Positions 1 to 64,000 of a stretch of DNA of 64,000 nucleotides are shown here, piece by piece. How positions within the stretch are numbered: the first letter of the stretch is position 1; each line of letters starts with the position of its first letter. The notes under the pieces are model-generated. The model did not search any database. It was not told the DNA's origin and saw only the letters and a program-made list of their open reading frames with translations. The DNA comes from the human T2T-CHM13v2.0 reference genome, Homo sapiens. A program made the translations under genes and the position numbers. Where the stretch lies: the NCBI RefSeq assembly GCF_009914755.1, contig NC_060940.1, one strand, 5' to 3'.

Positions 1-979
1 GTGGAGTGAGAATCCTCCAGGGGGAAAGTCGTAGCTTAGCCAGTACCCAGCTGCTGCACGTAACATGATGTCTCATAACAACCTTGGAATTTGTGGGGTG
101 GGGAGTGGAAGAAGGGATTTCTGTAGCTTGAGATGAGATTGGATTACTAAAATGATATCAGATGATATGAGAACAAATTACTTAAACCATGATATTAAAA
201 TCTATTGAGGCTTGCTTTAAAAATGAAATGAGAGACACATAATCCTAGGTTTAGCCTTAAACATTAGTACTAAATGCACTAATTAGTACTAAATGCACAA
301 ATATGTCCTCCATAAACCGGCAGATGATTTCCAGGAAACAAGAAGGATGCTTTATTTTAGCATGTTCAGATAGCAGCCTTACCGTGGCTTCACGGTTATT
401 TCAGAGAACTGTATCATTGACCCCGTCTAGTCTCCTGACCTGTCCCCTGCACTAGTCTAAGTTCAGTGCTGGGACCATCCCAGACCTAGAGTTCTCCCTG
501 CCGTTAAGCAGACTGGACCTTGAGCTCACCTTGAGAACCTCAGATATATTTTATTTTTGAGACAAGGGTCTCTGTTGCCCAGGCTGGGGCTCACCACAGC
601 CTCGATCTCCCAGTCTCAAGCAATCCTCCCACCTCAGCCTTCTGAGTATCTGGGACTCCAGGCACGTGCCACCATGCCTGGGTTATTATTTTTTTACTTT
701 TAGTAGAGATGAGGTCTTGCTATGTTGCCCAGGCTGATCTTGAACTCCTAAGCTCAAGTGATCCTCCTGCATTGGCCTCCCAAAGTACTGAGATTACAGG
801 CATGAGCCACCATGCCCAACCTCAGATATCTTTTAACTGGAGGGGAAGAACAGGAGGGGCTTAGAATCAAAGTAAATCTCAAAACTAAAACTCCTAGGGT
901 TTCTGTTAACTTTTGGAACTACTGAGAACAGTGTTTAATTTCCCAGGTAAGTTTGAGGAAGAACGCCCAGCAGCCTCTT

Positions 980-1590
980 TTATCCAAATGGACAATTGGT
1001 AACAAAAGATGGGAGTTCATAAAGGATTTTCCAAATATTTGTTGAGTCATGCCACTGAAGCATTTACTCCAGCATTTCCTGGTCACTCCTCCCTGTCATG
1101 TGTGATGAAGGCTGCCCTGTTACTCTTCTCTTGGAGGTTTTCTAGTGCATAAATAACTTGCTGAAGCTCTCCCCACATTCTCTGTGGACTGAATTCTCTC
1201 CTATGTAGACTCTCTGAAGTCCCCTCAAGTGGGAAACAAAGTTTTGCCCATACTTCACGTTTCTACTGTTTGTCCCAGTAGAAATCCACCCAAACAAAAA
1301 GCATACTTTTGTTTCTGAATCTTTTCTACACCTGTCACTTTTTCTTGTGTGGGTTCACTGGGGACCGAGATGAGGGCACTGTTTGAAACATCAACCAAAT
1401 TTGCTACATGCCTAGGTTTCCTTCATGTATTAATCCTCCACTGGGCAATGGTAGTTGGGCTGTACTGAAATGCCTTCTTCAGTCGAGCGTCTGTAAGGCT
1501 TTTCTCCTGTACGATTCACCCAAATCTGATAATGTGTGTACTTTGCCTAAAGCAGTTCGCCTAGTCTGAATCCCTCCTGTGAAAGGAATT
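980..1590 (-). pseudogene. Highly degenerate C2H2 zinc-finger array (relic terminal exon of a dead ZNF gene)
   Basis: Minus-strand reading gives an exact TGEKPY linker (1493-1510), FRQSTHIIR just upstream (about 1520-1550), QRVYIGE (about 1197-1217), ECGESFS (about 1160-1180) and GKSFMNSHL (about 1006-1033), broken by stops and frameshifts. Confidence 0.75.
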
Positions 1591-1778
1591 AAGCAAGCTA
1601 CCTTTTGCATTGCATTTCAGATTTAAGAAAACTATCTGAATCACTTTTCATTTCTGCCACAGTTCAGATAATGAATCTTGAGTTGCACCAATCTTAGCGC
1701 TGACATTAAAAATCAAGCTTTACAGTGTTTGGATATGATGCACCTTTTAGGAGAAACTAAGAAAGCTTACTGTTGAAA

Positions 1779-3004
1779 TTTTTTTTTTTGACAAGTTAAC
1801 ATTTATTTTTGGGCCTTTCTTCCTATGTGTATTTCAAGTCTTTTTCAAAACAAGGACCCAGGAATCTCCAGATTCAATTATGTCCCTGGGCTTGGTCGAC
1901 TGCTCCCGGAGTCTTAGGAAGCCTTGTACAAATGCTAGAGTTACTCATTCACCAACATTAAACCCTAGGATAGAAGATTCAACAAAGCAGGACTACTTCC
2001 GCCGACAAGGAGGCAGCCAATGTAGAAAATGCTGGAATTTTTCCTTGGAACTGGACTGTGATGAGAGGTACTTGCCATGAACCTAAGCTACTGTCTTTTT
2101 TTTTAACCCTTCCTTTCCAGTTTTTGAAGATAAAGCAGGAAATAGTCTTTGAAGATACTTGATAAAAAAAATCTCAAAAAAACAAAAACACATGCTTCCA
2201 CTTCATTGATAAAAATTTACTGCAGTTTGGCACCTGGGTCTAGTTCAGCTGGCAGATGAGCTGATTGATGCATTCACCCCAATAGCCAGATGTGCCCATC
2301 TCCTTGAGGAAGCCCACTGTATTTTTGGTAGCATGATGGACCACTGAGAGGTGGAAAGGGCAAAAGAACCATGAGATCTCCTGGAAATGCTTCACTGGGA
2401 GGCAATTTCATGAATGAGGTCTTCCAAGCAAATGACACCAAACTTCCCCAGGTGCTCCTCAATCACTGTGTTGTCTGTCAGAGGGATGGTGTTCTTATTG
2501 ACCTTGGCTTGTCCATGTTTCAGAATGAATTCCCGGACAGACTTCAGATTTGGAAATCCCCAGATCACATAAGGTTCCACTATACGCAGCATTTTTAGGT
2601 TCTGGGGGGTGACTTTTACAAAGACACCACTAAAAATTTTCTTAAGATGAAGTCTTGCAATGGCTGTCTGCACCAGTAGACTCACGCCAACAATCCTTTT
2701 GCTGCATACAACAAAGGCCAAGGAATGTTTATCTGGCAATTCCAAGGCACGAGGTTTCATTTCTAGTCATCTGAGACACACCTTGTCACATTTCTGCCAC
2801 CAGGAATTATGTAGGAATGATTCCAGTCCCTTAAACCTGAGCCCTTTTCCTTTCCGCTGCTCCTTCTTTGCCAAAAGTGCCTGCTTTGTCTGAGTGGCTT
2901 TGAGGACTTGATAAGCCTTCCTCTTTTTCAGGAGATTTTCTGGAACCAAAGGGATTTTTCTTTGCTTTTGCTCTGCCATCTTTCTAGTGTTGTAGCTGCT
3001 GATC
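1779..3004 (-). pseudogene. Processed pseudogene of RPL7L1 (60S ribosomal protein L7-like 1)
   Basis: ORFs 2767-2979 ([24 protein letters not shown]) and 2392-2760 ([46 protein letters not shown]) match RPL7L1. Intronless, premature TGA at 2767, frameshift near 2400, 3'UTR with AATAAA (1802-1807), poly(A) at 1779-1789, TSD CTTACTGTTGAA at 1766-1777 and 3005-3016. Confidence 0.93.
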
Positions 3005-3869
3005 CTTACTGTTGAATTTTTAAAACCAATAGGTATACTTCCAACATAATTTTCACACTAAGCATTTGCCCATGATTTGTACAATCAACTGAATGATTTC
3101 AAAGCATTTGAAACAATCAAAAAGTAAAAGATCTTTACTGTTCACAAAGACAAAATTAAATATTTGTAGCATTAGAAAAATTCCTAAAATATTTAGTAGC
3201 ATAGGGAACAACAGCTTGTTACACAGAAGAGTTAGGAAAAAAAATTTTTTATTTTATTTTTTGGAGACAGAGCCTCACTCTATCCCCCAGGCTGGAGTGC
3301 AGTTGCCCGGTCTCGGCTCACTGCAACCTCCTCCCCAGTTCAAGCAATTCTCGGGCCTCATGCTTCCCAAGTAGCTGGCACCACAGGTGTGCACCACCAC
3401 ACCTGGCTAATTTTTTGTGTTTTAATAGAGATAGGGTTTCAACGTGTTTCCCAGGCTGGTCTCGAACTCCTGAGCTCAGGCAATTCACCTGCATAGCAGA
3501 GTTAATAGATGGGCAAAGGCCATTGAGTTGAAGAAAGCACATTATGATGCATCAGCCTCATGTTCTGGGACCAAATCAAAGTACTCACTCTACTGAATTG
3601 ACCAAGCAACCATGAGAAAAATATCTAACTAAACTGCTCAGTGTTGTAATGGATTTCTCTCTACGTATGTTTGTTTTATAAATATGTTAGAGATGGGAGT
3701 CTTGATATGTTGCCCAGGCTGGCCTCGAACTCCTGGACTCAAGTGATCCTCCTGCCTAAACCTCCCCAAATCTGGGACTGCAGGTGCATGCCATCACACC
3801 TAGCTCCTACACACACACACACGTATATATATGTACATACATACATATACATACTTACATATACATATA

Positions 3870-4721
<852 letters not shown>

Positions 4722-5005
4722 TATTAATACATATGTGAATAAACTCTATGGATACCTATATCTCATATAGGTAGATATCTTAAGTGTATATATTTTTAAA
4801 TATTAAGATGTTTTTCACTATGTTTTTGCTTTGTTGGTGTAAAAGGGAAAAAATGTAAAAATATAAAATATTTCTCAAATTGCCATGCTAAATGAGGCAT
4901 GTAGGTGCCTGATGTGAGTATTAGTGATGGAGATTATCTCCAAAGCATGGAGGTATTATACTGCAAGAGTGCTCAAGTGCATTCTTTTTTTTTTTTTTTT
5001 TTTAG

Positions 5006-5203
<198 letters not shown>

Positions 5204-5577
5204 TAAACTCCAGACCTCGTGATTGGCCCGCCTCGCCCTCCCAAAGTGCTGGGATTACAGGCGTGAGCCACCGTGCCTGGCTCAAGTGCATTCTTATGAT
5301 GACAGCCTGGGACGCCGAGAACAAACCCAGCACTCACCCTACACCAGGCAAAATGATGTCTTTCTTTCGGAAGTAAATACACTCTCCAAAATGAAGCACA
5401 TTACCCTCTCAAAACCATTCCCATCCACACCAGACACTGCCTTAAGGAAATCTTCCACTTCTACAGACCATCCAGGTCCCTGATCTCTGACCACAGATTC
5501 ACACCTCTATTGCAGTTTTAGAAGATATGGTTCAGTGCCCTCTGTTCTATTCAACTAGAAGCTTTACACTTGGGGAG

Positions 5578-6100
5578 TGTAGCAGACATTTGTTGACTGC
5601 CTCCTAACATCCGTTTCACCCTTTTTCCTCTCTGTCAATCCTGATTCCATTTGGAGATCTGAGAGGTTCCTGATCCTGGTTTCCAGGAATGGAGAATGTG
5701 ACCCAACCTCAGTAAGAGAAAGATTCTACCTCCTTGGTTAGACAATGGCTCAGGGTTAGGCATATGGCCTTAAGCTGGTCCTATTGGGACTTTTCTTGGA
5801 GATGCTAGAACAAATCCAGCTCTTGCTGGATGACGCATGTAACCCAGTAGCTGTTCACAATCTTCTTGAAACTGGGAGATAGATGAGCCTTAGGATGAAA
5901 TCAGCATCATAGAAAGCAGAATAGAGTGATAGAAATTCAGTCCTTGGTAACATCATTGAGCTGTAGGATCAAGCATCACCTCATACCTAGAACTGCCCAG
6001 TACTTTTCAGCTACGTGAATCTATACATTCCCTTTATTGTTTAAGCCAATGTGAATTGGGGTTTCTGTTCATTGTAACCGAAATAATTCTAATAAATACA
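5578..6100 (+). mobile_element. MLT1-type MaLR solo LTR
   Basis: TG...CA ends and a typical MLT1 3' end (TTCCCTTTATTGTTTAAGCCA..TGGGGTTTCTGTT..CTAATAAATACA). Confidence 0.65.
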
Positions 6101-8222
6101 TAGAGTAATAACTGATTTAAAATAATATATATAGGAAATGGACAATCCTTTTATATGTACCCACTTAGAGGTTTTTCTTATGGAAGTTATCAAACATATA
6201 TATAATTATAAAGAGAATAGTATAATGAACCCCCTCAAGGCCTTAAAAATCACCAACATTTTGCCAATCTTGTTTCATTTATCCCCTCCAGTTTTTTTAT
6301 TTTTTGCATTTAGAGGGTTGTTGGTTTACTTTGGAGTATTTTAAAGTAAATCTCAGACATTCTAACATTTCACCCTTAAATAGTTCAGTTTGTAAGAGAT
6401 AATTCTTGACAATCTCTGCCCTAAACCATCTTTGGGGAACAGTTCCTACTCAGTGGAGGACCTCTGTCCCATAGGAGCAAAGCTCATTGAGAACACAGGA
6501 GCTGCCTTTCCCTTCCCCAGAGGGTGACCAAAAAACTTTACTGGCAACTTCTCAAGATGGCTTTGTAAGAAGACCCTCTTGACCTCCTCCCTGGAGTATC
6601 CATTTATGAGAACACCAGGCATCCCAGATGCCTCGTAATGAGAGTGGTCCGGAAGGGATACTAGATGCCCGTGATGATCCCTGGAGCAAGTTATTACTAA
6701 CTTGAAACTAAGTAATCTACTCCTGCACTTTTAACAAGCCTCAGAGTGCTTCATTCATTAAGAGTTCAGTGGCATCGGTTAATTAGTGGTTTCCTGAAAG
6801 CCTACTGAACAAAAAACTAATAATAATTACACCAGGCATCTCCCCAGGAGTTCAAAGTGCCCTCAGAAGAGTTTCTCATTTACTCACTTGCATTGGCTTT
6901 AATTTTTTTTTTCTTGAAACAATGTGTAAATAAATATTCAAAGCATTAAAATTTCATTATAGTTCACCTCCCTCTTAGTAAACCTGCTTGATTTTATTTT
7001 GTTTTAATTAGCATTTGACCATCCCATTTGGGTAACTTCTAAGAAGAAAAATGAACCTCAAAATTTAATATCCCTATTCTACTTTCTTCCTCATTTGTTA
7101 TCATGCTTCCTTGTAATGAGGAATTTTCTCTCCTTTACCCTGGTTAGTGTTCCTTCCTTACCTTGATCCTCTGTCTGGAGTTTTTCTAAAGTAGTTACTC
7201 TATGCTTTAACACCCAGTGTCCTGATAGTCAAGAAGTGTGCTACAAACTGCTGTGAAAGATCCTTTATGGCCAGTTAATACTTGCCATAATTTATCAGTG
7301 TGGTCTTATAAAAACATACTTAGCCAAACAAGAGTTCTTTGCAACCAGAATTCCTCGTGCCATAAGCTACTGTTTATTACCTTCTGCAAGTCTCAAATCA
7401 ACACTTAAATTAACCTGCTGACAAAAATTCATTCTGTTCTTATCTCTGCCTAAGGATTACTCCGCCTAAGTTTACTCCCTAAAACTTTTTGAGAATTATG
7501 TACGCTGTGTGCTCATTCATTCATTCAACATTGGGAAGATATTTATTGGTCACTTTTTATGTATCAGCCTGTCAAAACTGTGAGACAGGAAAAACAACCA
7601 AAAACCTAGCACCTGTCTCCTGGGAGGACAATGTAAGCTTGGATAGGTAGCCAGACTAGGATGGAGAGCAGAAAATAACTGGTGTAGGAAATTGGCTCCC
7701 CTTTGGGGTTCTGTGCTCACCCTCCCTCTCCTTATCCCAACAACTCTCTTGAAAAGAACATACCCAAATCAGAAGCATACCACGTTAACTGAAGGCAGGG
7801 TCCCTGGTGGAGCAATGACAAACAGGGTTGACAAATAGGAAGAGTTCAAGCCCAGAGAGTGTTGCCAGAAGTACTATGCTCTGAGGGTGTTGCCCCACGC
7901 CCTGTCTAAACTTGCCTGGTGGAGAACAGCCAGGGCCTGACCTTTGGTCTTTCCTTCACTTACTTTATCACCAAGGTAGCTGATGTGCACAGGGAATAGT
8001 AAACACAACACATGAAATAAAACAGTTGGGTGGACTAGGAAAATTAATTAATTAATTAATTAATTTGAAGCAGGGTCTCACTTTGTCACCCAGGCAGGAG
8101 TACAATGGCATGATCTTGGCTCACTGACGGAGCCAAAGGATACAGTCAAATAAGGAATCAGTAAGCAGAAAGATCAGAAAGAGGAACACCTCTAGAAGGC
8201 ATCAGGAAGGGATGGGAGGGAA

Positions 8223-8223
<1 letters not shown>

Positions 8224-8268
<45 letters not shown>
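8224..8268. repeat. (CA)n microsatellite
   Basis: About 22 CA units. Confidence 0.95.
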
Positions 8269-8269
<1 letters not shown>

Positions 8270-8501
8270 CTTAGCTATGGAGCGGGAAGAAGAAATGGAA
8301 ACATTCTGCCTGCATTTGTGTGAGAAGGAGTATCAGAAGGAGAGAAAAATAAACAATAATTAATATAGAAAATATCTGAAGAATGACCAAGAATGTCCCA
8401 GGATTAAAGACAAAAGAACACCACGAAAAGAGTTTATAGGATAGATAAGAATAAAGGCCAAAAAGGGGGAAAAACATGCATACCTAGAAACATTACAGTA
8501 A

Positions 8502-9469
<968 letters not shown>

Positions 9470-9629
9470 GATTTTAAGACTTTTTCTAAAGCTACATTAA
9501 TCAAAACAGTGTGCTATTTGTAAAGGGATAGACACATAGATCAATGGAACAGAATGGAGAGTCCAGAAATAGACCCGCATAGATAAAGCCAAAGAGTTTT
9601 ACATAGGTAACTTTTTTTTGCCTTGTGAA

Positions 9630-17840
<8,211 letters not shown>

Positions 17841-17904
17841 TGATCCGCCCGCCTCGGCCTCCCAAAGTGCTGGGATTACGGGCTTGAGCCACCGCGCCCG
17901 GCCT

Positions 17905-20560
<2,656 letters not shown>

Positions 20561-20614
20561 TGGTTTCCTTCTTTTCTTCCTGAATTCAGTCAGAAAACAT
20601 TAAAACTTCTGATC

Positions 20615-20990
20615 AACCAGCTATAAATTGAAGATTTTCACAACCCCCTCCTAAGATTCAATCATTTTCTAGAATGGCTCACAAAATTCTAGTTTATTGT
20701 AAAAGATATTATGAAGGATACAGATGATAGCCAGATTAAGAGGTATATAGGGTAAGGTCTGCAAAGTTCCTGAGTATGAGCTCTGTCACTGTGGAGTTGT
20801 GGTGTGCCATCTTCCTGGCACATGGATGTGTTCACCAACCCCATATTTTAGGGATTGTTAGGGAGGCTTCATGATGTAGGCGCGATTGATTATTAGCTCC
20901 GTATTCAGCTCCTCTCTCCTCCATGGAGAATGGGGCTGGGGCTGAAAGTTCCAAGCTTCAAAGCATGTCTTGGTCTTTCTTTCCATGAAA
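20615..20990. mobile_element. MER21-family ERV LTR fragment
   Basis: ACAACCCCCTCC..AGGATACAGATGA..AGCCAGAT..GGAGGCTTCAT..GGGGCTGAAAGTTCCAA resemble the MER21 consensus. Confidence 0.65.
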
Positions 20991-21140
20991 CCCAACAAGA
21001 GTACACTTGGGCATTTATCCTAGAGGAATAAAAGCTTATATTCACACAAAAATCTGTACATCAATGTTCATAACAGCCATATTTACAATAGCCAAAAGTG
21101 GAAATATACCAGATGTCCTTCTATGGATCAGTATTGAAAC

Positions 21141-21624
21141 AAACCCCATCTCTACTAAAAATACAAAATTTAGCTAGGCGTGGTGGCACACGTCTGTAGT
21201 CCCAGCTGCCTGGGAGGCTGAGGAGGGAGAATCACTTGAACTCAGGGGGCAGAAGTTGCTGTGAGCTAAGATCATGCCACTGCACTCCAGCCTGGGCAAC
21301 AGAGCGAGACCCTGCCTCAAAAAATAAAATAAAACCCTAAAAGCACAAACCAACATTAAGACAGAAAATGTACTAAATAGATTATGTCAATATTAAGGAT
21401 TTCTGTTCAAAAAAGGTCAACATAGACCAAATTAGGGGGAAATATTTGTGATGTCTGTAACTGCCAAAGTTTATCTCGACTGGCCTAAGAACTATTGCAA
21501 ATGGGCCGGGTGCAATGGCTCACACTTGTAATCCCAGCACTTTGGGAGGCCAATGTGGGTGGATCACTTGAGGTCAGGAGTTCGAGACCAGTCAGGCCAA
21601 CATGGCAAAACCCCATCTCTGCTT
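21141..21624 (+). repeat. 484-bp local duplicate of 22642-23125 (Alu right arm + non-Alu spacer + Alu left arm)
   Basis: Near-identical spacer (AAAACCCTAAAAGCACAAACCAACATTAAGACAGAAAAT...ATCTCGACTGGC) and shared private Alu variants at a 1501-bp offset. Confidence 0.92.
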
Positions 21625-21799
21625 ATCTATCTATACCATGGAATAATACTGAACAATAAAAACGAGGCCGGGCGCAGTGACTCACGCCCGTAATGCTAGC
21701 ACTTTGAGAGGCTGAGGTGGGTGGATCATGAGGTCGGGAGTTCGAGATCAGCCTGGCCAACATGGTGAAACCCTGTCTCTACTAAAAATTCAAAAATTA

Positions 21800-21907
<108 letters not shown>

Positions 21908-22600
21908 CTAGACTGGGCAACAAAGCAAGACACTGTCTCAAAAAACAAAAACGAAAACAAAAACATGAATGAACTATTTATACATGAAAGAAGTCAGATG
22001 GATCTCCAGTGAATTATGCTGAGTGATAATAGCCAATCCAAGAAGGTTACACACTGTGCAGCTTTATTTACATTAATTTTTGAAATGACAAAATTTTACA
22101 AATGACAAATAAAATAGATGAATGGTATCAACATTAATGTGAGGGCAGGAGGTAGGTGGGTGTGGTTATAAAAGGGCAAACTGAGTGGTCTTTATGTTGA
22201 TAAAATTTTTCTTTATCTTGCTGTAGTGGCAGATACACAGACCTACACATGTGATAAAATTATAAAGAAATAAATATACCTATGCACATACACACACAAA
22301 TCAGCACAAGTACAACAAAGGAAATCTTCAGCTAACTTTTGTATTTTTTTGTAGAGACAGTCTTTCTGTGTTGCCCAGGCTGGTCTTGAACTCCTGGGCT
22401 CAAGCGATCCTTTTGCCTCCCAAAGTGCTGTGATTACAGGCATGAGCCACCGTGTCTAGCCTCTGTATTATTTCTTACAACTTTACGTGGACATACATTT
22501 ACCTCAATACATTTTTCATTTAAAATTGGCCAAAATTGGCCGGGCGCGGTGGCTCACGCCTGTGATCCTAACACTTTGGGAGGCTGAGGCGGGCAGATCA

Positions 22601-22837
<237 letters not shown>

Positions 22838-22988
22838 CTAAAAGCACAAACCAACATTAAGACAGAAAATTTACTAAATAGATTATATCAATATTAAGGA
22901 TTTCTGTTCAATAAAGGTCAGCATAGACCAAATTAGGGGGAAATATTTCTAATTTCTATAACTGGCAAAGTTTATCTCGACTGGCTTA

Positions 22989-23123
<135 letters not shown>

Positions 23124-23607
23124 TTAAAATACAAAAACATTAGTCGAGTGTGGTGGCGTGCACCTGTAATTCCAGCTACTTGGTAGGCCGAGGCACGAGA
23201 ATCACTTGAACCCAGGAGGTGGAGGTTTCAGTGAGCCGAGATCGCACCACTGCACTCCAGCCTGGGTGACAAGAGTGAGACTCCATTTAAAAAAAACAAA
23301 ACAAAACAGAACTATTATAAATAAACAAGAAAAACAGAAAAATGAAGAGAAAAGTAAGCAGAGGATATGAATGGGCAATTTACAGAAGGAGAAATAAAAA
23401 TAGCTAACATATTTATTTTACAATGTCCAACCTCATTAGTAATCAGAGAAATGCAAATAAACTTGAGATAACATTTTATGCTCATCAGATTGGCATACAT
23501 TAGAAAATTTGATGGCCGGGCACGGTGGCTCACGCCCGTAATCCCAGCACTTTGGGAGGCCGAGGCGGGTGGATCACGAGGTCAGGAGATCGAGACCATC
23601 CTGGCTA

Positions 23608-23860
<253 letters not shown>

Positions 23861-24332
23861 CTATAGCTGGTGGGAATTGTAGACTGCTACAACCCCTTTG
23901 GGACAGTCTGTTGGTGCATCTGGGTATATCTCTATTATTCAGCATTGTCAATTATCCGTTATGGACTCCCCTTTATGGACCAGGATGAGAGTCTATCACA
24001 TATATGTATGTGTGTATATATATATGTATAAATATACATATATAAATATGCTCATTACAGCATTGTTGTCATTGTAGGAAATTAAAGACAAGCTATATGT
24101 TCATCCCTAGTGTAATGGACAAATAAAATATGATAGATGCATATCAATCATTAGAAACATGAAACTAAACATACACACAACAACCTGGACGTACCTTTGA
24201 ACACATAAGTGAAAACATTGTGGAGGAAAAAGTGAATTAAAAAGTAAGAAATAGGCCGGGCGCGGTGGTTCATGCCTGTAATCCCAGCACTTTGGGAGGC
24301 CGAGGTGGGCAGATCATGAGGTCGGCAGATCA

Positions 24333-24590
<258 letters not shown>

Positions 24591-24759
24591 CTATATGTTT
24601 TACAAGGATACACATACACATGGTATATATACACACACACATATATTTGTTTGGATGCACATATATGTATCATTCATGTACATATCCAAAGAATTACATA
24701 TCAAACACATCAATAGAGTAGGTGCCTATGAGGGAGTAGAGAGAAATAAGCATGGGGAT

Positions 24760-24940
24760 TCTTTCCCTTTCCTTCCTTCCCTCCCTCCCTTCTTCCCTTC
24801 CTCTCTTTCTTCCTCTCTCTCGTTCTCTCTTTCTCTCCCTCTTTCTTTTTTCTTTCTCTCTTTCTCTTTTCTCTCCTTCCTTCCTTCCTTCCTTCCCTCC
24901 TTCCTTCCTCCCTCCCTCCCTCCCTCCCTCTCTCTTTCGC
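24760..24940. repeat. Polypyrimidine (CCTT/CT) low-complexity tract at an Alu tail
   Basis: About 180 nt almost entirely C/T. Confidence 0.9.
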
Positions 24941-25664
24941 TTTCAGACTGGAGTGCAGTTGTGTGACCATGGCTCACTGTAGCCTCGAGCTCCTGGGCTC
25001 AAGTGATCCTCCTGCCTCAGCATCCCATGTAGCTGGGACTATAGGTGTGCACCACCACGTCTAACTAATTTTTAAAATTTTCTGTAGAGACAAGATCTCA
25101 CTATGTTGCCCAGGCTGGTCTTGAACTCCTGACTCAAGTAGTCCTCCTGCCTTGGCCTCCCAAAGTGCTCGGATTGCAGGCCTGAGCCACTGTGCTCAGC
25201 CTGATTTTTCTTCATAACATTTACCATCACTTGATATATTATAGACTTTGCTTTGCTGTGTGTGTGTGTGTGTATGTTCTGACTCTTTACAATCAGATTG
25301 CAAACTCCCTGAGGGCATGGACTATATCCCAAGTGACTAAGACATGACTAGGAATGTAGGGGTTACTGAGAAAATGATTGTTGAATGAATAAATAAATAG
25401 GAAAAGGTAACCAACCTTAAAGGCAAAGTACAAAGTCTAGAGGATCTCAGAGGAGATGCAAGTACGTCCAGCTGGACTCTGAGGTTGGCTTGAAAGTCAG
25501 TCCAGTCTGCCATTAACCAGACCTATGGTCCCCTTGAGTGGGCCACCCAGTGTTCCAGCAACCTCAACTGGAAACAAACAAACAAAAAAACCTAGATGAT
25601 ATCTGAGGGTTCCGTCTTGCTCTGAATTTTAAAAAATGTTTAACTTAAACTCTTTGTCACTTAA

Positions 25665-25880
<216 letters not shown>

Positions 25881-26211
25881 TAAGTAGAGACAAGGTTTCA
25901 TCATGTTGGCCAGGCTAGTCTCGAACTCTTGGCCTCAAGTGATCTGCCCACCTCAGGCTCCCAAAGTGCTGGGATTACAGGTGTAAGCCACCACCCCTGG
26001 CCTCCTTTATAATTTAAAAAATGTAAAAGGTGAGGCCAGTCGCGGTGGCTCACACCTGTAATCCCAGCAGTTTGGGAGGCTGAGGTGGGCAGATCATTTG
26101 AGGCCAGGAGTTCAAGACCAGCCTGGCCAACATGATGAAACCTCATCTCTACTAAAGAAGTACAAAAATTAGCTGGGCGCGGTGGTGCGTGCCTGTAGTC
26201 CCAGCTCCTCA

Positions 26212-26415
<204 letters not shown>

Positions 26416-26819
26416 CTAGGATTGCACCACTGCACTCCAGCCTAGGTGATAGAGCCAGACCCTGTCTCTAATTAAATTAAACTAATTAAATTATCAAGGT
26501 AATGCAGGTTTACTGTGAGATATTCAAACAACACACATACTTTTTTTTTTTTTGAGACGGAGTTTTGCTCTGTTGCCCAGGCTGGAGTGCAGTGTCCCCT
26601 CCTCCGTCCACACCTCCACTCCTCATATCAACTGCTTGCTTTTTTCTTTCCTTCCAGAGATTCCTGTTTGCAGACAAACAAATATGTACATATATGTTGT
26701 TTTTCTCAGAAAATGAGATCATACGATGTGCATTGCTCTGCAACTGGCTTTTATCACTTAGCAATATGCCTAGGATGTTCTTCCATGTGAGAACCTGCAA
26801 ATCTAGCCCTTAAAGGAGT

Positions 26820-26952
26820 ACACACACACGCACACATATGAACACACATGCACACACGCACACACACATGCACACACGCACGTGCACACACGAACACACA
26901 TGCACACACACACATGTGCACGCACACACGCACACGCACACATGCACACACC
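26820..26952. repeat. Compound (CA/CG/TG) alternating purine-pyrimidine repeat
   Basis: CACACACACGCACACATATGAACACACATGCACACACGC... over about 130 nt. Confidence 0.9.
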
Positions 26953-28327
26953 CACTATAGCATTTTCTTATGGTAGGTGGAAATTAAAGGCAAGTTATAT
27001 ATTCATCCCTAATTAAATGGATAAATAGATTATGATAGATGCATATTTAGCATACAAACATTAAGTGCATCCCTAACAACGTAGATGTCTATTCAAACAA
27101 AGTGAAAAAGTTTTGAAAAGGTAAGAAACGGAATGAGGGCTACTAGTGTAAATTAAAACATGCACAGACACAAAATAACACTATATATTCTAAAAGGACA
27201 CATATCTGTCCAAACACTAATAGACCAAACGCGTTAGATGCCTATGGGACAGTGCAGAGGAATGAGAATGGCGAGTGGGAATAAAGTGGAAAAAGTGAAT
27301 AAAATATAGTATTTAAGAGAGGACTTGCAGAGACCAATGATGACAGTGAGCACAGCATTCCATGGAGGGGTCATAATTTACCGAATTCCCCTACTGATAG
27401 ACAATGAGATTATCCAGTTCCTCGTAAGTATGGATTTGGGAGTTAGACCTCATTTCAGTGGCTGTGCAGTTTACTAGCCATTTGCCCTTGGAGAAATTAC
27501 TGAATACCTCTCAGCCTGAGTTCCTCTATTGTAAAACAGGAATAATAACCCCTGCCTGGTGTGATGGTTGTGATCATGTTTATAAACCGCTGGGCACAGT
27601 GACCAGCACACAGCACAAGCCAGCAAGCAGTTCTATGATCAGGAGAGACTTGCTGGGGCCAGGCCCACAGGACAGTGGGCCCCACTGGGCAGAAGCCAGA
27701 CTGATCCTGCTCACCCTGTACCCCACCTGCACCTGGCATACTCTCCACCCTTAGAGTGTCTTGAATGAATGTGGTTTCTAAGTCAGTAGTTTCAGGGTAA
27801 TTCATCTTCTGTGACATCTAACGGCCTAATCAGGTTACCAGGCACCTGTTACGTGTTTATTGAATAGTGGCTGTAAGTTCTTGCTTCTCACAGGGTGCCC
27901 TGTGAGTGTCTAAGGCTCATGTCCCTGATTTGTGGTTTATGTTGGAACCAGAGAACTGGGACTCCCCCTCTCTGCCCTTGCCCCTCAAAAGAACAAACAC
28001 TCAAGGATGACAGCTCTCAGATTATGAGTCAAAAATAGCAACTTCCTCCGCATAGGATGGCCATCACGGGAGTCAGGTCACTCCTGTGTGACCCTGAGCC
28101 TGTCATGTAACCACTATATGTTCAATTTACTCCTCTGCTAAGAGGAGATAAGGCCACCTGCCTTCCACCACCCCCCTCCCCCACGTTGTATAGTGTTTTA
28201 GGAACTAAGTTTGATAATGTCACAGCACCTTGAAAAGAATAAAGTCATATAATTAGCAATTATTTAAGAAATGCTGTCATTTTTATTACTAGTTCGATTA
28301 CTAATCTGTGTTTGGGGAGGGAGTTCA

Positions 28328-29020
<693 letters not shown>

Positions 29021-29055
29021 TTAGAGCCCAAGCCCGTTTATACAGAGGTCTGTGA

Positions 29056-29696
<641 letters not shown>

Positions 29697-31067
29697 TGAC
29701 CTTGTGATCCTCCCGCCTCGGCCTCCCAAAGTGCTGGGATTACAGGCTTGAGCCACGTGCCCGGCCCCAAAGGGAAGTTTTAAAACAACAATTTTAAGAA
29801 CCCCTTCACAAAAGTCATCTCTGGAATGGTCCAGGAGAGAAGCTGGGAAATTCTTAACATACAAACAAACAAAAGCCCTTTTGCATGCACAACTCTGTTC
29901 TGGGAACAGAGTCCTCAAGCAGAAAAGGATCATAAAAGACTTCAGGTATAGGCTGGGTGCAGTGGCTCATGCCTGTGAACCTAACACTTTGAGAGGCTGA
30001 GGCGGGAGGATTGCTTCAGCCTGGGAGGTTGAGGCTGCAGTGAGCTATCATTGCACACTCCAGCCTGGGTGACACAGTGAGACCCTGACTCAAAAAAAAA
30101 AAAAAAAAAAAGAACTTAAGATATATTCAGTGCCTTCAGGCAGGCAAATCTCTAAGCATACCTTATTTTTCTCTTGCCAAAGAATTTAATCAATATTTTA
30201 TCACACCAACACCTCAAAATGCCCAATCGTAATTTCTCCTGCTCTGAATTTAAGCCTTTTTTTTTTTTTTTTTTTTTGAGACAGAGTTTTGCTCTGTTGC
30301 CCAGGCTGGAGTGCAGTGGCATGATTTCGGCTTACCACGGCCTCTGCCTCCCAGGTTCAAGCAATTCTCCTGCCTCAGCCTCCCTATTTTTTTTGCTTTC
30401 CATAGAGAAGGAGAAGGAGAGCACCTGCTTATGAAGCACACATTTTTAAAATCTCCTCATAATAGTGAAGACATTAATTGGAAGAAAATTTGTTATGGAG
30501 AATGGTCTGAGAAAAAAATAATTGGAAGTAAAAAACCCACTTCTCCCTTTAACTATTTCCTCCTAAGCAAGTCTCCCGTCTTGGCCATACTTCATAGGAC
30601 CTATGTCCTCCTTCTCCCTGTTCTCTAAAAATCTGTGTACTCCATTATCCTTTTTAAAATGCTAGGCAAATCAGGTAAGACCCTCGGATAAGGAATTGCT
30701 AATACAGTACACAGCAGAAAGCTTACTCCCCAGCCCTTACATGGAACCTCCTTTTGTTCATTTTTCTCTCTGGGACACCCATTGCAAGTTGCCTTCAGCT
30801 TGCAGAGATGTAACCTTGAGAGCTACTCCTGGGATACTTGTGCTTCTCTAGCCTTTTCCAGTCTAAATTTGTGCTGTTGAATTTTTGTACTTATTTGATG
30901 TATTGCCAAGCATTTAGTCTTTTTTTTTTTTTTTTTCGTATTTTGTAAGATCCTGGGCTTATTAGAACTGCCACCTTGGCTCAGCCCATGGTCCATTCAG
31001 CCAGAATTGTTTCTTTGACAGCAGAATTAGAAAATACATTTTAAAGGAGCTTGATTGTTTTCCCTGA

Positions 31068-31468
<401 letters not shown>

Positions 31469-31698
31469 TGATGTCTTAATGTTTTTAAATTTTAATGTTT
31501 TTAAACTTATGAGTTTGAATGTTTTTAAACTTACTGATGTCTCTTAGAAGTAATAATTTACATAAATTTACTATTAACTATGTATTTTTTTCTTTCATTC
31601 ATCCTTAATTGACTTTTTCTAAGATTCAAACTCCCCCATTACTAGTTCTTGAATTCTAAGATTTGGGGAGGGGAAAAATCCCTGTTCACTTTGTCTAA

Positions 31699-31899
<201 letters not shown>

Positions 31900-32310
31900 T
31901 AGCTGGGATTACAGACATGTAGCACCACGCCCGGATAATTTTTTTTTATTTTTAGTAGAGACATGTTTCACCATGTTGGCCAGGATGGTCTCGAACTCCC
32001 GACCTCAAGTGATCTGCCTGCCTCGGCCTCCCAAAGTGTTGAGATTACAGGCGTCAGCCACTGCGCCCGGCCCTGTCTATTTCTTTGCCCTAAAGGGACA
32101 CAAGGGAACAAGCACCTGAACTGGCAGGAGGTAGTAGAATGGGTTTCAGGAAGAACTTCTGAAAAGAAAGATGAGCTGATTATCCGGTTAGTAACTCAGT
32201 TCCTCAGCTCTCTTAAGTCCTAGATGAAAAGAATAAGTAGGCCGGTCGTGGTGGCTCACGCCTGTAATCCCAGCACTTTGGGAGGCTGAGGCGGGCAGAT
32301 CACGAGGTCA

Positions 32311-33084
<774 letters not shown>

Positions 33085-34228
33085 TCACTGCAACTTCCGC
33101 CTCCCTGTTTCAAGTGTTTCTGCTGCCTCAGCCTCCTGAGTAGCTGGGGCTGCAGGCGCCCGCCACCATGCCCGACAAATTTTTTGTATTATTAGTAGAG
33201 ACGGGGTTTCACCATGTTGGCCAGGCTGATCTCAAACTCTTGGCCTCAAGTGATCTGCCCACTTTGACCTCCCAAAGTGTTGGGATTACAGGCGTGAGCC
33301 ACTGTACCCGGTCTCATGAGATGTTAAGAATTATTTGATGATTTAGACGTGGACACAGTAGTTATATACCTCAAAAGAGGGATCTCCTCTGTAAATCTTC
33401 TAATTTCCCTTACTAATTATGAATACCCATTAACTAATTTAACCCCTTTTTGTGTAACCTCTGTTTATATCTTTTGCCTTTTCCACCTAAACTTATTTAA
33501 GCTTAAGTGAAGTTTTGTTTGCTCTACATTGACCTCCTCTTAAATTGTACATTCCCAGCTTCTGTATTTGGAGCATAAGTCTGTATCTACTCTTTCCATT
33601 ATTTCTGTGACTTTATAGATTCATCATGTTATTCCTCAAACATCATCTTTCTAGATCCAGCACTGAGGTAAAACTCAGAGGGGAGGGATGTAGAAGAGAG
33701 CAGAGGAAATTTAACAGAAAATTCTGGGGAGCTTTTCCAAATACAATGTGTCTGCTTCCCCCCTTCCCTGAGCGTATCAGAATCTTGGCTGGGGAAATGT
33801 GTTGTTGCTGTTGTTTTCAAGAGATAGGGTCTCCCTCTGTCACTCAGGCATTGGAGTACAGGGGCTCACTGCTGCCTTGAACACTGGGGCTCAAGAGATC
33901 CTCCCACCTCAGCCTCTTAAAATGCTGGGATTACAGGTGTGAGCCACCATGCCTGACTGAAATTTCAGTCTGACTGAAAGTTTTTGAGAACTTTCACATC
34001 TAATTCTAATGGTCAACTCTCTCTATCCCGTCATAGCCATTGTTCTGAACTGAAGGGCTCTTCAGTTCTTGGGGTCTTTTGGTTTTGTCATCATGAGGCA
34101 CTTCCTTCATTTCCGTGTTAGCTCATACCTGACATTCTGATGGAATCAACTTTTCCATTCGGTGTGTAACCAACAGTAGATGGGGATTACAACAGAAGTT
34201 TGAAATCTAGGCCAGGCACGGTGGCTCA

Positions 34229-34857
<629 letters not shown>

Positions 34858-34920
34858 CTATGGATCCCAGAGAACTATTAGACCGTTCCTGATGCAAATC
34901 CACCTCATCCAACAGCTTCT

Positions 34921-34941
34921 TCTTGACTTTTCTTCCAGCAG
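34921..34941 (+). other. Putative splice acceptor (tandem NAGNAG) of the OR2C1 coding exon
   Basis: Pyrimidine tract TCTTGACTTTTCTTC followed by CAGCAG, about 45 nt upstream of the ATG; typical OR layout with non-coding 5' exons. Confidence 0.55.
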
Positions 34942-34984
34942 CTTGCGCTAAATGAATTCATCAAGTGACTGAAGACAACCAGTG

Positions 34985-35923
34985 ATGGACGGGGTGAATG
35001 ATAGCTCCTTGCAGGGCTTTGTTCTGATGGGCATATCGGACCATCCCCAGCTGGAGATGATCTTTTTTATAGCCATCCTCTTCTCCTATTTGCTGACCCT
35101 ACTTGGGAACTCAACCATCATCTTGCTTTCCCGCCTGGAGGCCCGGCTCCATACACCCATGTACTTCTTCCTCAGCAACCTCTCCTCCTTGGACCTTGCT
35201 TTCGCTACTAGTTCAGTCCCCCAAATGCTGATCAATTTATGGGGACCAGGCAAGACCATCAGCTATGGTGGCTGCATAACCCAGCTCTATGTCTTCCTTT
35301 GGCTGGGGGCCACCGAGTGCATCCTGCTGGTGGTGATGGCATTTGACCGCTACGTGGCAGTGTGCCGGCCCCTCCGCTACACCGCCATCATGAACCCCCA
35401 GCTCTGCTGGCTGCTGGCTGTGATTGCCTGGCTGGGTGGCTTGGGCAACTCTGTGATCCAGTCAACATTCACTCTGCAGCTCCCATTGTGTGGGCACCGG
35501 AGGGTGGAGGGATTCCTCTGCGAGGTGCCTGCCATGATCAAACTGGCCTGTGGCGACACAAGTCTCAACCAGGCTGTGCTCAATGGTGTCTGCACCTTCT
35601 TCACTGCAGTCCCACTAAGCATCATCGTGATCTCCTACTGCCTCATTGCTCAGGCAGTGCTGAAAATCCGCTCTGCAGAGGGGAGGCGAAAGGCGTTCAA
35701 TACGTGCCTCTCCCATCTGCTGGTGGTGTTCCTCTTCTATGGCTCAGCCAGCTATGGGTATCTGCTTCCGGCCAAGAACAGCAAACAGGACCAGGGCAAG
35801 TTCATTTCCCTGTTCTACTCGTTGGTCACACCCATGGTGAATCCCCTCATCTACACGCTGCGGAACATGGAAGTGAAGGGCGCACTGAGGAGGTTGCTGG
35901 GGAAAGGAAGAGAAGTTGGCTGA
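34985..35923 (+). CDS. OR2C1: Olfactory receptor 2C1 (312 aa class II OR, 7TM GPCR), intact
   Basis: ATG at 34985 (the track starts at the upstream GTG). Motifs [38 protein letters not shown] and [12 protein letters not shown]; N-terminus [12 protein letters not shown]. Confidence 0.97.
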
Positions 35924-36652
35924 GAGAACACTCCTTCGTTATTTATTGCGTCTTCATCTCTACATGCGTTTCTCATTAACTCTCTCTGGCCAGGTGAACA
36001 TGAGGAATACTAATTCCGGTAAAACCAAGGCATGTTCCTGACAGCCCTAAGCTGACAGCCCTAAGCTGTTGGGAACATGGTTAGTGTTATTCGTAATGTT
36101 CTACACTTATTTACCAAAAATCCTACTGTGGACTACCGATAGCAGGGGAGACATGTTGTTGAGGGCTCAGAGGTTATTGACCTGTGACAGACCTGTCTCA
36201 CTGTCTCTGTCTCTGTTGCCCACATGTTATTTAATATGCCTTATATTTCTGCAGAATTCTGTACTTTTCTAAGCAAAGCACCTCCACTTGCAGTATCTTA
36301 CGTAATGTTACTATAATTCCATAAAATCAAGCCATGTATTATTAACTTCATATGAAGACCCAAACAATTCATGTTTTTACCCTATCTGTCATTATCTTTG
36401 CCTACCTCTTTTTGTCTCTTCTTCATTTTTTTTAAGAGTTGGAGTCTTGCTCTGTTGCCCAGGCTGAAGTAGAGTGGCATGATCTTAGCTCACTGCAGCC
36501 TTCAACTCCTGGGCTCAAGCAATCCTTCAGTCGTCTGAGTAGCTGGGACTATAGGCACATGCTACCACACCTAACTAATTTTTATTTTTATTTTTTACAG
36601 ATGGGGTCTCACTCTGTTAACAGCCCAGGCTGGTCTAGAATTCTTGGCCTCA

Positions 36653-37140
<488 letters not shown>

Positions 37141-37235
37141 CTACTAATCTATTATTTAATAATAAAAGATTAAGCCAGGCACGGTGGCTCACGCCTGTAA
37201 TCCCAGCACTTTGGGAGGCCGAGGTGGGTGGATCA

Positions 37236-37454
<219 letters not shown>

Positions 37455-40400
37455 TCAAAAAAAAAAAAAAAAAAGAAAGAAAAGATTAAAAAGGTCATTT
37501 GCAGCTGGGCACAGTGGCTCATGCCTGTAATCTCAGCACTTTGGGAGGCTGAGGTGGGTGGGTCACCTGAGGTCAGGAGTTTGAGCCAGCCTGGCCAACA
37601 TAGTGAAACCCCATTTCTACCAAAAATACAAAAATTAGCCAGGTGTGGTGGTGCACACCTATAGTCCAGCTACTTGGGAGGCTGAGGCAGGAGACTTGCT
37701 TGAACCCGGGAGGTGGAGGTTGCAGTGAACTAAGGTTGCAGTGAGCTGAGATTGCACAACTGCACTTCAGCCTGGGTGACAAGAGCAAGACTCTGTCTCC
37801 AAAAATAAAACAAAACAAAACAAAAAGGTCATTTGCCTTTTGATTCTAGCCAAAGAGGGTCCCTTGCTACTCTCTTATTGAAATCATCCCATCCAAAAGT
37901 CCCAGACATCAGATGTCTTACCAGCATTTGGGTATGCTAGTCTGGTCAGTGGATAATGGAATGTCCTAAGATTCCTTATGCAAATTTAAGACCCCAGGAA
38001 AGATCATCCATCCATAAAGTATGTTCTCTGCCTCAAGATCTAGTCTTGAAGCCCTGCAGTTCCTAAAATTCAGCAATCAGTTCAGCACACAATTAATTAC
38101 TCATCTTTCAGGAACTCACATGTTGGGATCAGAATGCCAATTTGTGATTCTGCACATTCCTAGAATTGCCAAAGGGATCCCCACCTGTTACCACAATTCA
38201 TTTACTATTTTCCCAGACAGAGAAGCTAGGTTAATATAAGAAAGTTGCATGACAACTACATTACCATAGAAAAGGGAATCAATAGGTTTTAGAACTAGTT
38301 CAAAAGGGGCTTTGGCTTTGTGTCCCCATAATTTTGAAACACATGCCTTATACATAGTAGATACTCAATAAGTGTTTAGCAAATATAATTAATAAGCTTC
38401 ATGAGTCCTCCTTTATCTTGCTAAGAACTAAATTTGTCAAATGGACCGTCTTCATGTTTGCCACTTTGGGGTCATCCCATCCCTTGGACAGCATTGAACA
38501 AACAATGATAAATGTTCCCTTTTCCACATTACCATAATTCCTTCCAAAGACATCTAATCATACTGTCCTGTCATGAGTTTGTTTTTCCAATAGCAGATCA
38601 AAGCCATTTTGCCAGTTCCTCATACAGCAATACTCAAATACGTCTCCAGAAGTAGACAACTGTTAACATTATCTTGGCGAATTTATTAAAGTCCAGAGTC
38701 TTGCAGGCTCAACACTGGTTTTGTTTTGTTTTGTTTTGTTTTGTTTGAGACAGAGCCTTGCTCGGTTGCCCAGGCTGGAGTGCAGTGGCGATCTCAGCTC
38801 ACTGCAACCTCTGTCTCCTGGGTTCAAGCAATTCTTGTGCCTCAGCCTCCTGAGTATCTGGGATTACAGGTGTATGCCACCATGCCAGGCCAATTTTTTT
38901 TTTTTTTTTTGGTGGAGACAGGGTTTCACCATGTTGGCTAGCTGGTCTCAAACCCCTGGTCTCAAGCGATTCACCCTCCTCAGCCTCCCAAAATGCTGGG
39001 ATTACAGGTGTGAGTCATCGCACATGGCCAGGCTCAACATTTTCATTGATCAGTACACTCAGATTAGGTCAAGTTCTCAAGAAGTAGGTTCACAATGACC
39101 AAGTTCCTAAAGCTGTTATATAAACCAAAATGCCAGCTGATTACGTTATGAGAACAGTACCAAGAGACTGAACAGTTGTATCCTCCAGTCAATTCATTTA
39201 AGTTGTGAAATAACTTGGGAGGAAATAGGAAGAAAATGGACAGGTATTCCTGAGACATATGAGTGCTGTAGAGCCTCCATATGGAAAAAATTGGACATTT
39301 TGTAACTAACACAGAGTTCTGGGTGTGGTAAGACACAGGGAATTAGAGGAAGAAGAACAAGCTGACTGGCTATGGTGAGGAAATGAATACATCACAGGGA
39401 TCGCATATAACTTCGTCAACACACATACGCTTATGTTCCATTCTCAATGGTGTTCATGAAACAAGGTCAAAATTTGGGAGGAAAAGAAGGAAATATAAAG
39501 CAAGCTCCTTGTTATTGAGGGTTTGGAGTCCTATTTCTAGGTGTCCAGGAAAAAAATATGTTTGGTGTCTTGTTCAGTTGGAAATTCAGGAAATGACAGA
39601 CAAAACCACCACCAAGGGCCGGGCACAATGGCTTACGCCTGTAATCCCAGCACTTTGGGAGAATGAGGTAGGCAGATCACTTGAGGTCAGGAGTTCAAGA
39701 CCAGCCTGGCCAACATGAGACTCTGTCTAAAAAACAAACAAACAAACAAACAACAACAAAACACTAAAACCACCAAGACCTATGAAAGACTCACCAACCT
39801 TAGTAAAATAGAAATGAAAAGCATTTGAATATGCTCATCTGCTCACTGGATTTAAGTGAGTTTGAGAGCCCATCGCATAGAGCCCTTCTCAGAGTCTGTC
39901 TGGATCCCATACCTTTCCGTTTAAGGTATCAAAGGCTGCCTGAATACCTCAAATGAGCAAATTCTGAAGCTGCCAATGAAGACAGTCAATCCTTTTCCAT
40001 TCTTCTCAGCCTTCAGGCTCAAGTCCAGGAAAGATTAGGAAAGATTAGAATCAAGGAACCGGGAAGAAATAGAAGTTGAAAAGTGACTTTGGCTTGCTGC
40101 ATATACACTTTAGTATGTGAGCTCTGAATTAGAGACTATGGTAGGACGCAGTGGCTCACACACCCGTAATCCCAGCACTTTGGGAGCCCGAGGAGGGAGG
40201 ATCGCTTGAACCCAGGAGTTTAACACCAGCCTGGGCAACATACTGAGATCCCGTCTCTACTAGAAATTTAAAAATTAGCTGAGTGTAGTGGTGCTTGCCT
40301 ATATCCCCAGCTACTCAGGATGGTGAGGCAGGAGGAACGTTTGAGCCCAGGAGTTCAAGACTACAGCGAACCGTGATTCCATCACAACACTCCAGCCTGG

Positions 40401-41098
40401 GAGACACAGTGAGGTTCTGTCTCAAATAGATACATAATTAAATAATAGACTAATTTGGAAGCTCTATTAATGACTTTGCAAAAAGGTCTAGTGTATTTGA
40501 CCAACGGTGGCTAAGTGTACTGAGTATTCACCATTTGCTAGATGAGGATCTAAACTCTACACACTTCCACTCATTCAATCCTCACAATCCATGGGCCACC
40601 TGCTATTATGCTTGTCCTCTCTTTTTTTTTTTTTTTTTTGAGACAGAGTCTCGCTCTGCCGCCCAGGCTAGAGTGCAGTGGCGTGATCTCGGCTTACTGC
40701 ATATGCTAGTCCTCATTTTAAGATGAGGACACTGCAGCATAAAAGGAAACTTGCCCAAGATCATGCTTTGGTAGGGTAGGGAATCAAAGCATAATCGTCT
40801 TGACTCTAAAGCTGTGCGTACTCTTTTTTGTAAAAACAATCGCAAACTTACAGAAAAGTTGGAAGCATGAAACAAAGACTTCCCCTGAACTCCAATTATT
40901 TGAGAGTAAGTTAGCAACCTGACACCCTGTCTTCCCCAAATATCTTGTGGTGTGTTTTCAACAAACAAGGACATTATCCTACAGAGCCACAATATAACCA
41001 TCAAAATTAGAAAAATGGGCCAGGTACAGTGGTTCACACTTGTAACCCTAGCACTTTGGGAGGCCGAGGTGGGCAGATCACCTGAGGTCAGGGGTTCA

Positions 41099-41314
<216 letters not shown>

Positions 41315-42838
41315 TTAATGAACATTAATACATTTCATTATCTAATCTGCAGACCCCGTTCAATGTTTGCCAACTGTCCCAACGATGCCTTTCATAGCGA
41401 AAGAATTTTCTTCACAATCACACATTGCATTTAGTTGTCATGTCTCTAGTCTTTGTCAGTCTGAGATGGTTCTTCAGTTTTTTTCTTGACTTTCATGATT
41501 GCCACACTATAAAAGATTGTTAGCCAGTTATCTGGTAGACAATGTCTCCATTTGGGTTTGAAGTTTCTTCACATATAGACTCAGGTTAGCATCTTTGGCA
41601 GGAATATCACAGATGCGAGGTTGCATTCTTCTCATTGTGTCCTATCAGGGGGTGTATATTTCAGTTGTTTTCATTTCTAATGGTGTTACGTGGATCACTA
41701 AATGAAGATTGTGTTGACCAGCTTTCCCATTGTTTCCCTCTTTGTAATTAATAAGTGTCTTATGGGGAAGTACTTTGAAACTATGTAAATATCCTGCTAC
41801 TAATTAAACTCAATTTGTTCATTTATTTGGTTCTATCTTATGCAATTAAGGTTTTCTGTTTTATTTAATGGTTTATAATAAGGGTATCCAACCCGCAGGC
41901 CACAGAGAGAAAGAGAAATACATATGTGTGTATATATATGTATATACTTATATCTGACATGCAAAGCAGTGCTCTGCCCTTGCTTTTTCCCACACTCAGG
42001 CTCTGCTTTCTCTTTCTCTCTCTCTTTTCTGTCCATTTAGTCATCTACTACCCTGCCCTCTGAATAGAAAGGCAGCAAGGTGCCTCAGAAAGTTCAACAC
42101 TCTGGGAGTCAAGAACTTGAGTATTTGGGTGCACTCTGCAACTAATTAGTTAGGGTAGTCAGTGGCTCTTTATAGCACTCTGTCTCATCATCTGTAAAAT
42201 GACTATAACAGGTGGCAGGAACATTGTAGGAATCAAAATAGATAATCCACATAAGAAATGCATGTGTTTAAAAAACTCCTCCATGGTTATTCTTAATCAA
42301 AGATGGCATACTTTTCTTAGAAGTGTCATCAACCTATTTCACATCCCACTCCCTGTATTTATATCCTGATGAGGTACTACTCCTTTGTGCTACCAGGGCC
42401 TTCATAAATGATGGATGAATGAAGGGGGGCAAGACTGAAGGCAGAAAGACTACATAGAAGCCTTAGTATGATCCTCCACTCTTCTTTCTCTCACACTCCA
42501 CATCTCAATCCAGTAGCTCCCTCTTCAAAATATACCCAGAATACCCAATCCGGAATCACACACACGTGAAAATTAGAAAAGTATTTGTATGTCCACCAAA
42601 AGAGGAATGGTCGATTATATATATTGTGGTGGGGGGAGGTGGGGAGCAGCATGGAAAAACATTTTAAAAAGAATATGCATGGTGGTACATGCCTAAATGC
42701 AGCTTTAAAAAATTATATATATATATAAACGAAAAGAAAAAAACAAAAATTATATATATAAATGGAATAAACCGACAAGAATCAGTAAATGTAAAAAAAA
42801 TTATATATTAAGAACCAGAAAGATATACACACTAGTAA

Positions 42839-43378
42839 TGTTACTAGTGGAGGGTGTCCAGGTTCTTGGCGTTTGGAACGAAGAACTGGACAAAACACAC
42901 AAACAAGGCAAGGAAAAAAATGAAGCAACGAAAGCACAGATTTATTGAAAACAAAAGTACACTCCACAAGGTGGCAGCCCGCAGAGCATAGGGGCTCAAC
43001 AGGCATGTGCCAGAATTTTTCTGGGGTTTAAACACCCTCTACAGGTTTCCTATTGGTCACTTGGTGTACACCCTATGTAAATGAAGTAGTGGCCCGTAAT
43101 CGGCCCTAGGTTCCCTTAGGTTGCTTTGTGCAACCAGAGGCTGAAGTGAAGTTACAAAGGTTACACGCTATGCAAGCATCTGATACTTTCAAATTTTTGT
43201 CTGCCACGCAGAAGAGGTGATGGAGTTTGTAAAGGGAGTAGCCTCCAGTCCTTTCAGTGGGTCCTTTCCTTACTTAGGTGGGGAAAGGGAAAGTTGGGGT
43301 TTTCCTTTTGATTTAGTTCTAGGAAGTCAGCGTGAATCAGTTAGGTTTCCTGCCTCCAGACCCTATTCCTCTGCCTCA
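42839..43378 (-). mobile_element. MER51-family ERV1 solo LTR
   Basis: Minus strand begins TGAGGCAG.GGAATAGGGTCTGGAGGCAGG and ends ..CCCTCCACTAGTAACA, with internal AATAAA. 4-bp TSD GTAA at 42835-42838 and 43379-43382. Confidence 0.8.
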
Positions 43379-43899
43379 GTAACAGTTATTTTCTCTAGGG
43401 AGGGAGTGTAATTTCAGAGGCAAAGTATGAATATATTTTGTTAATCATTTGTATTTATTTATTATTTATTTATTTTGAGACAATCTCGCTCAGCCGCCCA
43501 GGCTGGAGTGCAGTGGCAATTACCTCTCACTGCAGCATCGAACTCCTGGACTCAAGTGATCCTCCCGCCTCGGCCTCCCAAAATGCTGGGATTACTGGCG
43601 TGGAGACTTCAGTTTTAAGTGAGAACGTTTTGCAGTACTTACTTAATATTAAGAAATAAAAACAACTTAGAGTGGGGGGAAAAAAAGCCACTGGATTAGA
43701 TACGAGTTCTAGTCAACGAAAGTCACTTAAACTCTGTTTTGGCTTCCTCGTCTGGAAGATGAAAATGGTAATATAACTGACTGAGTAGGGTTGCTGTAAG
43801 TATGAGTTAGTGTGTAAATGTTTACAATTACGCAGGGCACACAGCAAGCGCCACGTTTTCTATCAGGGCTACTCTCACCTAACGCGTAAAACAGGATGG

Positions 43900-44420
43900 C
43901 ATGCCCAGCGGGATCCGGGCCCTGGGTTCTCAGGCATTGTGATTGGTCTCAGCATATGACGCAAGGCGGGTTTCATTAATGAAATTGCTGTCAATTAGCG
44001 AAGGGCGGAAACCAGGCGAAGAGGGCGGTCCTTTAGAACCACACTCGCGCGACTGGCTCCTCTCTTTACAGGCTTAGCTACTGCGCATGCCTCTGGTCCT
44101 CTTGAGGTCCCGGCGTGCCCCGCAACAGCTTCCGGCGTGCTCCGCAACAGCTTCCGGCGTGACGCAGTAGAAAAGGTGGCGTGGCTGGCGATTCGTGTTC
44201 GTGAGGGCCTTTTCTGGTGAGGCGGGGCTTAAGGGTTGTGGCTCTGCTCTCTGTCCTGAGACTTTCAGATTGCACTCTGGGTTCCTGGACGCAAAAACTC
44301 GGAGTGGCTGCGTGATGCAGAGTGAACTGGGTCCTCTGGGGACGCGTGGGGAACGTGGCAGTCCGGAGTGCCGGCTTTGTTGCCCTTCGGAGCTCCAGTC
44401 CGTTCAGGTTCCCCAGTGAG
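43900..44420 (+). promoter_or_regulatory. CpG-rich housekeeping-type promoter with a first-exon donor
   Basis: High CpG density in non-repeat DNA; NRF1-like TGCGCATGC (44082-44090); two ETS/GABPA CTTCCGG motifs in a 22-bp tandem repeat (44110-44161); CRE half-site TGACG (44160); donor CTG|GTGAGG at 44217. Confidence 0.75.
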
Positions 44421-44924
44421 GCCTCCTTTGAAGGGCTGGGTGCCTTTTGCCCTTCACGCTAAGAAAACACTCGTTTCCTAAAGCTCGATTGCGCCCTTGT
44501 GCTGAGCGGTGGGGACACGAAGACAGCACAGAAACGCTGTTTACTCTCAGCGAGCCCCCAGACTGTTGGAGTGGATAAACCCACCAGAAACAAATTACAG
44601 CGTTAGGCGGGTTAAGATGGAGCACCCTGAGAGATGTTACAGACAGGACCGGAGAGTTCAGAGGATTAGGATGCTTCAAGAAGATGGGGGTAGTGGCGTC
44701 ATCAATCCTCATCCTGGGGTTTTTGTCTTTGATGGTGCACTCCTTGAGGACATGAAATTTTTCTTCCACATTTCCGATACCTAGGCTCAGGTGCCCTTCC
44801 ATGGTTGGGAGGGATAGAGACCAGCTGTCTCTCGTGTTTATTATCTATGGAAAGGATGAATTAGGTCTTGGGGACTTCAGGAGGGAAAATTTTGGTGAGC
44901 AAAGGCACTAATATGTCCCTAGAC

Positions 44925-45148
44925 CAGGGGTTCTCAACCAGCGCCCCCCTGCCAGAGCACAATTGACACTGTCTGGAGACAGTTTTGTTGTCACTACCGA
45001 GGGGTGCTACTGACGTCTAGTGGGTGGAGGCCAGGGATGCAGCTAAACATTCTACAAGGTCCACGGGGTTCCCACCCCACTCCCCATCCCCAAGAACTCA
45101 AAAAACGATCTGGCTCAAAATGTCAGTGTGCTGAGGTTCTGAAACCCT
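44925..45148 (+). mobile_element. MER20 (hAT-Charlie non-autonomous element)
   Basis: CAGGGGTTCTCAACC...TGTCTGGAGACA..GAGGCCAGGGATGC..AAACATTCTACA..AAAATGTCAGTGTGCTGAGGTT. Confidence 0.8.
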
Positions 45149-46509
45149 ACCCTGGAATGACAGCGGAAATGGAGAGACAGCAGATGTTGGAGACATCTCA
45201 GCGGAAGACTAGTTTTGTCTCTTTTTTTCTTTTTTTGTTTTTTTGAGACCGTGTCTCGCTCTGTTGCCGAGGCTGGAGTGCAGTGGCGCAATCTCGGCTT
45301 CACTGCAAGCTCCGCCTCCCGGGTTCCCGTTATTCTCCCGCCTCAGCCTCCGGAGTAGCTGGGACTACAGGCGCCCGCCATCATACCCGGCTAATTTTTT
45401 GTTTTTGTATTTTTAGTAGACAGAGGGCTTCACCGTGTTAGCCAGGATGGTCTCGATCTCCTGACCTCGTGATTGGCCCGCCTCAGCCTCCCAAAGTGCT
45501 GAGATTACAGGCGTGGGCCACCTCGCCCGGCCTCATTTTGTGTTCTTTATAATGCTTAAGTATTTGATGCGCAGTTGGTTAATCAGGTCTGATGAGCCCA
45601 GTCTTCCTCTTATTTTTTTCACCCATTCATTTGCCAGATATCTGTTTAGCACTAAACACTATTCAAGATGCTAGAATTCAGCTTTGAGCTGAAAAACCTT
45701 ACATTCTTGCGGGGGGGTGACAGACATTAAACTTACATGTCAAGTAGTAATATATGCTATGAAGTTCCTGCAAGTTGGGGTTTCTCTTACTACCATCACG
45801 TACCATTTATTTACTTCCGAGTGCCAAGCACTGGACTAGATACTTTACTAATATTTCTACTCTTTTCCTGTGTCCTGCAAAGTGGGTATTATTTATTATT
45901 TATTTTTTTTGAGAGGGAGTCTCGCTCTGTCCCCCAGGCTGAACTGCAGTGGCGCAATCTCGGCTCACTGCAGCCTCGACTTCCTGGGTCCAAACGATTT
46001 TTCTGCCTCATTCTCCCGAGTAGCTGTGTTTACAGGCACCCGCCACCACGCCCTGGTAATCTTTTTTGTATTTTTAGTAAAGACGGGAGTTTCACCATGT
46101 TGGCCAGGCTGGTCTCGAACTCCTGACCTCAAATGATCCAGCCGCCTCGGCCTCCCAAAGTACTGGGATTACAGGTGTGAGCCACCGCACCCAGCCCTGC
46201 AAGGTGGCTGTTATTATCTTCAGATGATAAAAAGCAGATCACAGGAGTTGAATAATTTGCCCCAAATCACTTAGTATGGAGTTGAGCTTGGACTCAAACC
46301 AGATTCACCTGAAGGATAAAGTCTGTATTATTTCCACTGGTTAACATTGTGTCCCATATACGCAGCTGGACTGAATGGCATGAGAAATCTATACCTTCTT
46401 TCCTAGGGTTAAGAAAGTGAAGTAGAAACGAACTGACACTGACCTCATTCTGTTTCCAGAGTAGAGTTTTTATCAGACCTAGGAGGAGGTGATTCTTCAG
46501 AGTTGCAGC

Positions 46510-46616
46510 AACTGAATTAGGAAAATAATTATAAGAGTGTGGTCATGGAAAGTGAGTAGTTCTTCTATAATAGGGGATGTAGCGTCTTGAAGGCCTAACT
46601 GAACTGGGTGAGCCAT
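46510..46616 (-). pseudogene. MT-CO2 5' fragment (NUMT)
   Basis: Translates [34 protein letters not shown] in the mitochondrial code. Confidence 0.9.
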
Positions 46617-46744
46617 TAAGACATACAGGGTTTATCCTATATCTTAACTTTGACAAAGTTATGTAATGATTTTACTAATATCGAGAAAGTCATACAGGTT
46701 ATGGGATTGGCTTGAAATCAGTTTCTGGAGGTTCAATTCCTTTT

Positions 46745-46750
<6 letters not shown>
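46617..46750. pseudogene. mt-tRNA-Asp (-, 46617-46682) and mt-tRNA-Ser(UCN) (+, about 46683-46750) pseudogenes
   Basis: AACTTTGACAAAGTTATG (Asp anticodon arm) and GGCTTGAAA..GGTTCAATTCC (Ser) between COII and COI. Confidence 0.85.
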
Positions 46751-48282
<1,532 letters not shown>

Positions 48283-48312
48283 AAGTGGGAAAAGGGTAAA
48301 ATGGCTGAGTAA

Positions 48313-48608
<296 letters not shown>

Positions 48609-48629
48609 TGAGCCACTGCGCCTGGCTGA

Positions 48630-48776
48630 ATTTATCTTTTTAATTAAGATTGGGATAAGAGCTAGTATGTTCATTTCTAGGCCTGTTCAGATGAGAAATC
48701 TATGTGAGCCTAGCATTGTGGTAAGAGTTCCTGTGAAAACAGTAAGGGAAATAATAAGTTGAGCTAATGGGTTAAT
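48630..48776 (-). pseudogene. MT-ND2 5' fragment (NUMT)
   Basis: ATT AAC CCA TTA GCT CAA (MNPLAQ) directly after tRNA-Met; truncated after about 145 nt at an Alu. Confidence 0.9.
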
Positions 48777-48984
48777 TAGTACAGTAAGGGTATAACTAAC
48801 ATTTTTGGAGTATGAGCCCGATAGCTTAGTTAGCCAACCTTACTTTAGGACTTGGTGTAATGGGTAGCACAGAGAATTTTGGATTCTCAGGGGTGGGTTC
48901 AATTCCTTTCGTCCTAGAAATGAGAGGATTTAAACCTTTATTGTTTACTCTATCAAAGTAATTCTTTTGTCGGACATATTTCCT
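48777..48984. pseudogene. mt-tRNA Met (-, 48777-48844), Gln (+, 48846-48917) and Ile (-, 48915-48984) pseudogenes
   Basis: IQM cluster sequence between ND1 and ND2. Confidence 0.88.
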
Positions 48985-49938
48985 ATATTTGGGGTGGGAT
49001 GCTGGAAATTAGAATAGGCATTGAGATACATCATATGCAGAGTGCTAGTGTAAGCGGTAGGAAATTTTTTCATAGAAGATATATAAGTTGGTCATAGCGG
49101 AATTGGAGATATGCTGTTTGAATTCATAAAAACAGGGTGGTTAAAGAAAGGTCTTGGTAATGAAATTTGTGGTATAGAGTTCTGGTGAATATATAGTGTG
49201 TAGTGCTCCTAGAAAAATGGTAATAGTTAAGTCATTTATTACGATAATATTCATATATTCTGCTATAAAGAAGAGGGCAAATGAACCTGTGGCATATTCG
49301 ATGTTAAAGCCTGAGACTGACTCTGATTCTCCTTCTGTTAGTTCAAAAGGGGCTCGGTTTGTTTCTGCTAGTGTGGAGATAAATCATATTATGGCTAGGG
49401 GTTATGATGGTAGAAGCAGTCAGAGGAATTCTTGCGTTGTGATAAATGCATGTAAGTTAAATGAGCCACTTATTAGTAGAACTGATAAAAGGATAATGGC
49501 TAGAGTGACTTCATATGAAATTGTCTGGGCTACAGCTTGTAATGTGCCGATTAGTGCGTAATTTGAATTAGATGCTCATCCTGATCATAGGATAGAGTAG
49601 ATGGCTAGGCTTGATGTGGCTAGTATAAATAGGAGGCCTATATTAAAATTAATTAGAGCATCTGGTATGCGGAGGGGAGTTCACAAGAGGAGAGCGATCA
49701 AAACAGCTAGGGTTGGAGCAGTAGTATAAAAGGTAATAGTAGACGCTGAGGGACGTAAGGGTTCTTTGACGAAAAGTTTTATTGCATCAGCGAATGGTTG
49801 AAGCAGTCCATGGGGACCTACAATGTTAGGTCCTTTGCGTAATTGTGTGTAGCCTAAGAGTTTTCATTCAATGAGTGTAAGGAATACTATAGCGATTAAA
49901 GTGGTAATAATAAGTAGGAGAAGATTGATTATAGGCAT
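48985..49938 (-). pseudogene. MT-ND1 pseudogene (NUMT)
   Basis: ATG at 49938; ND1 motifs RKGPNIVGP and [16 protein letters not shown] on the - strand. Confidence 0.95.
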
Positions 49939-49940
49939 AT

Positions 49941-51775
<1,835 letters not shown>

Positions 51776-52509
51776 ACAATATTAAGGATGGGAGATTTGT
51801 CTCCTGTAAAATGCATCCTTTCTCCTCTGCAGGTTATGTTCACCTGGTCCTACTCTGAATGAGAATCTGCTGGTTTTTGAAAGGCCTGCTCTGTGATGGA
51901 GGGATTGCAATGCCCAGCAAGGTGTGGGCACTTTAGTTAAGTCCTCAGTGTCTGAGTCACACCTCTCCCCCAGACAGATCAATACAGCTGGCTTTCTGCT
52001 CGAGAGACGGCCAGAGGCCAGGCGCAGTGGCTCACGCCTGTAATCCCAGCACTTTGGGAGGCCCAGGCAGGTGGATCACGAGGTCAGGAGTTTGAGACCA
52101 GCCTGACCAACATGGTGAAACCCCGTCTCTACTGAAAATACAAAAATTAGCCGGGTGTGGGTGGCGCGTGCCTGTAATCCCAGCTACTCAGGAGACTGAG
52201 GCAGGAGAATCGCTTGAATCCGGGAGGCGGAGGTTGCAGTGAGCCGAGATCGCACCGCTATACTCCAGCCTGGGTGACAGAGTGAGACTCCATCTCAAAA
52301 AAAAAAAAAAAAAAAAAAGAGAGAGAGGGAGGGGGCCAAAGTGGGACCAGCTTGGGGCTGGGTACTGTGCTGCACGGTGTGACAGCTGTGGATCTGGGGT
52401 GGGAGCAGCCACAGACCTTCCTGCACTGCCCTAAGCCAACAGGACCCTGATGTGCTCTGTGTCCCTGGCAGCTGTGGTGCTGAGACCTTGACTGTCGAGG
52501 GGGTTTGGT

Positions 52510-53210
52510 TTACAGATTATTTTGTCACCGAGGTAATGAGCATAGTATCCAATAGGTAGTTTTCCAGTCCTCACCCTCCTCCCACTCTCTACCCTCTAGT
52601 AGGCCCCAGTGTCTGCTGTTCCCCTCTTTGTATCCATGTGTACTTCTAAGCTCCCGGTTACAAGTGAGAACACGTGTTATTTGGGTTTCTCTTCCATTGT
52701 TAATTCGCTTAAAATAATGGCCTCCAGCTCCATCCATGTTGGTGCAAAGGACATGATTTAATTCTTTTTTATGGTGGTGTAGTATCCCATGGTGTATATG
52801 TATGACATTTTGTTTATCTACTTCACCATTGATGGGCATCTAGATTGATTCCATGTCTTTGCTATTGTGAATAGCGCTACAATGAACATATGTGTGCGTG
52901 TGTCTTTTTGGTAGAACGATTATTCCTTTGGCTGTATGCCCAGTAATGGGATTGCTGGGTTGAATGGTAGCTCTAAGTTCTTTGAGAAATCTCCAAACTG
53001 ATTTCCACAGTGGCTGAACTAATGTACATTCCCACCAGCAGTGTATAAGCATTCCCTTTTCTCTGCATCCTCACCAGCATCTGTCATTTTTTGACATTTT
53101 AGTAATAGCCATTCTGACTGCTTTGAGATGGTATCTCATGGGGATTTTGATTTGCATTTCTCTTATGATTAGTGATGAGTATTTTTTCACGTGCTTCTTG
53201 GCCACATGAA
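52510..53210 (-). mobile_element. 5'-truncated L1PA (older primate subfamily), 3' end
   Basis: ORF 52840-53052 ([25 protein letters not shown]) plus L1 3'UTR in antisense. Confidence 0.9.
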
Positions 53211-54640
53211 TATCTGACTGCTCTTCTAATTCTGTTCTGCTCAGCTGCACTTGCCCCGCTCCACGTTCAAGTGTTTAGCTCTGGCTTTCAGGAATCTCTG
53301 TTACCATACCTCTGCTCTCTGAGCCCATACAGGGATTTCTGAAGGGATGAGGTAGGGTGTCAGTGATAGGGTTTTTTTTTCTCTGGGATTATGGGGGGAG
53401 TTGCCAAGCTCCTATTAGAGCCAATGAAGCCCCCTTCCTCAGGGACTTTCCCAAGAGAAGAGCCAGAGCTCATACTCAGGACCATTCAGACCATAAGGCC
53501 TTATAGAGGAACCCAGTGACTCCAAGAAATGGTGAGACACAAAAGAGTCTCAGGCTGGAAGGGGAAGAATCCAGGGATGAGAGCTCATCAGTGCCTGTGA
53601 CATCATAGACATGACCGTACAGTTCTGTCATGACCAGAATTGGGGGAAAGAAGCAGGTGAAATGGTGGTGCAGCTGCCAGACTGAGACAGCTCAGTTCCT
53701 TATCTAAGCTTTGTCATGTCCTCCAGTCCTCCCTTCAGAAAGGCCCATATTCCATGATAGCCCCTAGAAGGGTCATGTCTTGGTGTTTTACACAGAACTC
53801 TTTGGGTTTCTCCATTAACTTAGCTACTGTGCCCAGCAGCCACCAGAGGCCCCAGAAGAAGAAACCAGCAGGGGATCTGGCTGCCTGGGTTCCTCGGGGG
53901 TGGTCTCACCATCAGGGGTGGGTGAGACCACCACAGCCACACTGTGAAAGTTTCAGAGTTTTCACTACTTACAGATCCTCAAGATAGGCAGGGTGACCAG
54001 AGAGAGGCAGACAGCAGTCCTCAGTTCCAGGTCTTATGTAGTGACAGCAGCTGCACACTTGTGGGAGAGGACTTCTGTTAAAGGCTTATTTGGGGGTAGG
54101 ATGTCCTAATTTCATGGAATTACTTTCCACTGAGTCCTTCAACCACTTCTAGCACCAAAGGTAGTTGAGCAGTTTGGCATGAGGCTGGAGTTAAAACAGG
54201 GCTCTGCAGAGCAACTTCTTGTCTATCTTGGTCAGCCCTTGCCAGGCAACAATCAACTGTGGTTTCTTCATTACTCCTCAGACACTTGGGACATTCATGG
54301 TGACCTATTGGCACCCAAGGAAGAGAACCTGATTTTAATTTGGACTGATAAGCAAGTTTTCTGAACAGGTTTATAGGGATTAGTTTAGTCTGGACAGAGT
54401 GAGCCGGAATCAAAAGATACTGTTAATACCAGAGGACTAGAAGATCCCATGTGGAGATGTCAGGTGGCTTAGCCATTGAGAAAGAATGACAGTAGATCTG
54501 AAATGGTCCAGAGCCCAGATATTCAACAAAGGCTAAGAGCCAAGGTGAGAGGGTAAAGGGAAGGTGTGAACGAACGGGTGAAGCCCCACTGTGTGCTTGG
54601 CCAGCCCCACAGAGCTCTCTGCTGGTGCTTGGGGGTATGA

Positions 54641-55200
<560 letters not shown>

Positions 55201-56207
55201 TGACCAGGCTGGTCTCGAACTCCTGACCCCAGGTGATCTGCCTGCCTTGGCCTCCCAAAGTGGTGGGATTACAGGCTTGAGCCATCACGCCTAGCTCTTT
55301 CTTTCTTTTTAAATGGGTCTCTTTTTGCCTTTTCTACCTTTAGACTGTAAAAACTGAGTGAAAGTGAAATGGAAGTAATGAAAGGTTTTGGAATTGATTT
55401 GACCTATGTTCAAAATCTAGCTCCTCTCCCTTGGGGCAGTGACCAGGTCTTCCATATCTCTCTTTGCCTGGCACATTATAAACATACCTGGGCAAAATAA
55501 ATATCAGTTTTATCATACTGTATTTAATGAACAAATGAACTCACTGACCGACTGAAGAATATGGTGTTGGGAGAGTTGTAGATGTAGCCATCAGTAATGC
55601 CTGTTGGAGGTTGTTTGGCGCTTGTTTATCCTGCCTGGTAAAACTCAAGACATATCCAGTAATAGCTGGCATATGTGAAGCTTTTACAGTGTGGTTGGTT
55701 ACATGTAAATGGCTTCCACACATGAAAGCACTTAACCCTTTAAACCCCTCTGAGAGGTAGACATTGTCATCACTGACTGTAAGATGAAGAGGCTGGGCTC
55801 AGAAAGGTTAAGTACTTGTGTACTTACTTACCTACTTACGTAAGTGTCCAAAGACACACAGCAATAGGTTATAACAAAATTAGAAGTTAAACCCGGTTTG
55901 TCTCACTCCAAAGCCCTCACTACAGCACCATACTAACACTTTTTGGTGGAATCTGCAGAGCTGGAGGTTCATTCGTTGTCTGATACTGACCTTAGGCCCC
56001 AGTGTCCTCTCTCTCTAAGAAAGGGGTTCATGTCTCTCAAACAGGCATAAGCACACAAAAGCACTTGGAAAACTGCCCCAGACTGACAAATCAGAATCTC
56101 TGGTGGTGGCATCTAGGAATCCTCATTTAAGAGAAATTACAGATGAGGGGAAAATGTCCAGCTCTTTCATTTAGTCACTGTGCAAGTCACCTAACCTAGG
56201 AGGGCAG

Positions 56208-56620
56208 GTATGAATTGGGGCTACCAGGAAACCAAGACTTTACTTACAAATCTCCATAAATCTTAAATCTATGAAAAACTCCAGACTTGCTCCTGGAATG
56301 GCCAACTGTAAGGGTAGTGGCTGAGCTGCTGCAGGAGTACAGCTTCCTCCAGATGCCACACAGGTCAACACCAAGTTCACAGCTTTCAGGCTGACTACGA
56401 TGGGGAATGGTGGGGCCGCTTGCTAGAGTCCCATATTCTCTGTAAGTGAAGAACACTCAGTCCTTCTCTTGGTCTCTACCCAGAAACCAAGTTACGGTTG
56501 AGTCTATTTCCAGGACTGTGAGGAGCCAAGGATTCTGCCTGTGATGAAGTCAGCTATGAAATGGGTGCGTTTTTGTGCCAGGATCCCAGAAGTTCTGGGC
56601 TGTTTCCAGACTGAACTCAC
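56208..56620 (+). pseudogene. Decayed Myb/SANT-like (trihelix) exon 1 of a dead ZSCAN32-like paralogue
   Basis: cag|GT ATG AAT TGG GGC TAC CAG GAA ACC AAG ACT TTA CTT gives (G)MNWGYQETKTLLTNLHKS*IYEKLQTCSWNGQL*, versus ZSCAN32 (G)[34 protein letters not shown]. After frameshifts: VVAELLQEYSFLQMP, NTKF, GRLLESHIL. Confidence 0.88.
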
Positions 56621-57185
56621 AAGAGAAGCAGCAGAGAGGTAGCCAGAGGAAAGGTGAATGAGGCGCCCAGCTCTTGTTTGGCTCTGACCGTCTGACAGCC
56701 ACTGTCAGCTGAGAGGAGCCATGGTAGAACTATGGACCAGTGACGGCCAGTAGGCTCTGCCCAACTTCTCTGGGTTGTAGCGAGACGATTGATCCAGTCT
56801 ACAGGGACTGGTTAGGAATCTTTGGAAAAAAGGAATAGTGTCAATTGAAAAAAAATTATATCAACTAGTTAAAATGTTTCAGTGAGGGAAGGAGGTATGG
56901 AAACAGTGTAGAGAGCCCACTGTGTAACTTACCAGGGAATGACCTGGTTTTTTAATGGGCCTCTGAAGGGCTGCACCAATCCTGGAGGGTAGTATTAGAC
57001 ATAAGAGGAAATCTGTAGACTTGGGGTCTTGCCTTTTGTACAACATACTTCCAATACATTCTCAAGTGGTTAGTGTTGTATTGGGCTTGTTAAGCAATGG
57101 AAAGTCAAATAGTGAGGGCCTGTGGTCAATTGACTGAGAGAAACAGCCCTGAACTGTCATTCTGAGTGTACCCTCCTGGTGGAAG

Positions 57186-57600
57186 GTATGCACTAGGGTG
57201 CTGAAGAAACAAAGACCTTCCTCACCATCCTTGATAAACAGCAGTTTAGTGAAAATACCTAACCTGGTACTGATAATGCAAGGTGCCCAAAACAATAGCT
57301 GTGCAGCCTGAGGAGCTGGGTTATTTGCACATCCAGAGCTGTGTCACAGCAAGTTGAAGTGTCTCCAGATGAACGTCACAAGGAGAGCAGCAGCCATGTG
57401 CCAAAGCCCTGTCCCCTCCATGAAGAAATGGACCAGAGGACATTGAGGAGCCAACCTGGCTGGACTCCTAGCCCCCAAGACCCAGCCCAAAAGCTAAGTG
57501 GTAGTAAACATTCCCTCCTAGAAGAGTTACATAAAAGACTTAGTAAGAAGAGAGCCCTCTGCACCCTGGGAAACCTGGATTATAATTCTGTCTTTACTGT
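57186..57600 (+). pseudogene. Decayed Myb/SANT-like exon 2 of the same dead ZSCAN32-like paralogue
   Basis: aag|GT ATG CAC TAG GGT GCT GAA GAA ACA AAG ACC TTC CTC ACC ATC CTT gives (G)MH*GAEETKTFLTILDKQQFSE. Then TIAVQPEELGYLH, ELCHSKLKCLQMN and HKESSSHVPKPCPLHEEMD (cf. [20 protein letters not shown]). The 3' boundary is approximate. Confidence 0.88.
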
Positions 57601-57944
57601 GGATTGAGCCAAAGACTGTTGTGTGCCCATCCTTCCTCCCTCTAAGAAGTATTTCCATTTCTAGAAGAGAGATGATAATCTACCACTTAGAGGGCCTGCT
57701 TTCCATGTGGGGTTGTATCTCTCCTTTCTTTCTGTGAGTTACTTTTCCCTCTCTGACCTCCACTTATTTGAGTTTCACCCATTGACCCAGATAATAATAG
57801 GAAATCCCTAGTAATAGACATAGATGAGAACTCTCTCCTTCACCTCCATAACTAATCTATCACCGCTACATTATGTTGACTATGCGCCCAAAATGTACAA
57901 AACCCATCCACTTTTTTCTGTATCCACTGCCATCACTAGACTAG

Positions 57945-58241
<297 letters not shown>

Positions 58242-59834
58242 TGATCCGCCCGCCTCAGCCTCCCCAAGTGCTGGGATTACAGGCGTGAGCCACCGCGCCC
58301 TGCCCCTTGCTACCACTTTTAGCTCTTCTGACCTATTCTCCACACAGCAGCCAGAATAAGAGAATTGTGTCTTTCCCTGCCTAATTATTCAGTGGCTTCC
58401 CATTATACTTATCATAAAATCCAAACTCTTAGCATCACATGTGATAATAAAGTCCAGTCAGGAAAACAGAAACCATTCTTGATGTTTCAAAGAGGGGACT
58501 TAATGTAAAGAATTTGTAAAGTGGGTGTGGTAGAATTGAAAAAAAAAGTGTAAAGGGAAAACTGCAGTGACAGAGATAGTAACTGTAGGAAACAGCTACC
58601 ACACATGGGGTCTGGATAGAGAAAGGGTTGGGTTTACCAGACCTTGGAAGCTTGGAAGAGAGGCCCCGCAGAGCTGGGACTTGGATTTGGCGAGGGTGCT
58701 GGGGGTTGGGAGCTGGGAGCTGGGCAGTGTTGCCTGACTGGTGCTGATACCTCTGAAGAGTCCAATGAGGCTGCTTCTGGAAGAAGCTTTGTTCACTGCT
58801 TTTTTTTTCCGCTTAACATGGGGAATCTTGCACGCTGGAGTGCAGTGGTGTGATCTTGGCTTACTGTAACCTCTGCCTCCTGGGCTCAAGCCATCCTCCC
58901 ACCTCAGCCTTTCGAATAGCTGCAAGCACGTACCACCACTCCAGGCTAATTTTTTATATTTTTTTGTAGAGATGGGGCTTTGCCATGTTGCCCAGGCTGG
59001 TCTCAAACTTCTGAGCTCAAGCGATCGGCCCACCTCAGCCTCCCAAAGTGCTGGGATGACAGGTGTGAGCCACCACCCCTGGCCCTGTTCACTGCTTTAT
59101 ATTTGGCTCCAGTACCTCATATATTATAGGCAATCACATGTTTCCGGAATAAATGAATGGATTCTCCCAACCCTTACCTGTCTACTTCAGGTCATCTAGA
59201 GTGGCTGACAGGCATGGATTGGAGACTCTAACGGTACTTGTTTTCATTTTTCTGCCCAGCAGACTAGAGGACAAAGCAGCCTGGAGGGCAGAGGCAACCT
59301 AAACATGCAAGGAGTTCAACAGTTGTACCCCCATTTACCTGGCCACGGTAGGCCCAGGAATGGGAGGAGCCTACTAGTGAGGCCCCGAAGTGTCTCACTT
59401 TCCTTATCTCTTCCGTTGACTTGCACTGGCTCTCCTCATTTATCCAGCCACCTTCTCTGAGCTGATAATCCAAAGCCCATCAGTAACTAGTCCACTCCTG
59501 TCTCCTCTTCTCCACCATGAATCACCAATGAAGTCATGGTGTCCCAAATAGGTCACATTCCAGCCCACCTCTTTGTCGAGGCCCTTTGAAGATGTTTTTT
59601 TCTGAGTTGAGCAGAGGCTGTGAAATATGTGACTTTCGGAGCTGTCCTGCAGAGCTTCTCCTTAGGGGCATGGTCGAGGACAGCAAATGCAGAGAGAAGC
59701 AGTGGCCCAGGCAGAGCTCAATAAAGAAACAAAAGTATATTCTCCTCTTCTGCCTTTGCTTCTCCTTCGTCCCCTTAAATTCTTTTTCTTCTGGATTTGA
59801 GGTAGAAAGCACATTCTCCTTTGCTCATATTTAA

Positions 59835-60599
<765 letters not shown>

Positions 60600-61093
60600 T
60601 TAACTTTTCAAAAAGCTCAAGAGACCATGATGCTTGTTTTGCACCATACCTTAGAAAACGTCCTACTACCTTGTGTGCACCAGCCAACAACCATAGACAA
60701 ATGTACCTATCTTCTACCACTTTTTATCCATGGCAATTTCATAAAAGTTTAACTATCTGTGACTCATCACAGATGAATTTTAAGTTTAGTTCCTAGTGTT
60801 TCTCATATCCATCCTTCCTTTCACCTACCATTCTCATCTACTAAACTCTTCAGGAGTCAGAATCTCTTGATGAACCTTGTTTTTCCCTTGTTTCTGTGAT
60901 CTTCCCTCTCATGATGGCACAAACCCTTCCCAATCCAATTAATTCCCTCTTCCCCATTTCCTACCCCTATTCCTTCTCTGCATGTCCTACTGCCCTGAAG
61001 CAGGCTCTACACTTACATACATCATTTTCAGGACCCTGCAGGCTTCTGCACGAGTATAGTTTCTGATGGAGAAAATTACAACCAAAGGCCAAG

Positions 61094-61099
61094 GAAGTG
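61094..61099 (-). terminator. Polyadenylation signal AATAAA for ZSCAN32
   Basis: TTTATT on the + strand about 770 nt downstream of the ZSCAN32 stop. Confidence 0.65.
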
Positions 61100-61864
61100 G
61101 AGGGAGAAACAACTTTATTTTCATCAGAAATTAGTAATGTTTATAAATTTGTTTATAGTAGTTTGTAAATTATTATCAGAAATAGTAATGTCTATAAACC
61201 ACTTACTTTAAGAGACAATCAGGAACTATGATGAGGGCAATAATAAAAGGAGAAATCTTACAAAAAATTAACCTGGATGTTGTGCTTGCTCTAAGGTTAA
61301 GTCACTTAGGGAAACAGATTCAGTATTATCCAATGGCTTAACCATCCTTCCTTCTTTCTGTTTGCTTTTTGGTGGTGGCTGGGTTACAAAGAGCAGTGTC
61401 TTCTGCCCTGAAGGTAGCAGTATTATGGTGGGTGCCTAGAGGTCAATTATTGGTTTAGAAGAGATTCAGGCCCTTAACTTTTACATGTGCTTTCCAGGAA
61501 AGGAGACACTTTCTTTCTCAGCCCTGTGTGAGGACTATGTTAGCCCAGAAAGTGTTCTTGGACCACTGGGTGCCCATTCTCAGTGCTAGGAACAGGAAGA
61601 CCCTGGATTCCTGGTAGAATTTATGGATCCTACAGCTTTCTCTCCATCAAACTTTAAGTCACAGTAAGATAGGACTCTGGAGTCACAGGCACAGCCAGGA
61701 GAGGTCAGCGTCCTTATGCTGACTCCTGGTCCTAGACATGGGTCTTAAGATCCAGTAGTCAGTAGGTCTGTTGCAAAGTCAGGGACTGGCTAGATCTCTC
61801 CACAGCAGAAGAAAGCTCATACATGCTGACCTGAGGAACTTAATCTGACAGTTTACCGACACAC

Positions 61865-62724
61865 TCATAACGCATCTCTTCCTTCCTGTGATGAGAGTAC
61901 TGCTTTCATGTGTACTGTCTGATGACGGGTGAGGGCAGAGTTCTTAGTGAAGCCTCTCTCACAGTGAGAACACCTGTAAGGCTTTTCACCAGTGTGGGTT
62001 TTTCGGTGGGCACTGAAGTGGGAGCTATTGTTGAAGATTTTCCCACACACTGCACACTTGTATGGGCTCTCCCCAGTGTGGATGCGCCGGTGAGCACTGA
62101 ACTGGGAACTGTTGTTGAATCTCTTTCCACAGACAATGCACTGGTAAGGCTTTTCCCCGGTATGGGTCCTCTGGTGGACAATGAGGCTGGAACTCTGGTT
62201 GAAGCTTTTCCCACATTGCCCACACTGATAGGGCCTCTCCCCTGTGTGAGTTCGTAGGTGGGCAGTGAGGTTGGAGCGCTCACTAAAGCCCTTCCCGCAC
62301 TCACTGCACTTGTGAGGCTTCTCGCCTGTGTGGATTCTTTGATGCCGAACAAGATAAGAACTTCGGCTAAAGGTTTTCCCACATTCAGGACATTGAGATA
62401 CTTTTTCCAGTTTGAGCGCTGGCTTGTGGGGAGAGTGCACACTCTGAGAGCAGTTTTTCCCACAGAGGATATGTGTACAGGCTTTGTCCCTGGCACAAAA
62501 ACTCTGGTGACTCATCTTCTCCTGGGATGGGGTTTTCTCCTCACTCTCCCCTGGAGAATTTCTACATTGCCTTCTTGATGTTGGCTCACTCTCCAAGCCT
62601 TTTTGTAGCTCAGAGTGCCAATAAACTCCTCTGGACTTTCTCTGTAAAGCCTTGTTTATTTCTACTTCCTCTGAATCATCCCATTTTAGATTTTCTTTTT
62701 TAATCTCGTTCTTGAACTCAAAAC
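61865..62724 (-). CDS. ZSCAN32: ZSCAN32 (ZNF434) terminal coding exon with six C2H2 zinc fingers
   Basis: Acceptor T-tract-CAG| at 62725; open frame (G)[19 protein letters not shown]...; six CxxC..HxxxH fingers with TGEKP-type linkers; stop at 61865. Confidence 0.92.
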
Positions 62725-63471
62725 CTGAAAAAAAAAAACCCCACAGAAATACAATGGACTATAGAGAAGGAAAACAATGGAATGCAAAGTTATAACTATA
62801 CTACGTAGAAGAAATATCTAATTGAAATTCTTCATGTGATTAAGTCTCCTGCTAATTAATAGCTTTTTATTTTCTCATTGTAATATTTTTGAGCTCCAAA
62901 TTATTACAGGAAAATTATGCCCTAAACTCCAACTTTTCTCCTATCTTTTTTCGGATGTTCTGACACAATGACAAACTGAGGCAAGACATTAAGCACTATA
63001 TCATCTGCCAGTCTGTTTATAGGTGTACCCTCAATTCTTGAATGTTCTAACTTCTAGCAGCAGAATAACAAAAGGCAACCCTGGGCTTGGCCAGCTCAAA
63101 CAGGAAGAAAGCAAGGTGCTAAGTACCCAGCCAGCATAGGCTCAGGCTGTGAAAGGCAAGGCCATGCTAGAGAAAAAGGGAGAAGATGGACCTGGTCTGG
63201 AGGCCTAACCAGCAGTCTGACAATGCATAGTGAAACTCCATGGGAAAAGATGACATGAACTTAGTTGAAAGAGGTTGGCAAATGCAAAATCAGGGCTGTA
63301 AAATGCAAGGGGAATAACCTTTAACTCCATGAAAACCAAAACTTGGATAGGGTCACACATCAAGATGATGATGATGCCAGGATCAGTGACAGCTCCTACT
63401 CAACTGCTAGGCTAATGGCCTCTAAAGTGGACTTTGCCATCCTTTGACCATCAGAGCCAAGGGAGTCTTAC

Positions 63472-63948
63472 CAAGTCTGTTTGGGAACAGCACTGGCAGG
63501 TCTAGTTTCCTGACTTCCTGGCCAGGATTCCTGAAGTCCTTTTCATCCCTGTCTGCACCATCCACAGTGCCATCTTCTACCTCCGTGGGTTCCCCATTCT
63601 GGTGATTCAGCTCTCCAGCCTCAATATCACTTCCTTCTTGGCCAGGAACAGCATCGCTTGCCATAGGAGGTGCAGAGGCCCAGGAGCCTGAAAGAGCATT
63701 CATTTCCTCATAAAAGATACAAGGCTCAGGCACACGGCCTCTCCTCACTTTGCGGTAACTCAACTGTAGGCTTTTGAACTTGGTGCGACACTGTTCTGGG
63801 GTCCGCAGAAAACCCTGCTCCCAGAGTCCTTCCGCCATGGCCCTGTAGATCTGGCTGTTCTGCTGACAGGTCTGGAGTTTTCCATAAAATTGAGAACTAC
63901 TAAGAATAGCCAGGAGCGTCTTGGTCTCTTCATAGCCCCAGGGCACAC
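63472..63948 (-). CDS. ZSCAN32: ZSCAN32 penultimate coding exon, Myb/SANT-like (Myb_DNA-bind_4) domain
   Basis: 477-nt phase 1-1 exon (CAG|GT GTG CCC TGG ... CTT G|GTAAG), [32 protein letters not shown]; splices in frame to 62724. Confidence 0.92.
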
Positions 63949-64000
63949 CTGTTGCTGGGGGACAAAGAATAGGTCAATTAGATCTGTCAGTTAGATCATG

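What the first reader, a model, noticed from the sequence alone, without database searches (positions are those of the whole stretch)
56208..57600. Fossil ZSCAN32-like gene: two tandem decayed Myb/SANT exons facing ZSCAN32 tail-to-tail
Seen: two separate + strand segments about 1 kb apart each begin AG|GT-ATG-xAx-T(G/A)G-GG, the same phase-1 acceptor and reading as the live ZSCAN32 exon (63948). Each aligns across the whole domain (W.G.EETKT.L, KLQTC, TKF/SKL, PC..EEM), with stops and frameshifts. Established: tandem Myb/SANT-like exons are the hallmark of the small ZSCAN20/ZSCAN29/ZSCAN32/ZKSCAN2 group, and this trihelix domain family also includes Harbinger-transposon DNA-binding proteins. 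Inference: this is a non-processed, long-dead further member of the group, made by inverted duplication. I do not recall it being annotated, and it may be intact in other mammals.
Basis: partly seen in the sequence, partly recalled or inferred. Interest (0 to 1): 0.88.

Follow-up and report, generated by a model that had tools for sequence, protein, structure and literature searches.

The report
Dead Myb exon pair beside ZSCAN32
Two badly decayed copies of a DNA-binding-domain exon, left by a long-extinct relative of the neighbouring zinc-finger gene ZSCAN32, lie unannotated on human chromosome 16; this is an ordinary kind of genomic fossil, though an unusually old one.

Summary
A DNA profile of the seven live human ZSCAN-type Myb/SANT domain exons matches + strand 56206-56443 (E 5e-27) and 57184-57432 (E 9e-25), and the next unrelated hit has E 0.36. 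Both copies carry stops and frameshifts. They differ from live genes about equally at all three codon positions, are single-copy, and have no RefSeq gene or listed repeat mask. The 978-nt spacing argues against a processed copy.

The best trees put the copies with the ZSCAN32 lineage, but AU tests reject no alternative. No SCAN exon and no same-strand zinc-finger exon is present, although a power test says such relics would be found. Inverted duplication is not shown.

One new finding: an equally decayed zinc-finger array of the same family lies on the minus strand at 1137-1569. A single old inversion that split one dead gene would explain both relics. This is inferred, not tested.

Decay at sites invariant in live genes (about 26%) points to death probably before placental mammals radiated. 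This is a new member of a known kind, of modest interest.

The parts
56206..56443 (+). Fossil Myb/SANT domain copy 1. It starts AG|GT ATG AAT TGG and has 2 in-frame TAA and several 1-2-nt indels. The end of the domain is not alignable.
   Evidence: nhmmer E 5.3e-27, model 1-241 of 253. tblastn E 1e-8 with the ZSCAN32 exon. Whole-genome protein search E 3.8e-4. Disablements. 56-64% nt identity to live exons.
57184..57432 (+). Fossil Myb/SANT domain copy 2. It starts AG|GT ATG CAC TAG, covers the full domain, and has TAG, TGA and TAA plus three 1-nt deletions.
   Evidence: nhmmer E 9.2e-25, model 1-252 of 253. tblastn E 4.3e-8 with ZSCAN20 exon b. Disablements. 55-61% nt identity to live exons and 54% to copy 1.
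56444..57183 (+). Spacer between the two copies. It would hold the decayed tail of pseudo-exon 1 and a former intron. No homology is demonstrable.
   Evidence: A profile of the exon tail and donor from 6 live exons gave no hit here at E<=100. No repeat mask of 100 nt or more. The domain starts are 978 nt apart, against about 470-490 nt expected in an mRNA-derived copy.
1137..1569 (-). Decayed C2H2 zinc-finger array of the same gene family, about 55 kb away on the opposite strand. It may be the missing last exon of the same dead gene (inferred).
   Evidence: nhmmer family ZnF profile E 3.1e-20. Bits against ZnF exons: ZSCAN29 74.7, ZKSCAN2 41.6, ZSCAN32 30.5, ZSCAN20 29.9; 16 other chr16 ZNF exons scored at most 23.9. 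50 of 140 aa identical to ZSCAN29 fingers, with stops and frameshifts. Single copy. Not in the mask list. Decay 0.246, against 0.287 and 0.297 for the Myb copies.
53381..53484 (+). Doubtful candidate relic of the exon that follows the SCAN exon. It lies in the right order and on the right strand.
   Evidence: nhmmer with a two-sequence profile (ZSCAN32 and ZKSCAN2 exon 2) gave E 3.4e-4 and 15.8 bits. This was one of about 30 searches in the same call, and the alignment shows no clear reading frame.
63472..63954 (-). Live ZSCAN32 Myb/SANT exon, used as the comparison partner.
   Evidence: RefSeq exon. PF13837 at 69.7 bits.

Best explanation
The two segments are the neutrally decaying remains of two consecutive Myb/SANT-like (Pfam Myb_DNA-bind_4) coding exons. 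They belonged to an extinct, intron-containing paralogue in the SCAN-Myb/SANT-C2H2 zinc-finger group (ZSCAN20, ZSCAN29, ZSCAN32, ZKSCAN2) that lay next to ZSCAN32. They encode nothing now and nothing suggests a present function.

Shown: homology, disablement, loss of coding constraint, single-copy status and lack of RefSeq annotation.

Inferred: the two pieces were exons of one gene, because they have equal decay, tandem order and the same strand. The gene died very long ago, probably before the radiation of placental mammals. The rest of the gene was deleted or moved away.
For: - Homology is shown by tblastn, a DNA profile and a whole-genome protein search.
- The copies are ZSCAN-type rather than another Myb/SANT type. 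The best ZSCAN queries give E 1e-8 and 4e-8, while MSANTD7 gives 0.002 and 1.4, and the chr4 Myb ORFs give at best E 4.5.
- Both copies start at the family's conserved AGGT.
- Stops and frameshifts are present in both.
- Differences from the live majority are spread evenly over codon positions: 0.34/0.29/0.38 and 0.32/0.32/0.46. Live exons show 0.05-0.19 at positions 1-2 and 0.24-0.37 at position 3.
- Of the columns invariant in all 7 live exons, 25 of 98 (copy 1) and 28 of 104 (copy 2) have changed. The known pseudogene SCAND2P has changed at 15 of 107. The near-equal decay of the two copies fits one death event.
- End branches in the DNA tree are 0.46 and 0.55 substitutions per site, against 0.08-0.20 for live exons.
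- The 1651-nt region matches only itself in the genome. No mask of 100 nt or more and no RefSeq feature lies between 55337 and 57995.
- The domain starts are 978 nt apart. Spliced family proteins have them 157-163 aa apart, about 470-490 nt, so an intron-sized spacer remains.
Against: - The curated Pfam model does not recover the copies. They are not among the 23 matches, and 0 of 7 stop-free pieces hit.
- Copy 2 is absent from the whole-genome protein search.
- The exon tails and donors are not detectable, so 'exon' rests on the domain part and the AGGT alone.
- There is no SCAN exon and no same-strand zinc-finger exon, although the power test says they should be visible. A complete gene at this spot is therefore inferred, not seen.
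- The two copies share only 8 fossil-only bases. By my rough arithmetic, chance would give about that many.
- The dating rests on neutral rates that I recalled and on sites assumed to have been constrained until death.
Confidence: 0.8

Rival explanations
1. The relics come from a partial duplication only. A segment holding just the two Myb exons of the ancestral two-Myb ZSCAN32 was copied in inverted orientation downstream of the gene. It was never a complete gene and decayed from the start.
For: - The best trees place the copies with the ZSCAN32 lineage: copy 1 at 98/99, and both at 96/97.
- The monotreme orthologues of ZSCAN32 have two Myb domains, so a two-exon source existed.
- No SCAN or same-strand zinc-finger relic is present despite adequate power.
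- Decay is roughly equal at all codon positions.
Against: - AU tests do not favour ZSCAN32 over ZKSCAN2, ZSCAN29, ZSCAN20 or platypus P0035 (p 0.16-0.58).
- The 76-row tree puts copy 2 with P0035 domain 2 instead (88/88).
- No flanking inverted similarity to the ZSCAN32 gene survives outside repeats.
- It leaves the family-type zinc-finger relic at 1137-1569, which has similar decay, without an explanation.
Confidence: 0.2
2. The relics are the remains of a Harbinger-type transposon Myb-like gene or of another interspersed repeat, not of a host zinc-finger gene.
For: This domain family includes Harbinger-derived genes. ZSCAN20 itself has been named as a putative Harbinger-Myb derivative (PMC9392472, passages read).
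Against: - The region is single copy in the genome and carries no repeat mask of 100 nt or more.
- Similarity is far stronger to ZSCAN-type exons than to MSANTD7 or the chr4 Myb ORFs.
- Both copies begin at the family's AGGT boundary and lie in tandem, as in the live genes.
- In rooted trees they fall inside the ZSCAN group, with MSANTD7 as outgroup.
Confidence: 0.02
3. The segments survive because they now serve a non-coding role, for instance a regulatory element or an exon of an unannotated transcript near the ZSCAN32 3' end.
For: They are still recognisable after a very long time. RefSeq lists enhancers elsewhere in the interval, at 43322-44521.
Against: - The observed identity of about 55-64% is what neutral decay of this depth would leave, so no excess conservation needs explaining.
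- No RefSeq transcript or functional element overlaps them.
- Constraint across species and expression could not be examined with these tools.
Confidence: 0.05
4. The similarity arose by chance.
For: None beyond the failure of the Pfam model on short pieces.
Against: The DNA profile gives E 5e-27 and 9e-25 over the full domain length, twice, on the same strand, and starting at the same model position. Seven independent protein queries hit both places.
Confidence: 0.005

Closest known systems
ZSCAN32 Myb/SANT exon (window 63472-63954, minus strand) and the paired Myb exons of ZSCAN29, ZKSCAN2 and ZSCAN20
   Same: They share the same domain and the same conserved AGGT at the domain start. The tandem two-copy layout matches ZSCAN29, ZKSCAN2 and ZSCAN20.
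   Different: The relics have stops, frameshifts and no coding constraint. Their starts are 978 nt apart, against 1964-2901 nt in the live genes. They have no SCAN or zinc-finger exon on their strand. The two relic copies are only 54% alike, whereas the a/b exons of a live gene are 79-86% alike.
SCAND2P, an annotated transcribed pseudogene on chr15 that carries a decayed ZSCAN20-like Myb domain (chr15:82392194-82392394)
   Same: It is another dead member of the same family with a recognisable Myb/SANT relic.
   Different: SCAND2P is annotated and much younger. It has one TGA, 15 of 107 invariant sites changed and an end branch of 0.26, and it groups firmly with ZSCAN20 (98/96). The relics here have 25 of 98 and 28 of 104 sites changed and end branches of 0.46-0.55, with no firm sister.
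Platypus protein P0035, named 'zinc finger and SCAN domain-containing protein 29-like isoform X2' (755 aa)
   Same: It is an intact member that falls outside the four named clades in the zinc-finger tree. It has two Myb domains that group with the ZSCAN32 lineage. Its precomputed contig has the same length (63,506,031) as that of the platypus ZSCAN32 orthologue. Copy 2 is sister to its second domain in one tree (88/88), and both share PKPC before the final EEMD.
   Different: Orthology is not shown. The grouping disappears in the 33-row tree, and the AU test is neutral (p 0.46). The zinc-finger relic joined to P0035 is almost rejected (p-AU 0.06). No genomic context is available. Only 120 of 379 hits were listed, so relatives of P0035 in other species may have been missed.
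Unitary or unprocessed pseudogene relics in general
   Same: A former coding sequence kept in place, with introns, and decaying neutrally.
   Different: This one is unusually deep in decay and only fragments are left. Its parts may have been separated by a rearrangement.

Membership tests
Pfam Myb_DNA-bind_4 (PF13837) domain | A match to the curated model above its cut-off of 27 bits | tested here: not met
   The whole-genome search with PF13837 listed 23 matches, neither relic among them, and scored only 30 candidates. 0 of 7 stop-free pieces hit at E<=10, while the live ZSCAN32 exon scored 69.7 bits. This is expected for a frame-broken relic. It bears on 'is a domain', not on 'is derived from one'.
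Pfam Myb_DNA-bind_4 (PF13837) domain | Homology to bona fide members over the whole domain length | tested here: met
   The DNA profile of 7 live domains gives E 5.3e-27 (1-241 of 253) and 9.2e-25 (1-252 of 253). My own protein HMM of the same 7 domains scores the frame-corrected, X-masked translations at 69.0 and 65.2 bits. That second test is not independent, because the frame correction used the DNA profile.
SCAN-Myb/SANT-C2H2 zinc-finger group (ZSCAN20, ZSCAN29, ZSCAN32, ZKSCAN2) | The Myb domain is of the ZSCAN type rather than the MSANTD or other types | tested here: met
   ZSCAN exon queries give E 1e-8 to 7.6e-4, while MSANTD7 gives 0.002 and 1.4. In trees rooted on MSANTD7 the relics fall inside the ZSCAN group.
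SCAN-Myb/SANT-C2H2 zinc-finger group (ZSCAN20, ZSCAN29, ZSCAN32, ZKSCAN2) | Two tandem Myb exons on one strand, each domain starting at the conserved AG|GT | tested here: met
   Caveat: human ZSCAN32 itself has only one Myb exon.
SCAN-Myb/SANT-C2H2 zinc-finger group (ZSCAN20, ZSCAN29, ZSCAN32, ZKSCAN2) | A SCAN-box exon upstream on the same strand | tested here: not met
   tblastn and nhmmer give nothing better than E 0.1 (39939-39973) or E 0.10-0.42 (55653-55844), and neither is convincing on inspection. Simulated decayed SCAN exons were found in 30 of 32 trials.
SCAN-Myb/SANT-C2H2 zinc-finger group (ZSCAN20, ZSCAN29, ZSCAN32, ZKSCAN2) | A C2H2 zinc-finger exon downstream on the same strand | tested here: not met
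   There is no + strand hit in 57.6-61.1 kb. Simulated decayed ZnF exons were found in 32 of 32 trials. A family-type ZnF relic does exist, but on the minus strand at 1137-1569.
SCAN-Myb/SANT-C2H2 zinc-finger group (ZSCAN20, ZSCAN29, ZSCAN32, ZKSCAN2) | An exon tail ending in the PVLFQ-like motif and a G|GTAAG donor | tested here: not met
   A tail profile from 6 live exons finds only the live ZSCAN32 exon (E 8.5e-9). Nothing appears near 566xx or 576xx at E<=100. By-eye resemblances seen are unsupported.
ZSCAN32 lineage specifically | A supported clade with ZSCAN32 orthologues to the exclusion of the other family members | tested here: inconclusive
   For: 93/97, 98/99 for copy 1, and 96/97 for both copies. 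Against: copy 2 goes with platypus P0035 domain 2; the DNA tree is unresolved; AU tests reject none of ZKSCAN2, ZSCAN29, ZSCAN20 or P0035 (p 0.16-0.58).
Processed (retrotransposed) pseudogene | No intron between parts that are adjacent in the mRNA | tested here: not met
   The domain starts are 978 nt apart, against 157-163 aa (about 470-490 nt) in spliced family proteins. No repeat of 100 nt or more accounts for the surplus. A poly(A) tail was not looked for.
Interspersed repeat or Harbinger element | Multiple copies in the genome, or a repeat mask | tested here: not met
   The 1651-nt region matches only itself. It is not in the list of masks of 100 nt or more. Repeat family names were not available.

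The most novel reading that the evidence does not exclude
The Myb pair (56206-57432, +) and the orphan zinc-finger array (1137-1569, -) are the two halves of one fifth SCAN-Myb-zinc-finger gene. That gene once lay on the minus strand in tandem with ZSCAN32, in the order ZnF, Myb2, Myb1 when read on the + strand.

A single ancient inversion, with breakpoints near 2 kb and near 58 kb of this window, cut it between its last Myb exon and its zinc-finger exon and killed it. The inverted segment now carries OR2C1.

This would explain four things: the orientation of the Myb pair, the missing zinc-finger exon after copy 2, the zinc-finger relic that has no Myb or SCAN exon on its own strand, and the similar decay of all three pieces (0.25-0.30).

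A living counterpart may persist in monotremes; platypus P0035 is the candidate. Two results count against this. The zinc-finger relic joined to P0035 has p-AU 0.06. The SCAN exon is missing under this model as well.
Probability: 0.2. Interest if true: 0.45.

Novelty: new member of a known kind. Interest (0 to 1): 0.3.

Why it matters
The finding adds an unannotated and very old dead member to a small transcription-factor family whose Myb/SANT domain is thought to come from Harbinger transposons (PMC9392472, passages read). With the zinc-finger relic next to ZNF75A, it gives a concrete and testable picture of gene loss, and possibly an inversion, in the chr16p13.3 zinc-finger cluster. It also provides a marker for dating rearrangements around OR2C1. 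It has no evident functional or medical weight. Its main practical value is as a pseudogene annotation and as an example of how far profile searches at the DNA level can reach.

Tried and rejected
- PF13837 across the whole genome and on 7 stop-free pieces did not recover the relics.
- tblastn and nhmmer searches for SCAN, exon 2-4 and zinc-finger relics on the + strand gave only weak hits. 55653-55844 (E 0.10-0.42) looked like chance on inspection. 39939-39973 gave E 0.1-0.37 with three SCAN queries, but the same spot was also hit by an unrelated query. 53381-53484 (E 3.4e-4) is kept as doubtful.
- The exon tail and donor profile was negative at both relics. I therefore dropped my by-eye readings of tail motifs. 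The home-made frameshift aligner over-aligns outside the domain, and I used it only as a first look.
- A sensitive blastn of the whole ZSCAN32 gene against 36-61 kb found only repeats and the Myb domain. A 682-nt inverted match at 73.6% lies in masked repeats and was discounted.
- No relic of a first Myb exon was found in the human ZSCAN32 gene. A tblastn hit of ZKSCAN2 exon b on ZSCAN32 exon 2 (E 5.7e-4) and a + strand hit at chr16:3422742-3422840 (E 0.017) were not confirmed by the DNA profile.
- Fine placement by trees failed. No AU test reached p<0.05, and the trees disagree on copy 2.
- The shared GT-ATG start of the two relics is not evidence of special kinship. They share 8 fossil-only bases, about the chance number by my rough arithmetic.

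Rows chosen by hand:
- One search used 31 of the 137 proteins then held.
- Searches used 33 of 211 proteins.
- One search used 33 of 76 rows.
- Domain instances covering fewer than 60 model positions were dropped.

Literature searches found no paper describing these relics. Only listings and abstracts were seen, except PMC9392472, of which I read passages. No supplements were opened. GENCODE and Ensembl pseudogene tracks, Dfam names and other vertebrate genomes were not available. 'Unannotated' therefore means RefSeq RS_2025_08 only.

Protein searches left out candidates known from samples alone: 416, 145 and 1969. They listed at most 120 hits each.
Full report
WHAT IS THERE. In frame, copy 1 reads like the start of a ZSCAN-type Myb/SANT domain until a TAA, and the reading can be followed through shifts of frame. 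Copy 2 does the same, with a TAG where the family has the Trp of VHWGY.

The live ZSCAN32 exon has the same AGGT. However, RefSeq places its acceptor 6 nt further upstream, at 63954. In the longer first Myb exons of ZSCAN29, ZKSCAN2 and ZSCAN20 the AGGT is internal coding sequence. It is therefore a family landmark, not proof of a splice site.

IS IT MORE THAN CHANCE. Yes.
- I took the open frames around the seven live ZSCAN-type Myb domains found by a PF13837 search of the reference. All seven hit both places by tblastn within the window: copy 1 at E 1.0e-8 to 1.3e-6 and copy 2 at E 4.3e-8 to 7.6e-4.
- A DNA profile of the seven live domain parts gave 56206-56443 at E 5.3e-27 and 57184-57432 at E 9.2e-25. 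It covered model positions 1-241 and 1-252 of 253. The next hit outside ZSCAN32 had E 0.36 and was Alu-like.
- A six-frame search of the whole genome with the ZSCAN32 exon peptide lists copy 1 at E 3.8e-4, but not copy 2.
- Against: the curated Pfam model recovered neither copy. Neither is among the 23 matches, where only 30 candidates were scored. 0 of 7 stop-free pieces hit at E<=10, where the live exon scored 69.7 bits. That is what frame breaks every 20-40 codons would produce.

IT IS DEAD AND UNCONSTRAINED.
- Aligned to the profile, copy 1 has two in-frame TAA, three 1-nt deletions, a 2-nt deletion and a 2-nt insertion, and it loses the last 12 positions. Copy 2 has TAG, TGA and TAA plus three 1-nt deletions.
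- The copies differ from the majority of the live exons about equally at all three codon positions: 0.34/0.29/0.38 and 0.32/0.32/0.46. Live exons differ by 0.05-0.19 at positions 1-2 and 0.24-0.37 at position 3.
- Nucleotide identity to live exons is 55-64%, and 54% between the two copies. Live exons are 65-86% alike.

IT IS NOT A REPEAT AND NOT A PROCESSED COPY.
- The 1651-nt region matches only itself in the genome.
- The list of masked stretches of 100 nt or more has nothing between 55337 and 57995.
- RefSeq has no gene, transcript or element between MTRNR2L4 and ZSCAN32.
- In spliced family proteins the two domains start 157-163 residues apart, about 470-490 nt. Here they start 978 nt apart, so an intron-sized spacer remains.
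- The spacer and the expected exon tails show no detectable homology. A profile of the tail and donor from six live exons found only the live ZSCAN32 exon.

WHAT ELSE OF THE GENE IS LEFT.
- tblastn with full ZSCAN32 and ZKSCAN2, and with the SCAN and zinc-finger exons of ZSCAN20 and ZSCAN29, found no convincing + strand relic.
- DNA profiles of the SCAN exon, exons 2-4 and the zinc-finger exon found none either. The one exception is a doubtful exon-2 hit at 53381-53484 (E 3.4e-4, from a two-sequence profile, among about 30 searches).
- Lack of power does not explain these misses. I mutated left-out family exons by 30% substitutions and 1.2% indels and appended them to the window. They were recovered at E<=1e-3 in 30 of 32 (SCAN), 32 of 32 (zinc finger) and 28 of 32 (Myb) trials.
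- Outside repeats, the Myb domain is the only similarity between the 19.4-kb ZSCAN32 gene and window 36-61 kb.

AN UNEXPECTED THIRD RELIC. The zinc-finger profile did hit the minus strand at 1137-1569, at the ZNF75A end of the window (E 3.1e-20).
- It is a decayed C2H2 array with recognisable linkers, several stops and frameshifts. 50 of 140 aligned residues are identical to ZSCAN29 fingers.
- It is single copy and is not in the mask list.
- It scores 74.7, 41.6, 30.5 and 29.9 bits against the zinc-finger exons of ZSCAN29, ZKSCAN2, ZSCAN32 and ZSCAN20. It scores at most 23.9 bits against those of 16 other chr16 zinc-finger genes, with ZNF75A at 17.6. It therefore belongs to the same small family.
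- ZSCAN29 being the best match may only reflect its very short branch (end branch 0).
- At sites invariant in four live genes it has changed at 43 of 175 (0.246). The Myb copies have changed at 0.287 and 0.297 by the same criterion. This is a similar depth of decay.

WHOSE RELATIVE.
- The DNA tree of the ten human sequences excludes the copies from the ZSCAN20/SCAND2P clade (98/96) but resolves nothing else. Their end branches are 0.46 and 0.55 substitutions per site, against 0.08-0.20 for live exons and 0.26 for SCAND2P.
- Three protein word searches supplied named proteins from other mammals.
- In domain trees, copy 1 falls in the placental ZSCAN32 clade (93/97; 98/99).
- Copy 2 is sister to the second domain of platypus P0035 in the 76-row tree (88/88). 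In the 33-row tree it sits with ZSCAN32 instead, with 96/97 for both copies together.
- AU tests reject none of the alternatives. Either or both copies can be placed with ZKSCAN2, ZSCAN29, ZSCAN20, P0035 or each other at p 0.16-0.58.
- For the zinc-finger relic no placement is rejected at 0.05. Placement with P0035 is the worst, at p 0.06.
- 'ZSCAN32-like' is therefore the best guess, not a result.

SIDE RESULTS ON THE FAMILY.
- The monotreme proteins named 'ZSCAN29-like X1' are ZSCAN32 orthologues by their zinc fingers (99/99), and they have two Myb domains. All 7 placental ZSCAN32 proteins examined have one.
- The human gene keeps no relic of a first Myb exon.
- Platypus P0035 is a distinct intact member. 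Its precomputed contig length equals that of the platypus ZSCAN32 orthologue.

AGE.
- Of the columns invariant in all seven live exons, 25 of 98 and 28 of 104 have changed in the two copies.
- By my Jukes-Cantor arithmetic, that is about 0.31-0.33 substitutions per site since constraint was lost.
- Using neutral rates for the human lineage that I recall (about 1-2.2e-9 per site per year; no call supports these), this gives a date of the order of 150-270 million years. That is before the radiation of placentals. The estimate is rough.
- The near-equal decay of the two copies, and of the zinc-finger relic, fits a single death.

HOW IT MOST LIKELY CAME ABOUT.
- Shown: two dead Myb/SANT pseudo-exons and one dead family-type zinc-finger array lie in the ZNF75A-ZSCAN32 interval.
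- Inferred, with confidence about 0.8: the Myb pair is the remnant of an extinct, intron-containing family member beside ZSCAN32.
- Rival, about 0.2: only the two Myb exons were ever copied, in inverted orientation.
- My most novel reading, about 0.2: one inversion from about 2 kb to about 58 kb split a minus-strand gene that lay in tandem with ZSCAN32. This would explain the orientation, the missing zinc-finger exon after copy 2 and the orphan zinc-finger array. It does not explain the missing SCAN exon, and the trees give it no support.

NOVELTY. Seven literature searches found no description of these relics. One paper names ZSCAN20 as a putative Harbinger-Myb derivative (PMC9392472, passages read). 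RefSeq does not annotate the relics. I could not see GENCODE, Dfam or other genomes. This is a new, very old member of a known kind, the unprocessed pseudogene relic. I score interest at 0.3.

Noticed in passing
window 1137-1569, minus strand: A decayed C2H2 zinc-finger array of the ZSCAN29/ZKSCAN2/ZSCAN32/ZSCAN20 type lies in the 3' part of ZNF75A, just left of the first OR2C1 exon. It is single copy, absent from the RefSeq list and not in the repeat-mask list.
   Followed up: yes
G000 chr4:59898537-59898797, 59907684-59907947 and 59916411-59916554, + strand (L009, L004, L017): Three PF13837 matches lie inside the PPAT/PAICS gene pair. Two are in stop-free open frames of 165 and 216 aa (65 and 75 bits). 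The third has one TAA. No Myb/SANT gene is named there in genes.tsv. This may be an unannotated or differently named MSANTD-like gene.
   Followed up: no
chr16:3409001-3428400 (L024, L026), and proteins P0199, P0139, P0131: Human and 7 of 7 examined placental ZSCAN32 proteins have one Myb domain, while the platypus and echidna orthologues have two. The human gene keeps no detectable relic of the lost first Myb exon. Platypus isoform P0131 carries what looks like only the acidic tail of such an exon.
   Followed up: partly
window 63948-63954, minus strand: The RefSeq acceptor of the ZSCAN32 Myb exon is 6 nt upstream of the AG|GT that serves as the acceptor of ZKSCAN2 exon b. The old site is kept as coding sequence (ACA GGT).
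   Followed up: partly
proteins P0140-P0144, P0160, P0163, P0165, P0166: Marsupial and monotreme proteins named ZSCAN20-like or ZSCAN29-like carry three Myb/SANT domains, one more than any human member.
   Followed up: no
L001-L007 (human ZSCAN29, ZKSCAN2, ZSCAN20): The two Myb exons of one gene are more alike (79-86% nt) than exons of different genes (65-77%). Yet in ZKSCAN2 and ZSCAN29 the two domains already form separate clades that each include marsupials. This looks like old duplication with some later homogenisation.
   Followed up: partly
window 52550-53215 and chr16:3413170-3413851 (ZSCAN32 intron, outside the window): There is a 682-nt inverted similarity at 73.6%. It lies within masked repeats on the window side, so these are probably two copies of one interspersed repeat rather than a trace of a duplication.
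   Followed up: partly
window 53381-53484, + strand: A weak DNA-profile hit (E 3.4e-4) to the exon that follows the SCAN exon in ZSCAN32 and ZKSCAN2 lies 2.8 kb upstream of Myb copy 1 on the same strand.
   Followed up: partly
G000 chr15:82392194-82392394 (L013), inside SCAND2P: The annotated pseudogene SCAND2P holds a ZSCAN20-like Myb relic with one TGA. I used it as a younger comparison.
   Followed up: yes
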